Positions 1 to 64,000 are shown, numbered from the stretch's first letter. The stretch: DNA of 64,000 nt from Blastocystis sp. Blastoise (GCA_039096225.1 JBBPEB010000007.1:620001-684000); one strand, 5' to 3'. A program made the numbers and translations. Notes: generated from the sequence alone by a model not told the origin.

Positions 1-472
1 TCTTATAGGTTGCTTATTTAGTTTATTATTTCTCAATTATAATTCCATTATAAAATATAATAAAACTATTTGCTCGATTCTTTTAAAATACTTACATCAT
101 TTTAACAAATCAATCCATTAACATAAACTGAAACTAAAATAGTTTAATATTTTATAAATTACAGTGTAGGTATTATCTGTCTTTTAAGACAGTTATCAGA
201 TTTCTTTATACTTAATTTTTTATTTCTATCTTAAAATAATATATATATATCTTTCTAGTTTTTCTTATTCATATTCCAAGATTTTACTAAAGCTGATGAC
301 TTTATTTCTTCATGAAATTTAGTTGTTACGATTTATAAAGGTTTAAAATAAAAGATAAAAGCTAAAAGAGAAATAAATCGAATAAAAACAACAAAAGAAA
401 CAAATCTTGTATTAATCAATCACAAAATGAATAAATACAAAAAATAAAGTATAATATATATATTTAATAATA

Positions 473-1733
473 CTACTCTATATAAGAAATAATATGAAAA
501 TTAAATTTTGAATCTTTAGCTCGTTTCTTTAAGACTTGACATGGTTGTAACATAAACAGTGATTCTGTAATTGATAGATATATAGAACATTAAAATAAAT
601 ATATACATACCAATTACATAAATAGCACACTCTTTTAAAGAAGGAAATTTCTTTTCTTTAAAGAGTTCTTCAATCTGTATCAAATTACTTTCTTCATAAA
701 CATCTAGAATAAATATATATGTATATATTGTTAATTTACAATGATAAGAAATACAATAAATTTTTATATTAACAATATACTTATATATAAGGATTCTAAT
801 AAATCTATATTTTGTAGTGTTAATAAATTATATATAGAATTCCAATATTTCTTATTAAATTCAACAAAATGATCAAAGCGTCTTGACATGTTTAATATTT
901 TTATTGGTTGTTGGTAATCTAGTTGTAGTGAAGGAAAATTTGATATAATAAATTGTAAGTAATTTACATAATCGATGTCTATATAAAACATATACAAAAA
1001 TAATTGAAATATTTTGTAAAAAGTAATGATCCATTTACTTAGGAATAAGAAATGAAGTATGACATTAATTATAATATATAAATATATATATACATTGTTT
1101 AAATGATTTTATCTCAACTGTTGTTATTGTATGAAAAGGAATATTTAGATCATTGAATAGTTGACGAATAAATAGTATGAAGTCAGACATAAAAGCATCA
1201 TCAACTAAAAGAAAAAAGGAAAATAATAACTAGTGTTATATAAAGGATTATTTACCATTTGAATTACTATTCACGATTATCTTTTTCAAATGGAACAGCT
1301 TGTTATTCAATAGATTATTCAATAAAAAGGGAAAAAAATATGTATTCAGTTTATCTTGTTCTATATATATATTATTATTATATATTACATATACGATCAT
1401 TACCTATTGAAAAAACAAAACATTCGATATTTTCCAATAAGGGTATATTGATTATTTCTCTCAGAACGGATGACATATCCATATAATCTGGCTTTACTAT
1501 TATTTATGAATGTATATTTATAATAATATAATAAATTATAATATAATAAATAGTAATATAATATATTATAATATACACAATAAATTCAATTCCTGAAGAT
1601 TATTAGAAAATAAGGATAGTAATAACGGCATATTCTTCGTATTTATTTGTTTTTCATTTTCTGAAATATTGGCAAAGGAACTATCATATTCTATATATAT
1701 AATTATTATCATAAATTATTTGCATAAAGTCTC

Positions 1734-1764
<31 letters not shown>

Positions 1765-4700
1765 CGAATAGAGAGTTTCTTCAAATTAGGATAATTAGCA
1801 TTTTTAAAGATAGATATTAAATCATTAACTGAGATAGATTTATATGGACTAACTATACAATAATGAATAAGAATAAAATAAAATCATAAAAATGAATAAA
1901 TTACATAAATAAAGATGAAAATAAAAAAATATTAATGATGAAAAATAAAAATTAAGATACAAAATAAAGTATAGATAATACATTGAATACATTTAAAATG
2001 AATCTCTTCAAGAGAATCCAATTTGAATGACCTCATTATAATATTCATATTATTTGGCACTTTATCCAATTTAAACATACCTGAATTGATTACTAAATAT
2101 ATTTTTATAAATATTAAAAATAAGATGAATAATAAAAACAAAAAAAAATACTGATTTCTAGTTTGTCATGTATGTTTCTGGAATTAAAAAGTTTCTTCAT
2201 ATATATATTTGAAGATGATTTATATTCTAAATTTATATTATCATCTATATATTTATATAAGAAGATATTATAGAGATAGAAATAAACGGAAATGTAACTG
2301 AAGATAACACATATAAAACATAATAGCAATTATAAATAATAAACCATCTATTCATTGATAGTATATATATTACTTATTATTAGTGATTATTTAAAAGAAT
2401 CATATACTTAATCTATTATCATATATGTATAGTGTTTTGAATACTTCTTCATTCATGAATTCAAGATCTTCGGAGTATATAGGTTTATCATAATTGTCAG
2501 CTACTATATATATAACATTTTAAATATGAATAATTCAAAATATATACAGTTAAAAATGATATTATTATAAAAATATTGTTTTTGAAATAATAATGTGGAT
2601 AATATATCATTCTTAAAGTAAATAAAATCTTCACCTATAAATTATTATTAATAGGAATATATATATATATACTAAACAATAAACACTCTTTTTTATTCTT
2701 ACAACACTTAATTTTGGGTAAAAGTTTATAGAAAAATGACTTCTTGTCAAAATGAACTAACACAGATTCTTGTAGAAATGATATATTTATATAAATAGTA
2801 TGTAGTTGTTTTATTAATGGGATTTGAAATAGAATATCTAGATTTGTAATTGGTTGAGTATGTGTAATAGAATAGTATTGAAGATCGTAAATATGTAATT
2901 GTGGAAATCGTTCAGTAGTAAATAAATAAAGAAATCGATTTAACATATTATCTCCAAATAAGCGATTTCCTTGGTCTACATATATAATAGATAATATAAT
3001 AAACTATATATATACTATTAATTCGAAGTGTCGTAACATTTGGAAATATATGTTTAGATAAATAATCTTCTACTAATTTCTTATAACGATCATCAGAAGT
3101 GTCACAAATAACTATATATATGATAGAATATTATATATATATATATACAATCAGTTATATTTAGAGTTGTATGAAGATCAAAGAGACCATTTTCTAATGC
3201 AATTAATAATGGAGGAGTTTCTTTTTGTAACTTCCAATAGATATTATCTATTATAGATCATATTCTTAGTAGATTTATTTAATAATAAATATAGTAATAT
3301 TCTTATTTATATTAATAATAATAAATATACTATCAGAAACATATATTTCTTTAAGAGATTCACATATTGGCATATTTAGTATATATGTAAAAATTGAGTC
3401 TGAAAGACTCACAGGAATTCTATAAAAAATATACATATGTAAATGTATTATATATAAATATACTCTAAAATTGGATTCTTATAGTTGATTACTATAGTAA
3501 TGGCTTATACAGAGAAACAATAAATTATATACATACCATCATGATCATCTATAAAATGGAAACAAAAGTTATAATGTCTGGATTTCGTTATAGGATCATT
3601 TTGACTCATATCATGAATTGATAAATCACTGTTTTTACTTTTTGATTTAAAAAATAGTTTTCGAAATAGTAAATGATTTGAAAAAGTTGTTTTTGGACTA
3701 GAATTAATTTGATTCTTTTTATCTTCATGAATAGAAGGAGAAGTAATTACAGAAGAAGAAGATGAAATAGAAGAAGAAAGAGAAGGAGAAATAGATGAAG
3801 AAAGAAATGAAGAAGAAAAATGATTATCTAAAGAATGTGATGATAAAGATGAATAACTCGAATGTAAATGTATATTTTCATCATTATATAGGTTTTTCTT
3901 ATTAATTTCATTGTTTGTTCTAGATGATTCTACAAGTTGTATATCTGATTGAAAAGCTTTTGTCACTTTGTTTTTATTATTTTGAATAGATTCATTAGAT
4001 TTATTCTGATTGATAGGATCATATTGATTTATAGGATGTGAACGAGTATCAAAAGTTGATTCATTGTCTACTCTCTCTAATTGGAACAAGCTATTAGATT
4101 TGAAATATTCACTACCTAGAGAATAATAATCATAGTTTTATTTATATTCTTATTATTATATTATTATTAAACTAAAATAATAGAACGTAAGAGACATAAA
4201 TAATATAAAATGAATAAGTTATGTATATATTAATTATAAAATGAATATACGTTCTATATCATATTTTAATATCTGTGGAAACAACTCATGTATATTTGGT
4301 GGATATATAGAATCATAAGATATTTCATTTGAATGGATATCTATACATAAATAAAAAAATAAACAAATATTTAAATAAATCAAAATATATAATTTGAATT
4401 ATTTAAAAATAATTGAAGAGAAATACATTTAAGTTGAACACAAGTAACATTAGTTACATCAAATATACAGGAATATTCTAGAAACTTTTTATTTCGTTCC
4501 TCTGAAATAATATCTATATATAAAGAATAATATAAAACACAAAGAATAAACAAATATATACCTTTAATAGTTAGTATATGCTCAGTAATATCAGATGATT
4601 GTGAATATTCAGAACTAATCAAAAGATTATAAATAATAATTATATACATATAAAAATATACATAGCACAATTATTCTCCTTCAAAAAATGAAGAAGAACC

Positions 4701-5020
4701 GCTTGTATAGCATTATATAACTCTGAACGAAATGGATATGCTTCATTATTAAAGAAAATATTAATTGCTTTATACATATTACAAAGTTCAAGAACAGGAA
4801 GAGAAGAATTTATAGACAGTTTTCCTTCGAAGAACAAAATCAATTTTTCAATGGAATACGATGGATAATCAATATAGCAAGCATGATCATTATTATCTAA
4901 AGAGTCTGGAGAATCATATGTTAAATTCAATATTGAATTTGGATATAATTGCAAGATTGAAATAGGAATTCCAACATGGATTTCATCCTGAAAGACAAAC
5001 TGAACAGTATCTATAGTCAT
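473..5020 (-). CDS. Multi-exon gene: N-terminal BTB/POZ-like domain plus degenerate LRR-like (FPxL) repeats; lineage-expanded family, copy 1
   Basis: ATG at 5020 (MTIDTVQFVFQDEIHVGIP...CYIDYPS) parallels 10172 (FTFQDETQLWI...YYIDMPS). Recurrent FPNV/FPQL/FPSL motifs. The last exons splice to DVYEESNLIQIEELFKEKKFPSLKECAIYVIESLF...FHIISYIE* (TAG 475-473), matching the paralog C-terminus. Many short GT-AG introns. Confidence 0.75.
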
Positions 5021-5649
5021 ATAAGTTATAAAAATAATGGTATATTACTTCTCGAATAAGATTCATTCAAGGTGACACACGATCGAGTAGCCATATTCAA
5101 GATATTCTATACTCTATGAATAACTAAATGCAAGTCATATACTTCTAATGTATAATTTGTAAATATAATATGTTTTTGGAATTATTTGAAAATAAAAACA
5201 AATGATTTTTCAAGTTTTTTAACAATAGAGTTTTTCTTGAGAACAAGAATATATAGTACAATTATATCTTGATGATCTGATATATATTTAATTTATAGTT
5301 TATTAAATGATACTATTTATCGGATAAAAGAGTAGATTGTGAGTTGGAATGAATACTTATTCATTTTTCGATGTTATTATTAATGATCTGTAGCAAAGAT
5401 ATTCTAAAATTTATTGTAAATAAGATTTAGATGATATTAGTTAACATATTACATTTTCATTTCCAAAAATATTTCACAATCATATATCTGTTGTTATCAT
5501 TGACACTATCAATATATAGAGAGACAAAAGCTATATATACATATTGTAAAAAATATGTATTCATGTAAAAAAATAAAAAAAAATGAGTTTAAAACTTGTT
5601 GAATGTGAAATAAATTTTATTCATTTTCATTTCGTTTATTATCTTGAGA

Positions 5650-7245
5650 ATGGTGAAAGAAAAGGTGCTATTTGATATTGATAAATTCAATAGATTGAAG
5701 GAGGATATCAATGTATATGAAGAATTGATGAAAGATGTCACGAGTGTTTTTGCATCTGTAATGAATCTTGGAATACATTCTGGAATATCGATTAATAGAC
5801 TTATAAAACATATTGGAGATGATTGTATTGAAAAGGAAGGCTGTAGTTGCTCATTTGAAAAGAAATCTGATTATGAAAGTAATAATAATGAGAAGATGAA
5901 TGTAGACTCTAGTGATAGCTATAATAATGATGATGATATAGACTGGATTCGATTTACTAATAATGGTCCTGCTTTTCAAATATCGAAATCTGTTTTAGAT
6001 TCTTTAAAAGGTTCTTATATCGATGATCAACGTGATGAAGAATATAGAACGAATGATGGAACCATATATCTTGGTTATGAAGGTAAAGATGTTTTTGTAT
6101 ATTATTTATTAGATTATTTGAATGGAAAGCAAGTAGATTTTTCTCAATTTTCTTATGAAGAACAGTTAGAAATATTGGATTTATTTGAGTTTTGTGGATT
6201 ATTGATTCCTTTAGAATTGATGGATTGTAGAATAAGAAGAGATCGAAAGATGAAGAAATATGAAGAAGAAGATGAGGTAGAATTGATTATAAATGGAAAT
6301 AAGAATGATATTATTAAAGATTATTTAGTACAGAATGGATTATGGAATGAATATGTTATGAATTATGATAATGGATTTATTAATTATAATCATATGAAAG
6401 ATAGTTTATATATGAATAAAACATTCAAATATATTGATTATATTACTCAATATGTAATGAATGGATATATAGATATAGAAGAAGATCAAATTATTGATAT
6501 TGATAAAGAATTATTTGAGAAAGAAATGGTTGAATTATTTGGTACTAAAGGAAGAGAAGAAGCAAGAGAAGCAATGATGGGAAGACCAACTGTATTTATT
6601 GATTCAAGTATAATTGAAAAGAAATGTTTTGAAACTCCCTTAGTAAATTGGTTAGGTAAAGAAAAGAATTGGAAATTATTATTTAGGTATATATAATTAA
6701 TGCTTTATTTATAACATATATATTTTATATAGAGCAAGTGAACATCATTATTCTTCCAAAGAATTCCATAAGTATTGCGATAATCAAGGAGAAACAGTAA
6801 CTATAATCAAACATATAGGCCATAATAATCATGTTGATATATTTGGAGGATATACAGATCAAGATTGGGATTGTTCAGGTAGTATGTATTTTATTATTCT
6901 ATATAAATGCTATTCACTATAATATATAAAGGTGATAAACCTTATTCAGAAGAATTCCTCTTTACATTAAGTAATGAACATGGTATTCCTCCTACTAAGT
7001 ATTATTATTCAAATAGTGATCGAGGTAAAGGTATATATTGTAGTGCTTCTAATGGTCCAGTATTTATGTATTGTGATATTTTTATATGTAATAATTCTCA
7101 TGATAATAATGATTCTTATTGTCAAGGAGTTTATTCTAGTGCGTGTAATACTCCTCAGAAATCATCATTATTTGTGAATACGAATAACTCTAATTCTAAC
7201 AACAATTTTATTGTAGAAGATTATGAAGTCTGGGGAAGAGCTTAA
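5650..7245 (+). CDS. Tandem BTB/POZ(KCTD-like) + C-terminal TLDc domain protein, copy 1
   Basis: Exons 5650-6686, 6733-~6880 and 6932-7245 splice in frame. TLDc motifs WKLLFRAS..FH.YCD..GET, IFGGYT..W, FLFTL, GP.F and EDYEVWG. BTB-like segment IRFTNNGPAFQISKSVL...YLLDYLNG...EFCGL. Confidence 0.9.
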
Positions 7246-7717
7246 ATAATTGTTTTTTTTTATATTATTTTAATCTATTATGTGTTTTTTTTTTTAAATT
7301 AATGTTTTTTTTTTATATTCTTTTTTGTTTTCATAATTTATTTATCTATATATTTTTATCCTTTTTATTAAATATATAAACTTATCTAGTAATTATTTTA
7401 TTTTTTTTATTATACAACAATTCAACATAGAAAAGTTCATTTATTTTTTTTTATGGAAAATAAAATATTGTAACTTATTAAACTATGTATTTTAGTTTGA
7501 AAATATATTTGTTTTTATTCTATTATAAGCCGTAAACAAATTAGAAATACATTACTTTTAGAAATAAACTAAATAATTATATTGAACACTAATTAATACT
7601 CGATAACAAGAATAAGAATCAACAAAAAAAATATAAAGAGAAAAGAATTTTGTAGGATATCTTTATCCTTCTTTGGGTTTCCATATATTCAAGGATTATA
7701 AGTGACTTTCTACATTT

Positions 7718-7856
7718 TTGTGACACTTACGGTGATTATCATAAGAGTCAAATTAAGTCTTATTTAATGTAATTAAATATAGTGATAAATATTTGATCAC
7801 TATAGCAAGTTAACAAAAGTGTCACAATTGTTTTTGATAATTTGGCGCCCCAAATA
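7718..7856. other. Multi-branch inverted-repeat structure (putative ncRNA or transposon remnant)
   Basis: Perfect 11-bp closing stem TTGTGACACTT (7718-7728)/AAGTGTCACAA (7817-7827). Internal hairpins TATTTAAT-GTA-ATTAAATA and TATAGTGAT/ATCACTATA. Followed by ATTTGG-CGCC-CCAAAT. Confidence 0.45.
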
Positions 7857-8673
7857 AAAAAGGAATTTTTAATAGCACTGATTAAAAAATTATATTTTAT
7901 ATATCAATCAATATTTGAGTTTTATATAAAAAAAAAACGTAAATACTAAAAAATATTGACAGTAATACTATTTTATAGAATATAATGTAAAAAATTTTTG
8001 TTTTTGAACTTAAAAATCTATATGATAAGCACATAATAGCTGTAATAAATATAAAGTATCCTAATCTTGTATTGAATTAAAATATAGAATAGTTGTAGAT
8101 GAAAAAGTGGATGAGTATAAAAAATGAATGAAGAGATAGAGAAAGTTGAATAAATCATTTAAGAAACTGTAAAAAATTTTAAAGATTCGATGAACTAATA
8201 AGGATTGACATATTAACGAGAATTGAAAATGTTATTAATGTAGAAAGGAAAATTTTGTAGGAAAAAGATAATGAGTATAGAATAACTTACAATTATGATA
8301 GTTTAAAAATGTATAAGAAATGATGAACAAAATAGGAGATTAATGGAATATGAGATTGCACGTAAATAAGAGAAATAAGAAATATAGAAAACAAAATCTA
8401 ATTGAAAGAGAATAAATACAATTAATTAATGTAGAATTTGAATATAAAAGATTTTTTTGTCAATAATTAATATAATAGAGACTGATTATACAAGAAAATG
8501 TAACACAAAATCACAATCATCTCCTATCTTAACTTATTTTAATGATATTTTTATAGATCATAATTCTAAAAAATAATTGAGTATAATAACTATTATTATA
8601 ATTGAAAATTGAATGAATAATAAAGAAATATAAAACAAAATAAATAATTTGTATTTATTTTGAAATTAAACTT

Positions 8674-9966
8674 AGAGATTTACAAAAAACCGTATATGAA
8701 AATATCACCGGTTTTTTTTTGAGAAAACCGTATATACGGTTTTTTATTGTACTTATATCTCTTTTAATGTTGATATTTTTTTGTTTATTAATTATGTATA
8801 TTCATAAGAATTATAGTTGTAATAGAAAGAAACTTAGAAAAAAAAGAAACAATTCCATTTGTTGACATTGTTCACAAAATATCTTCGAATTTATTGCTTA
8901 TTATATTATGATAATGTTAATTATGTTATGTATATATGTAAAAACTAATATTGTTGAAATATTCATGATATAAGTACTATTTTATAAGCAATTAAAAATT
9001 TAATTTGATATTTTTTATACTATAATATTTCTCCTTTACTATAAATGCTCTTTAGTACACAATAAACTAATATAATCAACATTTGATAAGCTTTAAAAAT
9101 CTACATATTCTGTGAAATGTTTTTAATATCTTTCAGGTTAATGTGCTCTATCATATCAACATCTTCATAAATAATTACACATCATAAAATATAACTGATA
9201 TTACATTTTCACTAATTGTACATTAATTCTATTTTTATTTGACTCATTTATAGTAGTAATGATTCATTTATACTTTATATCTCTCTATATAAATATTTCA
9301 TGCTTTTAATATAGCTATAACTAGTATTTAAGAGAATAAAAAACATCATTCATTTTATGATAGATAAATTTCAATGAAATTATCATATATTTAATAGAAC
9401 ACATTGATGAGTGATGATATATATCATATTATGTGATAATTTTTATAATATAGAGTCAAATATAGCCGATAATGTAAAAAAATGTTATAGTTACGGATTC
9501 ATGGTATTTCCAAAAGAAGTTACTTCATTTTATATTGATAAACGCAGATTAGAGTATTGAATAAGAACAATTAACTGATTCAATCAAAATTGACAAAATT
9601 TGATTACTATCAATAGAGTTTAATCTACCAATAACTTGCTTGAGATTATCAGAAACAGTTATTATATGTTTGTAATATGACTAGATTAAGGTCATATCTC
9701 TTTATTGTCTATATAATCTAATTAATAAAAAAATATTTCTAAAAACATACCAAAAAATAATTTAAATATATGAATAAGCCTGATATAAAACTTATAAAAC
9801 AAAAAACAACTTTAAAAAATTAATATTTGACTTTGTATAAGTAAAATAAAATCCATATACGGTTTTAAAACCAAATATGGAATTTTGACTGAGAAATGAA
9901 AAAACCGTATATACGGTTTTCTCAAAAAAAAAGCGGTGATTCATATACGGTTTTTTGTAAATCTTT
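8674..9966. mobile_element. Non-autonomous TIR DNA transposon (Mutator/MULE-like MITE), ~1.29 kb
   Basis: ~70-bp terminal inverted repeats (8674-8745 vs 9899-9966), each containing the palindrome AAAACCGTATATACGGTTTT. The flanks ATTAAACTT (8665-8673) and AATAAACTT (9967-9975) form a 9-bp TSD with 1 mismatch. No ORF inside. Confidence 0.8.
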
Positions 9967-10171
9967 AATAAACTTCGTCATTTTTTAATTATTTTCATGA
10001 AAGATTTTGTTAATTGTTTTATGTATTTTTTTTTTGAGTTTTTTTTTAAAATTGGTTTAGATTATTGTATATAGTTTTTAAATTATTATAAATTATTTTG
10101 TATTTATATAAATATTTGTTTTTTAGGAAATATTATTGCTATTATTATTTCAATCTAGTTGAAATTAGAGA

Positions 10172-13100
10172 ATGTCAGCTAACGAACTTTGTTGCATTGA
10201 TGATAAATGTATTTGAATAGCAAAATAACATACTTTATTAGTTATTAGATTTGTTTACATTCCAGGATGAGACCCAATTATGGATTTCAAAAGATTTTAT
10301 TGAGAAATATCAACAATTTCCCTTTCATGATATTATAAAACATACTGATAAATATGATGATGGCAGTTATTATATAGATATGCCTTCTTCTCCTATAAAT
10401 AAAGTGTTTTCTTTTTTAATGAAAGATAATATGGATATTTCTTCTTTAAATCTACGAGATAGTTACGATATTTATAAAACACTTATTGAATACTCAGTTG
10501 TACTTGATAAAGAAATTCAAAGTGATTTACTATTACATATTAAAGAACTATTTTATAAATATTTGAAAGACAATAATTATTATATGTTTTTTTTTGATAC
10601 CGTAGAATCGTGTATGCCTATGGAATTATTCAATTTAGACGGGAAAAAAATACGTTCTAATGGATTATTTACATCAAAAAGAAAAGATGAATTATTATAT
10701 TATTCTCTTCTTATTAAAATGATGAATATTAATACAGTTGAAATTAGATATGACTATGCTTCGAATATTCCATTAGAATATATATGTCCGTCGTGTATTC
10801 AAGATATATTTCCTTCATTAAAGAACGTTAAGATAACTGGTATATACATATATTTCATTATATATATATAGTAACAACGCATTATAAACATACTGAACTA
10901 TTATTAAATCCAAATAGTGATGAATATATAATGGAATATATTCGCTTATTTAGTGAATTAGATTATGAAATAGAGAATCCTGAAGAATATGAATATTACA
11001 CTGAATCAGAAATGAATGAATATAATAAGATTTCTTCTTTAGATCTGAATAAATATTTTTATTCTCATAAATTGATTAATTCCTATAATGGAAAGAGAGA
11101 AAAGAATGAATTACCTAAATTATATAGATATGTTGTTAATGAAGCTATATATACAAATGATTATTCAAAAGTAGAAACTAATAAAACAGAAGATGAATAT
11201 ATATCAAAAGATATTGTCAAAATTGAATATGATGGTATATATATATATAAAATCATATATTTGATTATTATTATTATATAGATAAAACAAATGATAAAAC
11301 ATTCTCGTAAATAATTATATTTTTTTTATTATACATTTTATTCAAATATATATTAAATAGTATTGATAAAGTATCTTCAGAATATGGTATATCTCAATTG
11401 TTACTTCTTCCTTCCTATATGTGTATTTCAAAAATTATTTTTGACAAATGTAAATAAATATGTGTAATAAATATATTAATTCATTTTAGATTGGGATTTT
11501 CACTGTAACGTTATGTTTTTTATGAAATTATTTGAAGAAGGTGTTTTTGATTCTTTAACTACATTAAGTCTTAATTGGATTAAGGAATTAACAAATACAA
11601 TTGATAAGAATTTATTTAACAAAATAATGACAACTCACTTATTTCCAAATGTTACTGAATTTATATATGATGATGAATCTTTCCAATTATCTTTAATAAA
11701 GAAAAAATACTTTCCCAAACTACATATTATCAATTACGACAATATAATAACTACTGACAATTTTGATTCTCTATTTCCTGCTAGTTTAATATCTATGATT
11801 GATACTATTCGTATTAATAATATTGATAATGATAAAGAAGAAGAAATAGCTCTTCGTTTAGATGAAATAGTTTATACTCATTCAATTCATATTGATAAAG
11901 ATGGTATAATTATGTGTATTATATATATTTTATATTAAAGAATATAATACTATATATATAATTTTTTATATTTGTTTTTTTTATAATATAGTTGATTTTA
12001 TTTGTTATCTGCCACGTCTAAATGAATTATTAGCTAAAAATCTGATTTCAATTGATTATCTTTCAAGTATGAAATATTCTTTATTTTTTATTTTATATTT
12101 TTTATATATTTTATATATTATTCTATAAAGTTTATTCTTCTCGTTCTGAAAATATTAATGTGTTTGAGTATATTGAAAATAATAATTTAAATATTGATAG
12201 TTTAGATATAGCGTTTAATGGTATGTATAAAGCATATTAATAAATATACTGTTGATATATAATAATAATACTAATATTTATTCATGTATAGATGATGATC
12301 AACATAAAATTGATGTCAGAAATTCATTAGAAAGATTCTTAAATAGTGATATATTAAAACATTTGAATAATTTATATGTTTCATGTATATTTCTTATTGT
12401 TATATATATTATTATTCTATATATTAATATCTATAGTTAATTATGGTTTAAGTATTGAATATTTAACATGGATATCAACTCTATTTAATGACAATAAATT
12501 TAATAATATTCTTAAATTAGAAGTTGATTGTATGTTATATTATAAAACATATGAATATATATATAGTACATATTAAAGAAGACTCATCATCTGAATATTT
12601 AATTGCTTATGAAAATATATTAGAGAAATTATTTTCTAAGGCTTCTATTGTTACAATAAAAGGTAATTATTTATATAATTATTCTTTGTAAAGATAGTTT
12701 ATTCAATTAATTTTTAACTATTATTATTAGATTGGGCTCTGTCTTTTATAAATCGATTAATTCCTAAAGGTTGTTTTCATAATACAACTCAATTAAATCT
12801 AGGTATATATATTCAATATATAAATCATTCTATTCTTTATATATTCTATATTTCATCCTAATTTTTATGAATATTAATTTAGATATTGATGATATGCCAG
12901 ATTATGATTTTTGTGAACTATATACTACAAATAATTTCCCTCAATTAAAATCTATCAAGATTTGTATATATTTTAATAATAATGTTTTTTCTTTATTATG
13001 AATCATGTATATTTATGTACACGTATTTCTTTATATAATAATTATTTTTATTAAATAATACATATATATATATATAGATAACTATTACGATAGAGAATGG

Positions 13101-13568
13101 CGGAGTTCTTTTATTAAAACATTTTGCAACTATATTAATAATAATAACTTTCCATCTTCAACTATTGTCCGATTAGGTAAATCGAAATATGATTATGCTT
13201 ATTATATTTATGACCCAAATGCTTCTATCTTTCGATGTCAACATGATAATAATTCATTTATGAATACAATTATTGGTAATAAAGATGAAATGATGAGTAA
13301 ATTTGAGATAGAAACGTTACTTGATTATATAAATGAAAATAAAACTCAAAATTTAAGATTTTTAAGAATATATATTTATGATGATGAACAATTATCAAAA
13401 CTTACTAAATGTATTACTACGGGAAAATTTCCAAAATTGAAAGAGTTCTTGTTTGTTATGTATTATGATATTTCAGATAAAACAATTAATATATATAAAC
13501 AACAATTGAAGGATTCCACATTTATTCAGGAAAATCATGTGGATTATAAATTTGACACATTTTATTAA
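10172..13568 (+). CDS. Multi-exon BTB/POZ-like + LRR-like (FPxL) protein, copy 2
   Basis: ATG at 10172; intron 10209-10248 joins MSANELCCIDDKY to LFTFQDETQLW. ORF-track pieces 10251-13568 link through GT-AG introns, including a 25-nt micro-exon at 11282-11306. FPSLK/FPNV/FPKL/FPQL repeats. Stop at 13568. Confidence 0.85.
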
Positions 13569-15115
13569 TTCTCTTATATATATTTATAGTTTATATTATT
13601 ATATATTTTTATCAATTTCTTGTTATTATCATTTTTTTATTTAGTAACGTTTCTATAATGTATTTATATAATTTTATAAATACTCTTTCTTGTCTGTTTT
13701 ATTAAAAGCTACAAGTGATTAAATAAATTATAAATTTTTATAATATCTATAAATACTATATATATTATAGAATACAATTTAATGTTTATTATGAATTTAA
13801 CTTAAACTTTATAAATATATCTACAGAATTATAAGTATTTGAATAATATCTTCATATGTTGTTAAAACTGTTTTTAACATTTTTTAAATATAATATATAC
13901 AAGTGAATGACTTCTTGATAAACATTTTTTTAGTATAATAAGAAAATAAATGAGATTTAAAAATCTTTTTTATTTTATTTACTATTATATATAATATTTT
14001 AGTGTTTATAAAAAGAGTCACTAAAAAGTGTTATAAAGCAATTAAAATGTATGATTTACTGAAATATATTTTTCATTTTCAATAAAGAATAGTTTATATG
14101 AAGTATTAGTTATATAATTAAAGAGAAATACGATGAATCTAATCATAATTACCTTATTATATATATCGTCAAGAATATATTTTTATCAAAATACATTGAG
14201 AGTAATAAATTATTTTATGATTTAATTCTTATTAGATTATAATATTAAAAAAGTTTAAACATAGAATATTATATTAGAATATGGACTAATTATAGGTAAA
14301 ATATAATTATATTTAATTATTCATATATGAATCTATTAATCTATAAACGACACACATAAACAATATACACTTATATTACCAATAATATCTTATTTAATAA
14401 AATATCAAAGATAGTTGTTAATCATCATAAATATAGATAATATATAATCTATAATATAAAGGATTATGATTTTGAGATGTTAATCAATTATTTTATAAAA
14501 TATTTGAGAATAAAATAATATAAAATAGAAATGGAAGAATGAGAAGAAGGAGATAGAAAGAACAGGAGAGCTTTTTTTGTATCAATAGGTTCTAAAATAG
14601 ATTCTATTTGAGTAATAGATGCACATTTCATAGATATGATATAAAAATAAACAATTATGTATTAAATTCAGTTAGAAATCGGGAAAGATTAACAAAAGAA
14701 TAGAGTTATTCATTCCTAGATAAGTAATAATTATCAGATATAAATGTATGAATATATTATAAATAAAAATAGAAACGTATTTATTAAAAATAAGTTACTT
14801 ATTAATCAAAATGTAAATTATGCAAGAAATATAAATTGATTAGACATACAATTCTGTTTGTAGTATCTTCTATATTTTTAATTAGTATTCAATTCGTTAT
14901 TTTAAGTAAAAAATGAAACGAAGATCCACAATGAGTTACCTATTTTTGGAAATTATTGAGATATTGTTATATATCATAATAATTATTAATCATTTAAAAT
15001 AATAGTTTTCATTTTAAGTGAATAATAAACAAATAAAAAGGAAATAGAAAAATATTGAAAAAACAAAATAAACAAGGGAAAGAAATTCATTTATTGAATT
15101 AGCATTATTTCATTA

Positions 15116-16687
15116 ATGGTGAAAGAAAAGGTGTTATTTGATATTGATAAATTCAATAGATTGAAGGAGGATATCAATGTATATGAAGAATTGATGAAAG
15201 ATGTTGCCAATGTATTTGGATCAGTGATGAATCTTGGTATACATTCTGGAATATCGATTAATAGACTTATTAAGCATATTGGAGATGATTGTATTGAAAA
15301 GAAAGGCGAAAGTAATGAATTTGAAAAGAAATGTGTTTATGAAAGTAAGAATAATGAGAATATGAAGATGGATATGGATAATAATAATGATAATAATATG
15401 GATTTGATTCGATTTACGAATAATGGTCCTATATTTCAAATATCGAAATCTGTTTTAGATACCTTAAAAGGTTCTTTTATTGAAGAACAACGTGATGAAG
15501 AATTCAGAGCAAATGATGGATCTATATATCTTGATTATCCTGGAAATGATGCCGCTGTTTATATTTTATTAGATTATTTGAATGGAAAGAAAGTCTATTT
15601 TGATTCTTTTTCTTATGAAGAACAATTAGAAATATTGAATTTATTTGAATTTTGTGGATTATTGATTCCTATAGAATTATTAAATTGTAGAGAAAGAAGA
15701 GATACTAAAAAGAAACAGTATAAGAACGAAGATGAAGTTACTTTGATTATTAATGGAAATAAGAATGATATTATTAAAGATTATTTAGTAAAGAATGGAT
15801 TATGGAATGAATATGTTATGAATTATAATAATGGATTTGTAGATTATAATCATAAAGATGAAAGTTTATATATGAATAAGAAATATGAATATATTAAGTT
15901 TATTACTGAATATGTAAAGAATGGATATATAGATATAGAAGAAGATAAGATAGTTGATATTGATAAAGAATTATTAGAGAAAGAAATGGTTGAATTATTT
16001 GGTGATAAAGGAAGAAATGGAACGAATTTATTTTTAACGATGAAACCTCAATTTTCTGATTCTTTGATTATTCGTGATAAAAAGATGGATTGCCAATTAC
16101 AAAAATGGCTTGGCAGAGATAAGAAATGGAAATTATTATTTAGGTATGATTCTAAGTATTATTATTATGTAAGTGTATAGAGCAAGTGAACATTACTATT
16201 TAGCAAGTAAATTTCATCAATATTGTGATAATAAAGGAGAAACAGTTACTCTAATCAAACATATAGGTCATGATGATCATATAAATATATTTGGAGGATA
16301 TACTGATCAAAGTTGGGAATCTGATTCAGGTAATATATTTATTCTCCATTATTATTCAATATGTTTTGCATAGGTTGGAAACCTTATTCTAAAGAATTTC
16401 TATTTATATTAAGTAATGAACATAATATTCCTCCTACTAAATATGAATATATAAGTAGTGATAGAAGTAAGGGTATTTGGTGTAGTTCTTCTTATAGTCC
16501 TACGTTTTTACAAACAGATATATGTATTCATGATCAATGTCATAGTAATACTAATTCATATTGTCGTAGTAATTATTCAAGTGCGTGTAATAATCCTCAG
16601 AAATCATCATTATTTGTGAATACGAATAACTCTAATTCTAACAATAATTTTATTGTAGAAGATTATGAAGTATGGGGAAGAGCTTAA
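15116..16687 (+). CDS. Tandem BTB + TLDc domain protein, copy 2
   Basis: Exons 15116-16143, 16181-16329 and 16374-16687. Same intron positions and TLDc motifs as copy 1, with a near-identical N- and C-terminus. Confidence 0.9.
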
Positions 16688-16953
16688 ATATTTTTATATA
16701 TTCTGATTATTATAATTTATTATATGTTTTTTTTATATTAATGTTTTTATTTATATATATGTTTTTCATAATTTATTTATCTATGCTTTTTTATACTTTT
16801 TTTTAAATGTCAAAAATTATCTATTAACTATTTTAGTTTTTTTCTATTATAAACAAAGACACTTAGAAAAACAATATAATTATAATGAAAATTGGTAACT
16901 TTTTTTATATATTGCAATTTCATGTATAATACATATATTTTTTAATAAATATA

Positions 16954-17365
16954 CACTAGTAGGCATTTTGTTTTTTAGTAAAAAAATCTATCTATTGGGT
17001 AACCAAAACCTTATCTAAAAAATGGGCTATTTTCTTATCTAACGACAAAAAATCTTCTCTAACCATATGCCAGGAAGTTATCTAACACGTTTGACCCAGC
17101 TGGCATCTTTTTTTTTAAGAGCAGTTTTTAGTGTTTTTCTTTTCTAACACAAGGCAAATATCTGTCTATTCACTAGTAGGCATTTTGTTTTTAGTAAAAA
17201 AATCTATCTATTGGGTAACAAAACCTTATCTAAAAAATGAGCCATTTTCTTCTCTAACCATATGCCAGGAAGTTAGTTAACACGTCTGACACAGCTGGCA
17301 TCTTTTTTTTTAAGAGCAGTTTTTGGTGTTTTTCTTTTCTAACACAAGGCAAATATATGTCTATT
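16954..17365 (+). repeat. Tandem duplication (~217 + ~195 bp) of the CACTA left terminus
   Basis: A second CACTAGTAGGCA starts at 17171. The copies are near-identical apart from a ~20-bp deletion and a few SNPs. Confidence 0.92.
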
Positions 17366-18849
17366 TGTATTTTATCTGCTCTAAAGGTATCTATATTTTT
17401 CTCTAATACACATTTTAAACACATTATCATGTATTTTTAAGATAAAATTTGGGTGCTATTTGTTGGATAAAACCTGTCTTATTTATTTAATTAATCGTTG
17501 TGTGAATGATAATTAAAATTATATTAACAAAAGACAATAAATAATAATAAAATAATTATAACAATAATAAAGATAAGAAAATAATAGTTATTTTGATTTG
17601 TTTTGAGTAATTTGATAACATTTTGGATCACTATAAATATATAAATGATAGGAATGATAATAATATAGATAATATATAATATATACCTTGTAATGAAACT
17701 TCTAAAGCGACTCCATGAAGAAAAGCCGACACTATAAAAATATATTGAATAAAAAATAATATAATATAGCAATATACCTTCTCAATCCAAATAGTGTGGA
17801 CCAGGTAAGACCTCAGAGAACACCCATTATCTTTAGAAAAAAAAAATAGTTAATTTCAAAAAATATTAATATAATTAAATACCTTTAGAACCATGAAGTT
17901 GTCGACTAGGGAGACCTCCTACAACATCTGAACCTATAGAAGATAATATTAATAAAAAAACTACAACAATGGAAAAAAATATACCTTTTATAGCACCGGA
18001 TTTCGGATCACCTAAACCACACAACTCATGAGTTAACTTTAAAATATGAAGAGGAATCAGGACCTATTTGAAGCTATTTCGACGGACCCGTAAGCCTATA
18101 TGATATAAAATAAATAAATTATATAGTATACATTTTAAAAACTATATAAAATAGTTGCGAATCAATTAAAAATAAAAATAAATATGAAACTTTTTAGAAT
18201 TTATTTTAAAAATACATACATGGCCCTAAAAATACAGAAAATCTTTTTTTTTCTATAATAAAAGTCTCTATAAATTTCTTTATTTCCAGGGGTTATCAAT
18301 TCTCTAAAATTCTCCTTTTTTCTACTAAAACGTCTATTTGAATGCTAAATTGAGTTATAAATGTATTTTATATGTATTAAGCTAGATTACTTCATTACAA
18401 CATGTTTCTAGACTTAAAAGAGCAGAAACAAACTTATTTTAGCAAACTATAATTTCTATTTGAAATATTTGTGAGCAATATATATATAATAGTATTTGAT
18501 TTATAATATGAATATCATAGAGAATAAAAATATATATTTGACATAGTTGTTTATAAAGTCATAATTCACATTTTACGAACATTTTTATTATAATATATTT
18601 TATTTTAATGGATTGTTGATATTACAAGTAAGTGAATGAATTGAGAAGGTTTGCAAGTTGTTATCAACATAAAATAATAAAATCTAATAAAAATATAAAC
18701 AGGATTAATACGTATTCCATTTTACTATTATTCGAAAAGAATTCTTTACAATAATCTCATTCTATAATATTTACAAAACAAAATGAATAATATATAATTA
18801 AATATAACATAATAGAAGACATATATAAAAGTTAATAGACAATAAAAAT

Positions 18850-19537
18850 ATATATATGTATATGACTTCTTTCTTTATCCTATATAAATTAATTATAAAA
18901 ATATCTATAATTTAGTATATATATATATGAGATTTTTCATCATCTACAATATACAAAGCGCATTATCTATCAGTCTATATAACATATATAATAATAAAAT
19001 AAAAATATTAAATATAATAAGTATAATAGTATATATATATACAAGACATATAATAATGTTTTGATAATTATGGTTTTCAATGAGGGATATAAAACGCTGG
19101 TATTATAGGAGGTATGTAGCAGTATATATATTGATGTATCTGTAGTTCATAAGTATATAATAAGCCTTGTTTGTAGTATGTCTAATATCTATCTATATAT
19201 ATATATATTATATAATTAATAATAAATATAAAAGAGTAAATAATATATAATATGCTACATCAAAAGTTATATAAAGTGAATATATATATACATAATTAAA
19301 ATATTCTTGAGAGTAAGTATTTCCCGCGATTATTGATTTATAAAGACAACAAGCCACTGTAAGGAGGGAAGATGAAGGAGAAGATAAGAGGAAAGTAGTA
19401 TATAACCACGGGAATAATTAAGTATATCTAAAAGAAAGATATATATAATATATGTATATATATATATAATAAAATATATAATAAAAAGATAATATAAGTA
19501 GATGAAGAGAGATTCACATATATATATATTGTATATA

Positions 19538-19612
<75 letters not shown>

Positions 19613-20479
19613 AAATCATATTCACATCATATTTTTCTTCTTTATTCACGGTTTTCAGTCGATTACGAAGAAGAGAATATGCATATTGAACATCAATAGC
19701 TATATATTATACATAATAAAACCATAATAAATATAATAAATATAATTAATATAAAACATACAATGATCATCTTCTTCTTCTCCTTTTCCTATATAAGTAA
19801 ATATATCTATCATTTCTTTTTCTTTCTTCTTTCCTGTTTCTTCTTCACCTTCAATTTCAACAGTATTCAGTATATAATTCAATTCATAAATCAGTTCACC
19901 AATAGGTTTTTCTTCCCCTTCTCCTCTTTCTTTCTCTTCATAAGTATTCATTAATCCTATTTCTTCTTCTTCAGGTACTTCCATATCATTATCATCCATT
20001 AAATCATTTTCTATATCTTTATATGCACCTGTGAAATAATTAGTAGGAGGAGGAGGAGGAAAAGGAGGACTATATACTTCTTCTAGACTATTATGACTCA
20101 TATTAAAGGAAATAGAATGACTATTTATCTTCTTTAATGTATGTAATTGAGGAGGTATATAAGAAGAAGGACAATGAGTTATTTGCATAATTTCTTCTGT
20201 TCTTGCTAATAATGTATACATAATATCTTGAGGAATAGAATTCGATTCATATATATATATAGACTTACTAATATTATTTCTCTTCTTTGTATTATATATA
20301 ATAATATGATATAATATTGTAAGTAAGAAACGAGATAGTAAGGTATATAACTGAAATGAATTTCAGAAGAAGGTTCAAAAGTATATAATAAATTGAAGAA
20401 TGATTTATAACCATCATTTAAATATATTGCATTCTTAAACCATGTTGTTAAGAAGTCTATAATAATATATAATAATAAT

Positions 20480-20514
<35 letters not shown>

Positions 20515-20798
20515 AAGCTATCTGATTTATAAAGTGGAATCAATGGAATATCACGTGCTTTTCTTCATTTGATTCGGGAGTACAAATACATCCTTAACGG
20601 AAAATATACTCACCAACTGTTTTCTATAATAATAATAAGAATGTTATTATAATACATAATATATACAATAGAATTTCGAATAGAATCAGGAATAGGTTGT
20701 GATTCAGGGATGTCATTTAAATATAATACTAGCAATTTACTTATACTTTAATACTCTATATATAATATGAATATAAGTATTTATATATATGTATAAGT

Positions 20799-20829
<31 letters not shown>

Positions 20830-21385
20830 AGTATATATATATATATACTTGTACTGTACATATATTATCACATGTATTCAATAATAAACTTTGTAAATAT
20901 TCACGTTGTTGATTAGGGAAGAGAGGGAGGAGTTGACATATAATGGTAGTTGCTTGAATGAATTCATATATACGGTTATTATGAACAGCTTCATAAAATA
21001 TATCAATATCCTTATTTGTTAACTATATATATAAGAATATATATATATATATAATGATAATAATAAAGAATATAATAATAATAAGTAAATACAAGGATAA
21101 CAGTACATATATGTTGAAGAAGAAAGAGAGACAATCGTAACGTTTGTGTATTTAAACACTGTTGGAATAGCACATCTAATATATCCTATATATATAATAA
21201 GTAATATATATATATAGTTATATATACTCTGTCTCGTATGTATTGAACAAGTGATTTATAAATAGCAGATTTCTTTATCGTTTGAAGATCATGAAATAAT
21301 GTAGTTAAATTAGTTATTCCATATATATATATATATATATAAAATTATTATATACATCAATTCTATTTTAAATATTTGATCTCAT

Positions 21386-21430
<45 letters not shown>

Positions 21431-22450
21431 TATATAATTTTTGATAATCATAAGGATCTTGATAACTATATATATATAAATAAATCATAATAAAAACTAA
21501 TAATAATTACATTTTTCGTTTTTCAGCAAATTTAAGTGTATTAATATATTCATCAACATCAATTTGGCGGGGAAAATCACTTGGTAAAAAATTTTAATAA
21601 CTATATATATAATAATAATAAATACACCATAATATATATATATATATATGTATACACCTTTCATTACAAATAGTTTCAAGTGAAGGAAGAGAAGTAACTA
21701 TATATATATGCTTAATTTATACATAGAAAATAAGTATTCAAACTATATACATAATAATAGTAATAACATATTTAATATATATATATATATACATCTTTTC
21801 CAAGGTTAACATCTGCCCATAATGATTGTAATACAGTTATATATTCATATAAAGAAGCCTCTATAGATTTATATAAAGAGTAATAATATTAATAATAATA
21901 TTGTTTATCTCTATATACCTCAACATATAACTTGAGGTACATACAGAGAATAGTGTCTATTAAAGGGGGGATTGAGGGAGTCACGAGATGATCACATGAT
22001 GAAATATCTAGAATCTTCTATATATTTGGATGTACATCGAGACTATAAATAAATATTTATATAAAGCCTATTATGATTATTATATATAAGTGAATTATAT
22101 TTATCAGAAACAGAGGATTAAAATATATGTTATTATATAAATACCATATATATATAATATAAAGAATATACTTTTTATTCTTATAGTAATAAGTAAGTTG
22201 TTATTTCGAATGTATATTGTAAGAATAAATGACGAAAAGAAATGATACATCAGGTAACAAAATAGCTTGAATCTATAGATTGATAATTAATAGAATAATA
22301 AACTAAAAGATAATTATAATAATAATAAATATATTTACTTGAATATTCTATTATCTATAAATCTTCACATATTTATATCAATTGAAATAAGTTCAATAGC
22401 TATTCTTACATATAATTCTAATCATAAAACAAGTTGTATCTCATATTCTA
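18850..22450 (-). pseudogene. Decayed multi-exon host gene fragment(s) inside the CACTA element
   Basis: Host-style exons between GTATAT/TATAG introns. Some are open (LTNKDIDIFYEAVHNN...; ORF 19700-20221), others carry stops or frameshifts (LDVHPNI*KILD; KTVGEYIFR*GC). Confidence 0.65.
19543..19610. repeat. (TA)n microsatellite (intronic)
   Basis: ~34 perfect TA units. Confidence 0.95.
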
Positions 22451-22485
<35 letters not shown>

Positions 22486-22618
22486 ATGAATAGATATAGA
22501 TATAGAAACTAATATTCTTATAGTTTTTGTATATATACTAATAAACTAAAATATAATTATAATTAAACGTATAATAATAAAGATTATAATATATAATAAT
22601 ATATAAACATATATATAC

Positions 22619-23044
22619 TTGATTGATCTACATGTTCTAGAAGCAAAGAATATAGATATAGAATAGGTGATTCCAGGAATAAGACCTAATTTATCTGCAT
22701 AATTCGTTATATTAATATGAGAACCAACTGGAGTATTATAACTATATATATAATAATAATATATAAAATATAATATATACCCTCCATAATCTAAGAATAA
22801 ATGTTTATTAATAAAAACCCATAATCCATTATTGGTTTCAAAATCTATAAATTGATCTGTTCTATTCTCATATCTATATATATAATAATAATATTATATA
22901 AATATAAAATAATAATATACAAGAAGAATAGATTTGTTTTCATAGTAAACCAGAATTTCTTACCAATATATTCTTCTATTGGACTTAATGCATATCCTCC
23001 TTTTACATCTGTTAAAGGAAAATAAGTAGGACTAGAAGATATAG

Positions 23045-23077
<33 letters not shown>

Positions 23078-23306
23078 CGAGAAGTAGCAACAAAAGCTCG
23101 AATATTATTATCAGCATAATCATTCACTTTATCACATACTGTTTCTACTCTATCTTCTTTTGAATATAAATTTGAATATATATATCTATATAAAAAAATA
23201 TAATAATAATAAATATATATATACTTTTGATAATTTGAAGGTTGTTTTGTAATAAAATTATCTGTATAATGAATATTATAATCACGAATACCAAATCCTT
23301 TCTCAT
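22619..23306 (-). pseudogene. Fibro-slime/PA14-type domain gene fragment (cargo)
   Basis: Exons translate to PTYFPLTDVKGG...KFWFTMKTNLFF|YENRTDQFIDFETNNGLWVFINKHLFLDYGG|...LGLIPGITYSISIFFASR. This matches the fibro-slime pattern FFP...FT.E...F.Y...F.F.GDDDVWVFIN..L..DLGG...LGL..G..Y...FF.ER. A phase mismatch occurs at the ~23078/23032 junction. Confidence 0.7.
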
Positions 23307-24553
23307 CTATATATATAATATATAAATGTTATATATAATAAACAAATAAATAAATTCTTATATTAATAATATAATTAAATAGATAAAAATAAATAATTAA
23401 ATATATATAAATAAACATATATATATACAAACTATTTTACAACTGATATCGTATTTGGTATTTGAAAATATCAGAGAAACCACAAGATTCAAGAATGGAG
23501 TAAGAAATAACTTTTCTATATAATATATAAATTGAAAATATATATAAAATATGAATAGAGTAACTAAAAATCAAATGAATATTTTTGATAGGAAAAGAGA
23601 AAAAAGAGAAATGTGCCAATGCAATATAAAATTAAATAGATATATTTATATACGCTCTATATTGTCTCGACTTGTTGTTTAGAAGAAGTACTGACGAGAA
23701 TAACCAAGAAATCTAAGTGAATAAAAAAAGAAATGTAATAAAATACCTTATAATAAATAAACCCACAAGTCTCTGTTATGGACCTTTCTAAAACTAGTCA
23801 AGGAGAATGTCTGAAAGGAAGAGGATATCCAGAATCGAAAACCTATAAGAATGATGTAAAACACTATGATAAATTTTATAAATAAATACTAACACATTAT
23901 GAACACTGCTTAGAAACATCTATAATAACTGTAATCAGTTCTAATTTGTTCATATAAACACAAACTTAAAAAAATATATATGAATTCATAATTCATTTCT
24001 AATTTTTCAAATTTATCCTTTCTTAAAAAACCAGAAGTCTGTCTAAATTTTAAAAGTATGTCTAAAAAAAAGGCGAGAACGCTTTGGTGCGTTTTCGTTA
24101 TCTAACGTGACCCAAAAATATATCTAACGCGAAAAACGTGCCTACTAGTGATAAACAAAAAAAAATTATTCAATGAATTATTCTTTTAAATAAACTAAAC
24201 AATTATATAAACAACAATAAATATTCAATAACAAAAGCAATATATAAACAAAAAATAATAGAATTTCTTTATAGTTCTTAAGTTTCAATTTATTCACTGA
24301 TAGAATTATTTGAAGACAGAGAGGTGGTGGCAGACTGAAATCCAATAATAGAATCAGGAATAAAGTTCTATCTAGTAGTAATAGTGGTGATATACAACTA
24401 GATATAGAAAAATAAGAAACATAAAGAATTTAATTATATTTTGAATATAAAAAGAAGAAGTTATTGAAAGAATAAAGTTGAATTTTTTTTTGAGTTTTAG
24501 AAAATGTTTTTTTTTTATTTATTTTTTATAATATAATGAAGAATTGAATAAAT

Positions 24554-26705
24554 TTAATTCAATTCATCTTCTTCAGAAAAAGAAGGAGAAGAAGGACGAG
24601 AAGGAGAACGAGAAGGAGAACGAGAACGAGAAGGAGAAGAAGAAGAAGAAGAAGAAGAAGAAGAAGAAGGAAAAGGAAAAGGAGAAGGAGAACGAACAGG
24701 AGATATATATGTTGAAGAAATGGAAGGAAGATGATAAGAAGTTGGATTAGAAGGATAAGGAAAAGGTAAAGAATTATTCATATAAGAATGATAATAAAAA
24801 GAAGAAGAATTATTATAATATTGAGAAGAAGTATTTGAAGTAGAATTAGTGTTATTATTATTATAATAAGAACCTGATATAGAAGGATATGGTGATATAG
24901 AATTATTAGGTAGTGAGAAAGGAACATGAAAAGAATCATCATATATATCTATCATATTAGGAGAGAAGAAATCATTATTTGTTTCACGTTTATAATTATC
25001 TATAGAATATTTATCATTCATTTTCATAGAGGAACCCTTATTACTGTTAGAATTCTTCACATCCTTATCTATATAAATATATTCATATAATAATAATTTT
25101 TATCTATATATATATATATATATATTCTTACTTTTATCTATATCTATATCACTATCATTATCAATATCAATATCTTTATCTATATCTATATCTTTGTTTT
25201 TATCTATATAATTATAAATATCTATATCTTTATCAATATCTATATCTATATTCTTACCTCTATACTTACCTTTATACTTACTTATATCAAGCCTCCATTC
25301 ATTTTGATCATCATTATTATTTCTAGTAGACCTATATATATTCATATTCTTTTTGTTTTTGGAACTTCTATTAGAACAAGAATCATAATTATAAAAGTAA
25401 GTACTACTTTTAAAAATGTTTTTTTCATCATAAAAACAACCAAACTCAGTTTCAGGGTATTTCTTTTTGATTTGATTTTCATCATCTAATTCCATAGATC
25501 TTTTGATAGGAAGAAATTCTTGAGGACCAACTGAATTAACAATTCCAGTCTTTCGACCATATCTTGTTTCACTCAGGATACCCTCTTTTCGCTTCCCTGG
25601 ATTTGTACAACCATTTGGAAATGTGATTCCTTTTTCAAATATGTTTGAAGGAATCACATTATGCGGATTTACTGGTTTTACAAACTTTCCATTCTTTTGG
25701 AGCAGATCATTTGTAGCAGCAGACGTATCTAAAAAAGAATCAGGAGTGAATCCAGAGAAGGAATGGTGAATTCCTTCTCCATCATCAACTCGAGATTCTT
25801 TCTCAGGAAGACTATCACGATTAGAATCATTGTCAAGATTTCCATCACCATTCTTATAGCTTTTAATTTTGAGTAACCGATCATTAGAAGCAGAAAAAAG
25901 ATCCTTTTTACCAAAAGTTCTTTCTCTTTTTTGTAAAGGAACAATCACTTTTTTTGTAGCCAAAGATTTGATTCTAAAAGGAGAGATGAATTTCTTTACG
26001 TATTTGGCAACTGAAGGAAGTCTAAAGAATGAAGAAGACGAAGAAGCAGGAGGTTCAGAAGTAGAAACTGAAACAGAATTGGAAATTGAGTTAGTAGCCG
26101 GATCAATTATAGAAGTGGAAGAAGGAATAGCAGGTTCAGTAGTAGTAGAAGAAGAAGTAAGAATAGTAGGTTCAATAGTAGAGGAAAAAGAAGAAGGAAG
26201 AGTCGTATCAGTAACATCATGAATAGGAGAAGGAATAGTAGAGGCAGAAGAAGAAGGAACAGTAGTATCAGTAGTAGGAATAGAAGAAGGAATAGTAGGT
26301 TCTGTAGTAGTAGAAGTGGTATTGACAACAGTAGAAGACAAATTGGTTTCAGCATTTTCTTCTTTCATCAAATCATCTTCAGGAATAGTATCACCTATAT
26401 AGAATATATATTTTAAATAATATAAATTAATAAAATACAAAAAATATTTAAAAATAACATATTAAAACAATAAAAACAACAATTTGAAAAAAACAGCCTT
26501 GTCGAAATGACAAATAATTGTTATGATCAGAGAGATAATATATAGAAACAAATAATTATGGAAAATAAAACAATGTAGATAAATATATACTTGGAATGAC
26601 AGGAGAATTCTCTTTACGTTTTGAAGAAGACTTCAGGAAACGTAAGTAGTAAGGGTAGGCAACGTAAACGGCGTCAAAGGCTATAGCTAGAAGAGTAGAA
26701 AACAT
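24554..26705 (-). CDS. Low-complexity Ser/Thr/Pro-rich protein with hydrophobic N-terminus (orphan)
   Basis: ATG at 26705 (MFSTLLAIAFDAVYVAYPYY). Exon 1 26705-26591, then a long exon from 26394 (ORF 25100-26440) with TIPSS repeats, then ORF 24554-25060 ending in SPSR repeats. The 3' end is uncertain; a further exon near 24290-24370 is possible. Confidence 0.6.
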
Positions 26706-28114
26706 TTTTGTTTTGTTAAAAGAACAAAAAAAGATTAAAAGGTGAAAGAAGGGTAAAAGAGAGCTTAAAATAGTTGAATTGATTAGAATGATGACAGAGT
26801 CGTTTTTATCCAATAGTTTATGTTTTTTCATCTGTTAACGATGACAATCTGTGTTTCAGTCTTTGTCATTCATAAAAATGTTCAAATATTCATGAGAAAT
26901 GAAAGGTAGGATAGTCATTTTTTCGATTTTTCACTTATTTTTGGTTTATCATAGAAGTAAGAAATTCTTACTATTCAGCCTGTCCTTCGTGACAAACCTA
27001 TAGTCAGACAAAATAACCAATAGTTGTGTTTGTTTAGGATGGAGTTGGTTTTATAATCAATTGTCTTTGTCCTTCTCTAGGAGAGTGGTCCTGAATGTTT
27101 TAAAGGGTAGTTATATTATGAAATAATAAAATAAGAATTAATTATGTGATGATAAGAGAATCGATGACTGACAAAAACAAAGAATGTGTAAAGACAACTT
27201 TATGAAAATTTTATTTTGGAGAGTTGAGAGAGTGTAGAGTGTGATGACAATCGTTTTGAGCTATTTAAAACATAGGGAAAAAGTGGCTTGTCAAGATTCC
27301 CTCCATATGAGTCGATTTTCTTTTATTATAAAAAGAATATTTAAGCATTATAAGTTAATTTATAGATGTTCAGTATTTATTAAATGATATTGAAAGCAAT
27401 AAATGAATCAAAAACTATCTTTTAATTGTAGATTCGTAAATATTAATATCCTTAATTTAGTTCATGTAGCGTACGGTGTCTCACACACTTTCACTATTAT
27501 TGACTTTGTTATTAACTTTTATAAAATAAAAATAACATCATAAAATACGGAACACAATTCTGAAAATGACTGTTAAAGAAATTTTTCGAAAACTCTAAAT
27601 TTCTGGCTAAAAAATGCAAAAAACCATTTTCGCACAAAATTTTAACCAAAATTATTGGATTATTTTTATTTTATCCAATATTTTTCATTTTTATAAAAAC
27701 ACTTATTTTTCGTTTTTCATTTTTTATTGTTTTCTTATTTTTCCTATATCACTTCACATACTCTATATTTATTTTTATAAAATTGACTTTTATTGACGGG
27801 TTAGTCTTATAAATAGTTTTGACGGGTAAATTTGTTTATATTTACAACTTGACAACATATCAATACACACATCACTAACTATAAACTCTAAAATGGTTTC
27901 AGTTGTTATGATACTGACCTCAACTACTCTGAAACCACAATAATTCCTTTAAATAACAACAAAAGTCAAACTGATATCCGACACATTCCTTCTTTATAAA
28001 CTTATTTGAGCTTTAATGTATTTATTTAACTCTGTATCCGTCATAAATATGTTTTATATTTTAATAATATGTTTTAATAAGAAAATATTTGATAATAGAA
28101 ATTTTGATGTTTTG

Positions 28115-30100
28115 ATAGTATAGTTTGTTATTCGTCTTTCTCCTTGAGTTTTGGGTATTTTTTAAAAATAAAAGTATAATTATAATTAAGATAAGCTATT
28201 GCAGATACATATTTTTTATTTCATCTAAATATTTAATATTGACTGAGAAACATTCATTTATATGAAAAACATAAAAATGAAAATTTTCAAAAAAGGGTAT
28301 AGTTTGTTATTGTGATTTCTCAATCAATTCTTAATAAAATAAAAAAGTTAAAACATATTTAGAAACTAGACATGTCATAGCAGATACATGTTTTTCATTT
28401 TTTTAATTAATTGAAAACTCAGGTGACAAGAGTCAATAGTTGAACTCAATAAAAAATGACTTTCAAAAAATTTTCTTAAAAAGTTTTCATTTGTTTTTTG
28501 TTTATATTTTCATCATTAACAATTTTATTTGACATTTGACTTTATATTTAAAAACTACATACCAAAATAAACATATTTTACAATTTTATTTTGTTTTTAA
28601 AAGACTTTAACAACAGATCACCAGACAATGTTAACTTAATAAACTCTTAAAACGTTTTAATACGTGTTTAGAATCATTTATGGACACTGAATATGACTTA
28701 TTTGAAAAAATTAAGACAACATGTTGAACTGATACTGACAATGTTTGCTTTAAAAAGTCAGTTATGAGTCTTTATGAGTTGTATATGTCATAAATAAGCT
28801 TAAAATAAATAAATTTGTTTTTAATTGTCTTTAATTAGTGAAATAAGTCGTTTAAAAAGAAGAAAGCATTTTGGATACTATAGTTTATTTTGACAATTTC
28901 TCCATCAATATTAATTTAAATAAAATAAATAAATCTTATTTATAAACTAGACAACCTATAGTTTATATATTTATAAAAATATTATCAAAATATAAAATAA
29001 CTTTTGAGATAAAAAATTATATATGCAAAACATAAAAAAATTAATTTTTGAAAAAAGGGTATACTTTATAACATTAATTTCTCAGTCAATATTTAATTAT
29101 TATAAATAATTTTAGCAAATATATATAGAGAATAATATATATTAACGATATAAATTTTAACATTTAAAATTAATTAAGAAATGAGTTCAGTAGAGTCAAT
29201 AGTATAACATGTTAAAAAACTGAAAATTGAAAAATCGTTTTTCTAAAAATTTTCCGAAAGTTGACAAATCAAATTCATATTTGACAAATAATTTTTATAT
29301 ATTTGATAACTAGACCTTATATGTATTGCATTTCTCAAAAAATTAGTCAAAAATAAGTTAGACGAGTGTATATATATATGCACATGTTGACTCATAATTT
29401 TGAAAAAAGTAGTTAAATATGTCCTAAACCACATATCAAAGCAATTCTATAAATATTATCACTTTATAATGAGTTTAAAGGGTAAAATAATTTTGAATTG
29501 TCTGTTTGACTGTCTTAAGTGAAGAGATTCAATACACTTTTTATAAAAATGAGTATTAGAGTGTTTAATGTTTATAATAATAAAAGAATTGTTTGAAATA
29601 AAGGTGGTTGTGTGTTTGACCAAAATGTTAAAATGAGTCTATTTTTCTAAAATGGTTACAATAAGTATATATTGAGTGTTTTTAGAGTGTTTCATATTAA
29701 AATCTACAATAAATAAACATTTTAAGTTGTTTAAAAAATTATTTTTTAGAATTACAATAGTTAAGTCAAGAGATTCAAGTCACTTTTTATAAAAATAATA
29801 AATAGACTTATTATAGAATATAAAATATTAAAAATTAGTTTAATTAAACATGGTTGACTGTTTGATAGGAGTGTTAAAATGGGTAAAAAGATTTTAATTG
29901 TTTCTAAAACTGTATAATACGTTTTTATGTCACTAAATACAAAATTATTATTGTTTAAAGAATGTTTTTTGTCTTTCAAAAGAACTCATTTTTTTGTAAT
30001 TGTGACTTTAAACAAAAGAGATTCAAGTTATTTTTTATAAATTAAAATAACAAATTAAATATATGTGTATATGAATATAAAATTAGTTAAAATAAAAGTG
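28115..30100. repeat. Degenerate periodic repeats (~180-bp pairs and a ~247-bp triplet)
   Basis: TATAGTTT-type anchors at ~28119/28298 and ~28879/29059. AAGAGATTCAA..C/TTTTTATAAA anchors at 29522, 29768 and 30016. Confidence 0.6.
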
Positions 30101-30987
30101 AGTATATGTATTTAAAAACGTTTAAATCTTTTAGAGTTTTTTTATAATAACTTATTTGTTTTATAAACTATATTTTATGTATAATAGGTAAAGTTTCCAA
30201 AGTATTTAAATCTATTTAGTTATGAAATGGAATGTAATTTTTGTTTTATATTTTAGTTTTTATTTCTTATTTCTAAAATGATTTTGATAACACTATAAAA
30301 ATTAAATAAATTTGAATTAAGTAATTTAAAATAATGAAAAGATAATTTCTCTAAAAATAATCTCTTTTACTTATAACGAATAAATTCTATTAATGATAAA
30401 TATTAAAATAAGACTCTAATTTTTTTGTTTATTATATAAAGTAATAAATATCTTTTAATTATTAAGAGTACTTTTGTATTAATAATTCAAACTAAAATAA
30501 GTATAATAAAAGAAAAATTATAATATTTATCAAATAATATCAAGATATGATTACTATTTATATAATTAAACATTTATTAATTGAGAAAAGCTGTATAATA
30601 AAATTTCTAAAATATTTATATAATAGTATATATAAAAGGAAAGGATAAAATATAAAAAAACAAATAGATATCAAAATTATAATATTTTAAAAATAAAACA
30701 AAACAATATATGAAAAGAATAAAAAAGAATATATAATATTTTTTTAGACAAGAGAATAAGCTATTTCTCACAATAATAATTATATAGACTAATTCAAATA
30801 AAACATAAATATTTAAAGGTAGGGTATAAGTGATAATAATATGTTTTAAAAGAAAAAGTATTTTATAATCATATTGATATTATTTAAAATACTAAATATT
30901 TATAAAACTAAATGAATTGATAAAATACATAGAAAGTTATAAATGAAATAACAAAGAAAAGTGAATTAATATTGAAAACTAAAAACT

Positions 30988-31148
30988 AAATAGAAATAGA
31001 AATAGAAATAGAAATAGAAATAGAAATAGAAATAGAAATAGAAATAGAAATAGAAATAGAAATAGAAATAGAAATAGAAATAGAAATAGAAATAGAAATA
31101 GAAATAGAAATAGAAATAGAAATAGAAATAGAAATAGAAATAGAAATA
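30988..31148 (+). repeat. (AAATAG)n hexanucleotide microsatellite
   Basis: ~27 perfect units. Confidence 0.97.
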
Positions 31149-31512
31149 AGATCAAAAATAAAACGCAAGAGTTAATTAATTATCATTGATAAACAATAAA
31201 TATATATAATCAATAATAAAAATGGCTAAAAAGAATATTAAAAAAAAAGGAAATAATACTCAAAAACATATAGAATGTTAAGTAAGAATTATCAATATGT
31301 ATGAATTAAATTATTTAAAATACTAAATTGAAAATTAAGATTAGAAGATAACAATTAAAAGCAATTGAAATAATATTTTATAAAATATGAAATAGTTTTA
31401 ATCCTAAAAAAAAATAAAAACAGAAATGAATAACAAAAACATAAGAATAAATATTCATTTTTTAAAATTCAATGTAAGATATAACAATTGAGAGATAATA
31501 ATTATCTAAACT

Positions 31513-31566
31513 CAAGCGTAGGCTGGCGTAGCCAGTCGTGAAACGCTTGTTTTCTTTAATTTCTAG
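31513..31566 (+). mobile_element. Helitron 3' terminus (subterminal hairpin + CTAG|T); 5' end not located
   Basis: GC-rich hairpin CAAGCGT-a-GGCTGGC-GTA-GCCAGTC-gtgaa-ACGCTTG (31513-31549), a 13-nt spacer, then CTAG at 31563-31566 followed by T. Confidence 0.75.
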
Positions 31567-32699
31567 TATTATATAGGTTTTTTAATATGAATACGATGAT
31601 CTGGATGCACTGTATTGTTCACATCCAGAAACAGATGACAAAAAGCAAAGAAGGAATGGTCAATGTTCGAAAACTTATGGTTCAAAATACTCTTTATGAT
31701 GTGTTCAGAGTGTTCTAGGTATATAGATTATTTCATAATTATGTTTCTAAAGAAAAAAAAGATGAAAAGGTTTGTTAAGACTTGATTGACTCAAGTTCAG
31801 TTTCAAATGTGATAGAATATGAATATGTTAGATAGAGATGTGAATAAATATTGAAATAAGTTCTAATGGATAAATGAATATATATAGGTGAATAAATAGA
31901 TGAATATTCTTCAACTCAAACAATTCTTTGCTATTTTTTATTATTAAAAAGAAATATTGATTTTTTATTGAAAAGAAGGGTATGAAGTTATACATAGTAT
32001 ATATGTTTTTATGGAGCTATTAAATTTTTTATATTATTCTAATGTTTAGTATATATCCTTCTACTTGTTTTATTATATAAAAATGTATATTTCTTTTGTG
32101 AATTATTAGTCTTATGAATGAGGATGATATTTTTGTTTAATTACTATTATGTTTAGGTATGTTATATATACTACATTATTCAATTTATATAATACTTTTA
32201 TTATTGAACATAATAATAATATTAGATAAAACAATAGTTTATAGTATGCTCTTATTTAAATAAAATTATGTGTTTATACCGATTTTATTGTTAGATATTC
32301 TATTGAATATTCTTTGATATCAAATAGATAATTATACTTATAAATAACAAAAAATATCATCTAATAATATATAACAATTTATTACTTTTATTAGTAACTA
32401 GTATAGTAATTTGTATATAAAAAATAATAGCTTTACAAATACTTTTATTAGCAAGAAGAGTATATACAAAGAATATTCAACATAAAAACAAAAATAACCA
32501 TTACGAATACATTAATATATAAACATATCTAATAATAATAGTTGATAGTACTATATCTCTATATAAGAGAGATATTATTAGTTAGATATATAATAAATAG
32601 ATCGATATAAATATTTATATATAACAAGAAAAATATATTATTTATAAGAATGAATATAGGAATAATAATAATCAAATAGATATATACATTTTTATCAAT

Positions 32700-33860
32700 G
32701 ATTATTATTAAAATTATAGACAATGAAATAAATCACGAATTCATTTTCTATTTCTTTTCATACTGTAGAGATCATGTAATAGAATATATAAATATTTATT
32801 TATTCTATATATACCTTATCTTCTTCAATACTATCAAATTAAATACAAAGAATTTGTTCTTATTTCCCATTGAATCATTCTATGTATCTAATATTATTTG
32901 AATCTGAGGATACTCAAGGGAATAAGTATTATTACTTCAAATGATAATTATGTATTTTCTATTTTTCTTGTTTTTTATTTTCATCAATATCTATATATAT
33001 AGAATTCTAATAAAAACCATTTAATAAAAAAGTATGTTTAATAATTATATACTTATTCATCTTCTGAATGTCTATATATATTATAATAAGTGATTCTTAA
33101 TAGTTATTCTTAATCTATATTATTTATTTTAAATCATTCGAGAGAGTATTTCTCTAGGGATAAGAAGAATCTATATATATTCTTTTAATAAAATAACTCA
33201 TAAGAATTGGAGCGAAATATGAAATTAATTATTTCAAGATAAAATAGATATAATTATATATAGAATCATACCTTCTAAATCATATAAAAAATACTTTTCT
33301 TTGTTAGAATATGGAATAAAGAATAATGTATTTGATCTTCTTTCATTTTTGACATATTAAGAACCATCTATATAAATTAATAGACTATTATATGAATATA
33401 AATACATTTGATAATTAATATTCTTCTCAAATAAAAGAATAAAAAAGCATGAAATACTTTCGTTGACTTTCATAACTTCATTTCTATGCAATCTATATTA
33501 ATCATATAAATATATCTAAACATACATCATAAAAAGACAAAAAATTGTCATGAAAATCATCTTAATAATATGAAAAGATATTCAAATGGTTGCTACAAGT
33601 GCCCTTATCCTTCAGATAATTCTAGATATTCTCATATTTGAAAACACTAATTGTGGAAGAATTCTTCAAATGACAAGAAATATTATGCTTTTTAGATTTT
33701 TAAGACATCAGAGAAACGCTAGAGTATGCGAAATTAATATATTTAACAAAAATAATGATATACTTTATTTTCTAGCAATCAATCACATTTTCCTTCATTA
33801 CTATTAGCATTCTTATTATTTTGATATTTGAATTATCTTTATTCATCGAATACATAGAGA
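32700..33860 (-). pseudogene. Probable decayed multi-exon gene, head-to-head with TLDc copy 3
   Basis: Exon-like blocks between GTAT/TAG introns (e.g. 33272-33367, 32816-32990) with in-frame stops in the plausible frames. Confidence 0.4.
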
Positions 33861-34038
33861 ATACAATAAAATACAATTTATAAGAATGACACGATACTAT
33901 AGAAACAACAAAAAACGAAGAATTCCGATCACTTCCAATAAACATGAACTTTTCGATTATTTCACTATGATTTCAAAAAATATCTTTGGGAAAAAACAGA
34001 ATCCTTTTTTATTATTTTTCTTCGTTTGGCATTGGATA

Positions 34039-35622
34039 ATGGTGAAGAAAAATATGAAATTTGATGTTAGTAAGATAGGTGATATTCAGAAGGATGTGAT
34101 CCATTTTGAAAGACTGATTGGTGATTTGATTGGTATTTTAAGTAAGTCAATAAGTTTCTGTATTCATTCTGGAGAGTCTATAAATGAATTAGTGAATCGA
34201 TTAGCAAGAAATTATGAAGGAATGAATGATGAGAATGGTGATGATCCAAGTATAATTATCCAAGAATCTTCATATGTTGATGACACTGATGCTACTATGA
34301 ATAATAATGATAATGGAATTGATTATATTCGATTTACAAGTAGTGGTCCTCTTTATTCTCTTCCTAAACGAATAACAAATAGTTTAGTAGGTAGTTATTT
34401 ATATGAATGTTCTCAAGAAAAGCGAACTATTTATGGTGATATATATTTAGATTATTGTGGTGATGAAACAGTAGCTCCGTTATTAATTGATTCTTTAATG
34501 AATAAGAAAGTGAATATTGAAGAGTTGAAAATAGGTGATCAAATTGATTTATTAAATTTATTTGAGTATTGTGAATTACCTATTCCTGAAGAATTAACAT
34601 TAATATATAATTATAGAGATCATATAATGAAGCGATACAAAGAAGGTGATATTATTACTGCATATATTAATAAAAGTGAAGATGAACTGATTAGTAAATA
34701 TATAAGTATGAATAATAATGGTTATTATTGTTGTAATTCTTATGCATATGGGTATGTAGATCGTGATATTGGCACTAATAAATTATGGATTAAGTTTAAT
34801 TTTAAATATATTCAATATATATATGAATATATTTATCATAATTGTATATGTATACCTACTGAAGAAATAAATACTATCGATAGATCTTTATTAGAGAATG
34901 AAATGTATACTGTATTTGGTGAGAAAGGAAGAGAAGCTGTTAGAGACGGCTGGGGTGTTAATACTAATTTCCCACATTCATATATAGTTAATAAAAATAC
35001 TGAAATTAATTTAATGAACTGGTTTCGTAGTTATAATGGAGAATGGAAATTACTATTTAGGTATATCTATTATTTATTATTATTACATATATATTATATA
35101 GAGCAAGTGAGCATCATTATTCTGCAAAAGAATATCAATACCATCGTAACGGATATAAAGAGATATTAACGATTATTAAGCATATTGGTCATAATAATAA
35201 AGTTAATATATTTGGTGGATGTATCTAGAATATATATTGATCATTATTATTATCATATATGTACATTATGTTTTGTATATATAGTTAAAGGAAATAGTTC
35301 TTATAACTACGATAGTTTGTTTACCTTAAGTAATGAACATGATATTCCTCCTACTCTATATAATCGAAGAGAACACCATGGAGGCGACTCTTATTATGAT
35401 TCTATTGCTTGTCCTCAGTTTGGAGATCGTGATATCTATATATCAGATGATTGCCATAATAATACAAATTCCTATTGTTATGCAAATAATTATAAACAAG
35501 CGAAAACACCTCAAAATAGTTCATTATTTGTAAATACTGCTGGCCCTTATGAACAAAACTACTTTAAAGTAGAAGATTATGAAGTATGGGGAAGACAAAA
35601 ATATACTGATGGATATTATTAA
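34039..35622 (+). CDS. Tandem BTB + divergent TLDc protein, copy 3
   Basis: ATG at 34039 (MVKKNMKFD) aligns with the paralog starts. Exons 34039-35060, 35102-35220 and 35285-35622. Retains WKLLFRAS, LSNEHDIPPT and EDYEVWG. Confidence 0.85.
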
Positions 35623-36066
35623 AAGATACGCTTATTATGAATTTACCTTGTTTGTTCCAAATAAAAATATATTTTTTTGTTGCTTATTATACAATACTCA
35701 TATTTGTATTGTTCATTTATATATTTTTTCTTGTTGGATATAGTTAGTATTATTTTATTTCAAGAAATTTTTTGTTGTTATTTGAAAATAAAACTATATT
35801 ATTGAAACATATAAGTGCTGAATAATCGTACAATTATAAATAATGGGAAATAAGTATTAGTTTTTGAATAAATAAAAACATAAATACTTATGTTTCAACA
35901 TATCATTCACTGAATAACTCTTCAGTCATTGTAAAAAAAAAAAAAATTAGCAAGATAACTATACTTTTTAAAAGTTACAGTAGATATACAAAATTATAAA
36001 TTTAAAATAAATGATTACATCAAATAATCAATAAAAAAAATATTACTTATATAAATAAAAATATAT

Positions 36067-39000
36067 TTATAAATAAGGTCCCCATCCAGGAAATAGACTA
36101 CATAATTTATGATTATCACTTGCAGTATTAATAAGTATATCTATATAAACAGAAGGATCTTGAGTCTCTTTAACATCAGTATGACAGTCAAGTTTATTAG
36201 ATATCTATATATATAAAAATAATAGAGATAAGAATACTGAAGAGTTAATAAAAAGATATATATAACAATAAATATATATATATACTTTATTAATAGCTAA
36301 TTGTGCATCTTGTTTTCCATCAATATACTTACGAATCTATATATGTAACAATATTAAGACTATTCTCTATATATATGTAGATATATACATCTTTATTATC
36401 AATATTACTAGTATCTAAACACCATCGATATAGAGGATCATGAAGAAATACCTAGTGTAGAATATAAGTATTATTTATATTATAATAAATATAATTATAT
36501 TAATAGATATTTTAATAATAATAATAATAATAATATATAATAAATAATAAAAAATAATTATTTAGATATACCTTTAATAATGTTAATATAGTTTCTTTAT
36601 TTCCTGCTAATATTTTCATAATATCAGCCATATATCGTTTCATTTTAGCTTCTCCCCCGCGGGGAAAAGGGTCAATAATATTCTGAGTATATCGGAATGG
36701 AATAACCTCGGGAATTGACAGATATCGACCTTGTTCAAATACAATACCAAAATCAATATGAATAACACTTCCTGTATATATATATATATTTAGATATAAA
36801 TAACTATTATATAAAACGAATTAAAAATATATTCATATATATATATACCTGTATATTTTTGAATCAGAATATTCTTTAGATGTCGATCTCCAATACCAAG
36901 CACGTGACCATAAATAGAATATAATGATGTAGAATATAAATAATTCTCTCTACTAATATACCATTGTTGTATATTTGGATAGTTTTCAATAAAATAATAA
37001 TGAAGACAAGGGGAGAAATGATCTAAAATATCCATAAATACAGAATACTATATATATAAATATATAAAATAAAGAATATAATAATATATATAAAGAAGAC
37101 TGTAGCTAGAAACGATAATAATAATATTTATGTGTATATAGATTAACTGAATAATAAAAATCCTTGAAATAAAAGCATACCTTTTCATTCTTGTTTGCTT
37201 TTACTAACTTTTCTCTACACTTTCTTTCTGTGTATTCCCGTGGGAAATATCGCTGGTGAGCAGAAAGTGATACATCACTATAGAATAATATTAACAAATA
37301 TATATATATATAGATATAAATTTGGAAAGCAAAAGATAAATTCAAAATAAAATACAAAATAAAAAATTATATTAAATAAAAAGATACATATCATTAGCAA
37401 TATAATCTTTAAGAGCTATAGTATATCTTAACCAATGTAATAATCCAGCAGAAATAGAGAGAGGAATAATCTATATATAGAAGAATAAAGTTAAAAATCT
37501 TAATAATAATAGCTACAAATTAGTTTTGAAAAATTTATTGCTTGAAAAACATGTATACAAATACATATAAATATAAACAAATAAGTGAATATATATATAA
37601 ATTTGAATATACTTTATATGTGCATAATGATTGATATTTCTGATTATTTTGTATTCGTTGTTGATCAAAATATACGAATTCGTTGAAAATACAGAAAAGT
37701 TGTTGAATAATATAATCTGATTTTATATCATCTACTTTCAGCATCTCTTTATATATATGGGTATTATCTTCATAATCAGAATAAGATATTGTATCGTTAT
37801 CCCCGTGGGAAATACTATTATTTGATGAATATTTATATGTATCAATATATATAGTTTTTGGAACATGAATACCAGTTGCAACTGTCTATATATATAATAT
37901 TCATGATACACATATATAGAATATATATAATATTATAGGAAACAATATATAAATAATAAAGCTACTATATATATTCCTTGAGAATAATAGCTATAAAAAC
38001 AATAATAGATATACTTCAAAATAATCATAAATCTTGTATATATAAGGAAGTGATGGATAATGTTCAAGCGATTCCCATGGTAAATTTGGATAATCAGCGG
38101 TAAGAACAGGAATATCCCACAATTTCTTTTGAGTATCAAAATCGAAAAATTGACTAATTTTAAAGTTTTTCCCTCTACTTTTCATTTCATATATAGATAT
38201 AGATATATATAAAGTAGTAATAGTTATATAAGAATTAATCATAGATTGAAGATTCATAGATGCATTTGATTGGTCAGAGATCATGTGATCTAATATTGAC
38301 TTGATTGGCTTATAAGTAGGTAGTTCTTTATCACGTGATAATGAAGTATTTGTTCCCATTTCTACGTGATAATAATACATTAAATAAGGAAGAAGATGAT
38401 AAGGATAATCAACAGTCAGTTTCATGATTATTTTGCAAATTATACGCGAAAAAAGAGAATTAAAAGAAGGAATTCTTGATAATAACTGATTAAATATGGG
38501 TAAAAAGACATGAATTGGAAGAAGGTCAATTTGTTTAGATACTAATTCATTAATAGAATCTCTATATATATATATATTTAAATTTGAAATATGTTATAAA
38601 GTATATCCTAAATATAATTAAATAGAAATTTATAAAAATACATTTCACAATTATCAAACCATAAATTAAGATATCTATATATAATTTTTCCATTTCCCCC
38701 ATGTTTATTATTAGTTCCATCACCTCTATCCATGTCTATTCCCGCGGTTAAGCATGCAGCATACCAATAAAGTGTTTGTGATAAAGAAATAGAAAGTGAT
38801 GTAGTTATATCTTTATGTGAATTATCTTGTATATAGATCTCTCGAGAACGAATTTTATTATGTAATGATAATAACTGATCTTTTGTTAAACTATATATAT
38901 AATGATATGTATAATGATATTTATATATGATTATACTATAATATATATATATCAAATACTCTTTCCCTCGAATCATTTGAGTTAATACTTCGATATCTTT

Positions 39001-42000
39001 TTTATATGTATTCTATATATAGATATATAGTATGATTATGTATAATATATATATTATATATATACAATAATCTTATCAATGTTTTTCTTTTCTTCACTTT
39101 CATTATAATTATATTTGTTAGTATATATAGATTCATACAAACGAGCTATTTCTAAACAACAATAACCTATATATAAATAATAATAATATTATTATTATTC
39201 TTTTTCAAATAATAATTAAAACAATTATATATATACCCCAATTTTTGTTTTTCTTTGTATATTGTTTACATATTTCTTCATATTTAGAAACATCATTTTC
39301 ATTTTCAGTCACAATATCTGCATATTTATATTGTTGAATTGTATACTGATTTATTTTATCAACATCATTACTCTCTGTAATACATTGTCTATATAGAATA
39401 TATATATAATAATAAGAATGTTTTTAAATAATATATATTATTGACAAATATATAACTATATGTATATATACTTTATAATTCTTAAAGCATGATTATTCAT
39501 CCCTTCTTTAAATAAATATTTACTTAGTTCGAATTTATATATAGATATATCTAAGTCTATTTCTATATAAACATAATATATAAAATAATAGTGTAATTTC
39601 ATATATTCTATTATTATAGTTAAAAACAATATATATATATAAATATATACTTTTATCCTTACTAATCTGTAAAATATGTTCAATTCTTTTATTTATATAA
39701 ATATATTCATTTTTATATCCATATATATTATAGATCTTCAAATGATTAATAAGAATTGTATATATATCTGTTAAAAGTATTTTTTCCTTATATTTAGGAA
39801 GAGAATCGCGGTTATTTGATGAAAATGATTGATAATGAAGAAACATAATAGTTTCCAAATATGTATATAGATCTGATATATACGAATATGTATATATAGA
39901 AAGAGAAGAAGACAGATGCTTTGATATATTTACTAAAGAAATGAAATATAGTAAAATAATAATAAATAACGTTATTAACACAATAGTAATTTAAGTATAA
40001 AACAAATATAAATATAATAATATATATATATATAAATATAATAATAAATGTAATAAATATAATAATAAATATAATAAATATAATATTAATATACAAATAG
40101 TAGACGATGATGGAAGAGAATTATGTTCATAAAGAGAATCAAAATATTGAATGTAATTATATTTTGTAAGAAGCTCAATACTCATAGACTCTATATATAA
40201 TGTAATGATATAGTATAGATACATAGCTATTCTACATACATAAACATATATATATCTAGAATAAAAAATATATATTATATATATATATACTTTCATTATG
40301 AAGTGTATTATTATATATATTCATATATTGATCTATAAATGTATTTATATGCTTAAAAGAGGATGATGATGATGAAATCTGTCGAATCATATCAAATACA
40401 CCTTTATTAATACTATTAGATGCTAAATAATCACGGGAATGAATCGTATCATCTAACAAAAGTGGAGATTCCCATGAATAAGATTGAAGACTCATATAAT
40501 AATATTGATCAATATCTTTTGTCTCCGCATCAATAATACCATTCGATATATACCTATATGAACAAGAAGAGGAAGAATGATAAACATATATATAATATAT
40601 ATATATATATACATATTAAATAAACCATATAATCGTAAAGAAGACATGCTTTCAGCAAGAGGAAGAAAGATCTGTGAATTCCCACGGGGTTCTTGGGTAT
40701 TCAATGAAGAATCAACACTATATATACATGATAGAATATATAAATAAAAACGAAAATAAAATAAATTAATATACATATAAAGTGCTTTCATGTTATCTTG
40801 ATCATTACGTTTATTTGTATATATATAAGGATCTGAAAATATCTGAATATCTTTCTTTGTATATATATAACTATCGATATCATCAATTTCTTGAAAGATT
40901 CCCGCCATCTTTTGGCGGTAAATTTCTTTTTCTTGAGAGGATATCATAACAGAATCATAAGGAGATAGCAAAGGTTTTCCTAAAGTATTCTTATTCCCGC
41001 GATTATTTTCATAAAGATATAGATTATAATCATAAAGAAGTGTTGCTAGATAAAAATGATTTGTATATATACATATATCAATTAATAGAGAAATAGGAAG
41101 AGAAAGAGAAACTAATATAGAACAGAAAGGATCTATGAAATAACCGTGGGAATCATTAGAATTATCAGGAGAAGCATAAGTTCTTAATTTTCTTCTTGGA
41201 TTTTCAGATTGTGTTTCGGATGTAGGAACACTAATGGGAACAAAATCATCAGGTGAATCCGTTGTTTTAAAGAAGAAGATAGAGATCGTCCGAAGAGAAA
41301 GAAGCGTTGATATATATAGAGAGAGTAATTTTGTAAGAAGAGATTGTGGGAAATGAAGAGAATAATCGCGGTTATTACATGTAGAACATGAACTTTGATG
41401 CGTTTGAGGATTTAGTTGTGTTAATGAATATATATGTGTATACATTTCTGAAATAACCGTGGAAATAGAAAGAGTTTGTTTGGCTTCAATAAATACATAT
41501 ATAGTTAATGGAAGAAGATAATATTGAAATATAGGAATAGATGTATAGTTGAGAAAACACTATATATATATAATTGGGTAATAATAATATTTATATATAT
41601 ACAATAATATTAGGTAATTGTGATTTAATTTTAAGTTGATTATATGTATTAAATAAATAGACTATATGTTGTTGTATATATTCATATATAGTAGAATAAG
41701 AGACAATATGAAGAGAAGGAGAAGGAACATTAGGTAAAGATAGAGAAAGAGATGAAATATGATTGGATCTATATATAAATATTATAAAGGAAAAACTTTT
41801 AGTATTATAAAAAAACAATATATATATATATACTTATCGCTATTGATAGATTTTAAGAATAAAAGTATATGTTTATATTTATAAACAGATTTGGGGATAT
41901 CTTTATACAATTGAGAAATTAAGTTATTTTTTGAAAGATAATATAGATTTAGAATAGTTTCATAGGAATCTAAAGGCTTATTACTATATTTTATCCAATT

Positions 42001-45000
42001 TCCATGAGAAATATATAAAGATGAATATAGTAATGAACATAAGCTTAAAAGGTTCTATAGATGAGATTAATAATAATATATAAAAAGATTAATAATAATA
42101 AATTTTGTAATAATAAATATAATAATAATTATTTTAATAATAAAAATATAAATAATTTAAATAATATATATATACTTCTGTAATAGGATTTAGAGTAGAT
42201 TGTGCAGATAGATATGTATATATATTATTCTTTGTATATATAGAATGATAGAGAGATGGACATAAATCAACAACCTATATATATAAGTATATATATACAG
42301 ATCATTAATAATAATTATATATATATATATATACCCATTGTAAGAAAAAGAATATTTCGTTATGAATATTAACATGATTATAAATAGATTGATCCATAAA
42401 TAGAGCACTACTTTCATCAATATAATCACGGGAATCATCATTCATATATAATAAAATAGATATTAATAAATCTTTTAATTCATTAACATCTAATGAAATT
42501 GTTACTGAATTCCCGTGATTATTCGATTCTTCATTTGTTTGTATATTCTTATCTTTATCATTTTGAGTATTTATATTATTATCGTTTTTCCCGTGGCTAT
42601 TTTCCGAGTCTGATTGGTTTGTTTTGAAATTAAATGATTGATTTGTATATTTCGAAAGAGATTCAAGGATATTCACGGTTATTTTGTGTTTTTGAATATA
42701 GTTTTTAATATAAGTATTTAATTGTGGAAGTAGTAGATATATATATGTATAAATATCTTCATTAAGGAGAGAAATACAACGTGAGAAAAATGAAAGTCTA
42801 TATATATGTAATTATATATATGATTATTATTACATACTGTTGATCCAACGATGAATTCTATACATATATATAAGTATTATTTTATAATATATATATATAT
42901 ATATATATACTGAATAATCATGTATATCAGGAATGTATATATAATCAGAGACTTCTTGTGGAAGTAATAGAAGGGACTGTTCTAAATCTATATATATATA
43001 TAATATGTATTATATAATAATGTAATATGTATTATATACTAATATAATATGAATTATATATATACCTTTATTATTTAATATTCCCTTTATCAAGTGAATT
43101 GATGGATATATATAACGAAACACTTGAGATGCATCCATTCCCGCAGGAATTTCTATGTAATCATGATAGATATAATAAATTGAATGAATAAATAGAATAA
43201 ATAGAATAAATATATTAAATAGAATAAATATATTAAATATATTAAATAGAATAAATATATTAAATATAATAAATAAAATTGGTAAAAAAATATAAATAGA
43301 ATAAATAGAATAAATAAAATATACTGAATGTGCAGAGTTGATATATGATTTGTTTAATAAATGTATATACAGTAGGTGTAATAATAGATATATATATAGA
43401 AGAAGATTCTTCTTCGTATAAATACATATATATACAAAATAATAATTTATATGTATATATAGAAAACATCGAATAGAAAGAGAAACATAATTTATCTGGA
43501 ACCTAAATAATCGTGAGAATTATTGGAAGAAATAATAGTTTAACAAAGAAAAGAAGAATATATATAAACATATGTATCATATATTAATTAATAATAATGT
43601 TTATATACATATTGATTGAGTTCTATAAGTAAATAGAAACATTTATATAAATAAATAGTTTTCTCAGGGGTATATTGAACACATAAATCATTTAATAAGC
43701 AGAATAACCTCGAATAAGGGAATATTCGTGGTATATCATCTTTTGATACTCCAAACTATATACATAATATATATATACTATATCATATTATATATATATG
43801 TTGTTTCATATAAAGTAAATAGTATATAATTATAATATAAAAATACCTTTTGTATTAAGATCTCTACTAACTTCGGAATAGTATTCTGGTTCTCTATTTC
43901 CCTCATCTTCTCAGTTAGAAATATATCTCCATTTTTTCGTTCATTATACATATATATATTCTTTGTATAATGAATATATATAAATATATATTTATATATA
44001 TAATCCTGAATAATATCTACACTGTTTTCAAGCTATATATATATATACATTAATGAATATATAAAAAATATATATATATAAAAAAGTATATAAATATTTA
44101 TAAGATATTCAAATATATATAAACAATTACATATATATAAGTATAAATGTATATTTTAATAAATATAGATATAATAATATATATATACAATAAGTAGAGA
44201 ATTAAGTTCTTCTGGTATATATAGTTGAGGAAGTAGATATATAGAAATCATATCTAAATATACTATCCAATATATACGATGTGTATATATATATCCACTA
44301 ATTATATCTAAAGAATCCTTGTTGGGTAGGTATTTGGAGAGAGTATATGATAAAGTGTCATAATCAGGGTTATTTTGAAATTCATTCTTATTAAATGCAG
44401 ATTCCTGTGAATCTCTATATGTATATAAATAAGTATATAATTGTCTTTGAATAATCTCTTCCTATATAATAATAATAATAAATATATAGATAAATATATA
44501 GAAAAGAATATTGTTAAAAGGAATGTTAATATATATATATATATACTTGTTGGAAAATATATATAAATAAAAAGATTGAATTATTCCCATGTGTCAATTC
44601 ATTAAAAGGATATTCAAAATAACCGCGAGGATTCGGATTTCTATAAGAATAATATATTTTTTTATAAATAGTTTTAATAGAAATAAAATGTATATAGTAT
44701 AGATTATATATAGTATATATAGTATATATTAAATTTATTATATATATTATATATATTATATATATACTGAATAAAGAAATGAATAAGAGAAGGATTATAA
44801 AGTGCAGTACGAGATAAAGATAGAGAAGAAACACGGGAATATAATGACTATATAGAGAGAAATATATTAATAATCATGAATATGAAAATAAATATGAATA
44901 TATTATCATAAAGAATGGACTATGAAATTGAGAATAAAGAGTATATTAATATATAAATAATGTATATAAACATATATAAATAATGTATATATATACTCGT

Positions 45001-45279
45001 GTATAATAAGCTTGATATTGATGCAATAACGGTGTATGTGGAGATATATATAGATATTGATAATATATATAGATATAAGAAGGAATATAGATAGATAAAG
45101 AGGATAATAAATGCAAGAGACACAAATAAATAGGGAAACTATCTCTATATAGATATATATGGAGTCAAAGATATATATATATATATATTCAAAATATATA
45201 AATATATACGTTGAATCTTTTAATATTTGAGTTTTTAATTGTCCAATAGAATCAGCAATCAAGGAGGTATCAATTAATC

Positions 45280-45326
<47 letters not shown>

Positions 45327-48300
45327 GTATTGATCTTTAATTAGTGTTGACAAAAGACAATTATAAAGAAATGGATTTCCTGTTAACAAAGATTTGTATA
45401 TATACTCAAAACAATAATCACTATTATATATATATAATATATACAATATAATAAATTATCATTATATATAAATAGAATATAAATATATACATATTAGTAT
45501 AATTCATGGAATATATATGTATATATAAAAGTGGGATATGGAGGGAAAAAAGAGAGGGAGAGGAATGAAGAGAGGGAAGTAATGATGATACTATTGTATT
45601 TACTATATCTAAAACATTATATACTTATATAGATATAGATTAATAAAAGAAAAGAAATACAATAAAAGAAATCATGTTATTCTTAATATATAAATATACA
45701 CTATTATTCTTATGATTATAATATAAAAACACTGCAAGAGATTCGTACATAATTTGGCGGGAAGGAGGGAATTTATACCATGGTTTACCACCACTTAATT
45801 GAATTAATCGAGAAACTGGAGAAACCACGGAATCCATTCGTTGTGCAATACTATTATTCTCTTCATCAGAATCTGATTCTAAAGTAGCTTCTGTATTTCC
45901 ACGGTTATTTATGGAATTATTATGAAACCATTGAAGTAAACTTATATAATCAGATGGAAATTGTTGTGATAAATAATTTAATATTCCTTGTAATAAAAAT
46001 AATCGTGGGGATCCATAGAGTGATAAAGATTGAATTTTATAGATTAATGATGAAATTGTCCATTTACAAGTACATAATTCCCATGGGAAATATGTAAATA
46101 GAATTGAAAGAAGAATATCATTTGTTTCTATAAATAAAGATTCAAGATACATTGATTTGTTGGATTCCCGTGGGGATATAAATAATTGTGATGAATTTAT
46201 TGCTGAATTAATTAGCGAGAATATTTCTAAGTATATTTTCTTTGAATATTCTTGATAAAGAGAAGAACTACGTTTATATAGAAGAAGAAGGAAATAGAAT
46301 ATAGCAGGTATACTATTATTAGTATTAGTAGCAGTAGTACTAATGGACGAAGAAGAAGAAATAGAAGATGATGATGAATATAGAAGAGGTATAAAACGAC
46401 AAAGAGAAATAAGAATGTCTTTATACTGATCACATGCTCTCTCATATTCTGATTGGACAGATTCGTCATTTATGTTTTGTGATGTATATATAGAATATTG
46501 ATTAAGTGAGATATCTATAGAATGAAGAATTGATAGAGAATATAGAAATGAATTGAAAATAGTTTGTGAAGGTTGTTGAATAAGTTGTGTATATAAAATA
46601 TTTAAAGAAGATGAGAGAGAAGAAAGAGAATTATAAATAAATGCTGATAATTGATGAGAAGATAAAATAGTATTTTTTAATGGTGATGAATTTGTAGCTA
46701 TATTTATATTTGAGACATTACTAGAATGATTTAGAGTAGTATTTATATTATTAATAGTAGTATTAGAAATAGAATCTTTAGTTATATTTATAGGAATATC
46801 TTTTGAAATGAAAGTAGATTCTATGAATTGTTCAGAAACAAAGATTGAAGGTATAGTAATAGAAGAACAATAAGATACATAAAATGATGATAATGATGAT
46901 TGTGTATTTGTATTCTTGATATCTTTAAATCCTAAGGGAGATGAAATAATTGTATTGAATGAATAATCATGATTATAAATTCTATATAGAGATATAGAAA
47001 AAAGTGATGATATTATGTATATATATTGAGAATAGATAGTATTCCATAAAGGAATATCGATTTCTCTTGAAGATTTCATATAATTAGTAATAAATTGAGT
47101 TAAAGAGAGAGAATCGATAGATTCTTTATCTTGTATGGAATGTTGAATACATAGATTCAGTAGAAATAATCCATATTCAGTAGGTATAGTATAAATATAT
47201 GTAGATATATCTAACGATGTCTTTTTAAGAAATAATATGAATGAAGTAGATAAAAAAGGTATTAATAGATATAAAGATAATAATTGTTGTTTATATATAT
47301 AAAATTCTTTTTCATTAGAAGCATAGGACTATTTATATAAAATAATAGATATTGGAATATGTATATAATGTATATAGAATATATATATAAAGAATAGATA
47401 TTATAATATGTATATAATGTATATAGAATATATATATAAAGAATAGATATTAGAATATGTATATAATGTATATAGAATATATATATAAAGAATAGATATT
47501 AGAATATGTATATAATGTATATAGAATATATGTATAACAAAACAAATATATACCTCTTTAGAAGAAAAAATAGATATAAAGATTTCATTGATCGTATCTT
47601 TATAGGTATTTAGATCTATGATATATAAATGATAATAAGAATATTATATATATACCATATTCATGATTATTTTCTGATAAATAATAGAGAAATGTTGTAA
47701 AAAGTATATATCCATATCGATAAATATTCTTATATGAAGAAAGAGAAAGATATAGTTTAATAGAGTCAAATAATCGTGGGAATAATGAAGATGGAATTCT
47801 AATGGAGTTTCTAGAAATAAAATTAAAGTGAAAAGATTATTTGTATTTATATATATATGTATATTGTTGTCATTATAAAAATGAATAATATATAAAATTC
47901 TTAAAAATAATATAATATATATAGAGAGAGTAGTATATAATAAAATAAAAAGAATTAAAAAAGAATAAGAACATATAATTAGTTTAATTACTTATATGAA
48001 ATAATATAAATGTTATATATATATATACTTGAATAGAAGAGTAGATAATATATAGATATGAATAGAAGAAGGTGGAGAGATTCTGTTCATAGAAGAAAGA
48101 GTAGATGTATTTGTAAGTAAAGAGATATACTATATATATATAATATAATATAATAACATTTGAAATATATCACAAATAATAATTTTTAAAAAAATATAAT
48201 TTTAAAAATATATAATTTTAAAAATATATAATTATAAAAATAATATAGAATTCATTACTACATGCCTTTTCATTTTCTTCAATAATACTAAATAGAGGTG

Positions 48301-49462
48301 ATTTAACTTCTGGAATAATATGTTTTAAAGAAATAACAGTCTTAGAAGATATATTATTGTTATTATTGTTATTATTGTTATTATTATTATTATTATTGTT
48401 ATTATTGTTATTATTGTTATTTGAACTATTAGTATATACTGTAGATTGACTTTCTTTCGTCGTTAAATTCCCATGGGAATCCTCTGTTGAAATAAAAGTA
48501 GTTGAAGAGATGTTTGGAGTGTAAGAAGAAGGAATAATACTATTGGATGTATTCATGGGAATATCCGTATTAGAGTTGGAAACATCGTTATTCCCACGAT
48601 TTTCGGAACAAAGACGTTTATTTCGATAATTGTCATCAGTTGATTCTTTTATAGTATCTGTTTTATCTTCATTAATAATATTCCCATGGGAATCCAGAAT
48701 ATAATAAGGAGTATAGAGTAAAGAATAAGAATATAATATTGATTTATGAATAATAGAAACAAGTAAAGAAATAGTCAAATAATAAGAATCTTCATAATTC
48801 TCTTGGAAATCAAATACATAAGGTGTTGTTGGCCTAGTTAATATATAAATATATATAAATATAAATATAAATATATATAAATATATATATATACTTTTGA
48901 TTATATGTATTTTTGGATTCTTCATTAAGAATAGGGAATGAAATATTCTGTTGAAAAATAAAAGTAGATAAAAAGTTATAACAAGGTTTAGTTGACTTTA
49001 ATATACACTATATATTTATATATATATATATTTATAAAATAAAATATATTTGCAAAAAATATACATATATATAGAATAAAAAATATATATATATAAATAC
49101 ATTAAGAGTAGATATTGATGTCATTTCTTTATATAAGTTAATAAAAGATTGAATATGTTTATTAACATATATATATAAAGAAGAATCATGAGAATTATTA
49201 GGTAATAGTTGATAAAGTGTTGATATATATATAGATATATAGGAATAAATAATAGATTTCTGCGAACAATATCGTATATCTTCCAAAATATAACTATAAA
49301 TATATATAAATTATATAAACAACTAATTCATAAATATATATAATTTTAAAGTCTTTTTGACATATATATAAGTATATAATAAACATTATATATATATATA
49401 TATATATACTTTAGAAATGCCTCATTATTTTCTTTTATCCATAAACTTACTTCTATTGGATA

Positions 49463-49497
<35 letters not shown>

Positions 49498-50540
49498 AAG
49501 ATTAATAATCAATACAAAGAAAAAACGATTTATATTTATATAAACCATTAATTATATAAATAAATTTTAAAAAAAAAATGAATATAGAATACAATATACG
49601 CTTTATAGAATTGAATAATTGTGTCGTACAATATGATTCGTTGATCTTGTACTTCGAACAAAGCACAAATAATTTGTAAAGGAGATTGAATATTCTTAGA
49701 ATCCAAACAATATATCAATTGATTATAGATTATATTTAATGTATAACATAAATTCGTTTGTATTTTTGTTGAATGTATTTCTGTATAAATTGAATAGAGA
49801 GATGAACTTATTGAATCTAAAGTGTTTTTACCAATACTATTCGCATAAAAACGAATCTATAATATGAAAATATATTATTGGTAGAGTATAAATATATATA
49901 ATAATAATATTAAAGAAAACAATAATTATATAAATTAAAAATATATAATAATAAAAAGAAAACAATAATTATATAATATTAAAAATTATAATAATACAAA
50001 GAAAACAATTATCATCTTTATAATACTTAAAAATACAATATCAAACAAAAAAAAACATAATTGCTTTTATAATATTAAAAATATACTCCAAGAATAGACT
50101 GAATAAAATTTAAACTCAAAGCAATCAAATCTTCGTTACCTAAACTTTGACAATAATCTAGCATTGTGTCAATTAAATCTAAAATATCGCTAAATAATAT
50201 ATAAGTCAACTGAAATTCATTTTTATTAAAGAGAGAAAACGTATCAATAAGTAATTGCAACGAATTTAACTCAATCTTCGCTTTTTCTAAATCTATTGAG
50301 GTACATATGATCAATTTATTTAAAATATAACAAGATATCGACTCTTCCTCTTTATATAAATCATGATTTACAATATCTTGCTGATTTTTAGCATCATCTA
50401 AGTATCTATAGACACCAAATGTGATGATGAATGCATAAATATAAATACATTTTCAAAGTATTGATTGCCTTTTTACGATCTGTTACACGAGATGAATCAA
50501 GAAGATAACAAGTATCACGAATCTTTGCATGTGAATCCAT
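36067..50540 (-). CDS. ATM: ATM/Tel1 serine/threonine kinase (PIKK family), many exons
   Basis: N-terminal TAN motif MDSHAKIRDTCYLLDSSRVTDRKKAINTL (ATG 50540). Catalytic GHVLGIGDRHLKNILI..IHIDFGIVFEQG..IPEVIPFR and FLHDPLYRW. FATC end LCSLFPGWGPYL* (stop 36069-36067). FEQG and LFPGW are ATM-type. Confidence 0.9.
47344..47535. repeat. 49-bp minisatellite x~4 in an ATM intron
   Basis: AATAGATATT..AATATGTATATAATGTATATAGAATATATATATAAAG repeated from 47344, 47393, 47442 and 47491. Confidence 0.9.
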
Positions 50541-51267
50541 TGCATGCAAATAAGATGTCACAAGTGTAAAATGATTTTAAAAAATGAAGAGTGTTGTGAA
50601 ACTTGTTTTTTATTTAATTTTCTTTTTAATTTATTAATAAATATATATTCAATAGCATATTGAAAAATTATAAAGTAATTCTTAGTTGCATATTAATACG
50701 TATCAACATCATTGTTAATCATTTTATATTGTGATAAATGAAATAATTCTTTTGGAAACACCAAAATTAAACTAAAAAAAAAAAGAGAACTCACTTTTTT
50801 CATTATAAAATAAATAAACTAAGATATAAAGAACCAAGAAGCACATAGTAAGAATCTTAGAAATGAAAAAAAGTATGAATTGTAAGGCGAATTTATTTAA
50901 AAAATGAAATAGTTCTGGATTCTTGTCTTTAAAAATAATATATGCATGCATCGATATATATGCATATTTCGCACGAATAGTCTTTAATTGATTTCTCTAA
51001 CAATATTTTCATACTCAAAATCTATTATGTCTATAATGATAATATAACCTCAAAAAAAATATTAATATCATCATTTCTAATATAGCAGAATATTATTTAC
51101 GAAGAAAATGGATATTCAAAATGAGCGCGAAGAAATAATTCACTATCTATTCATAAATATATCAATATAATTCTTTAACTCTACTTACATGTTCGTTTTA
51201 TGACAATAACATACAAAAAAATTCTTGAAAAGAATTAGAAAATTCAAAGAAAATATCTTAATAATGT

Positions 51268-52797
51268 ATTTTTAAATACTATGAAAGAAACGAGTTATTT
51301 TCCCTGATGAGCCGATATATACCGAGCTTGCTCGGTATATTCGGCATTTTTACACGAGTCGAAGGACGAGTGTAAAAATAATCAGGGAAAATAACGAGTT
51401 TCATTCATAGTATTTCAAAATAATCATTTTTCTGTTATTATGAAAGAAAAAAATCAAAAAAATCATGATTACATGTCAGACTTTGTTTATTTCCCCATTA
51501 TTGAATGTTCAGTTATTTGTGTTCCATATTAATAATATATAAAAATTATAGAATATAAAAATATCTACCATTTTTTATATAACAGTATTTCAGTTTTATG
51601 TGGGTCAATACATTTATTCGTGATTTTCTGTTATTATTTACAGTAAATATGTTATTTCACAAACTAACCGTTATTATTACTATTTCTCTTTCTCTGTTTT
51701 ATGTATGAAAAGTGATCAATTATTCATGTTATATTATGAAAAATGTTGATTACTATACATAAAAAGATGACGAGTCATTTGTCATTTCTCTTTTTATATC
51801 AATCTTTTATAATAACCTTGTTTATTAGATAATATTTAATAGAAATTTCAAATTAATCATGAAAATTATTTTTTTTATAATAAACTTATTATTTTTCTCT
51901 CTTTTTAATGTTCAGTTATCATCATAATTACTATTTTTATATATTTATCATATATATTTTAATGACTTGACTTGATGACAGATGTTACGTCAGGATCCAT
52001 TTGAAAAGATTCTATTTTTACACTCATTTTTTTGTTATTATTGAAAATGCTGTTAGTATGTTATTGTCTATTTTTATAGCAATTAAACTATGTCTCTATA
52101 GGTCACTTTGATGATTTTTAAAAAAGAAATGGAAATGGGAAGATGATTATAAGAAATGGTTGTTGAAATTCATTCTAGGTTGGCTGTGTGAACAAATGAA
52201 GATGCTAGTAAGAAGTTGAAGTGCTTTCGTTGATTGTTTTGCTAAAAAGATGAATTGGTTGAAATGATCTCTTCTTTTCTTATGATGTCCAATGTATATA
52301 TATATATATATTATATCTCTCTCTTAAAGTAATATTATATTTATTAATATTGATATATTATCTATAATTTTCTTTTCATTCTTAGCCATTTGTTTATCTA
52401 TATTTATATATATTATAATAAAATTACTTGAAATATGTTATATATATTATTTAGTGTTGAAAGAGTACAGAGAGTATATTCTTGCTGGTAATTGTTTAGC
52501 CTTAATTGCAAGTTATTGTAGTTTTTATTAGATATGTCATTATTAATGAATAGTTCTTTAGTGTATGTATTAAAATAAATATTTCTATTCTTATTATCTT
52601 CATTTTTTTTCATTCTTTATTATATTTTTTTATTATTTTTAAAATTATTTCCTTCATTATTATATGAGTTTTTTGTTTCTTTCATACTGTGAAAGAAATT
52701 TTTTTCGTTTCTTTCACAGTTTCCCCCATCATTACTACCATTTTAATCACGGTTATTTTTTTTTTCTTTCATAGTAACAGAAAAAAAACCATTTTTA
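51268..52797. mobile_element. Putative non-autonomous element with a Y-shaped terminal hairpin and subterminal inverted repeats (class uncertain: Crypton-like or Helentron/HINE-like)
   Basis: Three-way hairpin at 51268-51421. Inverted pair TTTTTCTGTTATTATGAAAGAAA (51426-51448)/TTTCTTTCATAGTAACAGAAAAA (52763-52785). 13-bp hairpin at 52687-52720. ATTTTTA direct repeat at both ends (weak evidence). Confidence 0.65.
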
Positions 52798-52991
52798 TCT
52801 TTCTTTTCTCTTAGTTTCTATTCGGAATAATATGAAGAATAGATATCAAAAGAGAAGTACGAGACAACAGAAGTTTGAGCTGAATTCAGAAAAAAAATGT
52901 TTGGATAAAAAGCAAAAGATATCTATGGAAAAACGTATACATGATAATTTAAAATAAAAAAAGTTATATATTATCTATTATTTTATCGAGA

Positions 52992-54672
52992 ATGGTTAAA
53001 GAGAAAATTGATTCAAATACATATACAATAAGTGATGTTCAAAATGATATTATGGCTTATGAAGAATTGATGAAAAATGTAATGAATGTATTTACATCTG
53101 TGTTGAATCTCGGTAATCATTTTGAGAGATTTGCCAGAGTTTCTCTTAACTGTTCAGGTGGTGATTTCAATATGAAGAAACTGGATAATTCTTCATCCAA
53201 AAAATCTAATTCAAGAAGAAAAGAAGAAAAGAAGTTATTCAACAAAAGTGATCAAAAAGAAAATGATATGGATTTGATTCGTTTCACAAATACAGGTCCT
53301 ATTTTCTCGATATCAAAAAGTGCACTAGATAGTGTGAAAGGTTCATATATAGATGAACAACGTGCTGATGATTTAAGAACAAATGATGGAACAATATTTC
53401 TAGGTTATGATGGTAATGATGCTTCTGTTTATTATTTATTAGATTATTTGAATGGTAAACCTATGAATTTAAATTCTGTAAATTATCTAGAACAATTAGA
53501 AGTTTTAAATTTATTTGAATTTTGTGGTTTAGCTATTCCTGAAGAATTAATTGATTGTAGAGGAAGAAGAGATCGAAAGAGAAAGAGATATGAAGAACCA
53601 GATGAAGTTCATTTATTTATTAATGGAAAGGAAGATACAATAATAAGTAATTATTTGAAGAAAAATAATTTATGGAGTATTTATATAAGAAGTTGTGATA
53701 GTGGATATGTGTATTATAATCATAAAGATAATAGTTTATTTATGGATAAAAATTATCAATATATAGAATATATAAATACATATATAAAACTTGGCACTAT
53801 ATATATAGAAGATACAAAGAAATCAGAAATTAATCAGGAATTATTAGAGATAGAAATGAGTAGTCTATTTGGTAATAAAGGAAAGGAAGTAGCTCAACAT
53901 GCAAGTATTCCTTTTCAATTATTTAATGGAACTACAATAATATCCAATAAATTAATGGAAGCTCCATTAGTTAATTGGATTAATAATAATGGAAAAACTG
54001 TTTTTATGAGTATATGTGATCGATTTTCTAGTAATGAAAAGAAATGGACATTATTATTTAGAGCAAGTGAGCATCATTATTCAGCAAGTCAATTTCATAA
54101 ATATTGTGACAATAAAGGAGAAACAATAACTCTTATTAAACATATAGGTCATAATAATCATATTAATATATTTGGAGGATACACGAATCAAAGCTGGGAA
54201 TCTAGACAAGGTAATTATATATAGAATATGTTATAATATATGTTATTATTTATAGAATACTTATAATATATAATATATTATAATATATAATATATTATTA
54301 TATATAAAATACTTTAATCTATAATATATTATAATACATATATAATATATAGTAGCAAAATATTATTCAAAAGAATTTATATTTACCTTAAGTAATGAAC
54401 ATGATATTCCTCCTACAAAATATGATAATTTGAATGATGGTAAGAGTTATGGTATATATTGTGATCCTTCATATGGTCCAACATTTGGTAATAAATGGGG
54501 TGATATTAAACTAGCAGATAAATGTCATACAAATGATTATTCTTATTGTAATTCAGAAGCTTATACAGAAATTAATATTCCTCAAAAATGTAGAATATTT
54601 GTAAATACTGCTGATACTGATTATATGAATAATTTCTTTGTTGAAGATTATGAAGTATGGGGAAAAATATAA
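52992..54672 (+). CDS. Tandem BTB + TLDc domain protein, copy 4
   Basis: Exon 1 52992-54210, single intron 54211-54352 (NAGNAG acceptor; 54355 is also in frame), exon 2 to 54672. Intact TLDc motifs. Confidence 0.9.
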
Positions 54673-56128
54673 TGATTTTTTTCTTTCTTATAATACTATT
54701 ATCTTTATGTTTTTTTTTAATATTTTCTGCAATTTCTGTTAATAGATTGATTTTCACATTCTGTTTTATAGGATTTCTTTCTATATTTTATGAGTTTTTC
54801 ATTGTTTCTATATTTATTTAAATTTAATTTTTGTTTTAACAAATTGTTTTTTTTTATTATTATTTGCTATTTGTTTACATTGTTTTATATACTTTTTAAA
54901 AATTAAGATAAAAGATGATTCTAAGTCTTATTTATTGATATCTATCTTAATTTATTAATACATATATATTAGTTTATAGTTGTTCTTTCATATTCTTATC
55001 TTGATATAGAATATTAACGTTTATTTATTGTTTTTCTACATTTCTTTTGTTCTACTAAGATATTTTTTATTGAAGTTTGTAATATACATACTTTTAGACT
55101 GTAATGAATCATATGTATATGGTTGATAACTATATAGAATTAACGATATACTTTTAAAATACATTTATAGAATGATATTCTATGAATCTATTGAAGATGA
55201 CACTTTCTAAGATATTTTATCATTTTTTCTAATAAATATTAATATACAAATAATAGGTATTTAAGTATATTTTTGAGAAATTCTTTATATAAAGTATATT
55301 TTTTATTTAATACTTATCATATAATTTTACAGTTTCTAACAAATGATTATAATTTGAGAATACTATAAAAGTGAACATAATAATATCAGATTATATATTT
55401 TAAACTCTTGTTTAAATAGGTAATAGACAGAAGATAACTAGTTATATATATTATTATTACATTAAAAATACTTTATTGTGATCAATATAAATATAGAAAA
55501 ATCTAAGTATACTTAGACACTCATAAAAGTTCATAAATTTATTTCTGGATTTGAGTAACATGCTTTTAAAGAAAACAGGTGTAAATCTAGGTGGAACACA
55601 TTCTATATAATCATATAGATAAATATAATGTATATAATTAATAAATTTATGTTATTTTCACATAAAAGAAAGAGCAGAAAAAAAATAGTATTCAGTTTTA
55701 ATAAATTCAGCAATTAATTGAGTATAAATGAATACTGGAATGCTTCTATAAATATATTTCATCATTAAATAGAATGAATAGATGTCAGAGAAATAGTGCA
55801 GAGCAACCACTGCAAGAAACTAACGAAAAAAAATTTATAATTCTATAAAAATATAAATCTTTATACATATATTTGTAAACAATGATGAACTGAAATAAGT
55901 AGAGAAATAAAAATATGAGATATAGCTAACTATCTCTCTAAAAGAAATTAAATAATTAAAAAAGAATTAATCTCAGAAAAATACAATTTGTTTAAGAGAT
56001 AGAAAACATAATTATGACTACCCAACAAATCAAACGTGAATAGTCATGATTTTATTGCATATAGCAGAGTGTATAATACAAATAATCAGAATTATGAAAA
56101 ATAATCTTTATTATTTGATTATATCCTA

Positions 56129-57078
56129 ATGAAGAAGCAAATATTACTCTTTGGATTGTCTGCAAATCCACCTACATTTATTGGAGGTCATCTAAGCATT
56201 GCAAGCTATTTTTCAAGAATATACGATGAAGTATGGATGATTCCAGTATATAGACATCCATATACATCAAAAAGAAAACTGATCAGCTTTGATGAAAGAG
56301 TAGATATGTTGAGATTCTCTATAGATGATTGTAAAGAGATAGTAAACAATAATGTGAAAGTTAGTTTAATAGAAAAAGAAGCATTTGAAGCTTTGTTTCC
56401 TGGAAAATCGTTTGATGATCCATCTATAAGTGTATGATTCTTCATATAATAATGGCTACTGATGATAGTTTGGAACATACAAGCTTATAGAATATATTTA
56501 TACAAAATATCCACAAGAAGAGTATCAATTTCATTTATATTGTGGAACAGATACATTTTTAGATATTCTAGATGGAAAATGGCTTAATGTATATTATTTA
56601 TTATTATGTTTATTATTATGTTTATTATTATGTTTATTATTATTGCTTTTTTATAATTATTTTTATATTCTTTATTATTATTATTATCTATATAGAGTAA
56701 GGAATTAATGGAAATAGTAATTATTGATATATGTATGAGAAAAGGTTATAATGAATCATTTCCACAATTAGAAGATCCTTATCAATATATACATTATTAT
56801 AAAGGTGATACAATAGTTATGGATTCAACAAAACATCCTATATATATACATTGTCCAGAATTAAAAGAAATATCATCGTCATATCCTTTTTTTAATTTAT
56901 TTATATGATTATATTTTTATAGAATTATTTAATAGAATTCACTATTATTTATTATTTAAAATTCTTTAATTATATACATATATTCGTAGTCAGACAGATG
57001 TATCTTCTATTTCTCCATATATATCACCTCAAACATTAAATTATATTTTAAATCATCATCTCTATGGATTTCAATAAT
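56129..57078 (+). CDS. nadD: Nicotinate/nicotinamide-nucleotide adenylyltransferase, NadD-like (HIGH nucleotidyltransferase)
   Basis: FGLSANPPT..GGH, DEVWMIPVYRHP..K, RVDML, CGTDTFLDILDGKW, EISSSYIR and YILNHHLY motifs. Exons 56129-56431, 56469-56588, 56696-56880 and 56978-57078. Confidence 0.85.
56881..56977 (+). other. U12-type (minor spliceosome) AT-AC intron in nadD
   Basis: 5' ATATCCTTTT, branch-like TTCTTTAAT just upstream of a terminal AC. Its removal restores TC|A TAT ATT CGT = ISSSYIR. Confidence 0.88.
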
Positions 57079-57372
57079 TAGTCTCTTTATTTTTTTTTGT
57101 TATTATTAAAGCTATTTTATGTTATTTACTTTATTAAACTACATCTTATTAACGAAAATGCCAATCATATATATTATTCTTAATAAGAACAAGATTTATT
57201 TTATTTTTTGAAGAGTTTTTAATTTTGAATAATTAAAAAAATCAATATCAAAAACAAAACAACACTATAAAAATAAACAAGATATATACAGAAATTAAAA
57301 TTAATATATACATATATATAAACAATTTTTAAACATTAAATAAAAGAATAATATTAAAAAAAAATAGTAAAA

Positions 57373-64000
<6,628 letters not shown>

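Follow-up and report, generated by a model that had tools for sequence, protein, structure and literature searches.

The three-way hairpin described here, from Blastocystis sp. Blastoise, is very probably the terminal cis element of a tyrosine recombinase (YR) transposon, and we propose that it is a cis-acting recombination site used as folded sense-strand DNA. Across hairpin families, the non-Watson-Crick positions are biased to what the folded gene-sense strand tolerates (tandem G·A, G·T, purine·purine, and C-GAA-G loops). The window is the whole stretch of DNA that was analysed, 64,000 nucleotides long (GCA_039096225.1 JBBPEB010000007.1:620001-684000), and belongs to a genome of 33.3 Mb in 34 contigs with ~21% GC. 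Its relevant features, and the copies found elsewhere, are as follows (C29 is the contig label of the window copy in contig comparisons).

51260-52786, + strand: non-autonomous, ORF-less, Crypton-like element, ~1.53 kb; homology to C14:314717-316233 begins and ends there
51263-51427, + strand: three-way hairpin, the complete terminal palindrome
51274-51308, + strand: 5' arm of the outer stem, 35 nt; contains a CTATGAAAGAAA site and CGAG at 51291-51294
51311-51345, + strand: arm 1, with a bulged T and a TT loop; present only in the C29/C14/C16 subfamily and missing in C23
51346-51379, + strand: arm 2, with a GAAG loop; CGAG at 51355-51358 and 51367-51370
51381-51415, + strand: 3' arm of the outer stem, 35 nt; contains an inverted CTATGAAAGAAA-type site and CGAG at 51395-51398
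51427-51453, + strand: internal inverted copy of the right terminus (TIR_L), a 27-nt inverted match to 52759-52785; adjoins the hairpin on its inside
52680-52723, + strand: three subterminal (C/G)TGAAAGAAA-type motifs in alternating orientation, conserved in four of four right ends
52759-52786, + strand: right terminus (TIR_R); boundary within the A-run 52781-52788, four right ends aligned
C14:314717-314887: full Y copy, 98% identical to the window
C16:866493-866663: full Y copy, 99% identical to the window
C23:~220958-221073: diverged hairpin copy without arm 1

Folded as DNA, 51260-51430 reaches -54.6 kcal/mol, compared with -13.1 +/- 2.8 kcal/mol for shuffled sequences (n = 200, z -15). Positions 51263 and 51427 form the base of the stem in this MFE fold, which extends beyond 51268-51421, the span in which the first-pass annotation had drawn a Y-shaped hairpin with a 35-nt outer stem and two arms, and has the same three-way junction. 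Both the sequence and the MFE fold bear out that description, and CGAG/CGAG is present at both of the places (outer stem and arm 2) where tandem G·A had been claimed. The outer stem comprises 32 Watson-Crick pairs, one A·A, and one CGAG/CGAG 2x2 loop, and the core of arm 2 (51355-51370, CGAGTC-GAAG-GACGAG) combines tandem G·A with a C-GAAG-G mini-hairpin loop. All four CGAG words lie on the + strand. A hammerhead core, suggested by the CTGATGAG word, was considered and rejected (there is no GAAA after stem II, and the junction strands do not fit).

The first-pass annotation expected the hairpin to recur in the genome rather than to be single copy, and two further Y copies were indeed found, along with the diverged copy on C23. 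The three Y copies, including that of the window, are near-identical (98%-100% identity), and the C23 copy is flipped and simplified. Conservation of the G·A mismatches, the other expectation, held in part: all four CGAG words are identical in the three Y copies, but the C23 copy is without tandem G·A. Given that the three copies are 98%-100% identical and that the sole diverged copy lacks the G·A motifs, these motifs are best read, within this genome, as a single evolutionary observation. The Y copies differ from one another at three positions, and all of the changes are structure-neutral on the + strand (e.g., A to G at 51299, by which an A-T pair becomes G·T on the + strand and C·A on the other strand). 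The arm-1 loop is TT in the window and AA in C14, as expected from inversion of a small palindrome.

Identity between the window copy and C14 is 98% in the hairpin and 96%-99% in the next 100 nt (96%-99% over the left ~300 nt), falls to 45%-96% in the interior (lowest, at 45%-82%, in 52060-52660), and is 94%-100% in the last ~130 nt. Conserved ends around a diverged interior are, to judge from these alignments, the pattern of a non-autonomous transposon with its ends under selection. There is no ORF of at least 70 aa inside 51260-52786; that ORF-less copies keep the hairpin at 98% speaks for a part in mobilization and against one in recombinase expression. Seven sites of the CTATGAAAGAAA type were counted: one in each hairpin arm, one at 51427-51453, one at the right end, and three at 52680-52723, the last three being putative accessory recombinase-binding sites. 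A whole-genome census of CTATGAAAGAAA gave 46 matches vs. 30 in the control; as these elements by themselves account for the excess, this is not a large family. The window element lies in the gap 50900-52992, before a 410-aa TLDc-type ORF (52992-54224), and may affect a divergent promoter region.

Two longer relatives, on C16 and C23, carry one gene, a YR, and the linked tyrosine recombinase for which the first-pass annotation had suggested a search is thus present in relatives of the same element. On C23 the element is 2.5 kb long, and its YR gene is broken into pieces of 93, 212, and 75 aa. In C16b (C16:968269-973187), which has the right-end module in common with the window element, the YR gene is intact, with two exons (L053:949-1432 and 1495-2409) and a 62-nt GT-AG intron, and matches a 465-aa NCBI model. 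The exons were searched separately, and the database protein P0001 was used for whole-protein analyses. Pfam recognizes PF00589 (Phage_integrase, E 4e-13) and a SAM-like N-domain (26 bits) in the YR, and gives no match to DUF3504. In an alignment of 10 relatives, R148, E151, K175, H259, R262, W285, and Y294 are invariant, and the catalytic R-K-H-R-W-Y set is complete. Besides the YR there are no other ORFs in C23 and C16b, and downstream from it C16b has only simple repeats and 489-bp tandem repeats. Because the longer relatives carry only a YR, we regard the window element as a non-autonomous Crypton-like transposon. There is weak similarity between the window interior (~51795-52049) and the region upstream of the YR gene, and the window element appears to be a deletion derivative of a YR-only, Crypton-like transposon.

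A word-based protein search with the YR returned only this genome's own two proteins, and the sole match in a PDB sequence search was Cre (E 0.49). An exhaustive HMMER search found 2,548 YR relatives, the nearest being other Blastoise proteins, insect proteins, and proteins on small metagenome contigs; at the level of protein clusters, the nearest are eukaryotic (oomycetes, molluscs, sponges, and arthropods).

The left end of C16b was not found, and homology begins abruptly at C16:968269, beside GC-rich DNA and a 2.7 kb repeat. This direct repeat, which abuts C16b, has a motif at C16:964940 and 967633. A solo left end (C16:866493-866723, the hairpin plus ~50 nt) lies 102 kb upstream of C16b in the same orientation, and the solo left end and the C16b copy lacking one may be products of rearrangement or recombination of the element.

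Nine more YR loci in the genome (32%-38% protein identity) represent five families with elements of 1.65-2.0 kb. All five have an imperfect palindrome, with a 55-70 bp stem, no more than ~35 nt from the left boundary and upstream of the gene. Ten metagenome families were fetched; in seven of them the YR gene is preceded by at least 230 nt, and a palindrome was found in five of these seven (the P0156, P0152, P0014, P0016, and P0022/P0031 types). The other two (L077 and L080, with 260-280 nt upstream) have no long hairpin; L078, L204, and L206 include too little upstream sequence to judge. Across families, the stem is 30-75 bp (mostly 55-75 bp, with ~30-40 bp in F8 and F9), and begins either no more than ~35 nt from the 5' end or immediately before the gene. 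P0014 and P0156 are each represented by several differently flanked copies, which define an element of ~1.5 kb whose hairpin is 5-20 nt from the left end. The left terminus is AATAGT(T/A)ATTT in most families and AATAATGTATTTTT in the window. The Y shape is lineage-specific and not the conserved feature.

Element flanks were searched for short terminal direct repeats, fixed TSDs, and empty sites, and there was no clear or consistent case. A MITE or foldback element of a DDE transposon was rejected as an identity for the window element (its ends match YR-bearing elements, and no fixed TSD was found). It should be noted that long imperfect direct repeats flank two elements, L059 (C15:124518-127949) and L058 (C28:302609-306178). 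These repeats (24 nt with one mismatch and 33 nt with three) begin at or within the right terminus, and the 99%-identical sister copies, L061 and L055, are without them. They are too long for a YR crossover, and could be a head-to-tail junction remnant or reflect an unusual insertion pathway. In the P0156 family, L063, L064, and L065 (from different samples) have one flank in common and the other flank different, a pattern that suggests recombination between element copies or polymorphic tandem arrangements.

Several other palindromic sequences were seen near these elements. The F2/F3 hairpin apex (L056, L054, and L059) is ATTTCCC-G(A/T)A-GGGAAAT and resembles the TTCCCRYGGGAA palindrome of the window (36650-48690); palindromes of the TCCATGGAAATCCATGG type are densely arrayed in L064:1-300. 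Short GC-rich hairpins are also present 3' in two metagenome YR elements, one with TTTTCCGCCCTAGGGTGGAAAAG three times (L080:1150-1390) and the other with a 17-bp perfect stem (L079:1390-1450, with a GTGTAAGT word in common with the 5' hairpin).

The first-pass annotation had also proposed that the structure is selected on one strand only. For comparison, one representative hairpin per family (F1-F12) was written gene-sense. In 12 of 12 families, folding favors the sense over the antisense strand, with the largest gap in F6 (-44.2 vs. -30.9 kcal/mol; seven G·T pairs). Summed over the MFE structures, on whose prediction all mismatch counts depend, the sense strand has 36 purine·purine to three pyrimidine·pyrimidine mismatches (binomial p 4e-8) and 23 G·T to two A·C (p 2e-5); because of DNA-level relatedness among F2-F5, these counts represent about nine independent groups rather than twelve. 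Strand-biased C-to-T mutation could also contribute to the G·T excess. There are five tandem GA/GA loops in the MFE structures vs. zero TC/TC, and the F2-F5 hairpins have a conserved T bulge in the 3' arm. By direct reading of the sequences, six families contain ~11 CGAG/CGAG occurrences in total, without exception on the sense strand (two in F1, the window; two in F7, L069; one in F8, L071; one in F9, L079; two in F10, L128; and three in F12, L207). With nearest-neighbor DNA parameters, the complement of the window hairpin folds equally well (F1 shows a sense-antisense gap of only 0.6 kcal/mol); the energy of the window copy alone therefore cannot reveal one-strand selection. The claim draws its support from the cross-family bias and not from the energy of the copy for which it was made.

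The C23 hairpin is a complication. It is flipped as a whole relative to the element body, and its antisense strand is the more stable (-37.6 vs. -32.1 kcal/mol). It has a fully paired outer stem, CAAG facing CTCG in arm 2, and neither arm 1 nor tandem G·A. This is the only F1 copy with both hairpin and gene, and the intact-gene copy, C16b, is without the hairpin; thus, the "sense" orientation of F1 rests on ORF-less copies and on the other families. The C23 copy is degenerate (broken gene, altered left terminus), and may be dead. The C23 flip and the C14 loop inversion show that palindrome interiors invert over time.

The apex is near-identical in F8, F9, F10, and arm 2 of the window, and consists of CGAG, one or two pairs, a GAA(G) loop, and CGAG again. 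The core CGAG-(N)C-GAA(G)-G(N)-CGAG is common to F1, F8, F9, and F10, with a C-GAA-G triloop in F8, F9, and F10 and C-GAAG-G in the window. A metagenome scan for this core returned 80 loci, 79 of which were chance matches: 77 lay in GC-rich DNA, and the other two, L135 and L147, are contigs of lower GC content that have no YR. The only true relative, L128, provides a further metagenome hairpin (F10), on a contig that ends before any gene; it was oriented by its left-terminus motif. One of the lower-GC contigs (L135:800-1000; Ga0214481_100789, eukaryote-like) has two adjacent CGAG-NC-GAA-GN-CGAG mini-hairpins, and no YR in the 900 nt on that side. The context for sheared tandem G·A in DNA is 5'-Y-GA-R-3', and CGAG fits this pyrimidine-GA-purine context. 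GCGAAGC and its GAAG-loop variants are exceptionally stable as DNA (melting at ~70-76 °C) and less so as RNA, and the apex loops C-GAA-G (F8, F9, and F10) and C-GAAG-G (window) match these stable d(GCGAAGC)-type variants (PMC13037366). Such mini-hairpin and sheared G·A motifs show a capacity to fold, not use.

The other end of the element also bears on how the hairpin might work. To mimic a circle, the last 45 nt of the element were joined to the first 230 nt, and the product was folded. In F1-F5, 34-40 of the last 45 nt pair with the segment that adjoins the hairpin on its inner side (17 in F6), and the circle-junction fold gains 8-17 kcal/mol over the integrated context. The joining point lies in an asymmetric bubble (~5 unpaired nt in F1, 6-7 in F2) and is flanked by inverted copies of the repeated motif, most clearly in F8. 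Because the right end is an inverted copy of this adjoining segment, a circle junction would extend the palindrome. In these modeled folds, the layout is as expected if a circle carries a very long palindrome that integration opens within one arm; a crossover between duplexes at this site would lead to it just as well.

Our reading of these observations is graded. That the single-stranded fold is what is selected seems to us likely. That the selected strand is DNA and is the recombination substrate we would place a little short of an even chance. We infer the single-stranded intermediate, the single-strand use, and the chemistry. The sense strand would fold on itself as single-stranded DNA, and the folded hairpin would be the recombination site that the recombinase recognizes; G·A motifs, bulges, and G·T pairs would mark strand and register. 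A single strand exchange with the target would come next, and replication would resolve the product. The broadest form of the proposal is held more tentatively still, namely that a miniature eukaryotic YR transposon clade (Blastocystis plus metagenome organisms) moves via a folded single-stranded DNA hairpin with sheared G·A and GAA mini-hairpins as marks.

The palindrome might instead be a double-stranded array of inverted recombinase-binding sites (lox-, FRT-, or att-like) that never folds, with the CGAG words as directional protein contacts. Each end does carry motifs of the CTATGAAAGAAA or CTGAAA type in either orientation, the presumed circle junction has inverted repeats on both sides (again, clearest in F8) that could be an ordinary double-stranded core site, and canonical models of Cryptons and YRs use duplex sites (PMC3212892). 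However, a duplex site leaves the strand bias (23:2 for G·T/A·C and 36:3 for purine·purine/pyrimidine·pyrimidine) unexplained and gives no reason for DNA mini-hairpin loops at the apex. Also, the presumed spacers between inverted motifs, at 10-27 nt, are longer than the 6-8 bp typical of YR cores. We consider this alternative unlikely.

The strand bias would fit equally well if the folded sense DNA were a single-strand priming signal (ssi- or sso-like) that turns a single-stranded circle duplex, and not a recombination site. Mini-hairpins of the C-GAA-G type are found in single-stranded DNA priming signals, and C-GAA-G and CCGAAGG mini-hairpins occur in the complementary-strand origins of G4, ST-1, and alpha3 and in ssiA, where they are recognized by primase (PMC13037366). 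Against this, the hairpin lies directly at the element boundary and integration splits its outer arm, which ties it to crossover, and the elements are without a replication protein. A priming role is therefore, in our view, improbable.

Could the hairpin act as RNA, on the sense transcript, as a 5' leader that regulates the recombinase or as a Dicer-type hairpin? It is upstream of the gene and on the sense strand, and both G·U and tandem G·A are stable in RNA too. However, it begins 3-35 nt from the left boundary, hence there is no room upstream for an internal promoter, and it is best conserved in ORF-less copies, which have nothing to regulate. Moreover, GAA triloops closed by C-G are a DNA motif and not an RNA stability motif, and a search of Rfam 15 at gathering and permissive thresholds gave no family at or above the gathering score (the best match, a plant miRNA model, scored 29.7 bits vs. 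a gathering score of 83). An RNA role seems very improbable.

An HUH/Rep-processed or parvovirus-like origin hairpin of an integrated single-stranded DNA replicon, the analogy drawn in the first-pass annotation, is scarcely credible and did not survive: the Y shape with mismatch bubbles and the inversions between copies (the C14 loop, the whole C23 hairpin) do recall parvoviral termini and flip/flop, but no Rep/HUH ORF was found in any copy or relative examined (the single gene, also in the autonomous copies, is the YR), the hairpin is at one end only, and the Y shape is not conserved across families.

These results have several implications. The work brings to light 1.5-2.5 kb elements that combine a single gene with a single strand-marked hairpin, where Cryptons have been described without terminal structure, and it explains a repeat class left unclassified in published Blastocystis genomes. 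It also defines a minimal enzyme-substrate pair, a 465-aa recombinase and an oligonucleotide of ~165 nt, with which to test how a eukaryotic YR chooses and cuts its DNA. To our knowledge, there is no eukaryotic case of folded single-strand YR recombination. If single-strand recombination proves true, a mechanism known only from bacteria would reach eukaryotes as the first counterpart there of integron attC and CTX-phage recombination, and it might offer a compact system for site-specific integration.

Among known systems, parvovirus termini (the T-shaped ITR of AAV, the Y-shaped left end of MVM) are processed by HUH Rep/NS1 and lie at both genome ends. The hairpin described here resembles them in its three-way form, similar size, purine mismatch bubble, and interior inversion between copies, and differs in having no linked Rep, in being confined to one end, and in belonging to a chromosomal transposon. 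An internal region complementary to the termini is also found in DIRS1-type YR retrotransposons, where a closed circle junction is possible (PMC13465315). Our elements are likewise YR elements with such a region; unlike DIRS1, they have no reverse transcriptase and no RNase H, and are 1.5-5 kb in size.

The closest parallels to the proposed use of one strand are bacterial. In integron attC/IntI and CTX attP(+)/XerCD, the partner of the YR is an imperfect palindrome that is better conserved in structure than in sequence, as is the case here. Strand choice is set there, as it would be here, by features unpaired on one strand, namely extrahelical bases in attC and a forked hairpin in CTX attP (PMC5027507, PMC4792948). 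The integrated form is also, as in CTX attP(+), that expected from crossover within one arm of a folded stem (PMC5027507, PMC4792948). The palindromes of these elements are imperfect and have strand-specific non-canonical features (the 12 of 12, 36:3, and 23:2 biases, the T bulge of F2-F5, and CGAG/CGAG). In contrast to attC, the marks are tandem G·A, G·T pairs, and single-base bulges rather than extrahelical bases, and single-strand use is a proposal.

Crypton DNA transposons are said to go back to Goodwin in 2003. Literature searches of incomplete coverage found no description of Crypton terminal hairpins or of hairpins in eukaryotic YR elements. Cryptons have been described without TIRs or terminal structure and with only 4-6 bp direct repeats (PMC3212892; Kojima and Jurka 2011), and no transposition experiment has ever been reported for them (PMC3212892). 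The present elements depart from that description in having a terminal palindrome, an internal inverted copy of the other terminus (the 27-nt inverted right-end copy), and strand-biased mismatches, and in being much smaller (mostly 1.5-2.5 kb; range 1.5-5 kb). They agree with Cryptons in being eukaryotic mobile elements whose only enzyme is a YR with a SAM-like N-domain, in their low copy number, and in having non-autonomous derivatives with only the ends in common. C23 and C16b have the YR catalytic set and neither reverse transcriptase nor DDE transposase, and the window copy is gene-less. As in CryptonS, the host is a stramenopile. On these comparisons, the element would seem best filed beside Cryptons.
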